Positions 1-64,000 of a stretch of DNA of 64,000 nt are shown piece after piece (position 1 is the first letter of the stretch; the number at the start of each line of letters is the position of its first letter). The DNA comes from Oscillospiraceae bacterium (GTDB taxonomy: Bacteria; Bacillota; Clostridia; Oscillospirales; JAVBQB01): NCBI GenBank assembly GCA_031549265.1, contig JAVBQB010000002.1, positions 28,038 to 92,037 of the forward strand, given 5' to 3'. The notes beneath the pieces were generated by a model. It did no database searches, was not told the origin of the DNA, and was given only the letters and a program-made list of their open reading frames with translations. The translations under genes were made by a program, and so were the position numbers.

Positions 1-1622
1 TTGCTTTCAAATCCGCTGGCCGGAACTTCGGACGAGAACTTGCTCTCGGGCTCTTGTTCATCCAGTTTAATGGACACGGTTTTCGCTTCCTTCAGGCGGT
101 TATATGAGAGATTGACCGTGTCGCCAGCGGATTTGTCCAGCAGGAGCAGTTTAAGCTCGCTGTAGCTCTTGATCGGCTTGCCGTCGATCGCCGTGATAAT
201 ATCGTCGACCTTCAAACCGGCTTTTTCGGCGCAGCTCCCGCTTTTCACGCTCGTAATGTAAACGCCCTGCGGCAGCTCATAGTAACGGGACATCTCCGCC
301 GTGAAAGCGTCTACGGTAATTCCCAGTTCGGCGCGGCCGGTCACATACCCTTCGGATTTAAGCTTGTTTATAATAATCTGAGCCTCGTTGCTGGGAATGG
401 CGAATCCGATGCCTTCGACGCCGTTGCCCGCGCTCTTTGCCGAGTTAATGCCGATTACCTGTCCGAGCGCGTTTATCAGCGGACCACCCGAATTGCCGGG
501 GCTGATCGCGGCGTCGGTCTGCAATACGCTCATGGGCGTTCCGTCAATGTTTATATCCCTTCGCTGCGAGCTGATAATGCCCGAAGTAAGCGTATTGGCT
601 AGCTCGCCCAGCGGGTTGCCGATCGCGACAACCGGGTCTCCCACCTTCAGAGCGTCGGAGTCGCCAAACTCCACTTTTGTGAGGCCGGAGGCTTCAATTT
701 TAAGCACCGCGATGTCAGTTGTCGAATCCCTGCCGACAACGCGCGCGTCATAAGACTTGCCGTCCGCAAAAGTCACCTTTATTTTGCTCGCACCGGATAT
801 TACATGATTGTTGGTGACGATATACCCGTCCTCGCTGATAACGAATCCGGAGCCCGCCGTCGCGACAGGCGTCCTGTTTCCAAAGACATTGCGCACCGTG
901 GACTCGGTCGATATCGCGACTGCCGCGGGATTAACCTTTTCGTATATCTCCGCAATGGTCATCGCGCCCGATACTTTCGCGACGCTGCGCGCTTCGGTGA
1001 CTGCGTTTGCGGTTGCCTGCACGACGGGAGACGGCTGCGCTTCCGAATTCATCATGGACGCGACGCCCGCTCCGACTCCTCCGCCAACCGCACCTCCCGC
1101 CAGCGTGCAGCAGATTGCCAGCGCGGCGACACGGGTTCCGGCTCTTTTCGCCTTCTTGGGGCGGCTGTGTGGCTCGGCTCCCGGCGCTTCCTGCTCCCTC
1201 GCGTGCGGGGGTACGGGATTTACATAGCCCGCGGCCGGACGGGACGGCTCAACCCAGCCGATCTGCCCGTTCTGCGCGGCTCCTCCCGATTCATGCCGGC
1301 CGGCGTCGTATGTCGAATGATACACGTCATGCTGGCTGGGCATGTCCGCGTAACGATACCTGTAATCGCCGGCAAATTCGCCCGCCGGGCGGGGCGCTCC
1401 GTTCTCGTTCCATTGTCCGGACGCGGGTGACGCGGGTGGTTGGTTATATGCGGGGCCCGCTTCCGGCCGCGCGCCGCCGTGTGCTACTTCTCCCTTTTCG
1501 TCGGGATTGTAGTGATATCCCGCTTCGTATGCGCGCGTCTCTGGCGGCCGGCCTGCGCCGTTTTCGCCGTTTGAGGCACCATTCTGAGGGTTAATCGCAC
1601 CGTTTCTGTCTTGATCGTTCAT
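1..1622 (-). CDS. htrA: HtrA/DegP-family trypsin-like serine protease with PDZ domain; 3' end runs off the window
   Basis: Absent from the ORF track because it is open at the window edge. The minus-strand frame from ATG 1622 (AGGAGG upstream) reads MNDQDRNG... In the same frame I read TNNHVI (His), DIAVLKI (Asp), PGNSGGPL at 480-500 (Ser), then a PDZ-like segment GVYITSVKSGSCAEKAGLKVDDIITAIDGKPI. Confidence 0.85.
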   Translation of the reverse strand, partial: MNDQDRNGAINPQNGASNGENGAGRPPETRAYEAGYHYNPDEKGEVAHGGARPEAGPAYNQPPASPASGQWNENGAPRPAGEFAGDYRYRYADMPSQHDVYHSTYDAGRHESGGAAQNGQIGWVEPSRPAAGYVNPVPPHAREQEAPGAEPHSRPKKAKRAGTRVAALAICCTLAGGAVGGGVGAGVASMMNSEAQPSPVVQATANAVTEARSVAKVSGAMTIAEIYEKVNPAAVAISTESTVRNVFGNRTPVATAGSGFVISEDGYIVTNNHVISGASKIKVTFADGKSYDARVVGRDSTTDIAVLKIEASGLTKVEFGDSDALKVGDPVVAIGNPLGELANTLTSGIISSQRRDINIDGTPMSVLQTDAAISPGNSGGPLINALGQVIGINSAKSAGNGVEGIGFAIPSNEAQIIINKLKSEGYVTGRAELGITVDAFTAEMSRYYELPQGVYITSVKSGSCAEKAGLKVDDIITAIDGKPIKSYSELKLLLLDKSAGDTVNLSYNRLKEAKTVSIKLDEQEPESKFSSEVPASGFES

Positions 1623-1777
1623 ATCTTGAATCCTCCTTGTCGAAACTGTATTGATTGTACGATTAACATATGTCAAAGCTATGATAAATACTCGAACAGA
1701 ATTTTAATTTTTTTTGAACTGTTTTTTAACATATCTGTTATATACTTAATTCCGCAGTATTCCGGCGCATGATAAAG

Positions 1778-1807
1778 ACCATCCGCGAGCCAAAGCCCGC
1801 GGATGGT
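1778..1807 (-). terminator. Stem-loop downstream of the 1918..2334 gene (possible terminator)
   Basis: Perfect 10-bp inverted repeat ACCATCCGCG / CGCGGATGGT with a 10-nt loop. The following U-tract is weak (CTTTATC on the minus strand). Confidence 0.45.
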
Positions 1808-1917
1808 AATTTGCTAAAATAATACAATATTGAAAATAATTGCAATAACATTTGATTTTTTCGGCAAAATATGATATACTGGTGCGAGCGGCGTTCGCGT
1901 CCGAGTCTCAGTACAGG

Positions 1918-2334
1918 TCAGATATCCAGCGAAATATTGTCGGTTCCGTGCATTTCGAACTCGGCAATATACGTCTTGATGCGTTCGTTCAGCTCGTCGT
2001 CGTCGCTCTCGTCGCAGCCGTGCTCCTGCATGTCGCGCCGCGCGAGCTCCTCGGCTAGGATCTCAAAGAACACGGTATCCTCGTAATCCATGATTGCCTC
2101 GTGTATTCCGCCCTCCACAAAGGCGCGGGACGGCGCCGATTCGCCGTCAATGATCTCAACAAGACCGGCCATTCCGTTAATCAGTCCATGCGAAAACAGG
2201 TAGCCTTCCACTTCATCGTAATCCTTGATTCGGTCGTCGCCTCTGGTTGAATTCAGAACCCAGTTGCCGATGTAAACAAGATCGAGCAGCCTGCGGAATT
2301 GCTTTTTGGTCAGTTTGATATTCATATATCGCAC
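1918..2334 (-). CDS. Hypothetical acidic cytoplasmic protein (138 aa), no family recognised
   Basis: ORF with a strong RBS (AGGAGGTG, 6 nt before the ATG). The C-terminal half is acidic (CDESDDDELNERI). No TM segment or known motif seen. Confidence 0.7.
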   Translation of the reverse strand: MRYMNIKLTKKQFRRLLDLVYIGNWVLNSTRGDDRIKDYDEVEGYLFSHGLINGMAGLVEIIDGESAPSRAFVEGGIHEAIMDYEDTVFFEILAEELARRDMQEHGCDESDDDELNERIKTYIAEFEMHGTDNISLDI

Positions 2335-2588
2335 CTCCTTGACAAAGGACGTTATTAATCATTATAGCATCGGGTCATGCTTTATGACAAGCGGAAAACA
2401 AAAACATTACCCCTCAAAATCATTTTACACGATATAAATAATAAAGCAAGCAGGTTGCAACAATTTTTTTCTTTAATTTCTGCTAGTATTAATTATCAAC
2501 TGCGGCCATCCGAAAACCGGATTGCGGTTTTGCGCGGCGGCGTCCGCGGATTAACCCTCCGGCGCCGCTCACAAGTATAGGAGCGAAT

Positions 2589-3674
2589 ATGGGAAAGATT
2601 AATCTTTGCGTTTTATTTGGCGGAGTTTCACCGGAGCATGAGGTCAGCCTCAATTCGACGTATTCGATTCTTACAAATATCGACATTGATAAGTATAACC
2701 TTTATCCGGTGGGAATAACCAAGTCGGGCCGCTGGCTGCTGGTGCTGGACGACGACCTGTCACAGGTGCGCGACGGCGGATGGGAAACCAACAGCCGCAA
2801 CGTAGCCGCCATTTTGTCTCCCGAGCGCGGAGTTGGTTTGGTGCTGCCCGGAAACCAGGTCTCGACCATACATATCGACTGCGTCTTTCCTGTCCTGCAC
2901 GGCGAAAACGGCGAGGACGGCTCGGTTCAGGGCCTGTGCCAGCTTGCGGGCATCCCCTGCGTCGGCGCGGACGTCGGCGCGTCGTCTAACTGCATGGACA
3001 AAACGATCACCCATCTGCTGACCCGCGAAATTCCGCAGGCAAGTAAGGAATACTTCTCGTTTGAGCATTTTAAGCACAACGAGGACCGTGTTCTCAATCT
3101 GATTGAATCCGGCTTTGATTATCCGGTTTTCGTCAAGCCCGCGCGGGCCGGTTCCTCGGTGGGCGTGTCCAAGGCGCGGGACCGCGAGTCGCTCAGGGCG
3201 GCTATCTCGGTCGCGGGCGCGGTGGACGACAAGGTGATCGTGGAGGAATTCATTGACGGGCGCGAGATAGAGGTCTCGGTGCTCGGAAACGGCAAGCCGA
3301 TCGCCTCTGTCTGCGGCGAAATAGTTCCTGCCGAGGAGTTTTACTCATACGACGCCAAGTATAATAACGACGACTCAAAACTACATATACCGGCCAGCCT
3401 GCCCGATGAAACTGGCGAGCTGATCCGTGAGACCGCCGTCCGCGTTTTCAGGCTGATGGGCTGCCGGGGCCTTGCCCGCGTGGATTTCTTTGTCCGCAAG
3501 TCGGACGGTGCCGTGTTTTTCAACGAAATCAACACCATGCCGGGCTTCACGGATATTAGCATGTATCCCAAAATGCTTGAAGCGTCGGGCATTCCGTATC
3601 ATCTGCTGCTCGACAAGCTGATTGACCTCGCAAGAGAACCGGATTTGCGCGTTGCCGGCGCGCTCCCGGTGTGA
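2589..3674 (+). CDS. ddl: D-alanine--D-alanine ligase
   Basis: 361 aa. N-terminus MGKINLCVLFGGVSPEHEVSL, and an ATP-grasp half with ARVDFFV and FNEINTMPGFT. AGGAG RBS. Confidence 0.93.
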   Translation: MGKINLCVLFGGVSPEHEVSLNSTYSILTNIDIDKYNLYPVGITKSGRWLLVLDDDLSQVRDGGWETNSRNVAAILSPERGVGLVLPGNQVSTIHIDCVFPVLHGENGEDGSVQGLCQLAGIPCVGADVGASSNCMDKTITHLLTREIPQASKEYFSFEHFKHNEDRVLNLIESGFDYPVFVKPARAGSSVGVSKARDRESLRAAISVAGAVDDKVIVEEFIDGREIEVSVLGNGKPIASVCGEIVPAEEFYSYDAKYNNDDSKLHIPASLPDETGELIRETAVRVFRLMGCRGLARVDFFVRKSDGAVFFNEINTMPGFTDISMYPKMLEASGIPYHLLLDKLIDLAREPDLRVAGALPV

Positions 3675-3750
3675 GCAGAGTCGACTCCGCAACTGCTGAA
3701 AAATTCAGTTGCTTTTCGGGAGATTTCATTTGCAATAAACATTACAGGCG

Positions 3751-4575
3751 GTGACCGACATCGATAACCGTTCAATTGGCGTGCTCGACTCGGGGCTTGG
3801 CGGACTGACCGCCGTCCGTGAGTTGATGCAGCTGCTGCCAAACGAGAACATCATATATTTCGGCGATACCGGGCGCGTTCCTTACGGCTCACGCTCAAAG
3901 GACACAATACTCAGCTACACGCGTCAGGATATACGCTTTCTCCGTTCGTTCGACATCAAGGCGATCGTCGTGGCCTGCGGGACAATCAGCACGGTCGCGC
4001 TTGACCTTCTTTCCGGCGAATACGACATCCCGATCATCGGCGTGCTCCGCGCGTCGGCATACCGCGCCGCCAAGCTGACCGAAAACGGCCGCGTCGGACT
4101 CATTGGGACACAGGCGACCGTCGCGTCCGGCGAATATGAGCGGATGATTACCGAAATCAATCCTGATGCCGTCGTTTTTTCGGCGGCATGTCCGCTGTTT
4201 GTGCCGATGGTGGAAAACGGCAGAACCAGCCGCGGTGATATCGTCATTGAGACGGTCGCCGCCGAATACCTTGCCCCGCTGAAATCCGCCGGAGTGGATA
4301 CGCTGATACTCGGCTGCACCCACTACCCGCTGCTGTCCGACGTAATCTCGGCGTATATGGGCGGCGGCGTGCGGCTGATTAACTCCGGCGCAGAAGCGGC
4401 TTCCTACGCCGCAAGCGTGCTGACGATGACCGAGAAGCTGTCCTCGGCGGACGGCACAGGCTCCGCGCAATATTTTGTCAGCGACAGCGTAACCGGATTT
4501 ACCGAGCTTGCGTCGCGATATCTGTCGCGCGACGTCGAGGGCGCGGTTACTTTTGTTGAAATCGAAACATTCTGA
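3751..4575 (+). CDS. murI: Glutamate racemase
   Basis: 274 aa with a GTG start. Motifs IGVLDSGLGGLT, VVACGT and LGCTHYP carry the two catalytic Cys regions. Confidence 0.93.
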   Translation: MTDIDNRSIGVLDSGLGGLTAVRELMQLLPNENIIYFGDTGRVPYGSRSKDTILSYTRQDIRFLRSFDIKAIVVACGTISTVALDLLSGEYDIPIIGVLRASAYRAAKLTENGRVGLIGTQATVASGEYERMITEINPDAVVFSAACPLFVPMVENGRTSRGDIVIETVAAEYLAPLKSAGVDTLILGCTHYPLLSDVISAYMGGGVRLINSGAEAASYAASVLTMTEKLSSADGTGSAQYFVSDSVTGFTELASRYLSRDVEGAVTFVEIETF

Positions 4576-4680
4576 AACTTCGCGGCCGAAATTGTAGTTA
4601 ATTTTCCGTATTTACATACGCGAAATGTTGTTATATTATATGACTATTGCCCCGCGAAAAACAGCAGTGGAGGGACGCGC

Positions 4681-5109
4681 ATGAAAAAAGATGCCATCAT
4701 TTCAATATCGGGCAAGAACGGACTGGGATTCGCGGACGAATGTGACGTTGAACTCGTTACCTCCGGCAGCTTTTACAGGACAAACGGCGACTACTTTATA
4801 TGCTATAAGGAAAGCGCGCTGACCGGCCTCGAGGGAACGACCACAACGGTCAAAATCGAAGGAAAGCGCGTCATTCTGGTTCGGTACGGCTGTGTTTCCA
4901 CACATCAGGTTTTTGAGCAGGGCACCAAGCATTTTTCGTATTACGACACCGAAATCGGCTCCATGACGGTCGGCGTCAGCGCCCGCAAAGTGCGCGCGGC
5001 GCTCACTGATTCGGGCGGCGAACTGGAGATTGACTACTCCGTCGAAGTCGACCATACTGTCACGGGCGAGAGCGCTTTTAAAATCAGCGTGCGCACCGTG
5101 CCGAGCTGA
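4681..5109 (+). CDS. DUF1934 (YwiB-like) beta-barrel protein
   Basis: 142 aa, GGAGGG RBS. It sits immediately upstream of argS, as B. subtilis ywiB does. The family call comes from size and synteny, from memory. Confidence 0.65.
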   Translation: MKKDAIISISGKNGLGFADECDVELVTSGSFYRTNGDYFICYKESALTGLEGTTTTVKIEGKRVILVRYGCVSTHQVFEQGTKHFSYYDTEIGSMTVGVSARKVRAALTDSGGELEIDYSVEVDHTVTGESAFKISVRTVPS

Positions 5110-5177
5110 TTTTATTTTCCGTTTTCCGTCTTATATCGAAGCGAAACTTAATATCTTTATTTTTTTAGGAATACTTT

Positions 5178-6893
5178 ATGTCAAATTTGATAGATTCGGC
5201 CAAGCAGCAGCTAATATCCCTTGTCGAGGACGCAATGCGTTCAGCGGTCGCCGCCAATGAACTCCCCCAGGCGGAAACGCCGGCTCCGGCGGCCGAGATT
5301 CCGAAGGACCCGTCGATGGGCGACTTTGCCACTGGCTACGCGATGGCTTGCGCGCGTGCGCTGAAGATGCAGCCGCGCAAAATCGCCGAAATCCTCTGCG
5401 CTCATATTCAAAACGCGATCAGCACGGCGTCAGCAGCCGTGATTTATTTTTGCGGCGTCGACGTGGCGGGCGCGGGCTACCTCAACTTCCGCCTGTCGGA
5501 CGCGTGGTATCAAAACGTGCTGCGCGACATAGAAACCGAGTCCGACCGCTACGGATATATTGACGAGGGCAACGGCCGCCGGGTAATGGTGGAGTTCGTC
5601 TCGGCCAACCCGACCGGCACTATGACCATCGGCAACGCGCGCGGCGGCGTGCTGGGCGATACGCTGGCGGCGGTGCTGGAACGCGCGGGCTTTGACGTCT
5701 GGCGCGAATTCTATGTTAACGACGCCGGAAACCAGGTCAACCTGTTCGGCAAGTCGATGCGCGTGCGGTATATTCAGCTGCTCCGCGGCGAGGATGCCAT
5801 TGAGATGCCTGAGGGCTCGTACATGGGCGAGGATATCAAGGCACTGGCCGCCGAATATCGTGAGCTTTACGGCGAGAGCGACGACGCGCTTTCCGAGGAC
5901 GAGCTGGTCGAAAAGATGATTGCGTTCGGCCTTGACCGCAACATCGACCGTATGCGCCGCGACCTGGAACGCTACAGAATCAAATACGACCGCTGGTTCA
6001 GGGAGACTGAGCTGCACGAGAGCGGATACGTGGACGACACAATGCGCCTGCTCACCGAGCGCGGTCACACTTATGAGAAGGACGGGGCGCTCTGGTTCCG
6101 GGCCACAGATTTCGGCTGCGAAAAAGACGAAGTCATGCGTAAGTCGAGCGGTTATTACACATATTATGCGGTAGATATCGCCTATCACCGTGATAAATTC
6201 GAAAAACGCGGGTTCGACCGGGTCATCGACGTGCTGGGCGCCGACCATCACGGCCATACGTTGCGCTTCAAGTCGGCGATGTCCGCTATTGGCATCGATC
6301 CGGACAGGCTGGAGTTTGCTTTGATGCAGCTGGTGCACCTGCTGCGCGGCGGCGAGGCCGTCCGTATGTCCAAGCGCACCGGACGGGCGATCACGCTCGC
6401 CGACCTGCTGGACGAGGTGCCGGTGGACGCCGCGCGCTTCTTTTTCAACCTGCAAAAGCCGGATACCCACCTGGAATTCGACATGGATCTTGCCATCCGT
6501 TCGGACAGCGAGAGCCCGGTTTATTATGTTCAGTACGCCCACGCGCGAATTTGCAGCCTGGCGCTGATGCTGGAATCCGAAAGCGTGACTGTGCCCGCCG
6601 CCGGTGACGTCAATATTTCGGCGTTGGACAGCCCGCTCGAGCGTGAGCTGATCAAGGCGCTCGCGCAGTATCCGGAGGAAATCCGGCAGGCGGCGCGGCA
6701 GCTCGACCCGTCGAGAATCAACCGCTATCTGGTCGACCTCGCGACGCGGTTCCACCGGTTCTATACCGCAAACCGCATCAAGGGCTCCGATCCCGACGTG
6801 ATGCGCGCCCGGCTCAAGCTGGCCGACAGCGTCCGCTCGGTTCTGTGCTGCGGTCTGACCCTGCTGGGCATTTCCGCCCCGCCGAAGATGTGA
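5178..6893 (+). CDS. argS: Arginine--tRNA ligase
   Basis: 571 aa. Class I signatures SANPTGTMTIGNARGG and MSKRTG, plus the GADHHGH region. Confidence 0.95.
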   Translation: MSNLIDSAKQQLISLVEDAMRSAVAANELPQAETPAPAAEIPKDPSMGDFATGYAMACARALKMQPRKIAEILCAHIQNAISTASAAVIYFCGVDVAGAGYLNFRLSDAWYQNVLRDIETESDRYGYIDEGNGRRVMVEFVSANPTGTMTIGNARGGVLGDTLAAVLERAGFDVWREFYVNDAGNQVNLFGKSMRVRYIQLLRGEDAIEMPEGSYMGEDIKALAAEYRELYGESDDALSEDELVEKMIAFGLDRNIDRMRRDLERYRIKYDRWFRETELHESGYVDDTMRLLTERGHTYEKDGALWFRATDFGCEKDEVMRKSSGYYTYYAVDIAYHRDKFEKRGFDRVIDVLGADHHGHTLRFKSAMSAIGIDPDRLEFALMQLVHLLRGGEAVRMSKRTGRAITLADLLDEVPVDAARFFFNLQKPDTHLEFDMDLAIRSDSESPVYYVQYAHARICSLALMLESESVTVPAAGDVNISALDSPLERELIKALAQYPEEIRQAARQLDPSRINRYLVDLATRFHRFYTANRIKGSDPDVMRARLKLADSVRSVLCCGLTLLGISAPPKM

Positions 6894-6962
6894 TTCCGTT
6901 TCGACAGTGGTCGTGCCCGGACTCACCCTTGAAGTTTCGCTCTATCGTTTAAGGAGAAATAA

Positions 6963-8540
6963 ATGAAAAAAAAGCTGGCAGCCGCCCTTGCCATAGTCCT
7001 GTGCCTTTCGCTGGCCGTGTCTCCGGTCGGACTGGCCGCGGACAAGCCCGCCGCTCCCGTTCCGGCAACCAAGGAGCAGCTCGAAATTTTTTCCGCTAAA
7101 ATTGACATTTTACTGGATTTTATCAAAACTGAGGGATACGCCTCCGGGCCGGACGATGATCCTTTGAGGAACGCGATTCTGGATATCTGCGCCTCCGACC
7201 CCTCGTTCTTCGACAAGTTTATGGAGGTTGTCTATTCGCATTACGACCAGTATTCGCACTATCTGCCCGAAGGCGTTTACGACATGTATTACCCCAAGGG
7301 CGAAGTCTTTTCCGGCATTGGCGTCGAATTTGACTCAGTGCCGCAGATCGGGCTTTTCGCTAAAAAAATCCTGCCGGGCACACCGGCTGCGAAGGCGGGA
7401 ATCCTGCCCGGCGATCAAGTAATCGCCGTCGGCGGCAAGGATGTCGAGTTCGCAAAGCTTGCCGACGTTTCACCCATGCTGCGCGGTGACAAAGGCACCA
7501 AAGTCGCCCTGACCATCCGGAGCGGGAATTCTATCCGGTCGCTGGAGCTGACGCGCGACGTCATCAGGGTTTCGGACATAGAATATAAGAACCTCGGCGA
7601 TGGTATCGGTTATATAAAAATCAAACAGTTCGGCGACATCAATACCGCGATGGACTTCGTCGACGCATACAGCGCCATGCCTTATGAGGGCGTCCGCTCG
7701 GTTATTTTAGACGTGCGCGACAACCATGGCGGCGATCTGTCCGCGGCGCTTGCGATACTCGACAGTATGATGACCTCCAACGGAACCCTGATGCTCACCT
7801 TCCGCGGTCAGGGCGACATGACAGAACTGGTTCGCACCATGGGACTTGCCCAGTGGCGCCCCAACAAGACTGTAGTGCTGGTTAATGGGGAATCTGCCAG
7901 TGCGTCGGAGATTGTCGCGGGCGTGCTCTCCGACCTTGATCTCGCCGAGCTGGTGGGTACGAAAACATTTGGAAAAGGCTGCGGCCAGTCCGTTAAGAAC
8001 TTCTATGACACGACCGCCGCTCTTATCACTTCCTTTAAAGTCGAACTGCCCAGAACCGGGATTTACGATGGAATCGGAATCCAGCCTAAGTACGTCGTAG
8101 CGATGAAGGAAGCTCCGTATCAGATGCCTGAACTGCTGCCGATGAAAACCGACAAGGGTATCTACCCCGACTCCGACCCCAATCAGATAAAAGCGCTGAA
8201 ACAGCGGCTGAACCTGCTCGCTTATCTGCGCACCGACGCCGACGGCGTGTACGACGCCGCTACCAAATGGGCGGTCGGCGCGATACAGCGTGTCGACAAG
8301 CTCAAGGTCACCGACGGCGCGTCCCCGCAGACGCTGTCCGCGATTGAAAAGGACGTCTCCGCGCTCGCTTCATCCAAGGTATACGAGGATGCTCAGCTTG
8401 ACAAAGCCAAAGATCTCCTTCGCGAGTCGGCCAAGCAGCCGCTTGCTGTCCCGCCTCCGCCTCCCGACGAGGGCTTCCCGGTCAAAAAAGCCGCGTCTGC
8501 CTCGATTCCTCAGCCGGCCAGCTTACCGGCTGTCGCCTGA
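6963..8540 (+). CDS. Secreted S41-family C-terminal processing peptidase with PDZ and a peptidoglycan-binding-like C-terminal domain
   Basis: 525 aa. Signal peptide MKKKLAAALAIVLCLSLAVSPVGLAA, PDZ (ILPGTPAAKAGILPGDQVIAVGG) and S41 core (VLVNGESASASEIVAGVL...TFGKG). A PG_binding_1-like segment (IKALKQRLNLLAYLRTDADGVYDAATKWAV) is followed by a Pro-rich tail. Confidence 0.85.
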   Translation: MKKKLAAALAIVLCLSLAVSPVGLAADKPAAPVPATKEQLEIFSAKIDILLDFIKTEGYASGPDDDPLRNAILDICASDPSFFDKFMEVVYSHYDQYSHYLPEGVYDMYYPKGEVFSGIGVEFDSVPQIGLFAKKILPGTPAAKAGILPGDQVIAVGGKDVEFAKLADVSPMLRGDKGTKVALTIRSGNSIRSLELTRDVIRVSDIEYKNLGDGIGYIKIKQFGDINTAMDFVDAYSAMPYEGVRSVILDVRDNHGGDLSAALAILDSMMTSNGTLMLTFRGQGDMTELVRTMGLAQWRPNKTVVLVNGESASASEIVAGVLSDLDLAELVGTKTFGKGCGQSVKNFYDTTAALITSFKVELPRTGIYDGIGIQPKYVVAMKEAPYQMPELLPMKTDKGIYPDSDPNQIKALKQRLNLLAYLRTDADGVYDAATKWAVGAIQRVDKLKVTDGASPQTLSAIEKDVSALASSKVYEDAQLDKAKDLLRESAKQPLAVPPPPPDEGFPVKKAASASIPQPASLPAVA

Positions 8541-8554
8541 ACTTTGATCGCTGC

Positions 8555-8587
8555 CTATACCCCGTCACCGACGGGGTATAGTTTATT
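8555..8587 (+). terminator. Rho-independent terminator after the S41 peptidase gene
   Basis: 11-bp stem CTATACCCCGT / ACGGGGTATAG, 5-nt loop, then TTTATT. Confidence 0.75.
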
Positions 8588-8657
8588 CACCGGAACTATT
8601 TCGATGTGATAATTCCCGCTCTGCCTGCGTGCCGGGCGGTATTCAAAGGTGTGACTT

Positions 8658-10817
8658 ATGGACAAAATTATTATTGAGCTCGCTAAACAGTTTAATTTGA
8701 AGGCCGATCACGTCGCCGGAGCGGTCGCTCTGCTCGACGAGGGTAACACCGTCCCGTTTGTGGCGCGCTACCGGAAGGAAGTCACCGGCGCGATGGATGA
8801 CCAGGTACTGCGAGAGCTGAACGACCGGCTGCAATATCTGCGCGGTCTGAGACAGCGCAAAGAGGAAGTCGCCGCCGTCATTGAACAGCTGGGCAAGATG
8901 AGCGACGAAATTGCCTCCGCGCTCGAAGCGGCGTCCACCCTTGCCGAGGTGGAGGACATTTACCGTCCTTACAAGCCCAAGCGACGCACCCGCGCCACAA
9001 TTGCCCGTGAACGCGGACTCGCGCCGCTCGCGGAAATCCTGCTGAACCAGGAAATAAAGTCGGGAACCGCCGAGGAACTCGCGCAGCCCTTCATCGACGC
9101 CGAAAAAGGCGTTGAAACCGCGTCCGCCGCCATCGACGGCGCATGCGATATCATCGCCGAGGACATATCTGACGACGCGGCGCTCCGCAAACAGCTGCGC
9201 GCCATATCCTACCGTTCGGGCGTGCTGCGTTCCCGCGCCGCCCGCGAGGAGGATTCCGTTTACGCGCTGTACTACGATTTCAGCGAGTCGCTGCCCAAGA
9301 TTCCCGGCCACCGAGTGCTGGCCATCAATCGGGGCGAGCGCGAGGAATTCCTCAAGGTCAGCACCGGGGTGGACGACGCCGCCGCGCTGCTGGCCATCCG
9401 CTCGAAATATGTAAAAGACGGTTCAATTTCCTCGGAAATAGTGCGGCGCGCCTGCGACGATTCCTGGGACAGGCTGATCTTTCCCTCCATCGAGCGGGAG
9501 CTTCGTTCCGACCTGACCTCGCGCGCAAGCGAACAGGCGATTAAGCTCTTTTCCGAAAATTTGAAGCAGCTTTTGATGCAGCCGCCGGTCAAGGGCCGTG
9601 TCACGCTCGGCTTTGACCCCGCGTACCGCACCGGCTGTAAGATCGCCGTGGTGGATGAGACCGGAATGCTGCTGGATACCGCCGTCATCTATCCCACCCC
9701 GCCGCAGAGCAAAACCGAGGAGGCGGCGTCCGTCCTGCGCGGTCTTATCAAAAAGCACAACATAACCGTCATCTCAATCGGCAACGGCACCGCCTCCAAG
9801 GAGTCCGAAATCTTCGTCGCCGATCTGATAACCAAGCTGGACACGCAGGTATCGTACATGATGGTCAATGAGGCGGGCGCGTCGGTTTATTCAGCGAGCA
9901 AGCTGGCCGCCGACGAGTTTCCGGGAATTGACGTCACTCTGCGCGGCGCGGCGTCGATTGCCCGCCGTTTGCAGGACCCGCTGGCCGAGCTGGTCAAGAT
10001 CGACCCCAAATCCATTGGAGTCGGCCAGTACCAGCACGATATGCCTCAGGCTCGGCTGGACGAAAGCCTGTCCGGCGTTGTGGAGTCGTGCGTCAACGCC
10101 GTCGGAGTGGACCTGAACACCGCATCCGCCCCGCTGCTCTCCCGCGTATCGGGCATCGGTGCTCAGCTGGCCAAGAATATAGTCGCCCACCGGGAGGCCA
10201 ACGGCGCGTTTCGCAACCGCCGCGCCCTGCTGAAGGTTACGAAGCTCGGACCGCGCGCCTTTCAGCAAAGCGCCGGATTTTTGCGCGTTCCCGGCTCGGA
10301 TAATATACTCGACAATACCGCAGTACATCCCGAATCATACGACGCGGCGCTGAAACTGCTGGAGCTCTGCGGATACACCAAAGAGGACGTCCGCTCGGGC
10401 GCGATCGGAGAGCTGCGTGACCGTTTATCCGGCACCGGCGAGCAAAAGTGCGCCGAGTATGCCGGCGTCGGTGTGCCCACGCTGCTTGACATCGCCGGTG
10501 AGCTGACTCGTCCCGGGCGCGACCCGCGCGACGACCTGCCGCCGCCGATGCTGCGTTCCGACGTGCTGGACATGAAAGACCTCGTTCCCGGTATGGAGCT
10601 GCTGGGCACGGTGCGCAACGTGATCGACTTCGGCGCTTTTGTCGACATCGGTGTGCATCAGGACGGCCTCATCCACATCTCGAACCTCGCCGACCGCTTT
10701 GTGCGGCACCCGTCTGACATCGTCAAGGTGGGCTGCACGGTCAAGGTTTCAGTCCTCAGCGTCGACCTGCAAAAGAAACGCATCGGACTGAAACTGGTCT
10801 CGATCGAAAACATCTGA
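8658..10817 (+). CDS. tex: Tex-like transcription accessory protein (YqgF/HhH/S1 domains)
   Basis: 719 aa. N-terminus ...VALLDEGNTVPFVARYRKEVTG, and a C-terminal S1 domain (GTVRNVIDFGAFVDIGVHQDGLIHIS). Confidence 0.93.
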   Translation: MDKIIIELAKQFNLKADHVAGAVALLDEGNTVPFVARYRKEVTGAMDDQVLRELNDRLQYLRGLRQRKEEVAAVIEQLGKMSDEIASALEAASTLAEVEDIYRPYKPKRRTRATIARERGLAPLAEILLNQEIKSGTAEELAQPFIDAEKGVETASAAIDGACDIIAEDISDDAALRKQLRAISYRSGVLRSRAAREEDSVYALYYDFSESLPKIPGHRVLAINRGEREEFLKVSTGVDDAAALLAIRSKYVKDGSISSEIVRRACDDSWDRLIFPSIERELRSDLTSRASEQAIKLFSENLKQLLMQPPVKGRVTLGFDPAYRTGCKIAVVDETGMLLDTAVIYPTPPQSKTEEAASVLRGLIKKHNITVISIGNGTASKESEIFVADLITKLDTQVSYMMVNEAGASVYSASKLAADEFPGIDVTLRGAASIARRLQDPLAELVKIDPKSIGVGQYQHDMPQARLDESLSGVVESCVNAVGVDLNTASAPLLSRVSGIGAQLAKNIVAHREANGAFRNRRALLKVTKLGPRAFQQSAGFLRVPGSDNILDNTAVHPESYDAALKLLELCGYTKEDVRSGAIGELRDRLSGTGEQKCAEYAGVGVPTLLDIAGELTRPGRDPRDDLPPPMLRSDVLDMKDLVPGMELLGTVRNVIDFGAFVDIGVHQDGLIHISNLADRFVRHPSDIVKVGCTVKVSVLSVDLQKKRIGLKLVSIENI

Positions 10818-10913
10818 CCGGGCGCGGCGCGAGGCTGTTTTTCCCGCTCGTATTTCTGCATTTATTCCAGCAGCCGCAACAGTCCGCATTGGGACAAATA
10901 TTGCGATTTTATA

Positions 10914-10942
10914 TTGTCTTTTAACTATATTTTTGATATAAT
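10914..10942 (+). promoter_or_regulatory. Sigma-A-type promoter upstream of gdpP
   Basis: TTGTCT (10914-10919), 17-nt spacer, TATAAT (10937-10942). This leaves a leader of about 110 nt before GTG 11062. Confidence 0.5.
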
Positions 10943-11061
10943 GTTTGCTCCGGCAAAATTTGTGTCGAATCCGGGCGGTTGTGCGAAACGCGTTTCAGCG
11001 CGCCCGTATCCGCGGTTTTGCCGCTCCCTATTGACCGGAACTACAGCTTGGAGGATTTGCG

Positions 11062-13041
11062 GTGAACAATCGGTTTTCACGGCTGACGGAGCCGGGTATA
11101 TGGCTGTTTGTGAGTGTGCTGGTGGTTTTTTCCGCTGTAACGGCGTTTTTTAGCCTACCGCTTGCCATTGCGGAGTTTGTCGTTGTGGTGTTTCTGTTCA
11201 TTTACGGCAGGATATCCAACCGCAAGCGCCGCCGTGAGATCGTCCGCTATATCGAGTCGCTGACCACCAGCGTGGACGCGGCTGCGGCCGGCTCTATGCA
11301 GAGCTTCCCGCTGCCTATGGTTATAATACAGCTTGAGACGGGCGAAATCATCTGGTCTAACGACCAGTTCAACGAAATTACCGGCAACCGCGAGTCCCTG
11401 TTTTCCCGATATATCAGCGACGTGACCGGCGGCTTCTCCGCCCAGTGGCTGATGGAGGGCAGGTCGATGTCTCCCGAGCCCGCACTTGTAAACGACAGGC
11501 TGTTTGACGTTTACGCGGGCGTTGTGCGCAGCTCCCGCGGCCTTATCGCGACACTCTACTGGGTGGACTGCACCGATTTACACCGGATTCGCGACCAGTT
11601 TGTAAACTCCCGCCCGGTTGTCTGCATTATACTGATCGACAACTACGAAGAACTGATGAAGAACACGTCTGACTCTGAAAAGTCGGCGATGCTGGCCGCG
11701 CTGGATATGAAGATATCCGAATGGATCGCGGATACCGACGGCGTGCTGCGGAAATATGAGCGCGACCGTATGCTGTTTATCTTCGAGCAGCGGTATCTCG
11801 GCCGGCTGATCGAGGGCAAATTCTCGCTGCTGGACAGCGCGCGGGCAATTCTCGCACCCGACTCGATGAATCTGACGCTCAGCATCGGCGTCGGCAAAGA
11901 CGCGGAAACCATGCGCGAAAATTTCCAACAGGCGTCGCTGGCAATCGAAATGGCGCTCTCGCGCGGCGGCGACCAGGCGGTCATCAAAAACCCGTTTAAT
12001 TTCGAGTTTTACGGCGGCCGAACCAAGGAGCTTGAGAAACGCACCAAGGTCAAGTCCCGCGTTATGGCGCATTCGCTTGGCGAGCTCATTTCGTCGTCGT
12101 CCTTTCTGCTGGTCATGGGACACAGAGCCGCCGACATCGACGCGATCGGCGCGGCGTCCGGTGTTGTGTGCGCCGCGCGCAAGCTCGGAAAGCCCGCCTA
12201 TATCGTCTGCGACCAGAGCAAAACGACTGCGCGCCCGATTATTGACCGGCTGATGCTGCACGCCGAATACGCCAACTGCTTTATTTCGGCGCAGGACGCC
12301 ATCCTCTGGGCCGACCGCGATACACTGCTTATCGTTGTCGACACCAACCGGCCCGATTATGTCGAATCCCCGGAGCTTTTGCAGTCGATCAACAGGATTG
12401 CGGTAATCGACCACCACCGGCGCGCAGCCTCGTACATCGACAACGCCGCCCTCAGCTTCCACGAGCCCTACGCCTCGTCCACCTGCGAGCTGATGACCGA
12501 GCTGCTGCAATATCTGGTGGATTCGGCTGACATACTGCGCTACGAAGCAGAGGCGATGCTGGCCGGAATCGTACTCGACACCAAAAATTTCTGTATCCGA
12601 ACCGGAGTGCGCACCTTTGAGGCGGCCGCCTACCTGCGCCGCGCCGGAGCCGATACCATTGAGATAAAGAAGCTGTTCCAGAACGACTTGAAGAGTTGCA
12701 TTTCGCGGTATGAATTTATCAAGGCCGCGAACATCTACTTTGACAACATCGCGATTTCGGCGGTCAACCTGCCCAGCGACCGCACCATCGCGGCGCAGGC
12801 GTCGGACGAGCTGCTGAACGTCACCGGCGTGCAGGCGTCGTTTATAATCTTCCCGATCGAAACCGGAGTCAACATTTCCGCGCGGTCACTTGGCGCGGTT
12901 AACGTCCAGTTCATTCTGGAAAAGCTGGGCGGCGGCGGCCACCTGACCATGGCGGGCGCGCAGATTCCCGACACAACGGTGCAGGCTGTCTTTGAAAAAC
13001 TGCTGTTCGTCATCGAGGACTATGTCAACCAGACCGACTGA
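11062..13041 (+). CDS. gdpP: GdpP/YybT-type DHH/DHHA1 phosphodiesterase (c-di-AMP phosphodiesterase family)
   Basis: 659 aa, GTG start after GGAGGA. It has two N-terminal TM helices, DHH motifs (MGHRAADIDAIGA, VVDTNRP, VIDHHRR) and DHHA1 GGGGH. It sits upstream of rplI-dnaB, as yybT does in B. subtilis. Confidence 0.88.
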   Translation: MNNRFSRLTEPGIWLFVSVLVVFSAVTAFFSLPLAIAEFVVVVFLFIYGRISNRKRRREIVRYIESLTTSVDAAAAGSMQSFPLPMVIIQLETGEIIWSNDQFNEITGNRESLFSRYISDVTGGFSAQWLMEGRSMSPEPALVNDRLFDVYAGVVRSSRGLIATLYWVDCTDLHRIRDQFVNSRPVVCIILIDNYEELMKNTSDSEKSAMLAALDMKISEWIADTDGVLRKYERDRMLFIFEQRYLGRLIEGKFSLLDSARAILAPDSMNLTLSIGVGKDAETMRENFQQASLAIEMALSRGGDQAVIKNPFNFEFYGGRTKELEKRTKVKSRVMAHSLGELISSSSFLLVMGHRAADIDAIGAASGVVCAARKLGKPAYIVCDQSKTTARPIIDRLMLHAEYANCFISAQDAILWADRDTLLIVVDTNRPDYVESPELLQSINRIAVIDHHRRAASYIDNAALSFHEPYASSTCELMTELLQYLVDSADILRYEAEAMLAGIVLDTKNFCIRTGVRTFEAAAYLRRAGADTIEIKKLFQNDLKSCISRYEFIKAANIYFDNIAISAVNLPSDRTIAAQASDELLNVTGVQASFIIFPIETGVNISARSLGAVNVQFILEKLGGGGHLTMAGAQIPDTTVQAVFEKLLFVIEDYVNQTD

Positions 13042-13157
13042 TACCCGGATTTCAGACTGAATATTCACCGATCCCGCGGCAATCCGGCGAACGCCGCGGA
13101 CGGTCAAACGGACAAACGTCCGAAAATTTCAACCGCGCCGGAGAAATGAGCTGAATT

Positions 13158-13604
13158 ATGAAAGTTATATTACTGGCCGACGTAAAAGGGCAGGGCAAAA
13201 AGGGGCAGATGGTCGAGGTATCCGACGGATACGCCCGCAACTACCTGATGCCGCGCAATCTCGCCGCCACTGCCACCGCCGACAGCATCAACGCCCTGAA
13301 ACTCAAAGAAGAATCCGCCCGCCAGCATGAAATCAAGGAAAAAAAGCGTATGCAGGAGCTTGCCGAGAAGCTTAAGACATGCCCGGTCAAGGTTCAGGCC
13401 AAGGCCGGTTCGGCGGGGCGCCTGTTCGGCAGCGTGACCTCCAAGGAAATCGCCGACGCGCTGAAGGCTCAGTTCGGAGTTGAGCTGGATAAGCACAAGA
13501 TCGTTCTTGAAGAGTCGATAAAGCAATTCGGCGAATATGAGCTGAAGGTTAAATTCGGCCACGAGGTCAGCGGCATAATACACGTACTGGTGGAAAACGA
13601 GTAA
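13158..13604 (+). CDS. rplI: 50S ribosomal protein L9
   Basis: 148 aa, MKVILLADVKGQGKKGQMVEVSDGYARNYLMPRNLA. Confidence 0.95.
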   Translation: MKVILLADVKGQGKKGQMVEVSDGYARNYLMPRNLAATATADSINALKLKEESARQHEIKEKKRMQELAEKLKTCPVKVQAKAGSAGRLFGSVTSKEIADALKAQFGVELDKHKIVLEESIKQFGEYELKVKFGHEVSGIIHVLVENE

Positions 13605-13619
13605 TCAACGGGGGCCTTT

Positions 13620-14951
13620 ATGGAAGAACTGACATCGCGAACGCTTCCCCACAGCGCGGAAGCTGAACAGTCGGTCATCGGCGCGATGCTCATCGACTCC
13701 CGCTGCGTGGCCGACATGATAGCGAAGCTAAAACCGGACGATTTCTTTTTGCAGCAAAACCGCGATATCTACGAGACGATGTACATGATGTTCGGCACAG
13801 GGCAGGCCATTGACGCCGTGACCCTGCTCGCCCGGATGCGCGAGCGCGGAGTTTATATCGAGGGCGTGACCCGCCAGTACGTCCTGCAAATACTGGATAT
13901 CACCCCGACGTCGGCAAACGCCTCCGAGTACTGCGACATCGTAATTGACAGGTCGCTGCGCCGCAAAGTTGCCGAAGCCGCCCGCGATATTGCCGAAATG
14001 GCGGCCGACGGCGCGGGAGAGGCCGCGTCGCTGCTGGATGCCGCCGAGCACCTGATCTATTCAATCCGGCAGGGCAAGTCCGACCAGAACCTGATACACA
14101 TCCGTACCGTTCTGACCGAGGTTTACGCCCGGCTGGACGAGCTGGCCAAATCTCCGGGCAAGCTCCCCGGCCTTCCGACGGGCATTCCGGAGCTCGACCA
14201 CACCATCATGGGACTCAAAAAATCCGACCTGGTGCTGGTTGCGTCCCGCCCGGGCATGGGCAAGACCAGCTTCGCACTGAATATCGCGATGCACACCAGC
14301 CGCGCTTCCAAGTCTACCGTCGTTTTCTTCTCGCTCGAAATGCCGCGGGAACAGCTCGCGACGAGGCTGCTCTCTTCCGAGGCGCTTATCAATTCCAAGC
14401 TGCTGATGACCGGCGAGTTGAACGACGACCAGTGGGCAAAGCTAGCGATGGCTTCCAACGTGCTGTCCAAGATCGACCTGCGTATCGACGACAACCCGGC
14501 GATTACGGTCAACGAGATGAAGGCCAAGTGCCGCCGGGTGGAAAATCTCGGTCTCATCGTCATCGACTACCTTCAGCTGATGCGAGGTAGCCGCAACTAT
14601 GACAACCGCGTTCAGGAGGTCGGTGAAATCTCGCGTTCGCTTAAGATCATGGCAAAGGAGCTGAACGTTCCGGTTCTCTGCCTGTCCCAGCTCTCGCGCG
14701 CCAACGAAGCCCGCCAGGACAAACGGCCGCAGCTTTCCGATCTGCGCGAGTCGGGCGCGATCGAGCAGGACGCCGACATTGTAATGTTCCTTTTCAGAGA
14801 GGACTATTATAATAAAGAAGCAGAGGTCAAAAACCTCGCTGAGCTCATTGTCGCCAAGAACAGGCACGGTGAAACCGGCAAGATCGACCTCAACTGGATC
14901 GGTGAGTTTACGTCTTTTTCCAGCAGGGAGTGGAAACATGATGACAGATAA
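13620..14951 (+). CDS. dnaB: Replicative DNA helicase
   Basis: 443 aa. N-terminus LPHSAEAEQSVIGAMLID, Walker A SRPGMGKTSFALN, and LSQLSR ... DADIVMFLFRE. Confidence 0.95.
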   Translation: MEELTSRTLPHSAEAEQSVIGAMLIDSRCVADMIAKLKPDDFFLQQNRDIYETMYMMFGTGQAIDAVTLLARMRERGVYIEGVTRQYVLQILDITPTSANASEYCDIVIDRSLRRKVAEAARDIAEMAADGAGEAASLLDAAEHLIYSIRQGKSDQNLIHIRTVLTEVYARLDELAKSPGKLPGLPTGIPELDHTIMGLKKSDLVLVASRPGMGKTSFALNIAMHTSRASKSTVVFFSLEMPREQLATRLLSSEALINSKLLMTGELNDDQWAKLAMASNVLSKIDLRIDDNPAITVNEMKAKCRRVENLGLIVIDYLQLMRGSRNYDNRVQEVGEISRSLKIMAKELNVPVLCLSQLSRANEARQDKRPQLSDLRESGAIEQDADIVMFLFREDYYNKEAEVKNLAELIVAKNRHGETGKIDLNWIGEFTSFSSREWKHDDR

Positions 14952-16329
14952 AATTATCGACGCTGTCCGCCGCTTTTCTATGATACCGAGCGGATCAAAG
15001 GTGCTCTGCGCGCTGTCCGGCGGCGCGGACTCCACCGCTCTGCTCTACGCTCTGATCGGAGTGTCCGAACAGCTGGAAATTGCCGAAATCGTCGCCGCCC
15101 ACCTCAACCATCAGCTTCGCGGCGAGGAATCCGACCGAGATGCCGAATTTGTCTCGGGGCTGGCGGCAAACGCCGGCGTCCGCCTCTATACCGGCCGCTC
15201 GGATATCGCCGCCGAAGCCAAAATGCGCGGTATGGGCATCGAGGAGACCGCGCGCGCCGTCAGATACGAGTTTTTCAGGATGGTCTGCGAGCAGTCCGGC
15301 TGCACCCGCGTCGCCACCGGCCACACGGCCAACGACAGTGCCGAGACCATTATCATGAACCTCACCCGCGGTTCGGGACTTTCCGGCGTGACCGGTATCC
15401 CGCCCGTACGTGACCGGATAATCCGCCCCATAATATATGTGACCCGGGACGAGTGCCTGGAATTTCTCGACCGAATCGGCGTCGGCTACGTCGTCGATTC
15501 CACAAACGACGATACGGCGTTTACCCGCAACCATATCCGTCACAAAGTTATGCCTGAGCTGACCAAGATCAACCGGGCGGCCATGGCCAACCTACTGAGC
15601 TTCGCCGAGCTCGCGCGCGGGGACTATGACTATATCTCATCGCAGGTCGGCATCTCGCTGCTGTCCACCCGGCGCGTCCGCGAGGGTATCGCTGTGGACG
15701 CGGGCTATTTTTCCGGACTGCACGACAGCATCTCCTCCCGCCTATGCAGGACGCTCTGCGAAATTGTCAGCGACGCGGCGTGCGAAATCAGCCGCGGCCA
15801 CGTTGACAGTATCGCGGCGCTTGCAGAGAGCGACAGTCCCTCGGCGCGCATCGACCTGCCGCACGGGGTGGTCGTCCGCCGGATTTATACCGATCTGGTA
15901 TTCTGCCGGCCGTCGTCCACGCCTCTCGGCTTTGATCCCGTCGATATCTCCGACGGCGTCGACCTGACTCTCCCGGAGATCGGCGCGATGGTCAGCTGCC
16001 GCAATGCCGATTCAGGCGAGCGTGATATTGTTGACAACTTATTCAACATTTTTTATGTCAAGCGTGATATGATAGAGTGCGGGCTATCCGTCAGGCCGCG
16101 CGTTCAGGGCGACAGTATCCGCCTTGCCGGGCGCGGAGTGACCAAGTCGCTCAAGAAGCTTTTCATCGAAAACAAGATTCCGGCGCACCTTCGCCCCATG
16201 ACTCCTGTTCTCGCGGACGGCGACCGGGTGGTGGCTGTTCCGGGACTTGGAATCGACGAAGATTACGCGTCGGCGCCGGGCGAGCCGGTCATTCGGGTGG
16301 AGTTTCAGTTTTTGGAGGATACATTATGA
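14938..16329 (+). CDS. tilS: tRNA(Ile)-lysidine synthase
   Basis: PP-loop LCALSGGADSTALL. I place the start at ATG 14938 (GGAG upstream), giving a 14-nt overlap with dnaB. The track ORF start at 14848 lies inside dnaB. Confidence 0.9.
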   Translation: MMTDKIIDAVRRFSMIPSGSKVLCALSGGADSTALLYALIGVSEQLEIAEIVAAHLNHQLRGEESDRDAEFVSGLAANAGVRLYTGRSDIAAEAKMRGMGIEETARAVRYEFFRMVCEQSGCTRVATGHTANDSAETIIMNLTRGSGLSGVTGIPPVRDRIIRPIIYVTRDECLEFLDRIGVGYVVDSTNDDTAFTRNHIRHKVMPELTKINRAAMANLLSFAELARGDYDYISSQVGISLLSTRRVREGIAVDAGYFSGLHDSISSRLCRTLCEIVSDAACEISRGHVDSIAALAESDSPSARIDLPHGVVVRRIYTDLVFCRPSSTPLGFDPVDISDGVDLTLPEIGAMVSCRNADSGERDIVDNLFNIFYVKRDMIECGLSVRPRVQGDSIRLAGRGVTKSLKKLFIENKIPAHLRPMTPVLADGDRVVAVPGLGIDEDYASAPGEPVIRVEFQFLEDTL

Positions 16330-16880
16330 TGAGAGACGATATGCAGAGCATACTGTTTGACGAAAACACGCTGGCGGCGCGCATCCGCGAGATGGCCGGC
16401 GTCATTAGCGCCGAATATAAGGGACGCAATCCGCTCATCATATCCATACTGAAGGGTTCGTTTGTGTTTACAGCCGATTTGGTTCGCAATCTGGACATTC
16501 CGTGCACTCTGGATTTTATTTCGTGCAGCTCTTACGGCTCGGGTTCGTCGACGACCGGCGCAGTCAAAATTATCAAGGATCTGGACACCGACATTTCCGG
16601 GCGTGATGTCATTATTGCCGAAGATATTCTTGACAGCGGGGTAACTTTGAGTTATATTATGAATTTAATGAGCGCGAAGAATCCTGCTTCAATAAAACTA
16701 TGCGTGCTGCTCGACAAGCCCGCGCGCCGTAAAAATAGTATTCGCGCTGATTACGTCGGATTTCAGATTCCCGATGAGTTTGTGGTGGGTTTTGGCCTTG
16801 ATTTTGACGAAAAATACAGAAACCTGCCCTATATCGGCATTCTAAAACCCTCGGTTTACATGGAGCCGGAGTGCGTCTGA
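16326..16880 (+). CDS. hpt: Hypoxanthine phosphoribosyltransferase
   Basis: Start MMRDDMQSILF at an ATGA overlap with the tilS stop. PRPP motif VIIAEDILDSGVTL. The track ORF start at 16077 is an in-frame extension inside tilS. Confidence 0.92.
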   Translation: MMRDDMQSILFDENTLAARIREMAGVISAEYKGRNPLIISILKGSFVFTADLVRNLDIPCTLDFISCSSYGSGSSTTGAVKIIKDLDTDISGRDVIIAEDILDSGVTLSYIMNLMSAKNPASIKLCVLLDKPARRKNSIRADYVGFQIPDEFVVGFGLDFDEKYRNLPYIGILKPSVYMEPECV

Positions 16881-17022
16881 TTTTGGCGCGCCGGCGTTTC
16901 ATTTACCACCGATTTGCTCCCGCTTATTTGTCCCTTGTTTGTGCCTAAATGCTTTATCCTTATTTTTGCTTTTATGTGCTTTGCTCCGGTCAGAATACGC
17001 GTTATCCTGACCCGGACTCACC

Positions 17023-18972
17023 TTGACAGGATGTGATTTTTTGAAGAAAAACGGCCTGCGCGACGTTGGCTTTTATGTCTTGATTTTCGTTATACTGATA
17101 GCCACGGTCGTGCTGATCTCCCGATCCAGCGAACAGCCAAAGCCGACGTATTCCGAAATTTTGGACTATCTTACTAAGGAACAGGTTAAAGGAGTCGTGC
17201 TCGAGGGCGACGTGCTTACGCTCACACTGCGCGACAACAGTTCGGTCACCTTTGAACTGTTCGACACCAAGTATTTCATGGAGCAATACGGCGAATTGAT
17301 CCAGCAGCAGCATACCGAGAATCTGATTACCACATACGATGTCCGCAAGGGCTTTGTTCCGCCCTGGTGGATGATGCTGGTTCCCTACGCTGTGCTTTTC
17401 GTGATATTTATTCTGCTTTGGTATTTTATGTTCAACCGCTCGGGCGGCGCCGACTCCAAGGCAATGCGCTTTGGCAAGGCGCGCACTCGTCTCGGCTCGG
17501 AAGAAAAGAAGAAAGTTACATTTAACGACGTTGCGGGCGCGGACGAGGAGAAGGCCGAACTTCAGGAAATTGTAGACTTCCTTAAGAACCCCAAGAAATT
17601 CGTTGAAATCGGCGCGCGCATACCCAAGGGCGTTTTGCTGGTCGGCCCTCCGGGTACCGGTAAAACCCTTATCGCCAAAGCGGTCGCCGGAGAAGCGGGC
17701 GTCCAGTTCCTGTCGATATCGGGCTCGGACTTTGTTGAGCTCTACGTCGGCGTGGGCGCATCCCGTGTGCGCGACCTGTTTGAACAGGCGAAGAAAGCCG
17801 CGCCGTCAATCATATTCATCGATGAGATCGACGCTGTCGGCCGTCACCGCGGCGCCGGAATGGGCGGCGGACACGACGAGCGCGAACAAACGCTCAACCA
17901 GCTGCTGGTCGAGATGGACGGTTTCGGCTCCAACGAGGGCGTAATCATTATCGCGGCCACCAACCGCGCGGACATACTCGACCCGGCGCTGCTGCGTCCC
18001 GGCCGTTTTGACCGCCAGGTTTACGTCGGCCTACCCGACATCAAGGGACGTGAATCCATTCTGCGCGTTCATGCCCGCGGAAAGCCTCTCGACCGCGACG
18101 TCAATCTGGGCACCATCGCCAAAACTACCGGCGGATTCACCGGCGCCGACCTCGAAAACCTGCTCAACGAAGCGGCGCTGCTGGCTGCCCGCCGTAACAA
18201 GCGCGTTATCGCTATGCCGGAAATCGAGGAGGCTATAATCAAAGTTGTTGCCGGCCCCGAAAAGAAATCTCGCGTTATCTCCGATGAGGAACGCAGATTG
18301 ACCGCCTATCACGAGGCCGGCCACGCGGTCGTTATGAAGCAGCTCAAGACCCACGACCCCGTGCATCAAATCTCCATTATCCCGCGCGGAGCCGCCGGGG
18401 GATACACGCTCTCGCTGCCGCAGGAGGATAAATACTTCCAGTCCAAGAGTTCGATGTTCGAGACCATTGTCAGCTTTATGGGCGGCCGCGTCGCCGAACA
18501 GCTGATACTTGACGATATATCTACCGGAGCATCCAACGACATCCAGCGCGCGACCGATATCGCCCGCAAAATGGTCACAAAATACGGAATGAGCGACAAG
18601 CTCGGGCCGATCAGCTTCTCCTCCGGCAGCGATGAGGTATTTCTCGGCCGCGACTTTGGCCACGCGCGCAACTACTCGGAGGAGATCGCCTCAAAAATCG
18701 ACTCCGAGATCAAGTCCATCGTCGATAACGCTTACCAGAAATGTGCCGAGCTGATCACGGGCAAGCTCGACAAGCTGCACGGCGTCGCCAACTACCTGCT
18801 GGCCAACGAAACGATGGATGCCGATTCCTTTAACACCTTCTTCGAGACCGGCGTCATCCCCGAAAGACGCGTGCCCGAACCGCCGATTGAGCCCGAGGAC
18901 AAAGACGACTTGGATTCGCCTGAGCATCCTGACGATCCGCGGCGGGAGAGAGAAATTGACATTGAGCTTTAA
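17023..18972 (+). CDS. ftsH: ATP-dependent zinc metalloprotease FtsH
   Basis: Walker [13 protein letters not shown]+ SRH region, zinc motif HEAGHAVV. Both candidate starts are TTG (17023 or 17041), and 17041 gives MKKNGLRDV... The conserved tilS-hpt-ftsH order supports the call. Confidence 0.95.
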
Positions 18973-19027
18973 GCTTTTTTTCGGGAGCGTACTTTTCACT
19001 TTTGCGAAACCAGCATAACGACTTGAC

Positions 19028-19067
19028 TGCTCCCGCACCCAGACTTCCGGGTACGGGAGCAATTTAT
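19028..19067 (+). terminator. Stem-loop after ftsH (probable weak terminator)
   Basis: TGCTCCCGCACCC / GGGTACGGGAGCA stem with 1 mismatch and an 8-nt loop, followed by ATTTAT. Confidence 0.45.
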
Positions 19068-19085
19068 CATCACGGAGGGCAATAT

Positions 19086-19949
19086 ATGAGCCTGGACAGC
19101 ACCCCGAAAACACAAAGGAAGAAACAAAATTCGGTACTTGCCTGGCTGATCCGCTTTATAAAGGGCATCGTCATCGGAACGGGAGCAATCCTGCCCGGCG
19201 TCAGCGGAGGCGTTCTCGCCGCGATCTTTAACGTATATGAACGGATGATAGCGTTTCTTGCGGATATACGCCGCGATTTCGTTAAAAACGCGCTGTACTT
19301 TCTGCCTCTCGCGCTGGGTGGTATTGTCGGTGTTTTCATATTCTCATACGTTGTCGATTACCTTTTCAAACAGGGTCAAGCCCAGCTCATCTGGTTTTTT
19401 ATCGGCTGTATCGCGGGCACCCTGCCGCTCCTGTTCCACCAAGCCGGAAAAAAGGGCAGGAGAAAGAAGCACTTCGCCATACTTATTATTTCAACGGCCA
19501 TTACATTCGTCTTTTTGTCATTCGGCGAGAGCCTGTTCACCGGAGTGGGCATGCCGCATAACTTCGCAACCTGGATGATGTCCGGCGCGTTTATGGGTCT
19601 CGGCGCGATCGTGCCCGGACTCAGCCCATCCAACTTCCTCATTTACATGAATCTTTACCAGCCGATGGTCGAGGGTATATCCCGCGTCGACTTCGGGGTC
19701 ATAATTCCTGTTGGACTGGGTTTTGCCGTTATTGTAGTGGTTCTCTCCAAGGGCATCAGCTATCTCTTCCACCGCGCCTACGCAGGAGTTTATCACATTA
19801 TCCTCGGCGTTATCCTTGCGTCAACACTCAAGATTATACCGCTGATAAACTACATCAGCCTTGACGGGCTGACCTCCCTTCTCGCGGCGGCCGTCGGCGT
19901 CCTGCTCGGACTGTGGATGAGCCGGCTGGAGGTCAAGTACAAGTCATGA
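19086..19949 (+). CDS. DUF368-family polytopic membrane protein (family recently linked to undecaprenyl-phosphate recycling)
   Basis: Start at ATG 19086 after GGAGGG. The track start at 19002 has no RBS. Duplicated G(A/I)(I/V)(L/V)PG(V/L)S motifs (GAILPGVSGG, GAIVPGLSPS) and multiple TM helices. Confidence 0.75.
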   Translation: MSLDSTPKTQRKKQNSVLAWLIRFIKGIVIGTGAILPGVSGGVLAAIFNVYERMIAFLADIRRDFVKNALYFLPLALGGIVGVFIFSYVVDYLFKQGQAQLIWFFIGCIAGTLPLLFHQAGKKGRRKKHFAILIISTAITFVFLSFGESLFTGVGMPHNFATWMMSGAFMGLGAIVPGLSPSNFLIYMNLYQPMVEGISRVDFGVIIPVGLGFAVIVVVLSKGISYLFHRAYAGVYHIILGVILASTLKIIPLINYISLDGLTSLLAAAVGVLLGLWMSRLEVKYKS

Positions 19950-19999
19950 CGCACGGATAAGCCCCGCCAAAATGATTAGCTTTTTACTATAATAAATAC

Positions 20000-20031
20000 A
20001 GGGCAGCCAGAATAATCTGGCTGCCCTTTTA
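20000..20031. terminator. Bidirectional rho-independent terminator between convergent DUF368 and MATE genes
   Basis: 11-bp stem AGGGCAGCCAG / CTGGCTGCCCT with a 6-nt loop. TTTT follows on the plus strand, and a T-rich tract (GTATTTATT) follows on the minus strand. Confidence 0.8.
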
Positions 20032-20051
20032 GTCTCAATAATTCGATTTTA

Positions 20052-21437
20052 TCATTCGATGGTTTCCCTTGTCACGCGTGACAGCCAGAGTCCACTGGCT
20101 ATGCGGCGCACCGCAAATATGAATTTTCCGATCTCGTCGGACAAAAGCGCGACGAACACCACCGGCACCGGCCAGTTCATCAGAAACGCGCCGGCAGCGC
20201 CGAGCGTCAGCGATATTCCCCAGAGCGTGCCGATATCGATATAGAGTCCGTATTTCGCGTCCCCGCCGCCGCGCATTACTCCAATAATGCTGCAACAGTT
20301 GAACGACTGGAACACGCAGAATACCGACATCGTCATAAGCATCCAGAACAGGTAATCCAGAGCGGTCTGCGACAGCGGATACAAGCTGATGATAAACGGG
20401 GTAATCGCGGCCAGCATCCCGCCGCTCAGCAGTCCGACACACGCGGTTGTCAGCAGCAGCGAATTGGCCGCCTGACGAGCGAATTTCTCGTCCCGCGAGC
20501 CAATCGCCTTGCCCACCACAACGGCGGTGGCGTTGGCCATACCGAGCGAGACGACCAGACTAAGCGTGTGAAATACCCGCGCGACGGCGTTGGCTTCAAT
20601 TGCTTCGCTGGAAATATGTCCGAGTATCGCCGACTGAGTCGCTATACCCAGCCCCCAGAATACCTCATTGAGCACGACCGGGGTGCTGTAGCGAATAAAG
20701 TCGCGGGTCAGCACGCCACCTTTGATGAACAGGTATTTTATCCGGAAATGAATTCTTTTGTTGAAAAATCTGGCGTATACGGCGGTCACGATCAGCTCGC
20801 ACAGCCGCGCAATTGCCGTTGCCATCGCCGATCCCGTTACTCCGAGCGCGGGTGCTCCAAGGTTGCCGAAAATCAAAACCCAGTTCAGAACTAGGTTTAT
20901 TATAAACGACATCAGATAGATCAGCATGGTCACCCGAACGATCTCAACGCTTCGGATTATGTTCAGGTAAGTCATGGTAAAGCCCGTGAAGACGAAGGAA
21001 ATCGCAAGAATGCGCAAAAACTCGGTTCCGGTCGCGATCACCGCCGCGTCGTTGGTAAAAAAGCTGAGCAAAACCTCCGGAAACAGCATCGAAACCGCCG
21101 AAACGGCCACCGCGGCAATCAGTGAAGTGCGTACAGTGATGCCCATGACCCTGTTGATGACCTCGGTGTCTCCCTTGCCCCAATATTGCGCAGTCAGCAC
21201 CGAAGCTCCCGACGACAGCCCGAAAATTATCAGCGTGAATACGAAATATATCTGGTTGGCCAGCGCCGAACCGGACAGCGCGTCCCCGCTCACCCGGCCG
21301 AGCATCATAGTGTCCGCCATACCCAGCCCGACCGTTATCAGGTTTTGCAGCGCCATCGGTATCACGAGCATGAATACCGACTTATAAAAGCCCTTGTCGC
21401 GAATAAATGTCACGTTAAATATCCAACTTAATTCCAA
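20052..21437 (-). CDS. MATE-family efflux transporter
   Basis: 461 aa, about 12 TM helices. N-terminal FYKSVFMLVIPMALQNLITVGLGMADTMMLGR is typical of MATE/NorM proteins. Its 5' end overlaps the aspS 3' end by 23 nt. Confidence 0.85.
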   Translation of the reverse strand: MELSWIFNVTFIRDKGFYKSVFMLVIPMALQNLITVGLGMADTMMLGRVSGDALSGSALANQIYFVFTLIIFGLSSGASVLTAQYWGKGDTEVINRVMGITVRTSLIAAVAVSAVSMLFPEVLLSFFTNDAAVIATGTEFLRILAISFVFTGFTMTYLNIIRSVEIVRVTMLIYLMSFIINLVLNWVLIFGNLGAPALGVTGSAMATAIARLCELIVTAVYARFFNKRIHFRIKYLFIKGGVLTRDFIRYSTPVVLNEVFWGLGIATQSAILGHISSEAIEANAVARVFHTLSLVVSLGMANATAVVVGKAIGSRDEKFARQAANSLLLTTACVGLLSGGMLAAITPFIISLYPLSQTALDYLFWMLMTMSVFCVFQSFNCCSIIGVMRGGGDAKYGLYIDIGTLWGISLTLGAAGAFLMNWPVPVVFVALLSDEIGKFIFAVRRIASGLWLSRVTRETIE

Positions 21438-23187
21438 GCTCGCGCAGCTGTTCGGGCGCGACTTCGCTCGGACACGCGGTCATCAGCTCGGAGGCGTTCT
21501 GCACCTTGGGGAATGCCATGACGTCGCGGATTGAAGTGGCGCCGGTCATCAGCATAACCAGCCTGTCGAGTCCGTAGGCCATTCCGCCGTGCGGCGGCGC
21601 ACCGAAGCGGAACGCCTCCAGCAGGTGCCCGAACATCGACTGAACCGTCGCGTCATCCATGCCGAGCGCGCGGAACATGCGCTTTTGCAGCTCGGTGGAA
21701 TGGATTCGGATGGATCCGCCGCCGAGCTCCGTGCCGTTGAGCACCAGATCATAGGCCTTGGCGCGGCACTCCTTCGGGTTAGACTCCATCGTGTCCATAT
21801 CCTCGTCCATCGGCGAGGTGAACGGATGGTGCTTCGCGACCAGCCGGTCTTCTTCCTCACTGTATTCGAAAAGCGGAAACTCGTTGACCCACAGAAACTT
21901 ATAATCGTCCGGACGCAGCAGTTCCAACCGCCGCGCGCATTCCAGACGCAGAGCTCCAAGCGCCGTCATGGTGATTTCGTCGTCGCCGTGCGCCACAACG
22001 AAGATAATATCGCCGTCACCGGCTCCGGCGCGCTCTATAATCGCGTCCACTTCGGATTTCTCCAGGAATTTCGCGAAGCTGCTGGTCATCTCGCCGCCGG
22101 ACAGCTTGAGCCAGGCGAGTCCGCCCGCCTTGTACGTCTTGACGTGGTCGGTCAGCGCGTCGATCTCCTTGCGGGTGAACTTAGCGCCGCCGGGCACGCA
22201 GATCATGCGCACTCCGCCGGATTCCGCCGAGCCCGAAAACACCTTGAACGCGCAGGTTCTCGCGATATCGGTGATATCCCTCAGCTCAATGCCGAAGCGC
22301 AGATCGGGCTTGTCCGAGCCGAAGCGGGTCATGGCGTCGTTATATGACATACGCGGAAAGGGCGTCTGAATATCCGCGCCCAGAACTTTCGAAAATAATT
22401 CTTTAACGAGCCCCTCGTTGATCTCCATAACGTCGTCGGCGTCCACAAACGACATTTCGAGGTCTATCTGTGTGAACTCCGGCTGACGATCGGCGCGCAG
22501 ATCCTCGTCACGGAAACATCGCACAATCTGGAAATAGCGGTCGCAGCCCGAAAGCATCAGCAGCTGCTTATACTGCTGAGGCGACTGGGGAAGCGCGTAA
22601 AAGCTGCCCGGATGAACGCGGCTGGGCACCAGATAGTCCCTCGCTCCCTCGGGAGTGGATTTTGTAAGTATGGGTGTCTCGATCTCGAGAAAGCCGTGGC
22701 TGTCGTAATACTGCCGCACAATCTGGCAGATTCTGTGGCGCATGGCGAGCACGCGCTGCATCCCGGGACGGCGCAGGTCGAGATAGCGGTATTTCAGCCG
22801 CAACACGTCGCCGACCTCATGGTCGTCCAGAATCTCGAACGGCGTAGTCTCGGCTTTGGAGAAAACGCGCAGCTCGTCGACCAGAATTTCAACGTGCCCG
22901 GTGGGAATGTCGTCGTTTTTGCTGTCGCGCTCACGGACGGCTCCGACCGCGCCGATGACAAACTCCGACCGCACGCCGGAGGCCGCCTCAAAAATTGCCC
23001 GTTCGGTGGTGTCGTCAAAAACCAGCTGCACGATGCCTGTCCGGTCGCGCAGGTCGATAAAAATAAGACCGCCGAGGTCCCGTATACGCTGCACCCAGCC
23101 GCAGACCGAGACGCGCTGCCCGATATCGGCCGGGCGCGGGTCGCCGCAATAGCTTGAGCGCTTGAATCCCGCCAAATTACTGTTCAT
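21415..23187 (-). CDS. aspS: Aspartate--tRNA ligase
   Basis: 590 aa. Class II motifs FYALPQSPQQYKQLLM, CFRDEDLRADRQPEFTQID and GGGSIRIH. Confidence 0.96.
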   Translation of the reverse strand: MNSNLAGFKRSSYCGDPRPADIGQRVSVCGWVQRIRDLGGLIFIDLRDRTGIVQLVFDDTTERAIFEAASGVRSEFVIGAVGAVRERDSKNDDIPTGHVEILVDELRVFSKAETTPFEILDDHEVGDVLRLKYRYLDLRRPGMQRVLAMRHRICQIVRQYYDSHGFLEIETPILTKSTPEGARDYLVPSRVHPGSFYALPQSPQQYKQLLMLSGCDRYFQIVRCFRDEDLRADRQPEFTQIDLEMSFVDADDVMEINEGLVKELFSKVLGADIQTPFPRMSYNDAMTRFGSDKPDLRFGIELRDITDIARTCAFKVFSGSAESGGVRMICVPGGAKFTRKEIDALTDHVKTYKAGGLAWLKLSGGEMTSSFAKFLEKSEVDAIIERAGAGDGDIIFVVAHGDDEITMTALGALRLECARRLELLRPDDYKFLWVNEFPLFEYSEEEDRLVAKHHPFTSPMDEDMDTMESNPKECRAKAYDLVLNGTELGGGSIRIHSTELQKRMFRALGMDDATVQSMFGHLLEAFRFGAPPHGGMAYGLDRLVMLMTGATSIRDVMAFPKVQNASELMTACPSEVAPEQLRELGIKLDI

Positions 23188-23209
23188 ATATTACCCCATG
23201 TATTTAGAT

Positions 23210-24475
23210 TTACTTGATTTCTGCCGCGATCGACGGCGCGTCCAGCGGTATAGGCTCGCTCTCGGTGCGCGCCGTCATATTTTTGACCACGGCGCTGCCA
23301 ATTTGAATCTCGGCGTCGCCGATCACAACGCAATAACGCGCGCCAATCTTGTCGGCGTATTTCATCTGCACCTTGAGCGAGCGCCCGAGCGTATCCCTCT
23401 CTGCGGCCAAACCCAGCAGACGCAGCTCGTGAACCAGCTTTTGCACAGGAATATCCACGTCGTCGCCCAGTCCCGCTACAAAAACATCGCACTGCGGCGG
23501 GCGCTCGATCTCGATTCCCTGCGTTTCCATGACCATCAGCAGTCGTTCCAGCCCGCACCCGAACCCGAGTCCGCCGGTGGGCTGACCGCCCAGCTCCTCG
23601 ATCAGCGAGTCATACCGCCCGCCGCCGCAGACCGTTCCCTGCGCGCCGATGGTGGTGGTTACGAACTCAAACACGGTGCGGGTGTAGTAATCCAGACCGC
23701 GCACAATGCCGCTGTCAATTGAAAATGAAATCCCGACCGCATCCAGATATCCGGTCAGCTTTCGCATATGCTCCTCACATTCGGGGCACAGGTGGTCGAT
23801 GGTTCGCGGCGCGCCGCCGGCAATCTCGCCGCAGGAGGCGTTCTTGCAGTCCAGAATACGCATCGGGTTGAGCTTCAGCCGGTCGTGGCAGGTGCCGCAG
23901 AGCCTGTCTTCCTTTGATTCAAAATACTGGCGCAGCGCCGACTGGTAGCCCGGACGGCACGCCGGACAGCCGATGGAATTGATGCGCAGCTCGATGTCCC
24001 GGATGCCGAGACGGCCGAGCAGCCTGTGCAGCAGCATAATGACCTCAGCGTCAGCGCTCGCTCCGTATGATCCGAAATACTCGACGCCGAACTGGTGGTG
24101 CTCGCGCAGTCGTCCTGCCTGCGGTTTTTCATACCGGAAGTTCGGCGCGAGATAATAAACCTTGACCGGCAGTCCGCCGGCGTACATCGAGTTTTCGAGG
24201 TAACTGCGCACGACCGAGGCCGTCCCCTCAGGACGCAGGGTGATCGACCGGTCTCCTTTGTCGGTGAATGTGTACATTTCCTTCTGCACGACGTCGGTGG
24301 TGTCTCCGACCGCGCGAAGGAACAGCTCGGTATGTTCAAAAGTGGGAAAGCGCGTCTCCAGAAACCCGAATTCACGGGCGGTCGCGCGGATTTGATCCTC
24401 GAGATAGTGCCATTTATACGCGTCGGACGGCAACATGTCGGCGGTGCCGCGCGGGCGCTTGACTGTCAGGGACAT
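23210..24475 (-). CDS. hisS: Histidine--tRNA ligase
   Basis: Start MSLTVKRPRGTADMLP at 24475. Motif 2 FRYEKPQAGRLREHHQFGVE. The track start at 24520 adds 15 residues with no RBS. Confidence 0.94.
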   Translation of the reverse strand: MSLTVKRPRGTADMLPSDAYKWHYLEDQIRATAREFGFLETRFPTFEHTELFLRAVGDTTDVVQKEMYTFTDKGDRSITLRPEGTASVVRSYLENSMYAGGLPVKVYYLAPNFRYEKPQAGRLREHHQFGVEYFGSYGASADAEVIMLLHRLLGRLGIRDIELRINSIGCPACRPGYQSALRQYFESKEDRLCGTCHDRLKLNPMRILDCKNASCGEIAGGAPRTIDHLCPECEEHMRKLTGYLDAVGISFSIDSGIVRGLDYYTRTVFEFVTTTIGAQGTVCGGGRYDSLIEELGGQPTGGLGFGCGLERLLMVMETQGIEIERPPQCDVFVAGLGDDVDIPVQKLVHELRLLGLAAERDTLGRSLKVQMKYADKIGARYCVVIGDAEIQIGSAVVKNMTARTESEPIPLDAPSIAAEIK

Positions 24476-24563
24476 AAATTGAACCTCATTTAGGGAAAAA
24501 AGTAAGAGAACGGAGGACAAAAGTCGTGCTGTCCGCCCGTCCTCTCATCAAATTTTCAGATTA

Positions 24564-26141
<1,578 letters not shown>

Positions 26142-27662
26142 TTACTTCATTATGAGGCTTTTGCCGGTCATCTCGGGCGGCTGGTCAAGCTCCATCAGCG
26201 CGAGTATGGTCGGCATCAGGTCGCACAGCCGTCCGGACTCCAGCGTGATTTCCCCCGCTCCGCACACGATGAACGGAACCGGATTAGTCGTGTGCGCAGT
26301 ATAGGGCGAAACGCCGTCGTCGTCGATCATGCGCTCTGCGTTGCCGTGGTCGGCGGTGATAACAGTGAGTCCTCCGGCGGCAAGCGTCGCGTCGACGACC
26401 CGTCCGACACATTCGTCCACCACCTCGACAGATCGGCGCGCCGCGTCAAAGACTCCGGTGTGCCCGACCATGTCGCAGTTCGCGAAATTGAGCACCACGA
26501 GGTCGTATTCGCCCCCGTCTATGCGCTCCACCACCGAGTCAGTCACGGTATAGGCACTCATCTCAGGCTGGAGGTCATAGATCGCGACCTTGGGCGACGG
26601 AACGAGCACCCGGTCCTCGCCGGGATAAACCTTTTCCACGCCTCCGTTGAAAAAGAAGGTCACGTGCGCGTACTTCTCGGTCTCGGCAATCCTGAGCTGG
26701 CGCAGTCCCAGCCGGCTGAGATACTCGCCCATCGTGTTCTCCAGCGACTGCGGCTTAAAGGCGACCGAGACGTTGGGCATGGACGCGTCGTATTGGGTCA
26801 TGCATACATAGTTTACCGGAATCATGCCGTTTTTACGCTCAAATCCGTCAAATTCAGGGTCGACGAACGCCCGCGTGATCTCACGGGCCCGGTCCGGCCT
26901 GAAATTAAAGAAGATCACGCTGTCCCCGGCGCGGATCGCGGAGTCCGGATTGCAGATCACCGGCTCAACAAATTCGTCGGTAACGCCCTCGTCATAGGAC
27001 TTCCTGATGGCGTCAACCGGATCGGCGTTCGTCCTGCCCTCGGAATACACAAGCGCCGAATACGCGCGGACAACGCGCTCCCAGCGGTTATCCCTGTCCA
27101 TCGCGTAATACCTTCCCGTAACGGTGGCGACACAGCCGGTAAGCTCAGCGCATTTGGCGACTGCCTCGGCGACAAAATCCGCGCCGGACTTGGGTGTGAC
27201 GTCGCGGCCGTCCAGGAAGCAGTGGAGATATACTTTTTTCAGCCCGTGTCTGCGGGCAAGCTCCAGCAGCGCCCAAACGTGGGTATTGTGGCTGTGCACC
27301 CCGCCGTCGGACATCAGCCCGAGCAGGTGCAGCGCCGTCCCGTTTTTGACGCAGGACTCGACAGCGCCGGACAGCGCCGGATTCTCATAGAATTCGCCGC
27401 TTAGTATGGCGTTTGATATTCTCGGCAAATCCTGAAAAACAACCCGGCCCGCGCCGATATTGGTGTGGCCGACCTCGCTGTTGCCCATCTGCCCTTCCGG
27501 CAGGCCGACGTCCAGTCCGGACGCCGTCAGGCTGCTGTGTGGATACTGCGATGTAAATTTATCCAGATTGGGAGTGGCGGCAGAGGTTATCGCGTTACCC
27601 GGAGAACGCGGCGCGTAACCGTAGCCGTCCATAATACACAGGGTAATCGGTTTTTTGTTCAT
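26142..27662 (-). CDS. gpmI: 2,3-bisphosphoglycerate-independent phosphoglycerate mutase
   Basis: 506 aa, MNKKPITLCIMDGYGY...GNSEVGHTNIGAGR, and ADHGNAE near the C-terminus. Confidence 0.95.
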   Translation of the reverse strand: MNKKPITLCIMDGYGYAPRSPGNAITSAATPNLDKFTSQYPHSSLTASGLDVGLPEGQMGNSEVGHTNIGAGRVVFQDLPRISNAILSGEFYENPALSGAVESCVKNGTALHLLGLMSDGGVHSHNTHVWALLELARRHGLKKVYLHCFLDGRDVTPKSGADFVAEAVAKCAELTGCVATVTGRYYAMDRDNRWERVVRAYSALVYSEGRTNADPVDAIRKSYDEGVTDEFVEPVICNPDSAIRAGDSVIFFNFRPDRAREITRAFVDPEFDGFERKNGMIPVNYVCMTQYDASMPNVSVAFKPQSLENTMGEYLSRLGLRQLRIAETEKYAHVTFFFNGGVEKVYPGEDRVLVPSPKVAIYDLQPEMSAYTVTDSVVERIDGGEYDLVVLNFANCDMVGHTGVFDAARRSVEVVDECVGRVVDATLAAGGLTVITADHGNAERMIDDDGVSPYTAHTTNPVPFIVCGAGEITLESGRLCDLMPTILALMELDQPPEMTGKSLIMK

Positions 27663-27730
27663 CAGTCCAACCCTAAATCAGCAATAAAGCTGAAAATCAA
27701 ATGCCGCCTCGATTACGTCTGCCGGAAAAT

Positions 27731-28501
27731 TTATTGATTGGATGCATCGACGATCGCGACAAAATCCGCGGCTTTCAGCGATGCTCCGCCGACAAGTCCG
27801 CCGTCCACGTCGGGCTGTGCCAGCAGTTCGCGCGCGTTGCCGGCATTCATCGATCCGCCGTAGAGAATGGTTACCGCGCGCGCGACGCGGGCTCCGTATA
27901 TGTGCCTGATACATGCGCGTATGGATTCGCCAACCAGGTTGGCCTGCTCGGCGGTCGCCGTTTTGCCGGTTCCGATGGCCCATACCGGCTCATAGGCGAC
28001 GACAACGTGCCGCAGCTGGTCGGCAGTGACTCCGGCGAGCGCCGCTTTGACCTGCATGGTGATGAGCTCCTCGGTAATTCCCGCCTCGCGCTGCTCAATG
28101 GTCTCGCCGACGCAGACGATCGGACGCAGCCCGACCTCAAGCGCCAGCCTGACTTTCTTGTTGACCGTCATGTCGGTCTCGCCGAAATACTGGCGGCGCT
28201 CCGAGTGTCCGATTACGACATATTTGACGCCGACGTCCTTAAGCATTTCCGCCGAGACTTCGCCGGTAAACGCGCCGGACTTTTCGTGGTACATGTTCTG
28301 CGCGCCGATTGCGATCCTTGTGTCCTTGAGCGCTTTGAGCGCGCCGGGAATGCTGACAAACGGAACGCACAGTACGACTTCACACCACTTTGACTTGGCG
28401 ATCTGCGGCTTTAGCTCCTCGATAAGCGCCTTTGTCTCGGAGAGTGTCTTATTCATCTTCCAGTTTCCGGCAATAATCGTCTTCCGGTATCTTCTGTTCA
28501 T
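27731..28501 (-). CDS. tpiA: Triose-phosphate isomerase
   Basis: Start MNRRYRKTIIAGNWKMNKT at 28501. Also IGHSERR and YEPVWAIGTG. Confidence 0.96.
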   Translation of the reverse strand: MNRRYRKTIIAGNWKMNKTLSETKALIEELKPQIAKSKWCEVVLCVPFVSIPGALKALKDTRIAIGAQNMYHEKSGAFTGEVSAEMLKDVGVKYVVIGHSERRQYFGETDMTVNKKVRLALEVGLRPIVCVGETIEQREAGITEELITMQVKAALAGVTADQLRHVVVAYEPVWAIGTGKTATAEQANLVGESIRACIRHIYGARVARAVTILYGGSMNAGNARELLAQPDVDGGLVGGASLKAADFVAIVDASNQ

Positions 28502-28585
28502 AATTTGCCCCTTCAAACATAATATTCTTTCCAGCAAACTCGATTGAAAGCGAATTATCAATATAAAAATCCATCATTCGACCAG

Positions 28586-28623
28586 CCTGCCGTCATTCTT
28601 TAGACCGCTAATATGACGGCAGG
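28586..28623 (-). other. Intercistronic stem-loop between pgk and tpiA (no U-tract)
   Basis: Perfect 11-bp stem CCTGCCGTCAT / ATGACGGCAGG with a 16-nt loop, inside an unusually long 144-nt pgk-tpiA spacer. Confidence 0.5.
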
Positions 28624-28646
28624 CAAGGAGTTGCGCTGTTTTTTGC

Positions 28647-29849
28647 TTATTTATCGTTCAGGCAAGCAATCCCCGGCAGCTCAAGCCCCTCAAGGAACTC
28701 CAGCGAAGCGCCGCCGCCTGTCGATATATGCGTAATTTTGTCTGCGAAGCCCATCTGCTCCACCGCGGCAGCGCTGTCTCCGCCGCCGATGATGCTGACG
28801 GCTTTACTGTCGGCGATCGCTTTTGCGACCGTTCGGGTGCCGTGCGCAAACGGCTCGCACTCGAAAACGCCCATAGGGCCGTTCCAAACCACGGTTCCGG
28901 CGTCCTTGATCGCGGCACAAATCATTTTTTCGGCCTCGGGCCCGATGTCCAGACCCATTTTGTCGTCGGGAATCTTCAGCGCGTCGCAGACCTGGGTAAC
29001 GGCCGCGGCGTCGATGCCGTCCGCGATGATGCAATCCGGCGGAAGGATGAGCTTCACGCCGCGGTCATTGGCCTTGGCGATCATTTCGCCGGCCAGCTGG
29101 ATCTTGTCCTCCTCGCAGAGGGATTTGCCGACGGTGCCGCCTTGGGCCCTGGAGAACGTGTAGCGCATTCCGCCGCCGATAACCAGCACATCGACTTTGT
29201 CAAGAAGGTTTTTGATGACTCCGATTTTGTCGGACACCTTCGCGCCGCCCAAAATGGCCACAAACGGACGCGCCGGATCGGCCAGCGCGCGTCCCATGAT
29301 ATCGATCTCTTTCTTGATCAGAAATCCGCAGCAGGCGGGCAGATAGTCGGCGACGCCCGCGGTGGACGCGTGAGCGCGGTGGGACGAACCGAACGCGTCG
29401 TTTACATATATTTCCGCAAGACCGGCAAGCTCTTTCGCAAAAGCCTTGTCGTTCTTTTCCTCTTCGGCGTGGAAACGGACGTTTTCGATCAGCATAACCT
29501 GACCGTCCTTCAGTGCTGCGGCCTTTGCCTTCGCGTCCTCGCCGATAACGTCGGCTGCCATCTCAACTTTGATGCCCAGCAGCTCGCTCAGCCTGACGGC
29601 CACCGGCGCGAGCGAATACTTTTTCTTAAACTCGCCCTTTGGTCTGCCGAGATGTGAGCAAAGGATGACGCGGGCCTTGTTTTCAATAAGATATTTAATC
29701 GTGGGCAGAGACTCCACGATACGTTTGTCAGCGGTTATGTTTCCGTTTTCGTCCTGCGGAACGTTGAAATCGCAGCGGACGAGCACCCGTTTGCCGGAGA
29801 CATTGACGTCTTGAATATCCTTCTTGTTGTAATTCACTAAATGTAACAC
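28647..29849 (-). CDS. pgk: Phosphoglycerate kinase
   Basis: 400 aa, [12 protein letters not shown] and a typical PGK body. The track start is GTG 29849. GTG 29837 ([11 protein letters not shown]) has the better RBS (GAGGTG, 9-nt spacing). Confidence 0.95.
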
Positions 29850-29871
29850 CTCAATTCATCAAATCCAGTTA

Positions 29872-29900
29872 ATTATAAATTAACCTACAGGGAAAATCAA
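29872..29900 (-). promoter_or_regulatory. Sigma-A-type promoter of the pgk-tpiA-gpmI-eno operon
   Basis: Minus strand: TTGATT (29900-29895), 17-nt spacer, TATAAT (29877-29872). Confidence 0.6.
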
Positions 29901-29962
29901 GCAGAATTATCAATAAAAGTGCGTGCTTTTAAACAAAATGCGGCTGTATCAACACCAATGGA

Positions 29963-30847
29963 TCATTTTTCCCATTTTCGTCCGGTACCTGAATAAATAA
30001 CCGCGACCACGTTGGGCCCGGTGTTTGCCGACACGCAGCACCCGATCGGCAGACGCTCAACCGACCGCGGCCTGAACGTATCTTTGACCAGCTGCTCAAT
30101 CTGGTCGACATACGATTCGGGCACGTCTCCGAAAACTATTGTTATATTCTGTTCAGCTTGCTTGTCAATATACTCATCGAGCAATTCGACCGTCTTCGAA
30201 ATCACGTTTTTATCGCCGCGCGCCTTGGAGATCACGTCGATATATCCGTCAAAGCACCTCAGAACGGGACGGAGACCGAGCGCCTCGCCGATAAAAGCCG
30301 CGCCGCCGTTAATGCGCCCGCTCTTGCGCAGGTGTTTGAGCGAAAAGACCAGAAACAGCGCCTCCATCCGGGAGCACATCTCGCGCATCGACGAAACGAT
30401 CTCGCCAAATTCCGCTCCGTCACGGCGCATCAGCGCGGCATGGCGCGCCACCTGGCCGTACATCATGCTGTAGCCGCGGGAGTCTATCACCTCAATCGGC
30501 ACTCCCTCGCCGCACTCCGAGTAGTACAAATCACGCCCCACGATGGCGGAAGTGTATGTACCGCTGCCGGTTGCGGAGATGGTCACGACTATGATATGCG
30601 TGGCTCCGCCGGCAACCGCGTTTTTATAGTATTCGAGAAAGGAAACCGGAATAATCTGAGCCGTTGTCGGGATTTCGTCCAGCTCGGACAGGACTTTGCA
30701 AAACTCCCGCGGATCAATCTCGGTAAACTCCGCCCGGGTCACGCCGCCATAAGTAATCATAATGGGCAAAACCTCAATGCCCAGCTCGCTGGCCTCGCCG
30801 GGAGAAAGGTCGCAGGGCGAGTCCGCGAAAATGTGAATCTTTTGCAA
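29963..30847 (-). CDS. DegV-family fatty-acid-binding protein
   Basis: 294 aa, TTG start after GAGGTGA. KIHIFADSPCDLSPGEASELGIEVLPIMI is typical of the DegV N-terminus. Confidence 0.88.
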   Translation of the reverse strand: MQKIHIFADSPCDLSPGEASELGIEVLPIMITYGGVTRAEFTEIDPREFCKVLSELDEIPTTAQIIPVSFLEYYKNAVAGGATHIIVVTISATGSGTYTSAIVGRDLYYSECGEGVPIEVIDSRGYSMMYGQVARHAALMRRDGAEFGEIVSSMREMCSRMEALFLVFSLKHLRKSGRINGGAAFIGEALGLRPVLRCFDGYIDVISKARGDKNVISKTVELLDEYIDKQAEQNITIVFGDVPESYVDQIEQLVKDTFRPRSVERLPIGCCVSANTGPNVVAVIYSGTGRKWEK

Positions 30848-30918
30848 CTAACAATCACCTCTAGCATTATGGTTCCGCGAAATACGAGACTCCGTCGCGA
30901 AGGGTTACCCGCCGCGGC

Positions 30919-31377
30919 TCAGGCGAGCCCCGGAAAATCCATCTGGCGCAGAGCCTCGAAAGCGACCGCCGCCACAGCGTTGCCCAAGTTGAGGCTGCGC
31001 GCGCCGCCCACCATCGGCAGACGGATCATCCTGTCCGGATAGCGGCCGAGCAGACTTGCCGGCAGACCGGCGGTCTCCTTGCCGAACATCAGATAGCATC
31101 CGTCGGTAAACTCCGCCTGGCTGTATATTTTCCGCGCTTTGGTGGTCAGCAGCCAGAATTCGCCGGAGTTGCGGTCGAAGAAGTCATCGAGCGACGAATA
31201 AACGCTTATCTCGACCAGGTGCCAATAATCCAGACCCGCGCGCTTGACTCTGCTGTCACTGATGTCAAACCCGAGTGGCTCGACGAGATGCAGTCTCGAT
31301 CCGGTTGCGGCGCAGGTTCTTGCTATATTGCCAGTATTCATCGGGATTTCGGGCTCTACCAAAACGATATTCAGCAT
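30919..31377 (-). CDS. trmL: tRNA (cytidine/uridine-2'-O-)-methyltransferase TrmL (SpoU/TrmH family)
   Basis: Start MLNIVLVEPEIPMNTGNIARTCAATG at 31377. SPOUT C-terminus IRLPMVGGARSLNLGNAVAAVAFEALRQ. The start is less certain, as the track ORF extends to 31569. Confidence 0.82.
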   Translation of the reverse strand: MLNIVLVEPEIPMNTGNIARTCAATGSRLHLVEPLGFDISDSRVKRAGLDYWHLVEISVYSSLDDFFDRNSGEFWLLTTKARKIYSQAEFTDGCYLMFGKETAGLPASLLGRYPDRMIRLPMVGGARSLNLGNAVAAVAFEALRQMDFPGLA

Positions 31378-31646
31378 ACGCTGCACTATCTCCACAAAAG
31401 GCAACGCACCGCAAATCCCGCGGTATCCGGCATCCGTTTGACGGCTGTCAGGCGCGTCGGACCCGTTGCCTGAATTCATAAATAGTAATATATGATAAAA
31501 TGGTCGCAATTTCAATAGATATTTCATTTTTTTCTTATAAATTCTAAATATTGATTGTTTTTTTATCAAAAATGAAAATTATTGGGAAGCATTAGAAATT
31601 TGCCTCAGCGTTTGTCATTAAAATATTTCTGTTTGTCATTTTTTAT

Positions 31647-31676
31647 TTGAATGTTAGCGTCCATCTGTGTTATAAT
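31647..31676 (+). promoter_or_regulatory. Sigma-A-type promoter (extended -10) of proBA
   Basis: TTGAAT (31647-31652), 18-nt spacer ending in TGT, TATAAT (31671-31676). The leader of about 75 nt is too short for a T-box. Confidence 0.6.
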
Positions 31677-31757
31677 GGTTGGCATTACCATTGCGTCCGG
31701 GCGGCTCTTTTATTGGCGCTTTATTTTTCCGCCGGGAATGCTTCGAAAGGAACTTTT

Positions 31758-32561
31758 ATGCGAGGCAAACCACGCAGACTTGTAGTAAAGGTCGGCACAT
31801 CAACGCTGACGCTGGAATCGGGCGCGCTGAACCTGCGGCGGCTCGACCTGCTGGCACGCGCGCTTTCCGACATCAAAAACATGGGCTGTGAAGTAATTCT
31901 TGTGTCCTCGGGCGCGATCGGCGTCGGCGTATCGGAGCTGCGTCTGCCGGAGAGACCCACCGAACTGCGGCTCAAGCAGGCGGCTGCCGCCGTCGGCCAG
32001 TGCGAGCTTATGCATATTTACGCGAAATTTTTCGGAGAATACGGGCACAGGGTGGGGCAGATACTGCTGACGTCCGAGGATGTCGCGCATCCTGCCCGGC
32101 GGGAAAACCTTCAGAATACGTTTGAGGCTCTGCTGGAGCTGGGCGCGATACCTGTTGTCAACGAAAATGACTCGGTCAGCTTTGACGAGATCGAATCGGG
32201 CACGCTGCGCGCTTTCGGCGATAACGACACGCTGTCGGCGGCGGTCGCCGTGCTGACCGGGGCCGACCTTCTGGTGCTGCTGTCCGATATCGACGGTCTG
32301 TTTGATCACGACCCGCACGAGGACACGGGCGCAGTCCTGATCCCGCTTGTGCGCGAGCTCACGCAGGAAATACTGGAGCTTGCCGGCAGGGCGGGCTCCA
32401 GCCGCGGCACCGGAGGAATGCGCAGCAAGCTCAGCGCGGCCAACCTTGTTATGGAAAACGGAATTGACATGATTATCGCCTCGGGTGAAGACCCGGGAAT
32501 ACTGTACGATGTCTATGACGGCAAAAAGACGGGGACATTATTTACGGTCAGGGAGGAATGA
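31758..32561 (+). CDS. proB: Glutamate 5-kinase (short form without PUA domain)
   Basis: Start MRGKPRRLVVKVGTSTLT at 31758. VILVSSGAIGVG. 267 aa. Confidence 0.92.
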   Translation: MRGKPRRLVVKVGTSTLTLESGALNLRRLDLLARALSDIKNMGCEVILVSSGAIGVGVSELRLPERPTELRLKQAAAAVGQCELMHIYAKFFGEYGHRVGQILLTSEDVAHPARRENLQNTFEALLELGAIPVVNENDSVSFDEIESGTLRAFGDNDTLSAAVAVLTGADLLVLLSDIDGLFDHDPHEDTGAVLIPLVRELTQEILELAGRAGSSRGTGGMRSKLSAANLVMENGIDMIIASGEDPGILYDVYDGKKTGTLFTVREE

Positions 32562-32564
32562 ACT

Positions 32565-33809
32565 TTGGTACTAGAAATGGGCAAACGCGCCAAGGAGGCG
32601 GCAGGCGTTCTCGCCGTGTGCGGCACCGCGCAAAAGAACAAGGCGCTCGCGGCGATTGCCGATGCGCTGACCGAGCGGACAGGCCTTATAGAAGAAGCCA
32701 ACAGCCGGGACATGAAATCCGCTGAGGAAGCCGGAACCTCTCCCGCGATGCTCGACCGGCTGCGTTTGGACGCCGCGCGAATCCGCTCCATCGCCGACGC
32801 GGTGCGCGAAGTGATAGCGCTGGACGACCCGATCGGCGAGACCGTCAGCATGTCGCGCCGCGAAAACGGGCTGATAATCGGACGCAGGCGCGTTCCTCTC
32901 GGCGTCATCGGCATTATTTACGAGGCGCGTCCCAACGTGACGGTAGACGCCGCCGTGCTCTGCCTGAAATCGGGCAACGCCGTCATCCTGCGCGGCGGCA
33001 AAGAGGCGATCAACTCAAACATCGCGCTCGCAGACATTATGCGCGACGCCGTGAAGTCTGCCGGACTGCCGGAGGACTGCATACAGCTTGTCAGCGATAT
33101 TGACAGGAAAACGGCGCAGGAAATGATGGGACTCACCCAATATATAGACGTACTTATACCCCGCGGCGGCGGCGGCCTGATTAAGACCGTCATGGAAAAC
33201 GCAAAAGTTCCGGTTATCCAGACCGGCGTCGGCAACTGCCACGTATTCGTCGACGAGTCCGCCGATACCGATATGGCGGTTTCAATAATCGTCAACGCCA
33301 AGTGCTCCCGCCCGTCGGTGTGCAACGCGGCGGAAACCTTGTTGGTGCATGCCGAAACGGCGCACAGCTTTCTGCCCCGCGCTTACACGGCGCTGCGCGA
33401 GAAAAATGTCGAGCTGCGCGGCTGCCCGGTAACGCGCGCCATACTCGGGGATAAAATAATTCCGGCCACCGACGAGGACTGGGACACCGAGTTTCTTGAC
33501 TACATACTGGCTGTGCGCGTGGTCGAGGACTTTGACCAGGCCGTCGCACACATTGCTGCGCACGGTTCGGGGCACTCCGAAGCCATCGTAACCTCGGATT
33601 ACAGCGCGGCGCAGGCGTTTCTCGACCGCGTCGACGCCGCCGCGGTTTACGTCAACGCCTCTACGCGGTTTACCGACGGAGGCCAGTTCGGCACCGGAGC
33701 CGAAATCGGCATATCCACTCAAAAGATGCACGCGCGCGGCCCGATGGGTCTTAAAGAACTGACAAGCACCAAGTTCGTAATTTACGGCGACGGTCAGAGC
33801 AGAGTCTGA
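32565..33809 (+). CDS. proA: Glutamate-5-semialdehyde dehydrogenase
   Basis: 414 aa, TTG start 7 nt after GGAGG. Aldehyde dehydrogenase core with a catalytic Cys region (SRPSVCNAAETLLVH). Confidence 0.94.
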   Translation: MVLEMGKRAKEAAGVLAVCGTAQKNKALAAIADALTERTGLIEEANSRDMKSAEEAGTSPAMLDRLRLDAARIRSIADAVREVIALDDPIGETVSMSRRENGLIIGRRRVPLGVIGIIYEARPNVTVDAAVLCLKSGNAVILRGGKEAINSNIALADIMRDAVKSAGLPEDCIQLVSDIDRKTAQEMMGLTQYIDVLIPRGGGGLIKTVMENAKVPVIQTGVGNCHVFVDESADTDMAVSIIVNAKCSRPSVCNAAETLLVHAETAHSFLPRAYTALREKNVELRGCPVTRAILGDKIIPATDEDWDTEFLDYILAVRVVEDFDQAVAHIAAHGSGHSEAIVTSDYSAAQAFLDRVDAAAVYVNASTRFTDGGQFGTGAEIGISTQKMHARGPMGLKELTSTKFVIYGDGQSRV

Positions 33810-33820
33810 GGTTCTAAATT

Positions 33821-35380
33821 ATGCAGTTTTCTGAAAAGCTCAGCGCACTAATGAACATCTACCGCATCAGCAACATTGTTCTGGCGCGCGGAATCGGCAT
33901 CGACCCGTCGCTCGTGTCGCGCTGGAAGACGGGCAACCGCCTGCCTGTCCGCGGATCGGGCACTGAATCAACGATCGGCTACTTCCTGTCCGGCCGCAAC
34001 CTGCTCGACCAGGACAAGCGCGCGCTGTGGGAAGTGCTGGGCCGCGAATACTTCGATCCGTCACAGGTGGCGGAGGCCATAACAAAATGGCTGAGCGGCA
34101 ACACGACGCTCGACCAGTCGGCCGATGAGGAGTCGATCGGCGAGCTGGGCGAAACGCTCGCGACGCTGACCCGGTTGCTCACCACGCCCGGCATTCCGGT
34201 CACATCGTCCGCAGCGCCCGATCTCAAGCCGTTTCTCCAACCCGGCAGTCCGCAGGTTTTCGAATCCTTCAACGGACGGCACGGCAAACGCCAGGCGGCG
34301 ACTAATTTCCTCAGCGCGGCGATATCAGCGGGCAAACCGTCTGACATTTATATAATGAACCAGGATGACAACCTGTGGATCACCGAAGACCCGGCCTTTG
34401 CGAAGCGCTGGATCTCCACGCTGTGCGCCCTGGCTTATTCGGGTACCCGGATACATATGATCTACACCATGACCGGCGTTGACTCGGAGTTCCGCCAGCT
34501 GCTCGAGGAGTATCTGCCGCTGTTTTCCTCCGGCAGATTTACGCTTTTCCACATCCCGCGCGACAGGGTGGAGCTGACCTTCCCGTCAATTTTCGTCGCC
34601 AAGGGCGCGGTGGCCATGTGCTCGCACTGCACCGGCGGGGTGAGCAACACGCCTTACACCGCGCTGTATAAGGGCCGCACCGAGGTCGAACTGTACGAAA
34701 AGATTTTCAACACCTACCTTGAGCATACCCGCCCGCTCATCACCGTCGCGCCCGGGCTGGACACGCGCTCGTTCATGCGACAGATCATACGGCTGGAGGA
34801 TCTGCCCGGCTCGTTTGTCTCGATGAAAAACAACCTGAACCCGCTGTGGATGCCCGAGTCCGAGCTGTTTCAGCTGCTGTCCGACAATATGCCGCTGGAG
34901 GAGGTCGACTCCTGCCTTGACCTCTTCGCGAGGCGGCGCGAAAACTTCGAAACCTGTGTGCAAAACTACCGCTGGGTGGAAATCATGCCGATGCACATCT
35001 TCGACGCAATGTGCCAGAACGGCTCCTGCTTCCTGCCGGGATACGAGCTGTTTTCGGTCGATAATGTTCATCTTGACTCGCGGGTGCTGGCAGCATACCT
35101 CGAAAACCTGCTGAATATTATGGAAACACACCCGAATTTCTGCATTTACCTTGCGAACGACCTGCCCGACGATCTGGATATCATGCTCAAAGAGGACTAC
35201 ATGGCCTGTTTCTCGGCGTGCACCACGACCCGCGCTTCCATTATGACCGCCGAAACCGGATTCCTGAAAACAATCGGCACCTGGATGCTCACTCTGCCCG
35301 CGCGCCTCGGCGGCGTAACCGCCCGTCAGGCTATACAAAGAGTAATAACTGAGACGCTTAATTTCGTCCGAGACTATTGA
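33821..35380 (+). CDS. Uncharacterised 519-aa protein with an N-terminal XRE-type helix-turn-helix
   Basis: N-terminus EKLSALMNIYRISNIVLARGIGIDPSLVSRWKTGNRLP resembles an HTH_3/XRE motif. I could assign no motif to the remaining roughly 440 aa. It starts 11 nt after the proA stop and ends 30 nt before glmU. Confidence 0.7.
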   Translation: MQFSEKLSALMNIYRISNIVLARGIGIDPSLVSRWKTGNRLPVRGSGTESTIGYFLSGRNLLDQDKRALWEVLGREYFDPSQVAEAITKWLSGNTTLDQSADEESIGELGETLATLTRLLTTPGIPVTSSAAPDLKPFLQPGSPQVFESFNGRHGKRQAATNFLSAAISAGKPSDIYIMNQDDNLWITEDPAFAKRWISTLCALAYSGTRIHMIYTMTGVDSEFRQLLEEYLPLFSSGRFTLFHIPRDRVELTFPSIFVAKGAVAMCSHCTGGVSNTPYTALYKGRTEVELYEKIFNTYLEHTRPLITVAPGLDTRSFMRQIIRLEDLPGSFVSMKNNLNPLWMPESELFQLLSDNMPLEEVDSCLDLFARRRENFETCVQNYRWVEIMPMHIFDAMCQNGSCFLPGYELFSVDNVHLDSRVLAAYLENLLNIMETHPNFCIYLANDLPDDLDIMLKEDYMACFSACTTTRASIMTAETGFLKTIGTWMLTLPARLGGVTARQAIQRVITETLNFVRDY

Positions 35381-35410
35381 TCGCCTATATATTTCAATCA
35401 GAGGTATAAT

Positions 35411-36616
35411 ATGGATAAAACTAACTTCCGCGCCGTCATATTTGGCGGACAGCAGCAACGCACTGTTTTGCTGGGTCAATGCCTGTTCCGCCCGCTCATC
35501 AGCTGGATCGGGGACACGCTTATTACGGGCGGTATTACCGATGTCTGCGTTGTCTGCGAAAGCGAGCAGGAACCGCGGTATAAATCGGCTCTGCCCGCCT
35601 GCATGAATCTGACTTTTGCCGGCCCTGACGACACTGCCGCGCTCGACGGCTTCATATCTGCCGATCCATGCTCCGTTTTGGTCTATACCGATCCGGTACT
35701 AACGACCGGCGAGGTGCTGACCATGCTCCGCAACCGCTGCGCCGCAAAGGACGCGTCTGTTACACTGCTGGGTGACGACGACGAGCCCTCCGGCCTTTTC
35801 TGCTTGCCGTCGGGTCGGATCGACGCTTCCAAGCTTTTTGACCACGAGTATTATTCCGGCGTTAAGGAAACACTCCGTGACACCGACAGCCGCGTCACCA
35901 GCGTGCTTCATTCGGAGGAGCTGTACTTCGTGCAGCAGGTGATGATCGAGGCAATCATATACAAGCACATCGCGAACGGCGTCAATATTATGCGCCCCGA
36001 GTCCACCGTTATCTCGCACGAGGCGGTAATCGGCGAGGGAACGCAGATTTTGCCGGGCTCAATCATCATGGGCAATACTGTCATCGGAATTGACTGCGTT
36101 ATCGGCCCGAATTCGCAGATTAAGAACTCCGTTATCGGCGATAACAGCACTGTTTCCAGCTCGCATATAACCGACAGCACGGTCGGATCGGGCGCCGCAA
36201 TCGGGCCGTTCGCCTATATCCGACCCGACTGCAAGCTGGGCGAAAACGTCAAGGTCGGCGATTTCGTCGAGCTCAAGAACGCGTCAATCGGAAACGGAAC
36301 CAAGGTTCCGCACCTGTCTTATGTGGGTGACGCCGAGATTGGCTCGGGCGTCAATATCGGCTGCGGCACAATAACCGTCAACTACGACGGCTTCAAGAAG
36401 CATATGACCAAGGTCGGCGACAACGCCTTTGTCGGCTGCAATTCCAACCTGGTTTCTCCGGTCACGGTGGGCGAGGGCGCCTATATCGCGGCGGGCTCTA
36501 CAGTCACGCACGATGTCCCGTCCGGCGCGCTGGCAATCGCCCGGGCGCGTCAGACCGTCAAGGAGCAGTGGGCCGATAAACGCCGCCGCGAAAAGAGCGA
36601 GACAGACAAAAAGTAA
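35411..36616 (+). CDS. glmU: GlmU-like protein with a conserved LbH acetyltransferase domain and a degenerate, shortened N-terminal nucleotidyltransferase domain
   Basis: The C-terminal half closely follows GlmU (PHLSYVGDAEIGSGVNIGCGTITVNYDG...VSPVTVGEGAYIAAGSTVTHDVPSGALAIARARQ). The N-terminus reads AVIFGGQQQRTVLLG where GlmU has LAAGxGTRM(x4)PK. It is 401 aa, against about 455 as I recall for GlmU. Confidence 0.78.
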   Translation: MDKTNFRAVIFGGQQQRTVLLGQCLFRPLISWIGDTLITGGITDVCVVCESEQEPRYKSALPACMNLTFAGPDDTAALDGFISADPCSVLVYTDPVLTTGEVLTMLRNRCAAKDASVTLLGDDDEPSGLFCLPSGRIDASKLFDHEYYSGVKETLRDTDSRVTSVLHSEELYFVQQVMIEAIIYKHIANGVNIMRPESTVISHEAVIGEGTQILPGSIIMGNTVIGIDCVIGPNSQIKNSVIGDNSTVSSSHITDSTVGSGAAIGPFAYIRPDCKLGENVKVGDFVELKNASIGNGTKVPHLSYVGDAEIGSGVNIGCGTITVNYDGFKKHMTKVGDNAFVGCNSNLVSPVTVGEGAYIAAGSTVTHDVPSGALAIARARQTVKEQWADKRRREKSETDKK

Positions 36617-36710
36617 TCGCCCGGACAGAGGCGCGTCCATTTTGTATCCAACTCCGGAACAGGCGCGTTTCGTTGCGGCTGATTTCGAGAACAGGGGATT
36701 GTTTCAGCAA

Positions 36711-37343
36711 ATGTTTTTTAGAAAAAAGGAATCTCCGGGGGCGGCGGACTGGCTGATTGCCGGTCTAGGCAATCCCGGCGCTAAATACGAGCGCACCCGG
36801 CACAACGTCGGTTTTCTGGCGCTGGATATGCTGGCGTCCAAGCTCGGCACACGTGTCGACCGGCTCAAGTTTAAGTCGCTCTATGGCAAAGCCGAATCTG
36901 CCGGAAGCTCGATCCTTCTGCTCAAGCCGCAGACTTTTATGAACCTTTCCGGTGACGCGATAGACGAAGCCGCGGCGTATTTTCGCATTCCCAGTGAGCG
37001 CATTGTTGTCATTTACGATGACGTTGCGCTTCCCGCCGGACGGCTGCGCATCCGCGCCCGGGGCAGCGACGGCGGGCACAACGGCATCAAGAGCATAATA
37101 CTGAGGATGAATACCGATGTGTTCCCGCGCGTCAAAATCGGCGTGAGTCCGCCTCCTCATCCCGACTACGCAATGGCCGACTGGGTGCTGTCCACTTTTT
37201 CCGCGAGCGAAATCAAGCGCGTCGCTCCGATGATTGAACGCGCGGTCGACGCCGCGCTGGATATTGTGGCGCACGGCGTGGACTATGCCGCGAACCGGCA
37301 CAATTCGGCTAACGCCGAAGAGGACTCCCCGGCGGATAAGTAA
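36711..37343 (+). CDS. pth: Peptidyl-tRNA hydrolase
   Basis: Start MFFRKKESPGAADWLIAGLGNPGAKYERTRHNVGF at 36711. The track ORF start at 36429 overlaps glmU. Confidence 0.93.
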   Translation: MFFRKKESPGAADWLIAGLGNPGAKYERTRHNVGFLALDMLASKLGTRVDRLKFKSLYGKAESAGSSILLLKPQTFMNLSGDAIDEAAAYFRIPSERIVVIYDDVALPAGRLRIRARGSDGGHNGIKSIILRMNTDVFPRVKIGVSPPPHPDYAMADWVLSTFSASEIKRVAPMIERAVDAALDIVAHGVDYAANRHNSANAEEDSPADK

Positions 37344-37361
37344 ATAGTTGATATAACGAGC

Positions 37362-37390
37362 GGGCTGCACTTGACTGAATGGTGCAGCCC
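37362..37390. terminator. Stem-loop between convergent pth and ymaF-like genes
   Basis: 9-bp stem GGGCTGCAC / GTGCAGCCC with an 11-nt loop. There is no clear U-tract on either strand. Confidence 0.45.
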
Positions 37391-37400
37391 CTCATTATGC

Positions 37401-37799
37401 TCAAAAACTACCCTGCGGATTCTCGATTTGTGTGGCGAAGATGTATTTGTGGTCGTGCCCGTCGACAAAGCTGGTCACGCCCCTCACCTCGTGGACATGG
37501 CGTCCGCCGCCGACAGGGACAGCGGGGCCGGTCGTGTTGCGGATGATGTGAAAATGGTTTTCAAAAAAGTCGGTGTTGGACTCCAGTCTGTGAACGTGTG
37601 TGCCGCCGCACGGTATTGACTGGCTCGTGACTCCGGCGACGCTGTGACTGTGCGGGGTTTCGATTCCGTCGACATCGGTAACGCCGGTATACAGATGTAC
37701 ATGTCTCAGCGCACCATTATCGGGGTTAGGAATATTCCAATCCGGGTCAAAACATTGATTTCTGCCCAAGTTATCAACCTCCTGAACATTATGACGCAA
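37401..37799 (-). CDS. YmaF-family histidine-rich protein (function unknown)
   Basis: About six HxH motifs (RHVHLYTGVT, PHSHSVAGVT, THVHRLESNT, NHFHIIRNTTG, RHVHEVRGVT, GHDHKYIFAT), as in B. subtilis YmaF. The track start is TTG 37799. TTG 37769 is preceded by AGGAGG at 8-nt spacing and is the more likely start. Confidence 0.7.
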   Translation of the reverse strand: MRHNVQEVDNLGRNQCFDPDWNIPNPDNGALRHVHLYTGVTDVDGIETPHSHSVAGVTSQSIPCGGTHVHRLESNTDFFENHFHIIRNTTGPAVPVGGGRHVHEVRGVTSFVDGHDHKYIFATQIENPQGSF

Positions 37800-37909
37800 T
37801 CCATTTTATGCTGAAAAATTTTTTTAGTCACAGTCCAGCCTAACTTATCCAGGTTATAGCGCGCTCGCGCCTGGCTCGTATCAGGACTTTATCCAAGAAA
37901 TTTGGGCAA

Positions 37910-37948
37910 TAAAAAAGCAAATGCCGGCGATTTCCACCAACATTTGCC
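37910..37948 (-). terminator. Rho-independent terminator after nifU
   Basis: Minus strand: GCAAATG / CATTTGC stem, 17-nt loop, then TTTTTTATT. Confidence 0.7.
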
Positions 37949-37964
37949 TTATATTATGTTCTTT

Positions 37965-38387
37965 TTAATGACCGCAGTGCTCGCAGTCGACGTTACACCC
38001 GACTATCGGCAGCGGGTCGATGCCCTGACGGCGGTAGTAATCGGAGATAGCCGATTTGATCGCCTCCTCAGCCAATACACTGCAGTGCATTTTAACCGGG
38101 GGAAGGCCGTCCAGTGCCTCGGCTACCGCTTTATTGGTCAGTGTCAGCGCTTCCTCGATGGTTTTGCCCTTGACCAGCTCGGTCGCCATCGACGATGTCG
38201 CGATCGCGGCGCCGCAGCCGAATGTCTTAAATGAAATGTCCTTAATTACGTCGTTCTCGATCACCATAAAGACCTTCATGATATCGCCGCACTTGGGATT
38301 ACCAACCTGCCCGACGGCGTTCGCGCTATCCAGCTCGCCGACGTTGCGCGGGTTGGAAAAATGATCCATTACTTTATCACTGTACAT
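37965..38387 (-). CDS. nifU: NifU/IscU-type Fe-S cluster assembly scaffold
   Basis: Start MYSDKVMDHFSNPRNVG at 38387 after GGAGG. The three scaffold Cys lie in GNPKCGD, FGCGAAIA and KMHCS. Extra C-terminal CNVDCEHCGH tail. Confidence 0.88.
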   Translation of the reverse strand: MYSDKVMDHFSNPRNVGELDSANAVGQVGNPKCGDIMKVFMVIENDVIKDISFKTFGCGAAIATSSMATELVKGKTIEEALTLTNKAVAEALDGLPPVKMHCSVLAEEAIKSAISDYYRRQGIDPLPIVGCNVDCEHCGH

Positions 38388-38450
38388 ATTATCCTCCAAA
38401 ATCTATAAACGAATTAAACACGGTTATAATTTATTATATGAGAAGCCCGG

Positions 38451-39632
38451 TCATCCTTCCCAAAGCGGGGACATCTTACGCAGTCTGTCCACAACCTGCG
38501 GCAGTTTTTCAACAATGTAGTCTGCGTCCTCCATGGTGTTGTCCTCGTTCAGGCTGAGCCGCAGGGAGCCGTGGGCAATTTCATGCGGCAGCCCGATGGA
38601 GAGCAGCACGTGTGACGGATCCAGCGAACCGGAGGAACAGGCCGAGCCCGACGACGCGCATATTCCGGCGTTGGCGAGAGTCAGCACCAGCGCCTCGCCC
38701 TCAATGCACTCTATGACAAACGACGCTGTTCCCGGCAGCCTCTCGGTCGGGTGGCCGGTCAGGCTGACTCGCGGCAGCTTCAGCGCGTTTTCGATGATTT
38801 TATCCCGCATTGCAGCGAGGTTTTTCATGTTGGCGCCGAGGTTTTCGACGGCTTCCTCAAGCGCCGCCGCCATGCCTACGATGCCGGGTACATTCTCGGT
38901 ACCCGAGCGCCTGCCGTCTTCGTGACCGCCGCCGTGCATGAGCGGGGGCAGCATTATCCCGTGCTTGACGTAGAGCGCGCCCGCTCCCTTGGGCCCGCGG
39001 AACTTGTGCGATGCCAGTGAGAGCATGTCGACGTTCATACTCTTGACGTCAACCTCTATGTGGCCGACAGCCTGCACAGCGTCGGTGTGGAACAGGATTT
39101 TGTTTTCCCTGGCAATAGCGCCGATTTCCCGGATGGGCAAAATAGTGCCTATCTCGTTATTCGCCGCGATTATGGTGATGAGCACCGTGTCCGGACGAAT
39201 CGCCGCCTTGAGGTCGTCCAGCGATATCATGCCGTACTTGTCCACCGGCAGGAAAGTGACGTCGTAGCCGTGTTTAGCCAGATACTGCAAAGTGTGCATA
39301 ACCGCGTGATGCTCCACCGACGAGGTGATGATGTGCTTGCCCTTGGAGGCGCGCAGTTCAAGCGCACCCTTGATCGCCCAGTTGTCGGACTCTGTGCCGC
39401 CTGCGGTAAAGAAAATTTCCTTGTGCTTATCCCCGGGCTTATATGGCGCGGCACCAATCGCCGCGGCAATCTTTCCGCGCGCAACCTCAACCGCCCGTCT
39501 CGCGTCGTAAGCAAACTTATACGTGCTGGACGGATTGCCGTAAAACTCGGTGAAGTAAGGCATCATGGCGTCAAGCGCTTTTTGGGAGACCTTAGTCGTT
39601 GCGGCGTTGTCCGCGTAAACAAATCTATCCAT
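38451..39632 (-). CDS. nifS: Cysteine desulfurase (NifS type)
   Basis: 393 aa. YADNAATT, PLP-Lys region SLASHKFRGPKG, and active-site loop SSGSACSSG. Confidence 0.92.
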   Translation of the reverse strand: MDRFVYADNAATTKVSQKALDAMMPYFTEFYGNPSSTYKFAYDARRAVEVARGKIAAAIGAAPYKPGDKHKEIFFTAGGTESDNWAIKGALELRASKGKHIITSSVEHHAVMHTLQYLAKHGYDVTFLPVDKYGMISLDDLKAAIRPDTVLITIIAANNEIGTILPIREIGAIARENKILFHTDAVQAVGHIEVDVKSMNVDMLSLASHKFRGPKGAGALYVKHGIMLPPLMHGGGHEDGRRSGTENVPGIVGMAAALEEAVENLGANMKNLAAMRDKIIENALKLPRVSLTGHPTERLPGTASFVIECIEGEALVLTLANAGICASSGSACSSGSLDPSHVLLSIGLPHEIAHGSLRLSLNEDNTMEDADYIVEKLPQVVDRLRKMSPLWEG

Positions 39633-39682
39633 AAGAACCTTCTTTCAACGTATAACCTTAAAACTAGTTAGATTCCATACTG

Positions 39683-39711
39683 ATTATATATGACATTAGC
39701 TAATATTTCAA
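39683..39711 (-). promoter_or_regulatory. Sigma-A-type promoter of nifS-nifU
   Basis: Minus strand: TTGAAA (39711-39706), 17-nt spacer, TATAAT (39688-39683). Confidence 0.6.
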
Positions 39712-39742
39712 GTAATAAGTGCAAGCTTCAAAAAAAAATTTA

Positions 39743-40189
39743 TCATACGTCACCCCGGTTTTTGATGGCTCCCGTGGCCAGCTCGTCGCACCGGTTATTG
39801 AGCTCATTGTCGGCGTGACCCTTAACCCAGTTGAAGGTCACGTTATGGGTTTTGCACAGCGAGAGCAGCCTGTCCCACAAATCGGGATTGAGCGCGGGCT
39901 CGTTTCCGCTGCGTTTCCAGCCGCGCGATTTCCAGGATTCCGCCCAGCCGCGCGACATGGCGTTGACCACATATTGCGAGTCGCTGTAAAGCTCCACGTC
40001 GCAGGGCTCGCGCAGACACTCCAGCGCCGCTATGCAGGCGAATATCTCCATGCGGTTGTTGGTTGTGTCGGGTTCGAAGCCCGAGAGTTCTTTCCTGTGG
40101 GCTCCAAACAGCAGCACCGCTCCGTATCCGCCCGGGCCGGGATTGCCGGAGCAGGCGCCGTCAGTGTATATCTTTACTTTTTTCCTCAT
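39743..40189 (-). CDS. rnhA: Ribonuclease HI (type 1 RNase H)
   Basis: 148 aa. [31 protein letters not shown] and [15 protein letters not shown], so the DEDD residues are present. Its ATG shares one base with the gyrA TAA stop. Confidence 0.92.
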
Positions 40190-42837
40190 TATTCGGGCTG
40201 TTCGGACTGCTCGGGCTGCCCGGCGTCAGGCTCGGTGGCGCTCGACGGCTCCCCGGAAACTTCGGCATCCGCCTGAGTCTCCTGTCCGGCGCCAGTCTGG
40301 CCGTCCTGGCCGTCCTGGCCGGATTCGGTGTCCTCGTCGTCGCTTTCCACTTTTTCGGTGCGTTCGATGGAGATGATGTGCGAGCCGCTGCCCGGGCGCA
40401 TCAGGATAACGCCCTGGGTATTGCGTCCGTAGACGCTGATCTCGCTGACCGACATGCGGATTACCGTACCGTCGTCGGAAATAATCAGTACGTCGTCGGT
40501 TTCCTCGACCACTTTAACGTCGGCGACCAATCCTGTCTTTTCGGTAACCTTGCAGTTGACCAGACCCTTGCCTCCGCGGCGCTGGACATGGCGCTCGGCA
40601 ATGTCGGCGCCCTCTTCGGCCTCGCCGTCCTCGGCGGAAGCACCGCCGCGCATGTAGTCGTCGATCGGAGTGCGCTTGCCGTAGCCGTTTTCGGTTACCG
40701 TGAGCAGAGTGCCCCCGATCCGCGCCCTGGCCGCGCCGACAACGTAGTCGCCGCCGTTCAGGCGTATGCCGCGCACGCCGCCCGCTTCTCGTCCGGTGGT
40801 TCGAACGTCGTTCTCGTCAAAGCAGATTGCCATTCCCTCGCGGGTTGCGATAATTATCGCCTGCTGGCCGTCGGTCTTGCGCACGGCGATCAGTTCGTCG
40901 CCCTCGTCCAGCGTCATCGCGCGTATGCCCGACTTTCTTACGGAATTAAGGTTGGACAACAGGATGCGCTTGACCGTTCCGCAACGCGTCGCCATAAACA
41001 GGTACTTGCACTGCTCCTCGCTCTCAACCGGAATCATGGCCGTAACCTTTTCGTCCGGCTCAAGCGGCAGCAGGTTAACGATGTTCATTCCCTTGGCTGT
41101 CCGACCCGCCTCGGGTACAAGATATCCCTTCTTTCGGTGAAGCCTGCCCTTGCTGGTAAAGAACAGGATGTAATCATGTGTCGACGCCACGAACAGCGTG
41201 CGGATGAAGTCCTCCTCACGCACCGTCTGCGCCGCGATTCCGCGTCCGCCGCGCCTCTGCGAGCGGTAAACGTCGGCGGGCTGGCGCTTTATATATCCCA
41301 TATTGGTCATGGTATATACGCAGTCCTGCCGCTCTATAAGATCTTCAATATCTATCTCGTCGTCGCTTTCAATTATCTCGGTGCGGCGCTCATCGCCAAA
41401 GCGGGCCTTGATTTCGGCCAGCTCCTGCTTGACAATGCTCATGACAAGCGCGTCAGAGGCCAGAATTTCGTTGAAGTATTTGATCTTGTCCATCAGAGCC
41501 GCGTATTCGTCCTCGATCTTGCTGCGCTCAAGGCCCTGCAACCTTCCCAGCCTCATATCGAGAATGGCCTGGGACTGGATTTCGCTGAGTCCGAAGCGTT
41601 CCATCAGCCGGGGTTTGGCGTTGTCGTAGCTGGAGCGGATGATGCTTATAACCTCGTCAATATTGTCAATCGCGATGCGCAGTCCTTCCAGGATATGCGC
41701 CCGGTCCTGCGCGCGCTTAAGATCATATCTGGTGCGGCGGACGATGATATCCCTCTGGAAGCTGACAAAATTATCGATAATCTCGCGCAGTGACAGCGTT
41801 TTCGGCTGTCCGTCCACCAGCGCGAGCATGTTGATTGCGAACGTGGTCTGCATCGAGGTGGATGAATACAGCTTGTTCAGCACAACCTGGGCGTTGGCGT
41901 CCCGCTTCAGCTCGATGACGATCTTCATGCCGTTGCGTCCGGATTCGTCGCGCAGCGCGGAAATGCCCTCCAGGCTCTTGTCCTTGACCAGATCTGCGAT
42001 GCTCTCGACCAGCCTGGCCTTGTTGACCATGTACGGCAGCTCTGTCACAACGATGCGGGACTTGGAGCCGTCCTCCTCGATCTCGGCGCGCGCGCGGACT
42101 TTGACCTTGCCGCGCCCGGTGGCATAGGCCGCACGGATACCCACCCGGCCGTAAATGATGCCGGATGTGGGGAAGTCGGGGCCCTTGATGTGCTCCATCA
42201 TATCGTCGAGGTCGGCTTCAGGGTTATCGATAACGCAGATGACGGCGTCGATCGTCTCCCTCATGTTGTGCGGCGGGATATTGGTCGCCATACCGACCGC
42301 GATTCCGGCGGAACCGTTAACCAGCAGGTTGGGAAAGCGCGCCGGCAGAACCGTCGGCTCCTCGTCGCTGTTGTCGAAGTTCGGAATAAAATCGACGGTT
42401 TCCTTTTCGATCTCGGTAAGCAGCTCCATCGCGACCTTGGCCATGCGGGCCTCGGTATAACGGTAAGCGGCCGGGGGGTCTCCGTCCACCGAGCCGAAGT
42501 TTCCGTGACCGTCGACAAGCATGTAGCGCAGCGAAAAGTCCTGCGCCATGCGCACAAGCGAATCGTAAACCGCGGCGTCTCCGTGCGGATGGTATCGGCC
42601 CAGCACGGCGCCGACGGTCGTCGCCGACTTACGGAAAGCCCGGTCGGGCGTGAGGTTGTCCTCGTACATCGTGTAGAGGATACGGCGGTGCACCGGCTTG
42701 AGCCCATCACGCACATCCGGCAGCGCGCGCCCGACAATGACCGACATGGAGTAGGCGATATACGACTTCTTCATCTCGCGCTCAAGGTCGACGTTTATTA
42801 TCTTTTGGTTTTCAAACGCTATGCTATCATTTGCCAT
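40189..42837 (-). CDS. gyrA: DNA gyrase subunit A
   Basis: 882 aa. [11 protein letters not shown], active-site [10 protein letters not shown], beta-pinwheel C-terminal domain, and an acidic Q/E/D-rich tail. Confidence 0.97.
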
Positions 42838-42872
42838 AAATTACCTCATAATCGATAGGGTTTTTCACTTAA

Positions 42873-43337
42873 TCAGCTGTACCACGAAAAATTTTTCGCC
42901 CACATTCGGCTCGGCTGCCCTGTAATCCTCTCAACAGAGCGCGCCAGTAATTCGTCAGGGTCGTCGCCATCATACGGCGGCATATTTTTATGATAATCCG
43001 ATACGCAGGCTGCCAGCTCGGCGGCTAGTATATCGACTTTTGCTTTTTTGATAACCGATAAAATAAGAACCACAGAGCTAATAACCAGTGCCGGCGGAGA
43101 GCCAAATAAAATTAGGACAACGGGCGGGATGAAAAACATAAATCCAATAGAAACTCTGCCGTCAGGCGTGCAAAGACCTACGATGAGCATAAGAGTTATA
43201 ATACCGAAAACAAAAACGCAGCTAAACGCTATTAAGCGTCTGCCTTCGAGTTTGTCAAGCTTTATGTTGACCTTGTCAACCTCTTTCAGTGTTTCATCCA
43301 ATAATTTGCTCGATTTTTTGTCACTTTCATCCAACAA
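42873..43337 (-). CDS. Small membrane protein, paralogue 2 of a tandem pair between gyrB and gyrA (unknown family)
   Basis: 154 aa, TTG start after GGGAGTG. Hydrophobic helices LIAFSCVFVFGIITLMLIVGL and IGFMFFIPPVVLILF...VISSVVLILSVI. The C-terminal motif PPYDGDDPDELLARSVERITG is shared with the upstream ORF. Confidence 0.7.
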   Translation of the reverse strand: MLDESDKKSSKLLDETLKEVDKVNIKLDKLEGRRLIAFSCVFVFGIITLMLIVGLCTPDGRVSIGFMFFIPPVVLILFGSPPALVISSVVLILSVIKKAKVDILAAELAACVSDYHKNMPPYDGDDPDELLARSVERITGQPSRMWAKNFSWYS

Positions 43338-43376
43338 TTATCACTCCCGCTTCCAGAAATGAAAACATCAAAGCGC

Positions 43377-43829
43377 TTACTTGCCGGCCGACCAGGTATC
43401 CCGTTTGCGCCCGGTAATCGTCTCAATCGCGGAGGCCAGCCGTTCCTCGGCGTCATTGCCGTCATAAGGCGGCTCGCCGTTTTTGAACCTTGCGACGGCG
43501 ACGTTGACTTGGTGGCTGATTTTCTCCACCTGCGACTTCTTGCGTATACACACAAAAATGTTGAAAACTGCGAGCAGCATCGGCAGCACAAAAAGTATGA
43601 CAACAAAAAGCATGGACGGATCAACCGAGATAAAATACAAATACGGCCATCCGGCGCTGAAAAAGAGGAATCCCGCGGCAATCAGCCAGACAAATGAAGT
43701 CTTGAAGCGTTTATTCCAGCTCTCGCCGTACTGGTTGTTCGTCTCAACGAACTTGAGCGTATTCGAAAGCAGATCCTCAGAACGCAATTCTTCACCTCTT
43801 TTTCTGACTGAATAAGCCGTCAGTATCAA
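43377..43829 (-). CDS. Small membrane protein, paralogue 1 of a tandem pair between gyrB and gyrA (unknown family)
   Basis: 150 aa from TTG 43829. An alternative TTG at 43787 follows AGAGGTG. Helices FVWLIAAGFLFFSAGWPYLYFI and MLFVVILFVLPMLLAVFNIFVCI, and the C-terminal motif PPYDGNDAEERLASAIETITG. Confidence 0.7.
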   Translation of the reverse strand: MILTAYSVRKRGEELRSEDLLSNTLKFVETNNQYGESWNKRFKTSFVWLIAAGFLFFSAGWPYLYFISVDPSMLFVVILFVLPMLLAVFNIFVCIRKKSQVEKISHQVNVAVARFKNGEPPYDGNDAEERLASAIETITGRKRDTWSAGK

Positions 43830-43858
43830 TTAATGACTTAGACCATATATCGCGCGGC

Positions 43859-43888
43859 CTGCCGATGGCTGATTCTATTAATCGGCAG
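43859..43888 (-). other. Stem-loop downstream of gyrB (no U-tract)
   Basis: 8-bp stem CTGCCGAT / ATCGGCAG with a 14-nt loop, in the 93-nt gap before the first small membrane ORF. Confidence 0.4.
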
Positions 43889-43922
43889 TTAGTCTTAATT
43901 ACGCGTCCAACCTAAAAAACTA

Positions 43923-45857
<1,935 letters not shown>

Positions 45858-45893
45858 TTAGGATCAAATATGCGCGAATGCGGGTTAATGCCT

Positions 45894-46187
45894 TTATTCT
45901 TCGGTCTGACCGGCTTTAATAAGCCGTCTGGTGTTAATTTTTCGCGAGCACCGTTTTGCCAGCGTATTGGTCGCGATAACAGTGACGTACACGCGGCTGT
46001 TCCCGCGCTCTCCCGCGACAACGAATGATTTTGGCAGCTCCTGGCCGACGTTGACCACTTTTCCGCCGCGCTGGGCGGATTCAAGATATTTCCGCGTTAT
46101 AACCGACTGGGTTGTGTTGTCCAGATCAAAAACCCCGATTATGGACTTGTCTCCGACTACAACATCGCTTCCAAGATGAATATACAA
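45894..46187 (-). CDS. remB: DUF370 / RemB (YaaB)-like protein
   Basis: A TTG start at 46187, 5 nt after GGAGG, gives MYIHLGSDVVVGDKSIIGVFDL, matching the B. subtilis RemB N-terminus (MYIHLG...). It holds the conserved recF-remB-gyrB position. Confidence 0.8.
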   Translation of the reverse strand: MYIHLGSDVVVGDKSIIGVFDLDNTTQSVITRKYLESAQRGGKVVNVGQELPKSFVVAGERGNSRVYVTVIATNTLAKRCSRKINTRRLIKAGQTEE

Positions 46188-46213
46188 GCCTGCCTCCAAA
46201 AAATATCAATATT

Positions 46214-47317
46214 TCACTCGTCCACGATCCGGCCGTTTTCAACGTAAATGTTTTTTTGGCTGCCGCAGTCGATGTCGCGCTCGCAGCTGGTGATAATGAT
46301 CTGCCCCCCGCCTCCGCTGCTGAGCAGATATTCCCTGCGGTGCGCGTCGAGCTCAGACAGAACGTCGTCCAGCAGCAGGATCGGATATTCGCCGGTGTCA
46401 TTGTAATTGACGTTACGTTCTCCGATTTTCAGGGAAAGCGCCGCCGTTCTGATCTGCCCCTGCGATCCAAACGTTTTGGCCGGCATGTCGCATAGCTTTA
46501 TCTCAATGTCGTCCTTGTGAGGGCCGACCAGACATTTCCCGGATGCAAGCTCGCCGTCCATGTGGTTCTCTACCGACGTTTCGAGCTGTTTTGCGATTTC
46601 GGCGGCGGACGCGCAGGTATCGGTTACCTCACGGTCGGTTACATAAGCCAGCGCGAGCTGCTCCCTGCCGCAGGATATCGCGTCATGAACCGACATCGCC
46701 TCGCGCTCAAGCGTCTCAATGTAGGACGCGCGGTAGCGGATAACGTGTGCCCCGATCTCGCACAGCCGCTGGTTGAATACGTCCAGCGTTTCCGGAACCC
46801 GGCCGTACTTCAGCCGCTCCTGGAGCAGCGCGCGTTTGTGCTCAAAAATCCGGCGGTATTCGGCGAGAATCAGCGCGTATTTCGGCCTAAGCTGGATGAC
46901 GGCATTGTCGAGAAACCTCCGCCTGTCCAGTGATACGCTTTTGACAAGATATAAATCTTCCGGAGAAAACAGCACCGACCGCAGGATTCCGACAGCAAAC
47001 GATGCGTCCCGCTCACGCTTTCCTCCGACCAGGATCTCACGCCGCCGCCCGCGTTCCAGCCTCGCTTCAAGATGCCGCACGAGGCCGGCCGAATCAACAT
47101 CGGCGGATACGGAAAACCGGTCCTCACTAAAATTGATAAGGTCGCTGTCACGTCCGGTGCGGAACGACCTGAACGTCGCCAGATAATTTACCGCCTCGAG
47201 AAGGCTGGTTTTGCCCTGCGCGTTGTCGCCCATGACCACGTTGACACCCGGGCAGAACTCGACCTCGGCGGAGGTGTAGTTGCGGAATCCGGAAAGCGAC
47301 AGTTTTGGAATAAACAT
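46214..47317 (-). CDS. recF: DNA replication and repair protein RecF
   Basis: 367 aa, Walker A GDNAQGKTSLLEA, and LLLDDVLSELD near the C-terminus. Confidence 0.95.
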   Translation of the reverse strand: MFIPKLSLSGFRNYTSAEVEFCPGVNVVMGDNAQGKTSLLEAVNYLATFRSFRTGRDSDLINFSEDRFSVSADVDSAGLVRHLEARLERGRRREILVGGKRERDASFAVGILRSVLFSPEDLYLVKSVSLDRRRFLDNAVIQLRPKYALILAEYRRIFEHKRALLQERLKYGRVPETLDVFNQRLCEIGAHVIRYRASYIETLEREAMSVHDAISCGREQLALAYVTDREVTDTCASAAEIAKQLETSVENHMDGELASGKCLVGPHKDDIEIKLCDMPAKTFGSQGQIRTAALSLKIGERNVNYNDTGEYPILLLDDVLSELDAHRREYLLSSGGGGQIIITSCERDIDCGSQKNIYVENGRIVDE

Positions 47318-47326
47318 TTGGGCAGA

Positions 47327-47560
47327 TCAGCAACCGATCACATTGACAGAGACGTTGCGGTCGCTCAGGCTGACGTAGTCTCCCGGCCAGATTTTCTTGC
47401 CGCGCTTCATGCATTTTTCGCCGTTAACCGCGACCTCTCCGTCAAGAATAATGCACTTTGCCTCGCCCCCGGTCGAGCATACGCCCGAATATTTCAGCAG
47501 CGCGTCGAGCTGGATGTACTCAGTTTCGATAGCGCAATCAATAGTCATTTGTTTAGACAT
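47327..47560 (-). CDS. yaaA: S4-domain RNA-binding protein YaaA/RlbA-like
   Basis: 77 aa. IQLDALLKYSGVCSTGGEAKCIILDGEVAVNGEKCMKRGKKI. It sits between dnaN and recF, as in B. subtilis. Confidence 0.85.
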   Translation of the reverse strand: MSKQMTIDCAIETEYIQLDALLKYSGVCSTGGEAKCIILDGEVAVNGEKCMKRGKKIWPGDYVSLSDRNVSVNVIGC

Positions 47561-47576
47561 GGATATTTTCCCCTTA

Positions 47577-48698
47577 TCACTCGTTTTTTAGTCTGACCGG
47601 CAGCACCAGCAGTATAAAATCATCGCCTTCAACCGGTCTGATAACACAGGGTGACACAGAGCTGGACAGTTCCATCTTTACCTCGTCTACGCCGGCTGCC
47701 CGGAGCGAGTCGAGCAGATACTTGCCGTTGAACCCGACCTCCACCCGGTCGCCGCCACCCGACATTGCCACCTCATCCTGGGCGCTGCCAAGCGCGGTAT
47801 TGCAAAAAAGACGCACGCTCTTTCCCTCAAACACACAGCGAATCGGCGTTTTCAGCTTTTCGGATATGAGGAGAGACAGGCGTTCGATACAATCGATCAT
47901 CTCGCGCCGGTCCACCGTGACGGTCATCACGCATGACTTGGGCAATACGTTGCGGTAGTCCATGAAATCGCCGCTGAGCAGCCGCGACACCACAGTAGTC
48001 GCGCCGATGGAAAACAGGATGTGCTTACTGCCAACAGAGACTGTAACCTCGTCGTCACAGTCGCCGATGATTTTGTCAATCTCACTCAGTGCTGTGCCCG
48101 GAACGATAAAACGGGTATTGCCCTCGGTTTCACTGCGTACCGTTTCATGCCGGATAGCCATCCGGACTCCGTCCAGCGCGACGACGCTCAGTTTTTCGCC
48201 CGTGACGTCAAAGAGCGCGCCGTTATAGAGCTTCTGGTCGTCGCGGGAGGAGATCGCGTGGCTTACCTGGTCGATGATTGCCTTGAGCGTGCTTTGTTTA
48301 ATAAATATCTGCCCGGCATTATCGATATTGTCCTCGCTGACCGAGGGAAATTCCGGATAATCGGACGCGGGCATTCCGATAATATTAAATTCCGTCATGC
48401 CGCCGGTGAGTTTGACCGAATTTTTATCGGTGGACTCAAACGTAATAAGACAATCGGGCATTTTTCGGACGATATCGGCAAGCAGCTTAGCGCTGACGAC
48501 GATCTCGCCCGGCTGCCGTGCGTCGACTTCTATGTTCGTCCGTATACCGGTTTCGAGATTGTAGCCGGTGACAGAGAGTGTATTATCAAGGGTAAGCAGC
48601 AGCCCCTCAAGCGCCGGAATCGTTGTTTTGTTTGAAACCGCGTGAGCGGCTTTGAGAAGCGCATTTTGAAAAGTACCCTTTTCACACACAAACAGCAT
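47577..48698 (-). CDS. dnaN: DNA polymerase III beta sliding clamp
   Basis: Start MLFVCEKGTFQNALLKAAHAVSNKTTIPALEGLLL at 48698 after GGAGGA. 373 aa. Confidence 0.93.
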   Translation of the reverse strand: MLFVCEKGTFQNALLKAAHAVSNKTTIPALEGLLLTLDNTLSVTGYNLETGIRTNIEVDARQPGEIVVSAKLLADIVRKMPDCLITFESTDKNSVKLTGGMTEFNIIGMPASDYPEFPSVSEDNIDNAGQIFIKQSTLKAIIDQVSHAISSRDDQKLYNGALFDVTGEKLSVVALDGVRMAIRHETVRSETEGNTRFIVPGTALSEIDKIIGDCDDEVTVSVGSKHILFSIGATTVVSRLLSGDFMDYRNVLPKSCVMTVTVDRREMIDCIERLSLLISEKLKTPIRCVFEGKSVRLFCNTALGSAQDEVAMSGGGDRVEVGFNGKYLLDSLRAAGVDEVKMELSSSVSPCVIRPVEGDDFILLVLPVRLKNE

Positions 48699-48944
48699 AA
48701 TGTTCCTCCGATAAAATAACATAATAAAGAATTATAGAGATTAAGATGATAGAATTAGTAGAATAGATGTGAAAACTGATGAAAACTCAGGAATACGCTG
48801 GAGCGCTAATTCTTCACAAAATAAAAAAATGTCAGAAAACAGATTAAAAAAATGGTTAAAACTTAAATGGCGGATTTTTGCACATCGTCTCCGCGCGGAA
48901 ATGCACAAAAATGTTTAAAACCTGTCGAAAGGGGTAAAGCAGTG
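48699..48944. other. oriC: Candidate oriC: AT-rich dnaA-dnaN spacer (possible unwinding region plus DnaA boxes)
   Basis: A 246-bp non-coding gap that is very AT-rich at about 48715-48870 in a GC-rich window. It contains four DnaA-box-like 9-mers and is flanked by the canonical origin gene set. Confidence 0.6.
48768..48907. promoter_or_regulatory. Cluster of four DnaA-box-like 9-mers (relaxed consensus TTWTNCACA)
   Basis: TTTTGCACA at 48876-48884 fits exactly. TTCTTCACA at 48810-48818 has 1 mismatch. GTTTTCACA, on the complement of 48768-48776, has 1 mismatch. AAATGCACA at 48899-48907 has 2 mismatches. I found no perfect TTATCCACA. Confidence 0.45.
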
Positions 48945-50246
48945 TCAGCGGTTGCGGATGTTATCCTGAATGTTTCTGACTGTATTCGCGAGTTCGGCGT
49001 CAAATTTCATGTCTTTCTCAATCTTTTCGGTAGAATATCTGATAGTTGTATGGTTCCGGTCTTCAAACTCAAGTCCGATATCATGGAGCGACAGCTTGGT
49101 CAGCTGGCGGATCAGATACATCGCGACGTGGCGCGGCGTGGTCAGTTCGCTGTTGCGCTTCTGCCCGCGGACATCCTTCTCGCTGACCGAATAATACGCG
49201 CAGACTTCCTCGATTATGAGCGAGGGCGTCGGATTGAGACCCGGGCTTTCCTTATAGATGTCGGAAATGGCCCGGTCGGCGGCATCGATGTCAATCGGGG
49301 TAAACATGAGATCCCTGAAAGCAAGCAGCTTCTTGACCGTCCCTTCCATCTGGCGCACATTGGACGTGATCTTTTGCGCGATGTATTCTACGATATTCAG
49401 GCTGAGATCCAGGCCGAGGTGCTGTGCCTTGTTCTTGATTATAGCCATGCGCGTTTCGAAGTCCGGCGGCTGAATATCCGCGATCAGTCCGGACTCAAAC
49501 CGGGTGCGCAGACGATCCTCCAGACGCGCCATTTCGCGGGGCGGACGGTCGGCGGTCAGGACGATTTGCTTTTTGGATTCGTACAGCGTATTAAAAGTGT
49601 GAAAGAATTCCTCTTGCGTCCTGTCCTTTCCTGCGATAAACTGGATATCGTCGACAAGCAGCAGGTCGGCTCTCCGGTATTTCTCCCGGAATTCCGACGT
49701 TGTATTATACTGGATTGATCCAACCAGTTCGTTTGTGAACTCGTCACCCTTGATGTAAACGATGCGGTAGTTCTCGCGGTTAACGTTGATTTCGTGCGCG
49801 ATGGCATAGAGCAGGTGAGTTTTGCCAAGTCCCGATCCGCCGTAGATGAATAGCGGGTTATAGGATTCGGCCGGATTGTCGGCGACGGCACGGGCGGCGG
49901 CGTGGGCGAATTTATTCGAGTTTCCTACGATATACTCCGAGAAGGTAAAGTCGTTATTAAACAAAAATTTATTGGTCACATGTTGCTGAGCGGAGTCCTC
50001 GCTCTCATCGACAATGATACGCAAAGTGATTTTACGTGAAAAGACCTTGGCGAGTTCGTCTGTCAAAACGTCAAGGTATTTATCGGCTATGACGTCTTTT
50101 TTGAAACCGGACGACGTCTTGATAATCAGGCAATCGTTGTTGAAGCTGATCGCGGAGGCGTCGTCAAACCAGGTATTGAATACAGTGGCGGAGAGCCTGG
50201 ATTTGAGAGAATTCACCAATCGGCTCCAAAGGACATCAGCAGTCAT
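48945..50246 (-). CDS. dnaA: Chromosomal replication initiator protein DnaA
   Basis: 433 aa. Walker A GGSGLGKTHLL, LLLVDDIQF, and a C-terminal DNA-binding domain (RHVAMYLIRQLT...HTTIRYSTEKIE). Confidence 0.97.
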   Translation of the reverse strand: MTADVLWSRLVNSLKSRLSATVFNTWFDDASAISFNNDCLIIKTSSGFKKDVIADKYLDVLTDELAKVFSRKITLRIIVDESEDSAQQHVTNKFLFNNDFTFSEYIVGNSNKFAHAAARAVADNPAESYNPLFIYGGSGLGKTHLLYAIAHEINVNRENYRIVYIKGDEFTNELVGSIQYNTTSEFREKYRRADLLLVDDIQFIAGKDRTQEEFFHTFNTLYESKKQIVLTADRPPREMARLEDRLRTRFESGLIADIQPPDFETRMAIIKNKAQHLGLDLSLNIVEYIAQKITSNVRQMEGTVKKLLAFRDLMFTPIDIDAADRAISDIYKESPGLNPTPSLIIEEVCAYYSVSEKDVRGQKRNSELTTPRHVAMYLIRQLTKLSLHDIGLEFEDRNHTTIRYSTEKIEKDMKFDAELANTVRNIQDNIRNR

Positions 50247-50290
50247 TAAATGACCTCCGGGAATAATAATAGTTAGGCTGATAACCTTTA

Positions 50291-50319
50291 TATTATATCA
50301 GAAACCGGCAGGCAAATCA
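50291..50319 (-). promoter_or_regulatory. Sigma-A-type promoter of dnaA
   Basis: Minus strand: TTGATT (50319-50314), 17-nt spacer, TATAAT (50296-50291). GGAGG RBS before ATG 50246. Confidence 0.6.
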
Positions 50320-50497
50320 AGGCTGGGACTAGTCATGACGTAAAAATTAACTGATATTTTTCTATTTTTAAGGTCAAAATGTAACAAAACAAGTGTGGTA
50401 GCCGATTTGTTCGACGTTTGACGCAAGCAAAAGAACGGAAAATATGCGGCTATATTTAGCCCGATGATAAAAACTTAGTTACATAGCAATGTTTTGC

Positions 50498-50527
50498 TTG
50501 ACATAGTTAATTTGATTAATATATAAT
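50498..50527 (+). promoter_or_regulatory. Sigma-A-type promoter of rpmH-rnpA
   Basis: TTGACA (50498-50503), 18-nt spacer, TATAAT (50522-50527). Confidence 0.6.
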
Positions 50528-50562
50528 ACATTGCATGCCAAATGTATAGCGAGGTGAGTTTT

Positions 50563-50697
50563 ATGGTTCGCACATATCAGCCGAAGAAAAGACAGCGCTC
50601 GAAAGAACACGGTTTCAGAAAGAGAATGAAGACTAAAAACGGCAGGAAGATCCTGGCCAACAGACGCGCAAGAGGCAGAGTCAGACTCACTCATTAA
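50563..50697 (+). CDS. rpmH: 50S ribosomal protein L34
   Basis: Below the ORF-track size cutoff, so translated by hand: [44 protein letters not shown] (44 aa). GAGGTGA RBS. Confidence 0.95.
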
Positions 50698-50737
50698 CGG
50701 TCTTTCGGCCGTTTATTTTTGACTTCAAGGTTTGTTT

Positions 50738-51073
50738 ATGAAGTATACCGTTTCCCTTACCAGGAACAAGGATTTTAGAAGGCTTTACGCCAGGGGAAAA
50801 AGTGCGGTTAGCCAAGTGCTGGCCGTTTATGCCAGGAAAAACGGGCTGCAAAGTAACAGACTGGGAATAACCGCGGGAACCAAGATTGGTAACGCGGTTA
50901 AGCGCAATCTGGTCCGGCGGAGAATCCGTGAGTCGTACCGGCTTTGTGAGGAAACCCTGAAAACAGGGTATGACATTGTCATCGTCGCGCGTACCAGGGC
51001 GGTACATGTAAATTTTAGAGAAATCAGCGGTTCGTTGACCGCGCTGATGGATAAGCTTCAAATTCTCAAATGA
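50738..51073 (+). CDS. rnpA: Ribonuclease P protein component
   Basis: [22 protein letters not shown]...[13 protein letters not shown] 50738 is preferred over the track TTG at 50732. Confidence 0.9.
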
Positions 51074-51279
51074 AAAAGCTGTTTATAGATATTATTCGCT
51101 TTTACAGAAAGCATATTTCGCCGCTTCGGCGTCCGTGCTGCAGGTTTATACCTACATGTTCGGAGTATGCTATTGCCGCGCTGGAAAAATATGGCGCGGC
51201 TAAAGGTCTATACCTAGCTTTCAAGAGGTTCCTGAAGTGCAATCCATTTCACAAGGGCGGGTATGATCCGCTTAAATGA
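51070..51279 (+). CDS. yidD: Membrane protein insertion efficiency factor YidD
   Basis: 69 aa. [23 protein letters not shown]...[15 protein letters not shown] overlap with the rnpA stop. Confidence 0.93.
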
Positions 51280-51325
51280 CCGCGGTTTGGTCAGATTTGG
51301 TCAACCATGACTACGGGGGATATAA

Positions 51326-52519
51326 ATGCCGGATATTTTCAATATTATTATCATTCAGCCGATATCGTGGCTGCTGTTGTGGTGCTATGATTTAGTCAAC
51401 AACTACGGCATCGCGATTATTCTTTTTACGCTTTTGACAAAGATCATTTTGCTTCCGCTCTCATATAAGGGCAAAAAGGGCATGATGCAGACAGGACGTT
51501 TGCAGCCAAAAGTAACGCAGATCCAAAAAATGTATAAAGACGACCGGGCAAAGCAACAGCAGGAAATGGCCAAGCTGTATCAGCAGGAGGGTATCAGCCC
51601 TATGTCTGGCTGCCTTTGGTCACTGCTTCCGCTTCCCGTCCTGTTTGGACTTTACGGCGTTATTAATAATCCGGTTACCAACCTGATGAAACTGACGCAT
51701 ACGCAGATTCAGGAAGTTGTGCAGCTGCCTGTCATAGCCGCGGCGCTCACCGATCCGGCAACCGGAGCCCCTCTTGCCGCCGGAGCTGCTGTGAACGAAA
51801 TGCATCTCGCACAGATAATTCATGAGAACTATATGGCGGTGCATGCGCTGTTCCCGACAGTTAAGGATATCGACTTTAGTTTCCTCGGTCTTAATCTCTC
51901 CGTCGTGCCTCAATTCGCGTTTAGTCCGATGATTATTATTCCGATACTTGCGGGTCTCTCCGCCTGGCTTGCGACGATTATTACCCAGAAAACGTCAAAT
52001 CAGCCTACACCCGCTGGCAGCGCGGGCATGATAATGAAGTTTATGCCGCTCCTGTCCGTCTATTTCGGATTTATTCTCCCCGCAGGACTCGGCGTATACT
52101 GGATTGCCAGCGGACTTTTCGGCATTGTTCAAGATATTTTCTTCGCAAGGATTATAAATAAGAAACTTGCCGTAAAAGACGCCGAGCGTGAAGCTCTTGA
52201 GAAAAGACGAAAAGAGCAGGAAGAAGAAGTCAAGCGAGAAGCTGCGCAAAGGCGTGCTGAGCGGATACAGATGGAGCAGAGCAATTCGGGAAAACGTCCG
52301 CAGAGCGCCAAGCATTCCAACAAGCAGAAAAAAGGCAAGGTAAATATAGAGAAGCCTAAAGCACCCGTTGAGACCGATTCAAGCAGTGATGAGATAATAG
52401 ATATGGAACTCAGTGATAGTTCGGATACCGGCAATAATCAAACAGTGACACTGGAAAAAGACTCCGGAAAAAACCATGGTATTTCAGCTGAAAAGGCTGA
52501 AGACGGAAATAACGCCTAA
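51326..52519 (+). CDS. yidC: YidC/Oxa1-family membrane insertase with a long charged C-terminal tail
   Basis: 397 aa. NYGIAIILFTLLTKIILLPLSYK, MQTGRLQPKVTQIQKMYKDD and PAGLGVYWIASGLFGIVQ, followed by a tail of about 130 aa that is first Lys/Arg/Glu-rich and then acidic. Confidence 0.9.
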   Translation: MPDIFNIIIIQPISWLLLWCYDLVNNYGIAIILFTLLTKIILLPLSYKGKKGMMQTGRLQPKVTQIQKMYKDDRAKQQQEMAKLYQQEGISPMSGCLWSLLPLPVLFGLYGVINNPVTNLMKLTHTQIQEVVQLPVIAAALTDPATGAPLAAGAAVNEMHLAQIIHENYMAVHALFPTVKDIDFSFLGLNLSVVPQFAFSPMIIIPILAGLSAWLATIITQKTSNQPTPAGSAGMIMKFMPLLSVYFGFILPAGLGVYWIASGLFGIVQDIFFARIINKKLAVKDAEREALEKRRKEQEEEVKREAAQRRAERIQMEQSNSGKRPQSAKHSNKQKKGKVNIEKPKAPVETDSSSDEIIDMELSDSSDTGNNQTVTLEKDSGKNHGISAEKAEDGNNA

Positions 52520-52555
52520 TTCGAGAACTTCGATTATTACCTAACTGCGAAAGAA

Positions 52556-53260
52556 GTGAGTTTTGTGACAAAGTGCGTCGAGAAATCAGGAAAGACCATC
52601 GATGAAGCGATTAACGCGGCGTTGGCTGAACTGAATACTGAGCGCGACAAGGTGTCGGTTGAAGTGCTGGATAAGCCGAAGTCAGGTTTTCTGGGTATAG
52701 GCAGTGCGCTTGCCAGAGTGCGCGTCAGCTACAGCATGACGCAAAAGGACAAGGCTGAAAGTTTTCTCAGCGGCCTCATTGAAAAGATGCGTGTGGATAT
52801 AAACTTCACAGTCAGCGACAGCGACCAAAACAGGCTGGACGTCAATCTTTTCGGAGAGAAGCAGGGAGTCATCATCGGCCGTCACGGTGACACTTTGGAC
52901 GCGATACAGCATATTACGAGCTACGTGGTCAACAAAAGCGAGGATGACCACGTCAAGATTATTGTTGACTCAGAAGGTTACAGGGCGAGACGCGAGGCGA
53001 CACTTGAACGACTGGCGCAGCGTACGGCACAAAAGGTAGTCTCTTACAAGAAGAACCAGATCATGGAGCCGATGAATCCATACGAACGCCACGTCATCCA
53101 TACAGCCTTACAGGAATACAAAAACGTCACTACCCATTCAGTAGGCAGCGAGCCTAGACGCCGTGTAGTCGTTTCATACGCGCCTAATGGCAGGCCAGTG
53201 CAGAGTGATAACCTGAAAGCGCCCTCAAGGCCCCCGCGCCAGCATACTCCGGAAAGCTAA
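52556..53260 (+). CDS. jag: Jag/KhpB RNA-binding protein (Jag_N, KH, R3H)
   Basis: 234 aa. GKTIDEAINAALAEL (Jag_N), GVIIGRHGDTLDAIQ (KH), and MNPYERHVIHTAL (R3H). GTG start at 52556 or 52565. Confidence 0.88.
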   Translation: MSFVTKCVEKSGKTIDEAINAALAELNTERDKVSVEVLDKPKSGFLGIGSALARVRVSYSMTQKDKAESFLSGLIEKMRVDINFTVSDSDQNRLDVNLFGEKQGVIIGRHGDTLDAIQHITSYVVNKSEDDHVKIIVDSEGYRARREATLERLAQRTAQKVVSYKKNQIMEPMNPYERHVIHTALQEYKNVTTHSVGSEPRRRVVVSYAPNGRPVQSDNLKAPSRPPRQHTPES

Positions 53261-53310
53261 CGCAAAGCTGCGTTCCGCTCGAGAGTTCCTGGCGGATAAG
53301 TGAATTATCA

Positions 53311-53347
53311 TACTGGCGTTCGTAATAAGCGGCGCCAGTATTTTTAT
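53311..53347 (+). terminator. Rho-independent terminator after jag
   Basis: 8-bp stem TACTGGCG / CGCCAGTA, 14-nt loop, then TTTTTA. Confidence 0.75.
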
Positions 53348-53396
53348 CTTACTACTTACTGTTATAGTATTGGATAAGACATGAGCGTTAGCCAAT

Positions 53397-53443
53397 AGCA
53401 AAAAAGTCCCGTGGTGCAGCATTAAACTGCGACCCGGGACTTT
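53397..53443 (-). terminator. Rho-independent terminator after serS
   Basis: Minus strand: AAAGTCCCG ... CGGGACTTT stem enclosing a smaller GCAG/CTGC helix, followed by TTTTTTG. Confidence 0.75.
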
Positions 53444-53457
53444 GAAATTTTTATTGT

Positions 53458-54732
53458 CTATTCGATAACGGACAAACCGCGCATATATGGGCGGAGCGCT
53501 TCCGGAACAATCACTTTTCCGTCCCTGGTCTGGAATATCTCCAGGATGCACGCCACAGTCCGGCCAATGGCAACGCCCGAGCCGTTGAGCGTGTGGACAA
53601 ATGCCGGTTTGTCGCCGGTATCGGCGCGGCACCTGATGGCGGCGCGCCGCGCCTGAAAACTTTCGAAATTAGAGCAGCTGGATATTTCGACGTACCTGGA
53701 ATAGGACGGCATCCAGACCTCGATATCATATGTCATCGCGCTGCAAAAGCCCATATCACCCGAGCAAAGTCGAACAACCCTGTGGGGCAGGCCGAGCTGC
53801 TCCAGTACGAAGCACGCGTCGGTAGTGAGGGATTCAAGTTCCTGATAGGAAGTCTCGGCTGTTGTGAACTTGACAAGCTCCACCTTGTTAAACTGGTGCT
53901 GACGGATGAGGCCGCGCGTATCCCGGCCCGCGGCGCCCGCCTCCGCACGGAAACAGGCGGAGTATGCGCAGTACTTGATAGGCAGCGAGGCGGAGTCAAG
54001 AATTTCATCGCGGTGCATGTTCGTAATCGGCACCTCGGCGGTTGGGATAAGAAAAAGATCGTCGTTAGAGATGCGGAAGGCGTCTTCCTCGAATTTCGGA
54101 AGCTGACCGGTTCCGGTCATGGATGCGCGGTTGACCAGAAACGGCGGAAAGATTTCCGTATATCCTCTTGTGGAATGGGTGTCAAGATAAAAGTTGATAA
54201 TAGCACGCTCGAGCAGAGCGCCCGCGCCCTTATAAAAGTGAAAACGAGCTCCGGTCACCTTGGCAGCGGTGGTCGGATCGAGAATACCGAGATTCGCGCC
54301 TATTTCCCAGTGCGGCTTTGGCTCAAAGTCAAAATCGGGCGGCGATCCCCATTTGCGGTATTCGACGTTATCGTTGGCATCAGCGCCCTCTGGAACATCA
54401 GAATATGGCAAATTAGGAATAGAATGGAGAATAGCGTCAATCTGAACCTGGAAGTTTGAAAGCTTTGGTTCAAGCTCCTTCAGCTCGTCAGATGCCGCTT
54501 TCATTTCCTGCATTATTGCGGATACATCCTCGCCGGCCTTTTTCATTGCGGGAATTTTCTTGGACGCGGCGTTTTGAGTGGCTTTGAGCTGCTCCGTAAG
54601 CTGAAGGAATTCACGTCTCTTTTCGTCCAGCTCCAGCAGAAGGCTTACGTCCTGCGAATAATCTTTATTTCTGGTTGACAGGCGTGAAATAACAAAATCG
54701 GGATTATCGCGGATTGTTTTCAGATCGAGCAT
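53458..54732 (-). CDS. serS: Serine--tRNA ligase
   Basis: 424 aa. An N-terminal coiled-coil arm ([12 protein letters not shown]...), class II motifs [25 protein letters not shown] and [21 protein letters not shown] lies inside the 3' end of the upstream gene. Confidence 0.96.
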
Positions 54733-54736
54733 TGTT

Positions 54737-55405
54737 TCACCTTCGAAGTTGTTTTTTTATAGTTTGATATATGTCGGCAGGCGACGGTTCACCCTCGGTC
54801 GCCGGGGTTTCCGGTAAATACTGTTCAAGAGACTCACCCTCAAACCGGTCGATGACCGCGCGCGCGGCGGTTCTCTGCTTTGCCGCCGTCAGGCTTTGAA
54901 GTTCAACAAGCAGCGACATAGCCATATTGGATTTTGCGAGTGTTTCCTGCTTTGCTTTCTGTTCATAAAGCTGAGTTGAAACTGATTTAATCTCGTCGGC
55001 CAGTTTTTTATTTGATTCCTGCTCGGCAAGTAAGTCTGATTTTATAGCAGTGATTTCGCCTGTAAGCTCTTTAATATCGTTTACCAGTTCGTTATTTTCA
55101 TCCCATAATTTTTCGGTCGCGCTTTTGGCGCTGAGAGAAAATTCGTGCTTCAGAGTTTTTAATTGAGCCTCGCTGTTGCGCGACTGAATAAAATAAGATA
55201 GCAATATGAGAAGGAATGCCAAAATAAACAAAATTAGGGTATAAATAAACAAAAAACGACGGGACTTTTTGCCCTTGTTTGCTTCAGGCACAAGAATATT
55301 ATCGGAGTCTTCAGTCTCGCCGGTGTTCGGAAGCAATGAGTTCGGGTCTGTTGAAACACCGTCGTTGCTGTCGGCAGAAGGAGATTTGTCGCGATCATTG
55401 TCCAT
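54737..55405 (-). CDS. Hypothetical bitopic membrane protein with a long coiled coil
   Basis: 222 aa. An acidic, Ser/Asp-rich N-terminus, one TM helix ([23 protein letters not shown]), then about 130 aa of heptad-like sequence (KTLKHEF...[33 protein letters not shown]). Its ATG lies 11 nt inside the parB 3' end. Confidence 0.7.
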
Positions 55406-56285
55406 CTCGGTCGTTACCTCCCGCAGAAGATATGCCGCTCAGCCCGGAGAGGAGGGAGGTGAGAAAGTCAAAATCATCGGGCCCGTAGAACTCGAGCTCG
55501 AATCGTCCTTTACTGCGGCCGGATACAATACGAACTCTCCGTCCGAGTGTGGACGACAGATTGCGCTCCACATCTTCAATATTAGAAACAGACTGCTCGG
55601 GAGAGGACGGATCGCCCGTTATTTCCTGGCACATTTTTTTAACAAGTTTTTCGGTTTGTCGAACGGAAAGCTGCGCCGCGATGATTTTCTCGGCCACCGC
55701 AATCTGATCGTCGGGGGAGGCGAGCTGCAAGAGCGCCCGGGCGTGTCCGCTTGTAAGCCGGCCGTCCTGAACGGCCTCGATAACAGGAGCTGGGAGCTGC
55801 AATAACCGGAGCGCATTTGCGACCACCGGACGGGACTTGCCGACGCGCGCCGCTGTGTCCTCCTGGGTCAATCCGTAATCCTGAATGAGTGACTTGAAAC
55901 CCTCGGCTTCCTCAATCGGATTAAGATCTTCGCGTTGAAGGTTTTCAATCAGAGCAAGCTCCATCGCGTGCAGATCGTCGGCTTCAACTACAAAAGCGGG
56001 AACCTCGCTGAGGCCGGCAAGTTTAGCGGCGCGCCAGCGACGTTCGCCCGCGATTATCTGATATTTACCATCGGGCAGCAGGCGGACGGCAATTGGCTGC
56101 AATAGACCGTGCTGCCGGATGCTGTCGGACAGGTCGTCGAGCGCCTGAGGGTCGAATATCTTTCGCGGCTGGGATGCGTTCGGGATTATTTCGTGCAATT
56201 TTAGCGTGACGCTGCCCTGGCTTGCTGACGTCGCATTTTCGCCGAATAGGGCGTCAAGGCCTTTGCCCAAACCTTTTATTGACAT
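55395..56285 (-). CDS. parB: Chromosome partitioning protein ParB/Spo0J
   Basis: 296 aa. MSIKGLGKGLDALFG, PRKIFDPQALDDLSDSIRQHGLLQPI, GERRWRAAKLAG, and an HTH (GLTQEDTAARVGKSRPVVANALRLL). Confidence 0.92.
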   Translation of the reverse strand: MSIKGLGKGLDALFGENATSASQGSVTLKLHEIIPNASQPRKIFDPQALDDLSDSIRQHGLLQPIAVRLLPDGKYQIIAGERRWRAAKLAGLSEVPAFVVEADDLHAMELALIENLQREDLNPIEEAEGFKSLIQDYGLTQEDTAARVGKSRPVVANALRLLQLPAPVIEAVQDGRLTSGHARALLQLASPDDQIAVAEKIIAAQLSVRQTEKLVKKMCQEITGDPSSPEQSVSNIEDVERNLSSTLGRRVRIVSGRSKGRFELEFYGPDDFDFLTSLLSGLSGISSAGGNDRDGQ

Positions 56286-56339
56286 AGAGCCTCCTGAATA
56301 TTAACAAAGTCGGCACGGCTTCGGTCTCTGTAATAGGTC

Positions 56340-57104
56340 TCATACAGCTTTGCTCTGCCGCGCGATAATTTCGCCCGCAAGCTCAAGATAGCTGTCGCTG
56401 CCGCGCGACATGCGGTCATATGCGATCACAGGCAGTCCGTGACTGGGAGCCTCCGAAAGGCGGACGTTGCGCGGGACAACTGCGCTGAAAATCTTGCCTG
56501 GGAAAAAGCGCTTGACCTCACCCGCGACTTGAAGAGAGAGATTCGTGCGCGAGTCAAACATGGTTAGCAGCACGCCCTCTAGCTCAAGCGAGGGATTAAG
56601 CGATTTTTTGACCAGCCGGACTGTATACATCAGATCCGAAAGTCCCTCCAGCGCATAGTATTCGCACTGCACAGGAACAAGCAGCGTATCCGCCGAGCAG
56701 AGCGCGTTCAGAGTAAGAAGTCCGAGTGAGGGGGGGCAGTCGATGATTATATAGTCATATCTGTCGCGCAAAGCCGACAGCTTGTCCTTCATTAAATATT
56801 CGCGTCCCGGCGTCGCGACAAGTTCAATCTCCGCGCCGGACAGCGTCTTATTAGAGGGCAGAACATCACCGAATTTCGTGGAGACTATTGTCTCGTCGAC
56901 GTCCGCGTCATTGATTAACAGGTCATACACGTTAGGGGAGACAGACTTGTCCACGCCGAGGCCGGACGTCGTATTGCCCTGCGGATCGAGATCGCAGACC
57001 AGAACTTTGCAGCCCTTGGAATGAAGAGAGGCTGTCAAATTGACACAGGTAGTGGTCTTGCCGACGCCGCCCTTTTGGTTAACTACTGCGATTATTTTAG
57101 ACAT
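56340..57104 (-). CDS. parA: Chromosome partitioning ATPase ParA/Soj
   Basis: 254 aa, deviant Walker A NQKGGVGKTTT. Confidence 0.95.
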   Translation of the reverse strand: MSKIIAVVNQKGGVGKTTTCVNLTASLHSKGCKVLVCDLDPQGNTTSGLGVDKSVSPNVYDLLINDADVDETIVSTKFGDVLPSNKTLSGAEIELVATPGREYLMKDKLSALRDRYDYIIIDCPPSLGLLTLNALCSADTLLVPVQCEYYALEGLSDLMYTVRLVKKSLNPSLELEGVLLTMFDSRTNLSLQVAGEVKRFFPGKIFSAVVPRNVRLSEAPSHGLPVIAYDRMSRGSDSYLELAGEIIARQSKAV

Positions 57105-57131
57105 ACAACCTCCCGAAAATACATTTTTTTC

Positions 57132-57160
57132 AGTATAACATAGTATTTAGATAAAGACAA
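57132..57160 (-). promoter_or_regulatory. Sigma-A-type promoter (extended -10) of parA-parB
   Basis: Minus strand: TTGTCT (57160-57155), 17-nt spacer ending in TGT, TATACT (57137-57132). Confidence 0.55.
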
Positions 57161-57165
57161 TAAAG

Positions 57166-57194
57166 AATCGCGCAAACATATAGCCTGCGCGATT
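57166..57194 (-). terminator. Stem-loop terminator after noc
   Basis: 9-bp stem AATCGCGCA / TGCGCGATT with an 11-nt loop, followed on the minus strand by CTTTATTG, which overlaps the parA -35. Confidence 0.55.
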
Positions 57195-57216
57195 GGAAAT
57201 TTTGTTAAACATTTTT

Positions 57217-57232
57217 TGTTTCACGTGAAACA
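57217..57232. promoter_or_regulatory. parS: parS centromere-like site (perfect 16-bp palindrome)
   Basis: TGTTTCACGTGAAACA, a perfect palindrome that matches the Firmicutes parS consensus tGTTnCACGTGAAACa. It lies in the noc-parA intergenic region. Confidence 0.88.
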
Positions 57233-57255
57233 AAGCGAGTCGCAGTATGCCGAAA

Positions 57256-58158
57256 TCAGGCGTTTTTGGGGATATGTATAGTCAGAACAATGTCGCTTTC
57301 GCCCACAACCTTGTCACATCGGGCGTTAAACCCAGAGGATTTCATCACGTCAATGGCATGATTTATTGTGTTAAGAAACAACCGGACATCCTTGACAACA
57401 AACATAGTCTTCTGACTTCTCAAATTGCTTTTGTGCGACTTGCCAGTCGAGGGCAAAATAGAAGCGGCGGCAAGCTCAACGGAAACCTGCTCCGGCTCAG
57501 GCTCGGGTTCGATTGGAAAATAAGTAGGACAGAGCAGCTTGTCAATATATTCGTCAGACTGTTGGACGTTCATCGAAAAATGTACGATATGCTGAGCTGC
57601 TTGAACACGCTGATTTTCGTCGGTTATACGCAGGAGTGCGCGAGCGTGCCGTTCTGTGAGGCCTGACTTGCGAATAAAATCAATAAGTTCAGGCGGATGA
57701 CGCAGCAGTCGAAGCTTATTCGCGACAGACGACTGCGACTTACCGACTCTTTTGGATGCCTCCTCCTGGGAGAGTCCAAAAACTTTAATGAGCCTCTGCA
57801 AACCCTCGGCTTCCTCAAAAAAATCAAGATCATGTCTTTGAAGATTTTCGACAAGCGCAATAAGCGAAGACTGTTGCTCGTCAACTTCCAGGACAATGCA
57901 CGGCACGTCGGAGAGACCGGCGAGCTTCGCGGCGCGCAGGCGGCGTTCGCCCGCCACCAGCTCGAATCCTCCGCGGCGGCGCCGTACGGTCAAAGGCTGC
58001 AATACGCCAAATTGACAGATGCTTTCAGAGAGTTCCTGTAACCGGGCTTGGTCAAAAATTCGGCGCGGCTGAAACGGATTGGGGACGATAGCGCAGACTT
58101 TTATGTATGTGACTTTTCCCGATTCAAACAAGTCATTTTTCTTTCTAAAGTTCATCAT
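57256..58158 (-). CDS. noc: Noc-like ParB-family nucleoid occlusion protein
   Basis: Start MMNFRKK at 58158 after AGGAGGTG. GERRLRAAKLAG. HTH (GLSQEEASKRVGKSQSSVANKLRLL). The C-terminus KDVRLFLNTINHAIDVMKSSG...IVLTIHIPK parallels the B. subtilis Noc C-terminus as I recall it (RDTRIAMNTIRQSLSMVEDSG...IQLTIRIPK). Confidence 0.75.
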   Translation of the reverse strand: MMNFRKKNDLFESGKVTYIKVCAIVPNPFQPRRIFDQARLQELSESICQFGVLQPLTVRRRRGGFELVAGERRLRAAKLAGLSDVPCIVLEVDEQQSSLIALVENLQRHDLDFFEEAEGLQRLIKVFGLSQEEASKRVGKSQSSVANKLRLLRHPPELIDFIRKSGLTERHARALLRITDENQRVQAAQHIVHFSMNVQQSDEYIDKLLCPTYFPIEPEPEPEQVSVELAAASILPSTGKSHKSNLRSQKTMFVVKDVRLFLNTINHAIDVMKSSGFNARCDKVVGESDIVLTIHIPKNA

Positions 58159-58281
58159 TGTCCACCTCCTAGAGCCTATACTAGCATAAGGCGAGATAGA
58201 AAAATGGCGGATTATGACGACTAATTCCATTATTTGTTAATTATTATTTAAACATACTGGGAAATGAAATAATTATCCGAA

Positions 58282-58998
58282 TCAGAGCGGGTCACGCGAT
58301 ATTTTCGCAAACCTACGCGGGAAATTGGACGGCGTGGGCAATATTTTTCGAATATTTATGACTGAACGCGAAATGTCAATCGTCGGAATTGAGTAAACGT
58401 CGGCAGAAACAAGCTCGCCTCCCAGTGTCTTGACAGCATTCTCGGAAAGCGCGAGCTCGTCCGCAATGTCGCTGCTTTTCATAGCGAGCAGGGCGCCGGA
58501 TATCTTGATAAACGGCAAAGTAAGCTCAGAGAGCATGGGCAGAGAAGCAACGGCCCGCGATACGGCAAAGTCGAACTGCTCACGGTAGTCCGGGTCTTGT
58601 GCAAGCTCCTCGGCTCGGGCGTGGATACACTGAACGTCGGTGATTGAAAGGCTCTCGCAGAGACTTGAGAGGAAATCAACACGTTTAAGATTACTGTCAA
58701 CCATAGTCAGCCGGATGGAAGGGTCAAGTATCTTGAGCGGAAGGCCGGGAAAGCCCGCGCCGGAGCCGATATCAATAACGGACGAACCGGAAAGACTAGC
58801 GCATTTCAGCAAATATGCGCTGTCGGCAAAATGCTTGATCGCAACCTCTGTCGGGGAGGTAATCGCAGTGAGGTTAAAGTTTCGCGCCGAGATGTGAAGC
58901 TCGCGGTTATAGATTTCGAACTGCTCAAGCATCGTGGGAGTGAAGCCGATCTGCCACGCGCATAGGATCTGGCGCAGCGGCGTCAACAATTCATTCAT
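58282..58998 (-). CDS. rsmG: 16S rRNA (guanine527-N7)-methyltransferase RsmG (GidB)
   Basis: NLTAITSPTEVAIKHFADS, and SAM motif VIDIGSGAGFPGLPLKI. ATG 58998 follows AGGTGA, and the track GTG 59007 lies within that RBS. Confidence 0.9.
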   Translation of the reverse strand: MNELLTPLRQILCAWQIGFTPTMLEQFEIYNRELHISARNFNLTAITSPTEVAIKHFADSAYLLKCASLSGSSVIDIGSGAGFPGLPLKILDPSIRLTMVDSNLKRVDFLSSLCESLSITDVQCIHARAEELAQDPDYREQFDFAVSRAVASLPMLSELTLPFIKISGALLAMKSSDIADELALSENAVKTLGGELVSADVYSIPTIDISRSVINIRKILPTPSNFPRRFAKISRDPL

Positions 58999-60898
58999 GG
59001 GCTTCACCTGATTTCTCCGATGTCATTTCAGCGTGTTTCCGCGACTGGAGCCAAATGATAAGCGCTGCGATGTCGGCGGGATTGACGCCGGGAATGCGTG
59101 ACGCGTGGCCGAGCGACGCCGGGCGCACCTTAGTAAGATATTGCCGCGCTTCAATCCGAAGGCCGGCAATTGAGGCATAATCAATGTCGTCAGGCAGGCG
59201 GTGTGCCTCCATTCTGCCAAACTGCTGCACCTGACTACGCTGTCTTGAGATGTAGCCCTCATATTTTATCGAAATCTCAACCGCGCTTTGTATGTCAAGG
59301 GTCAGCTCCTGACGGTCGGGGTCAAACGGGGCGAGCGACTTGTAATCAAGCTGAGGGCGCTTGATAAGGTCATAGAGGCGGACGCCGCTGGACACCGGCG
59401 CGCTCTCGCGGGAGACAAGCAGCTCATTCAAGAGGTCGGACGGGGGAACGACGACCTTGGAAACGCGCTTGATCTCGTCCTCAATACGCTCGTATTTGTC
59501 AAGGCAGCGCCGATACCGCTCATCCGAAATAAGGCCGACGCCGTGCCCGATATGGCAGAGCCGCAGGTCGGCGTTATCCTGCCGCAGTATCAGCCGGTAC
59601 TCCGAGCGGGAGGTCATGATGCGGTAAGGCTCGGTGACTCCTTTGGTGACAAGGTCATCGATCATAGTGCCGATGTAGGAATTTGCCCGGTCGAAAACGA
59701 TCTGCTCGCGCCCGAGAATCTTCATGGAAGCGTTTATTCCGGCGACAAGTCCGAGCGCCGCCGCTTCCTCGTAGCCGGAAGTGCCGCAGAACTGCCCCGC
59801 GCCGTAAAGGCCGCCGATCTTCTTGATCTCCAGCGTCGGATACAGCTCAAGCGGGTTGATACAGTCGTATTCTATGGCGTAGCCGGGGCGCATTATCTCG
59901 GCATTCTCCATGCCTGGCACAGAATGGAGCATCGCGACCTGCACGTCCTCCGGCAATGACGTGGACATGCCCTGAAGGTACATTTCGGCGGAGTTTTCGC
60001 CGGTCGGCTCAAGGAACAGAGGGTGCCGCGGCTTGTCGGCAAATTTGACTATCTTGTCCTCTATCGAGGGGCAGTAGCGCGGCCCCACACCGGATATAAC
60101 GCCCGAATAAAGCGGCGAGCGCGAGAGATTCGCCCTGATGATATCGTGGGTCTGCTCAGTTGTCCAGTTCAGCCAGCAAACCGCCGAATTGACCGGAGGG
60201 TGCTCGCTCTCAAACGAGAACGGATAGACATCCTCGTCGCCCGGCTGGACTTCAAATTTGGAAAGGTCGACCGTATTCAGGCTGATACGCGGGGGAGTGC
60301 CCGTCTTAAACCGGCGCATGTCGAGGCCAAGTGAGGATAGGCGAGCGCCGAGCCCGATCGCCGCGCTGAGTCCGTCCGGGCCGGAGGAAGCGGTAAGCTC
60401 GCCGACGATAACGCGGCCGTCCAGATATGTGCCTGAACAGAGCACGACCGCGCGGACGTGGTATACACCGCCGGTAGCGGTAGTTACCGAGCACACGCGG
60501 CCGTCAGAAACTCCGATGTCGATGACTTCGGCCTGACGCAAAACGAGATTTTGCTGATTCTCCAGCGTCTGCTTCATCAGGTGACGGTAAGCCAGCCGGT
60601 CGGACTGGGCTCGCAGAGAGTGAACGGCGGGGCCTTTCCCGCGGTTGAGCATTCGTAGCTGGATAGAGGTTTTGTCAGCCGATTTGGCCATCTGGCCGCC
60701 CAGAGCGTCAATCTCGCGGACGAGATGACCCTTGGCCGTCCCGCCGATGGACGGATTGCACGGCATGTTGCCGACGGCGTCAAGATTGATGGTAAAGCAT
60801 ATGACCCGCAGTCCAAGCCGGGAGCCCGCAAGAGCGGCCTCAATTCCGGCGTGTCCGGCTCCGATCACGGCCATATCATAATTACCTGCGTTGTACAT
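58991..60898 (-). CDS. mnmG: tRNA uridine 5-carboxymethylaminomethyl modification enzyme MnmG (GidA)
   Basis: Start MYNAGNYDMAVIGAGHAGIEAA at 60898 after GGAGA. 635 aa. The track ORF extends to 61264 by reading through the upstream gene's 3' end. Confidence 0.96.
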   Translation of the reverse strand: MYNAGNYDMAVIGAGHAGIEAALAGSRLGLRVICFTINLDAVGNMPCNPSIGGTAKGHLVREIDALGGQMAKSADKTSIQLRMLNRGKGPAVHSLRAQSDRLAYRHLMKQTLENQQNLVLRQAEVIDIGVSDGRVCSVTTATGGVYHVRAVVLCSGTYLDGRVIVGELTASSGPDGLSAAIGLGARLSSLGLDMRRFKTGTPPRISLNTVDLSKFEVQPGDEDVYPFSFESEHPPVNSAVCWLNWTTEQTHDIIRANLSRSPLYSGVISGVGPRYCPSIEDKIVKFADKPRHPLFLEPTGENSAEMYLQGMSTSLPEDVQVAMLHSVPGMENAEIMRPGYAIEYDCINPLELYPTLEIKKIGGLYGAGQFCGTSGYEEAAALGLVAGINASMKILGREQIVFDRANSYIGTMIDDLVTKGVTEPYRIMTSRSEYRLILRQDNADLRLCHIGHGVGLISDERYRRCLDKYERIEDEIKRVSKVVVPPSDLLNELLVSRESAPVSSGVRLYDLIKRPQLDYKSLAPFDPDRQELTLDIQSAVEISIKYEGYISRQRSQVQQFGRMEAHRLPDDIDYASIAGLRIEARQYLTKVRPASLGHASRIPGVNPADIAALIIWLQSRKHAEMTSEKSGEAHE

Positions 60899-61013
60899 CC
60901 ATATTCTCCAAACTAGCCCTTCCAAACAGACCGGTGAATACCGGCCATTCGGAAGGGCGGAATAAAAACGTGATAAAGGCGAAGCTATCGCCGTTATGCT
61001 GAAACTGCTGAAA

Positions 61014-62216
61014 TCATCGTGTAAAAATATCAAGCGGGTACTTCTCGCCGTCAACAATCCAGCCAAGCGAGCGGTCGCGGGCAAATTTGTCGAGATCGCC
61101 ATTAAGCGTGCGCCCGGCGGCGGCGGATGTTTTCTCGGGCGAAGGAATAACCGGAACGAATGCGTTCGGTAACAGATCAGGGAACTTTTGGCTGATCGAG
61201 GCGTAAGCGTCACCGAAATTGGCGGCCGTCGCTTTGGAACAATCAATATATACCCGGGAAACAAGCGGAAGCAAAAGATTCAAGTTCTGTCCGGCGGCTG
61301 TGAAATCTGCGTCCGAAACCGAGCGGTAGTCCACAAAGCAGGAAAGCTGTGCGTTTGAACCGACGGCGGATTTGAGCTTGGTGAGGAATGAAGCGATCGC
61401 TGTGTCTTTACCGGGCGGGGATTCTCCGTAATATACCATGCTCACTTTACCGGCGGTGGGGAACTGAAGGTTATCCAGCGCGATCTCGTCAAAGCCGAAC
61501 TGAGAGAGCTCCGAAATAATGGCGGTCATGTACTCGGCAGATTCCTCGCTGTAGGGATTCAACCACGGGCGGTTGTTGTTGTCCAGCCACATGTATCCGC
61601 TCTTGGTCTTAATAGACGTACTTGTGAAGAACCTCGGGATTTTGTTGTCGCGGAAGACCGAGACGCGCGCAATCAGGTGGGGTACGCCGCCGTCGCGCAG
61701 CTTTTTAACAACCGCCGCAATGTCGATATCCGGGGAAGCGGCTTTCGCAGTCTTGGGCATTTGGAATGCGGAATCCCAGTACAGCTTGCCGTCCGGCGCC
61801 TTCATCTCGATCATCAGGGCGTTGATATCTGTGGAAGATACGAGAGCTATATAGGTTTCAAGCTGAGCCGGGTCAGTGAGAGCGGAGCTTGGCAGGGTGA
61901 TCGCGCTGAGCTTATTATCCAGCTTCGCAGGCGTCGGTGTGGGTGTCGGCGCCGGCGTGGGTGTAACAGCGGGTGACGACTCGGGAGCTCCGGTTACGAT
62001 GGGGGGCGGCGAGTCCAGCGGCGGGGGAGGCTGGGAAACCTGGCTGACCCACGGCAGGTCGACGCGAACCCCGTCTGAGGTGTAGGTAATAAACCGCTGC
62101 AGTACAAAGAAAAAGATGACGAAAGCAAGCGCAAGCACGCCCAGTGTAATGAGCGTCCATTTTATGATCTGGGTAGACAGCTTCTTTCCCTTATAAGATG
62201 AATATCTTGCCGCCAT
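61014..62216 (-). CDS. Membrane-anchored DUF4015-like putative glycoside hydrolase
   Basis: An N-terminal TM helix (WTLITLGVLALAFVIFFFVL), a Pro/Thr linker (TPTPAPTPTPTPA), then INALMIEMKAPDGKLYW, ARVSVFRDN, WLNPYSEESAEYMTAIISELSQFGFDEIALDNLQFP, which resembles the DUF4015 family from memory. ATG 62216 is preferred (GAAGGG RBS). Confidence 0.65.
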   Translation of the reverse strand: MAARYSSYKGKKLSTQIIKWTLITLGVLALAFVIFFFVLQRFITYTSDGVRVDLPWVSQVSQPPPPLDSPPPIVTGAPESSPAVTPTPAPTPTPTPAKLDNKLSAITLPSSALTDPAQLETYIALVSSTDINALMIEMKAPDGKLYWDSAFQMPKTAKAASPDIDIAAVVKKLRDGGVPHLIARVSVFRDNKIPRFFTSTSIKTKSGYMWLDNNNRPWLNPYSEESAEYMTAIISELSQFGFDEIALDNLQFPTAGKVSMVYYGESPPGKDTAIASFLTKLKSAVGSNAQLSCFVDYRSVSDADFTAAGQNLNLLLPLVSRVYIDCSKATAANFGDAYASISQKFPDLLPNAFVPVIPSPEKTSAAAGRTLNGDLDKFARDRSLGWIVDGEKYPLDIFTR

Positions 62217-62326
62217 AATAACAACCCTTCGCAGAATACTCAATAACTATAAATATTTACAATTGGAAGATATCGATTCTATACCATATTATTACATAAA
62301 TGCCGGGTAATAATCAACTTATTTAT

Positions 62327-63163
62327 TCATCTGACGCGCTTAGAGCTGAGCTTCAGGTCAACGATGATTTTTCTCGGGCACTTTTCGGCGCAGTCGCCGC
62401 AGTCAACGCACTTGTCGTGGTCGATGACCGCGAGGTTGTCCGTGACCGTGATTGCGCCCTCCTTGCAGGTCTGCTCACAGATTTTGCAGCCCATGCAGCC
62501 AATGTCACATATCTCGCGGAGCATTTCGCCGGTGTATTTAGACGAACAGATGACATTTACGTCGGAGTAGTACGGCTCAAAGACGATAAGAGCGCGCGGG
62601 CAGACACCGTGGCATTTTCCGCAGGCGGTACAGCGCGTCGGATCGATGGCAGCCACTCCGTTTTTCATATATATCGCGCCGCTCGGGCAGACAGCCGCGC
62701 AGCTGCCGAGCCCGAGGCAGCCAAACTGGCAGACAGTCGAGCCGCCGCAGTAGTTCTGGGCGGAGGCGCAGTCGGCAAGTCCGGAGTAGTTAAATTTCTT
62801 CTTTGCGAGGTCGCCGCCAGCGCACTTGACTATTGAGAGCCGCTTGTCCTCAGGTTCAACGCGCAGTCCGAGAATTTCTGACGCGGCGTTCTTTGCCTTG
62901 CCGTCGATGCCTTGGCATTTGGACGGGCGGGAAAGTCCCTCGGACATCGCGATCGCATGCGAATAGCATCCGGAAAAACCGCATGCTTTGCAGTTGAGGC
63001 CAGGCAGCTCGGAGAAGACGGGGTCGATAACCTCATCGGCGCGCCTGCCGACGGCCGAATAGGAAAGCGTTATCACAAGAACCGCAACAATGCCCAGTCC
63101 AACAAGGATAAGCGCGGCGTAAACAAAATTCATATAATCCATTATGGCAACCTTCCAAAACAA
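62327..63163 (-). CDS. rnfB: Rnf electron transport complex subunit B (polyferredoxin)
   Basis: 278 aa. An N-terminal TM helix, a 4Fe-4S_dom region (LPGLNCKACGFSGC), then several CxxCxxCxxxCP ferredoxin motifs. Confidence 0.85.
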   Translation of the reverse strand: MFWKVAIMDYMNFVYAALILVGLGIVAVLVITLSYSAVGRRADEVIDPVFSELPGLNCKACGFSGCYSHAIAMSEGLSRPSKCQGIDGKAKNAASEILGLRVEPEDKRLSIVKCAGGDLAKKKFNYSGLADCASAQNYCGGSTVCQFGCLGLGSCAAVCPSGAIYMKNGVAAIDPTRCTACGKCHGVCPRALIVFEPYYSDVNVICSSKYTGEMLREICDIGCMGCKICEQTCKEGAITVTDNLAVIDHDKCVDCGDCAEKCPRKIIVDLKLSSKRVR

Positions 63164-63207
63164 CTGGAGTAAAAAAATTAATCAAACCGGCGATGCGCCA
63201 ATGGAAC

Positions 63208-63795
63208 TCAGATGCGAAGTCCCGTAAAGCCCATAAAAGACAGCGCCAGCAGCGCCGCCGATATCATTGCCACGGGCAGCCCCTGAAAGGCGGCCGGGAT
63301 GTCTGCAAATTGGAGCCGCTCGGCAATAAGGGAATACAGAACCATGGCGATCATGAATCCGGTTCCTGCGAGCAGGCCGTATAGCGTAGACATCAGAATA
63401 CCGGACTGCGAGCTGGTGTTGATAAGGACGACGCCCAATATCGCGCAGTTGGTAAGCAGCATGGAGAAATTGCGGCCCATCAGCGAATACAGGCGGTGCA
63501 TAGACAAGCGCAGCAGCATGTCGAACAGGGTGACAATTACGAGGATGATAATCAAAAACGCGACAATCCGCAGGTACTGCAAGCCGAACGGCACGAGAAC
63601 GTAGTTGTTCAGCAGCGCGCAGCCTGCCGAGGCGGCGGTCATCACCAGAAGCACCGATGTGCCCATCGCGGCGGCGGAGGACGGCTTTGTATTTGAACTT
63701 ACAAAGGGACAGACACCCAGGAATTTAACCAGCACAAAGTTTTCGACGAGTATGGCGGTCAGCGCGAGCGATATGAAAGAAAATACCGAGTCCAT
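63208..63795 (-). CDS. rnfA: Rnf electron transport complex subunit A
   Basis: 195 aa polytopic protein. LVENFVLVKFLGVCPF and LTNCAILGV are typical of RnfA/NqrE. Confidence 0.9.
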   Translation of the reverse strand: MDSVFSFISLALTAILVENFVLVKFLGVCPFVSSNTKPSSAAAMGTSVLLVMTAASAGCALLNNYVLVPFGLQYLRIVAFLIIILVIVTLFDMLLRLSMHRLYSLMGRNFSMLLTNCAILGVVLINTSSQSGILMSTLYGLLAGTGFMIAMVLYSLIAERLQFADIPAAFQGLPVAMISAALLALSFMGFTGLRI

Positions 63796-64000
63796 CAGCC
63801 CGCCCTCCCGTTGGTCTTAAAGATGCGCTGGAACAGGGCGGCGAGGATTCCCAGCGTCAGAAACGCGCCTGGCGCCGCCGTCATAATGATGGCGGGAAAG
63901 CTGATGCCGGGAACGGCGATGCCAAAAAAGGTCCCGTGGCCGAGCACCTCGCGAACAGAAGAGATCAAAACCAGCGCCAGCAGGAAGCCGAGCCCCATAG
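63795..64000 (-). CDS. rnfE: Rnf electron transport complex subunit E (C-terminal part; 5' end outside the window)
   Basis: A hydrophobic C-terminal fragment (...LISSVREVLGHGTFFGI...) ending in an ATGA overlap with rnfA. The gene order E-A-B fits rnfCDGEAB. Confidence 0.7.
   Translation of the reverse strand, partial: MGLGFLLALVLISSVREVLGHGTFFGIAVPGISFPAIIMTAAPGAFLTLGILAALFQRIFKTNGRAG

Follow-up and report, generated by a model that had tools for sequence, protein, structure and literature searches.

Why should two small genes stand between gyrB and gyrA, and do their products have anything to do with gyrase? The question is raised by the window analyzed here, i.e. the whole 64,000-nt stretch of DNA, in which all coordinates count from the first letter. 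On its minus strand, the genes follow the order dnaA-dnaN-yaaA-recF-remB-gyrB-ORF1-ORF2-gyrA-rnhA, which is a run typical of Firmicute origin regions (Table 1). An initial annotation had described ORF1 and ORF2 as tandem paralogues encoding small membrane proteins of no recognized family, inserted between the gyrase genes and apparently co-transcribed with them, and had proposed that they act either as a membrane-linked gyrase accessory or as a selfish insert. The two tandem minus-strand ORFs are indeed there, between gyrB and gyrA, at 43377-43829 and 42873-43337, and a Logan contig from SRR23967709, an independent assembly, is identical to the window over 42526-43979. What is more, the C-terminal 250 aa of GyrB are 58-63% identical to Clostridium GyrB, and its terminal stretch lines up with the GyrB termini of two relatives of the host (L083 and L088, see below).

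Table 1. Features of the gyrB-gyrA region and its neighborhood, in window coordinates.
Feature	Coordinates	Strand	Remarks
dnaA	48945-50246	-	ORF call
dnaN	47577-48722	-	ORF call
yaaA (S4-like)	47327-47560	-	ORF call
recF	46214-47317	-	ORF call
remB-like	45894-46199	-	ORF call
gyrB	43923-45854	-	643 aa; neighbor upstream of the pair; C-terminus intact
gyrB-ORF1 spacer	43788-43922	-	135 nt, A+T-rich
ORF1	43377-43787	-	136 aa, TTG start; predicted N-in/C-in two-TM helical hairpin
ORF1 conserved C-terminal motif PPYDGNDAEERLASAIETITG	43410-43472	-	residues 106-126; predicted cytoplasmic; from paralogue alignment
ORF2	42873-43337	-	154 aa, TTG start 43337 (or 43334); predicted two-TM hairpin
ORF2 conserved C-terminal motif PPYDGDDPDELLARSVERITG	42918-42980	-	residues 120-140; predicted cytoplasmic; from paralogue alignment
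gyrA	40189-42837	-	882 aa; neighbor downstream of the pair; ribosome-binding site GAGGT
rnhA (RNase H)	39743-40189	-	148 aa; start overlaps gyrA stop by 1 nt; closes the same-strand run
nifS, nifU			downstream of rnhA

Of the two sizes given originally, 154 aa for ORF2 stands, whereas 150 aa for ORF1 is obtained only from the TTG at 43829, which lacks a Shine-Dalgarno site. The TTG at 43787 sits behind AGAGGTGA (43792-43799), with GAGGTG 5 nt from the start, and is the likelier of the two; public assemblies, too, call ORF1 as a 136-aa product (P0002). The gaps of 93, 39 and 35 nt reported earlier are correct for the longer ORF1, and with the shorter one they become 135 nt (gyrB-ORF1), 39 nt (ORF1-ORF2) and 35 nt (ORF2-gyrA). 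ORF2 is likewise preceded by a ribosome-binding site, GGGAGTGA (43341-43348). Both frames are intact, have ribosome-binding sites of their own and figure as genes in public assemblies; the number of genomes found to bear the pair is one.

The paralogy of the two ORFs is borne out by BLASTP (E=1e-15, 29% identity over 145 columns) and by a whole-protein Smith-Waterman comparison, which gives z=20.6, with 0 of 2000 shuffles matching the score. We also split the two proteins into parts and scored each part against 2000 shuffles. The N-terminal helix and the C-terminal motif, which the initial annotation had held to be common to both, are the parts that stand out: the C-terminal soluble parts, approximately 55 residues long, give z=20 (0 of 2000 shuffles reach the score) and the N-terminal helices z=4 (8 of 2000), while the membrane segments exhibit no similarity beyond that of shuffles (z=0.24, the score being reached by 790 of 2000). 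Since the similarity is confined to the soluble ends, it is not an artefact of hydrophobic composition, and it is these ends that appear to be constrained, with a 21-residue motif kept in both proteins. At the codon level, the proportion of synonymous differences is saturated (pS 0.75), and 23 of the 42 identical residues are encoded by different codons, which makes the duplication old. Moreover, as pN (0.49) lies below the saturated pS, both ORFs look, from their sequences, like real, old protein-coding genes under selection.

No family could be assigned to either protein, in line with the initial annotation. Searches of Pfam (E<=10), NCBIfam, PADLOC and PHROGs returned nothing beyond sub-threshold noise (Tetraspanin, MASE6, ispZ), a profile search of the PDB gave no match at E<=10, and GyrI-like, YacG and pentapeptide-repeat domains were absent at E<=10 (Pfam) and E<=1 (NCBIfam). 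In a word-indexed search of 5.8 billion clustered proteins, ORF1 and ORF2 each retrieved themselves alone, and an exhaustive search with a two-sequence HMMER profile, covering 1.84 billion representatives of approximately 15 billion proteins, found just the same two sequences; note that, in a search of that size, a distant relative having only the motif of about 25 residues in common with the pair would drop below significance. GTDB genomes, JGI metagenomes and IMG/VR, scanned by pattern with confirmation by tblastn, revealed no relative; phage and plasmid records, searched by tblastn with ORF2, gave none at E<=1. Judged by sequence similarity, the family is thus undescribed and has no detectable relatives in the searches that were run. 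The lineage of the host, of gut-type Clostridia (Oscillospiraceae), has itself seen little sampling: the closest GyrA in public data is 75% identical to the one in the window, and the best RecF among GTDB species representatives, from Oscillospiraceae MAGs, reaches 45% identity.

How would such proteins sit in the membrane? Hydropathy delineates two hydrophobic stretches in each of them. Lys and Arg cluster before the first (TM1; 3 and 5 in the two proteins) and after the second (TM2; 4 and 3), while the loops in between, 8-12 residues long, are nearly uncharged (0 and 1); by the positive-inside rule, the N- and C-termini would then be cytoplasmic. From these two criteria, ORF1 and ORF2 are predicted to be N-in/C-in two-helix hairpins with a cytoplasmic C-terminal module. 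AlphaFold2 models, although of low confidence (mean pLDDT 67 for ORF1 and 56 for ORF2), agree in their layout, with three helices each (residues 3-50, 57-102 and 113-125 in ORF1; 3-55, 70-117 and 127-139 in ORF2). In these models, a long helix runs from the N-terminus into TM1 and is followed by a short turn, a second long helix that continues from TM2 into the cytoplasm, a PPYDGxD loop and a short ExLAxxxExITG helix. A Foldseek search of the PDB with these low-confidence models found just generic long helical hairpins, all at E>0.8, and was uninformative.

That the pair is an insertion relative to other genomes is upheld by a survey of the gyrB-gyrA junction in 11 distinct closest GyrA relatives and 74 Clostridium-type loci. 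Namely, gyrB and gyrA are adjacent in seven of the distinct closest relatives (GyrA 70-75% identical), where the gaps measure 10-199 nt and contain no ORF: 199 nt in L083 (GyrA 75%), 85 nt in L082 (72%), whose gene order from dnaA to nifU is otherwise the same, 10 nt in L088, 20 nt in L093, 54 nt in L085/L086 and 56 nt in L089 (all 71%), and 48 nt in L090 (70%). They are adjacent in the Clostridium-type loci as well, the gaps being 8-23 nt except for one of 43 nt and one of 110 nt. The remaining relatives carry other genes at this site: L084 and L087 (71%) have an SLH-domain protein with RCC1 repeats and a YcxB-like protein between gyrB and gyrA, L094 (69%) an SLH-domain protein and a YcxB-like protein, and L091 (70%) a YcxB-like protein alone. 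The RNase H gene after gyrA is found also in L082, L083, L084, L087, L088, L090 and L091. In a rough neighbor-joining tree of GyrA, without bootstrap, the four YcxB-bearing loci form one clade, and the window adjoins the insert-free L083 and L082. The simplest history of the junction is one in which the ancestor was empty and two independent gains took place, one of the orphan pair and one of the YcxB-like gene. A comparable case is known from Caldalkalibacillus thermarum TA2.A1, where a lineage-specific block of 4.7 kb, with genes for magnesium and molybdate import and the regulator cysL, splits gyrB from gyrA (PMC7561548). As for traces of the event, no nucleotide remnants of the insert were found in the loci of the relatives, and around the insert there are no target-site duplications and no terminal inverted or direct repeats beyond short ones at chance level. 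No integrase, transposase, endolysin or phage genes lie near the pair, which matches nothing in phage records, plasmids, viral contigs or PADLOC. We read the pair as a lineage-specific insertion in which no hallmarks of a mobile element, a toxin-antitoxin system or a defence system were found.

Low G+C had been taken as a hint that the insertion came later. A regional dip is present (0.41-0.52 across 42800-43999, versus 0.55-0.63 in the flanks), and the GC3 of ORF2, 0.47, is the second lowest among the 53 ORFs of the window (mean 0.67, sd 0.08), but that of ORF1, 0.64-0.67, is normal for the window, so the hint holds for ORF2 and not for ORF1. The two copies disagree in GC3 (approximately 0.65 versus 0.47), and simple joint acquisition does not account for the difference.

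Regarding transcription, a consensus scan of the coding strand found no site resembling an intrinsic terminator in the gyrB-ORF1 and ORF2-gyrA spacers. On the minus strand, the scan made one such call around the pair, between ORF1 and ORF2 (43362-43341). With just 3 G-C pairs, a poor T tail (TAATTGTTGG) and an overlap with the ribosome-binding site and start of ORF2, this site is discounted here and is probably no terminator. No strong promoter was detected around the pair by consensus scan, just weak matches at 9 of 12 positions, such as TTTTCA-17-GATAAT upstream of ORF2, and a promoter of unrecognized type could lie within the 135-nt gyrB-ORF1 spacer. The same spacer contains an 8-bp hairpin, CTGCCGAT/ATCGGCAG at 43859-43888, which has no U-tract. 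We considered a structured RNA or attenuator in this spacer and rejected it, as its fold is no more stable than those of shuffled sequences (z=-0.11); an Rfam scan of the whole window gave no match. The earlier proposal of co-transcription thus fares well: with short gaps, ribosome-binding sites of their own, no convincing terminator and no strong promoter, ORF1 and ORF2 are probably transcribed together with gyrB, gyrA and rnhA.

What, then, is the pair? Our leading reading, to which we would assign about an even chance, is that ORF1 and ORF2 form a real, lineage-specific, membrane-anchored pair in which the conserved cytoplasmic C-terminal module does the work, and that they reside as passengers in a junction that tolerates cargo. 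In each product, a cytoplasmic, amphipathic N-terminal helix would run into TM1 and be followed by a very short outside loop, after which TM2 would continue as a cytoplasmic helix, leading to the PPYDGxD loop, the ExLAxxxExITG helix and a Trp. Since the sequence of the membrane hairpin is not conserved between ORF1 and ORF2, it may be a mere anchor, with the C-terminal domain as the working surface that would bind a cytoplasmic partner. The two proteins probably associate with each other, as a hetero-oligomer, via their long antiparallel helices. Read-through within the gyrB-to-rnhA unit is the most likely route to their expression, with a Shine-Dalgarno site serving each gene, and the level would track that of gyrase. 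That said, nothing we found makes the pair part of the gyrase machinery. With unrelated cargo at the same place in other lineages, the junction behaves as a permissive landing site in this clade, and the pair is therefore most likely a passenger whose function would be independent of gyrase.

Could the pair nevertheless be a membrane-anchored accessory of gyrase or the nucleoid? On this account, the cytoplasmic C-terminal domains would bind GyrA, GyrB or origin-proximal DNA and thereby tether or modulate gyrase, and the position inside gyrBA would provide for matched expression. Such a role would be consistent with the placement of the pair between the genes for the two gyrase subunits, where the gaps are short and no terminator is convincing, and with the predicted cytoplasmic orientation of the conserved part. 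What is more, the sister clade has independently placed a YcxB-like protein, with two TM helices and a cytoplasmic domain, just upstream of gyrA; this might hint at functional linkage. However, gyrase does not need a partner of this kind in the seven distinct closest relatives that are free of the insert, and no match to GyrI-like, YacG, pentapeptide-repeat or other families was seen at E<=10. With no homologues, there is also no co-occurrence statistic with gyrase to draw on. In the sister clade, moreover, an SLH-domain protein of the cell surface is often part of the cargo, and this speaks for envelope functions more than for DNA topology; the presence of unrelated cargo both there and in Caldalkalibacillus (PMC7561548) favors a permissive site. 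The accessory role put forward in the initial annotation is thus left with no positive evidence, and we consider it unlikely.

We hold it still less probable that the pair is a selfish or conflict module, that is, a holin-like or abortive-infection pair, an immunity pair or an addiction cassette persisting inside an essential operon. Orphan status, small size, tandem paralogues and the atypical GC3 of ORF2 all suit such a module, the two-TM, N-in/C-in layout resembles that of class II holins, and the location would make deletion risky. Against this, the two partners share homology, which sets them apart from toxin-antitoxin pairs, and their duplication is old, synonymous sites being saturated. 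Neither PADLOC nor PHROGs gave a significant match, phage records, plasmids and viral contigs gave none, and the insert is flanked by no direct or inverted repeats, integrase, transposase or endolysin, and the selfish insert originally proposed shows none of the hallmarks that were tested.

An equally slim chance goes to the two ORFs being evolutionary leftovers, whereby one or both, and ORF2 especially, would be non-functional, or else young genes arisen from spacer sequence, carried neutrally by read-through. The restriction to a single genome with no homologues, the atypical codon composition of ORF2 and the already enlarged spacer at this site in the closest relative (L083) would all fit. 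However, both frames are intact and equipped with ribosome-binding sites, pN is well below the saturated pS, the 21-residue motif has been kept in both copies, and at the nucleotide level the insert resembles none of the relatives' loci. Finally, the least probable idea is that membrane anchors for gyrase or the origin-proximal chromosome were recruited convergently, in which case the PPYDGxD-helix domain would be a new gyrase- or nucleoid-binding module; this idea derives from the junction having been occupied at least twice, independently, by predicted two-TM proteins with cytoplasmic C-terminal domains.

If the pair is a passenger, as we favor, three things would follow. First, the essential and normally invariant gyrB-gyrA junction can serve as a landing site for lineage-specific genes. 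Second, an old, selected protein family can stay invisible among approximately 15 billion public proteins, in this case because the host lineage has barely been sampled. Third, the gyrase operon, itself sensitive to supercoiling, can drive genes for membrane proteins. If, on the other hand, the C-terminal domain were to bind gyrase or DNA, this would be the first case of a gyrase partner that is anchored in the membrane and encoded inside the gyrase operon itself, and it would provide a new handle on the positioning of gyrase in Firmicutes.

In comparison with known systems, there is no sign of a new kind of system here, since small membrane proteins restricted to one lineage are already known, as are insertions between gyrB and gyrA. 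A type II toxin-antitoxin system of the CcdAB or ParDE kind was considered and rejected: the products of the pair are mutual paralogues, and they match nothing in Pfam, NCBIfam or PADLOC. The soluble gyrase modulators (GyrI-like, YacG, MfpA/Qnr) were rejected as well, their defining domains being absent and the products of the pair being predicted membrane proteins. GyrI/SbmC, YacG, MfpA/Qnr, CcdB and ParE are all soluble, with recognized domains, and none of them is known to be encoded between gyrB and gyrA; their sole likeness to the pair is the proposed link to gyrase. Class II holins are small proteins with two TM helices, cytoplasmic termini and a charged C-terminal tail, occasionally found as tandem paralogues (holin and antiholin). 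The hydropathy and positive-inside tallies of the pair fit a two-TM, N-in/C-in arrangement with a charged C-terminus, a layout which is a prediction only and is not specific to holins. Unlike in class II holins, the conserved element of the pair is the C-terminal motif and not the TM helices; neither PHROGs nor Pfam yields a holin match, and the neighbors are gyrB and gyrA, without endolysin or phage genes.

The YcxB-like proteins of the sister clade (PF14317; in L084, L087, L091 and L094) resemble the pair in several respects. Namely, their gene occupies the same junction and strand, immediately upstream of gyrA, their length is comparable (177-183 aa), and they have the same layout of a cytoplasmic N-terminus, two TM helices and a cytoplasmic C-terminal domain. 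However, their gene is single-copy and not a tandem pair, their C-terminal domain spans approximately 95 aa as opposed to approximately 55 aa, and their insertion is independent, lying on another branch of the GyrA tree. The 183-aa protein of the relatives scores 30.3 bits against PF14317 (gathering score 23.3 bits), whereas ORF1 and ORF2 do not match this family at E<=10. The possibility that the pair is a diverged YcxB-like protein was rejected, as hhalign against the YcxB-like proteins of the junction gives a probability of 0.2% (E=0.32). A literature search on YcxB function found nothing, and scanning metagenomes with the YcxB-like alignment yielded a single contig that was short and uninformative. 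In its genomic setting, the locus is matched by that of Caldalkalibacillus thermarum TA2.A1: there, as here, lineage-specific genes split a normally adjacent gyrB and gyrA in a Firmicute origin region, the difference being that the cargo there is annotated and much larger, and that here it consists of two orphan membrane proteins.

At the gyrB-gyrA junction, where the window carries the paralogous pair ORF1 and ORF2, other cargo is found in a sister clade among the closest GyrA relatives (loci L084, L087, L094 and L091). Immediately upstream of gyrA in all four lies a gene for a two-TM YcxB-like (PF14317) protein, preceded in three of them by an SLH-domain protein of 555-630 aa, which in L084 and L087 also contains RCC1 repeats. 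Because these four loci form a single clade in the NJ tree of GyrA, their YcxB-like cargo is best read as an insertion independent of the pair, and apparently a stable one. In L084, the remB-like gene is separated from gyrB by two more ORFs (L084:525-1526; 246 and 79 aa, neither with a Pfam match), and this junction is therefore a second origin-operon site carrying lineage-specific genes. The closest relative (L083, GyrA 75% identical) has an unusually long and G+C-rich gyrB-gyrA spacer of 199 nt (L083:434-632) with several GC-rich inverted repeats, no ORF and no similarity to the pair.

The source lineage of the window is very poorly represented. In a set of 5.8 billion clustered proteins, no GyrA is more than 75% identical to that of the window, and the best RecF match, from Oscillospiraceae MAGs, is 45% identical among 185,579 GTDB species representatives, which do not include the source genome. 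The window GyrA is 882 aa long, as compared with 827-863 aa in the closest relatives, and its C-terminal tail accounts for the extra length.

Coordinates of features in the window and in the sister-clade loci
Feature	Position	Strand	Remarks
GyrA C-terminal tail	window 40189-40350	-	residues ~830-882; acidic, Gln/Glu/Asp/Gly-rich
parA and two flanking ParB-family paralogues	window 55395-56285, 56340-57104, 57256-58230	-	
Sister-clade cargo	L084:3601-5896		
Sister-clade cargo	L087:1346-3649		
Sister-clade cargo	L094:2302-4865		
Sister-clade cargo	L091:882-1433		

Between rnhA and nifS lies the region's best promoter-like site (TTGAAA-17-TATAAT, 11/12; window 39683-39711, minus strand), which suggests that the gyrase-rnhA transcription unit stops short of nifS and that nifSU would have a promoter of its own. 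In the gyrB-ORF1 spacer, a perfect 8-bp hairpin (43859-43888, minus strand; CTGCCGAT, a 14-nt loop, ATCGGCAG) lies 35 nt past the stop codon of gyrB and lacks a U-tract after it; the predicted fold of the entire spacer is no more stable than that of shuffled sequences.

No ORF of the window has a lower GC3 than a 222-aa ORF between parB and serS (0.46; 54737-55405, minus strand), whose sole Pfam match, UTP20_C, is sub-threshold (23.6 bits vs 27); it may be another lineage-specific origin-region gene. Next to gidB lies a group in which parA is flanked by two ParB-family paralogues, the upstream one of which is probably Noc-like.
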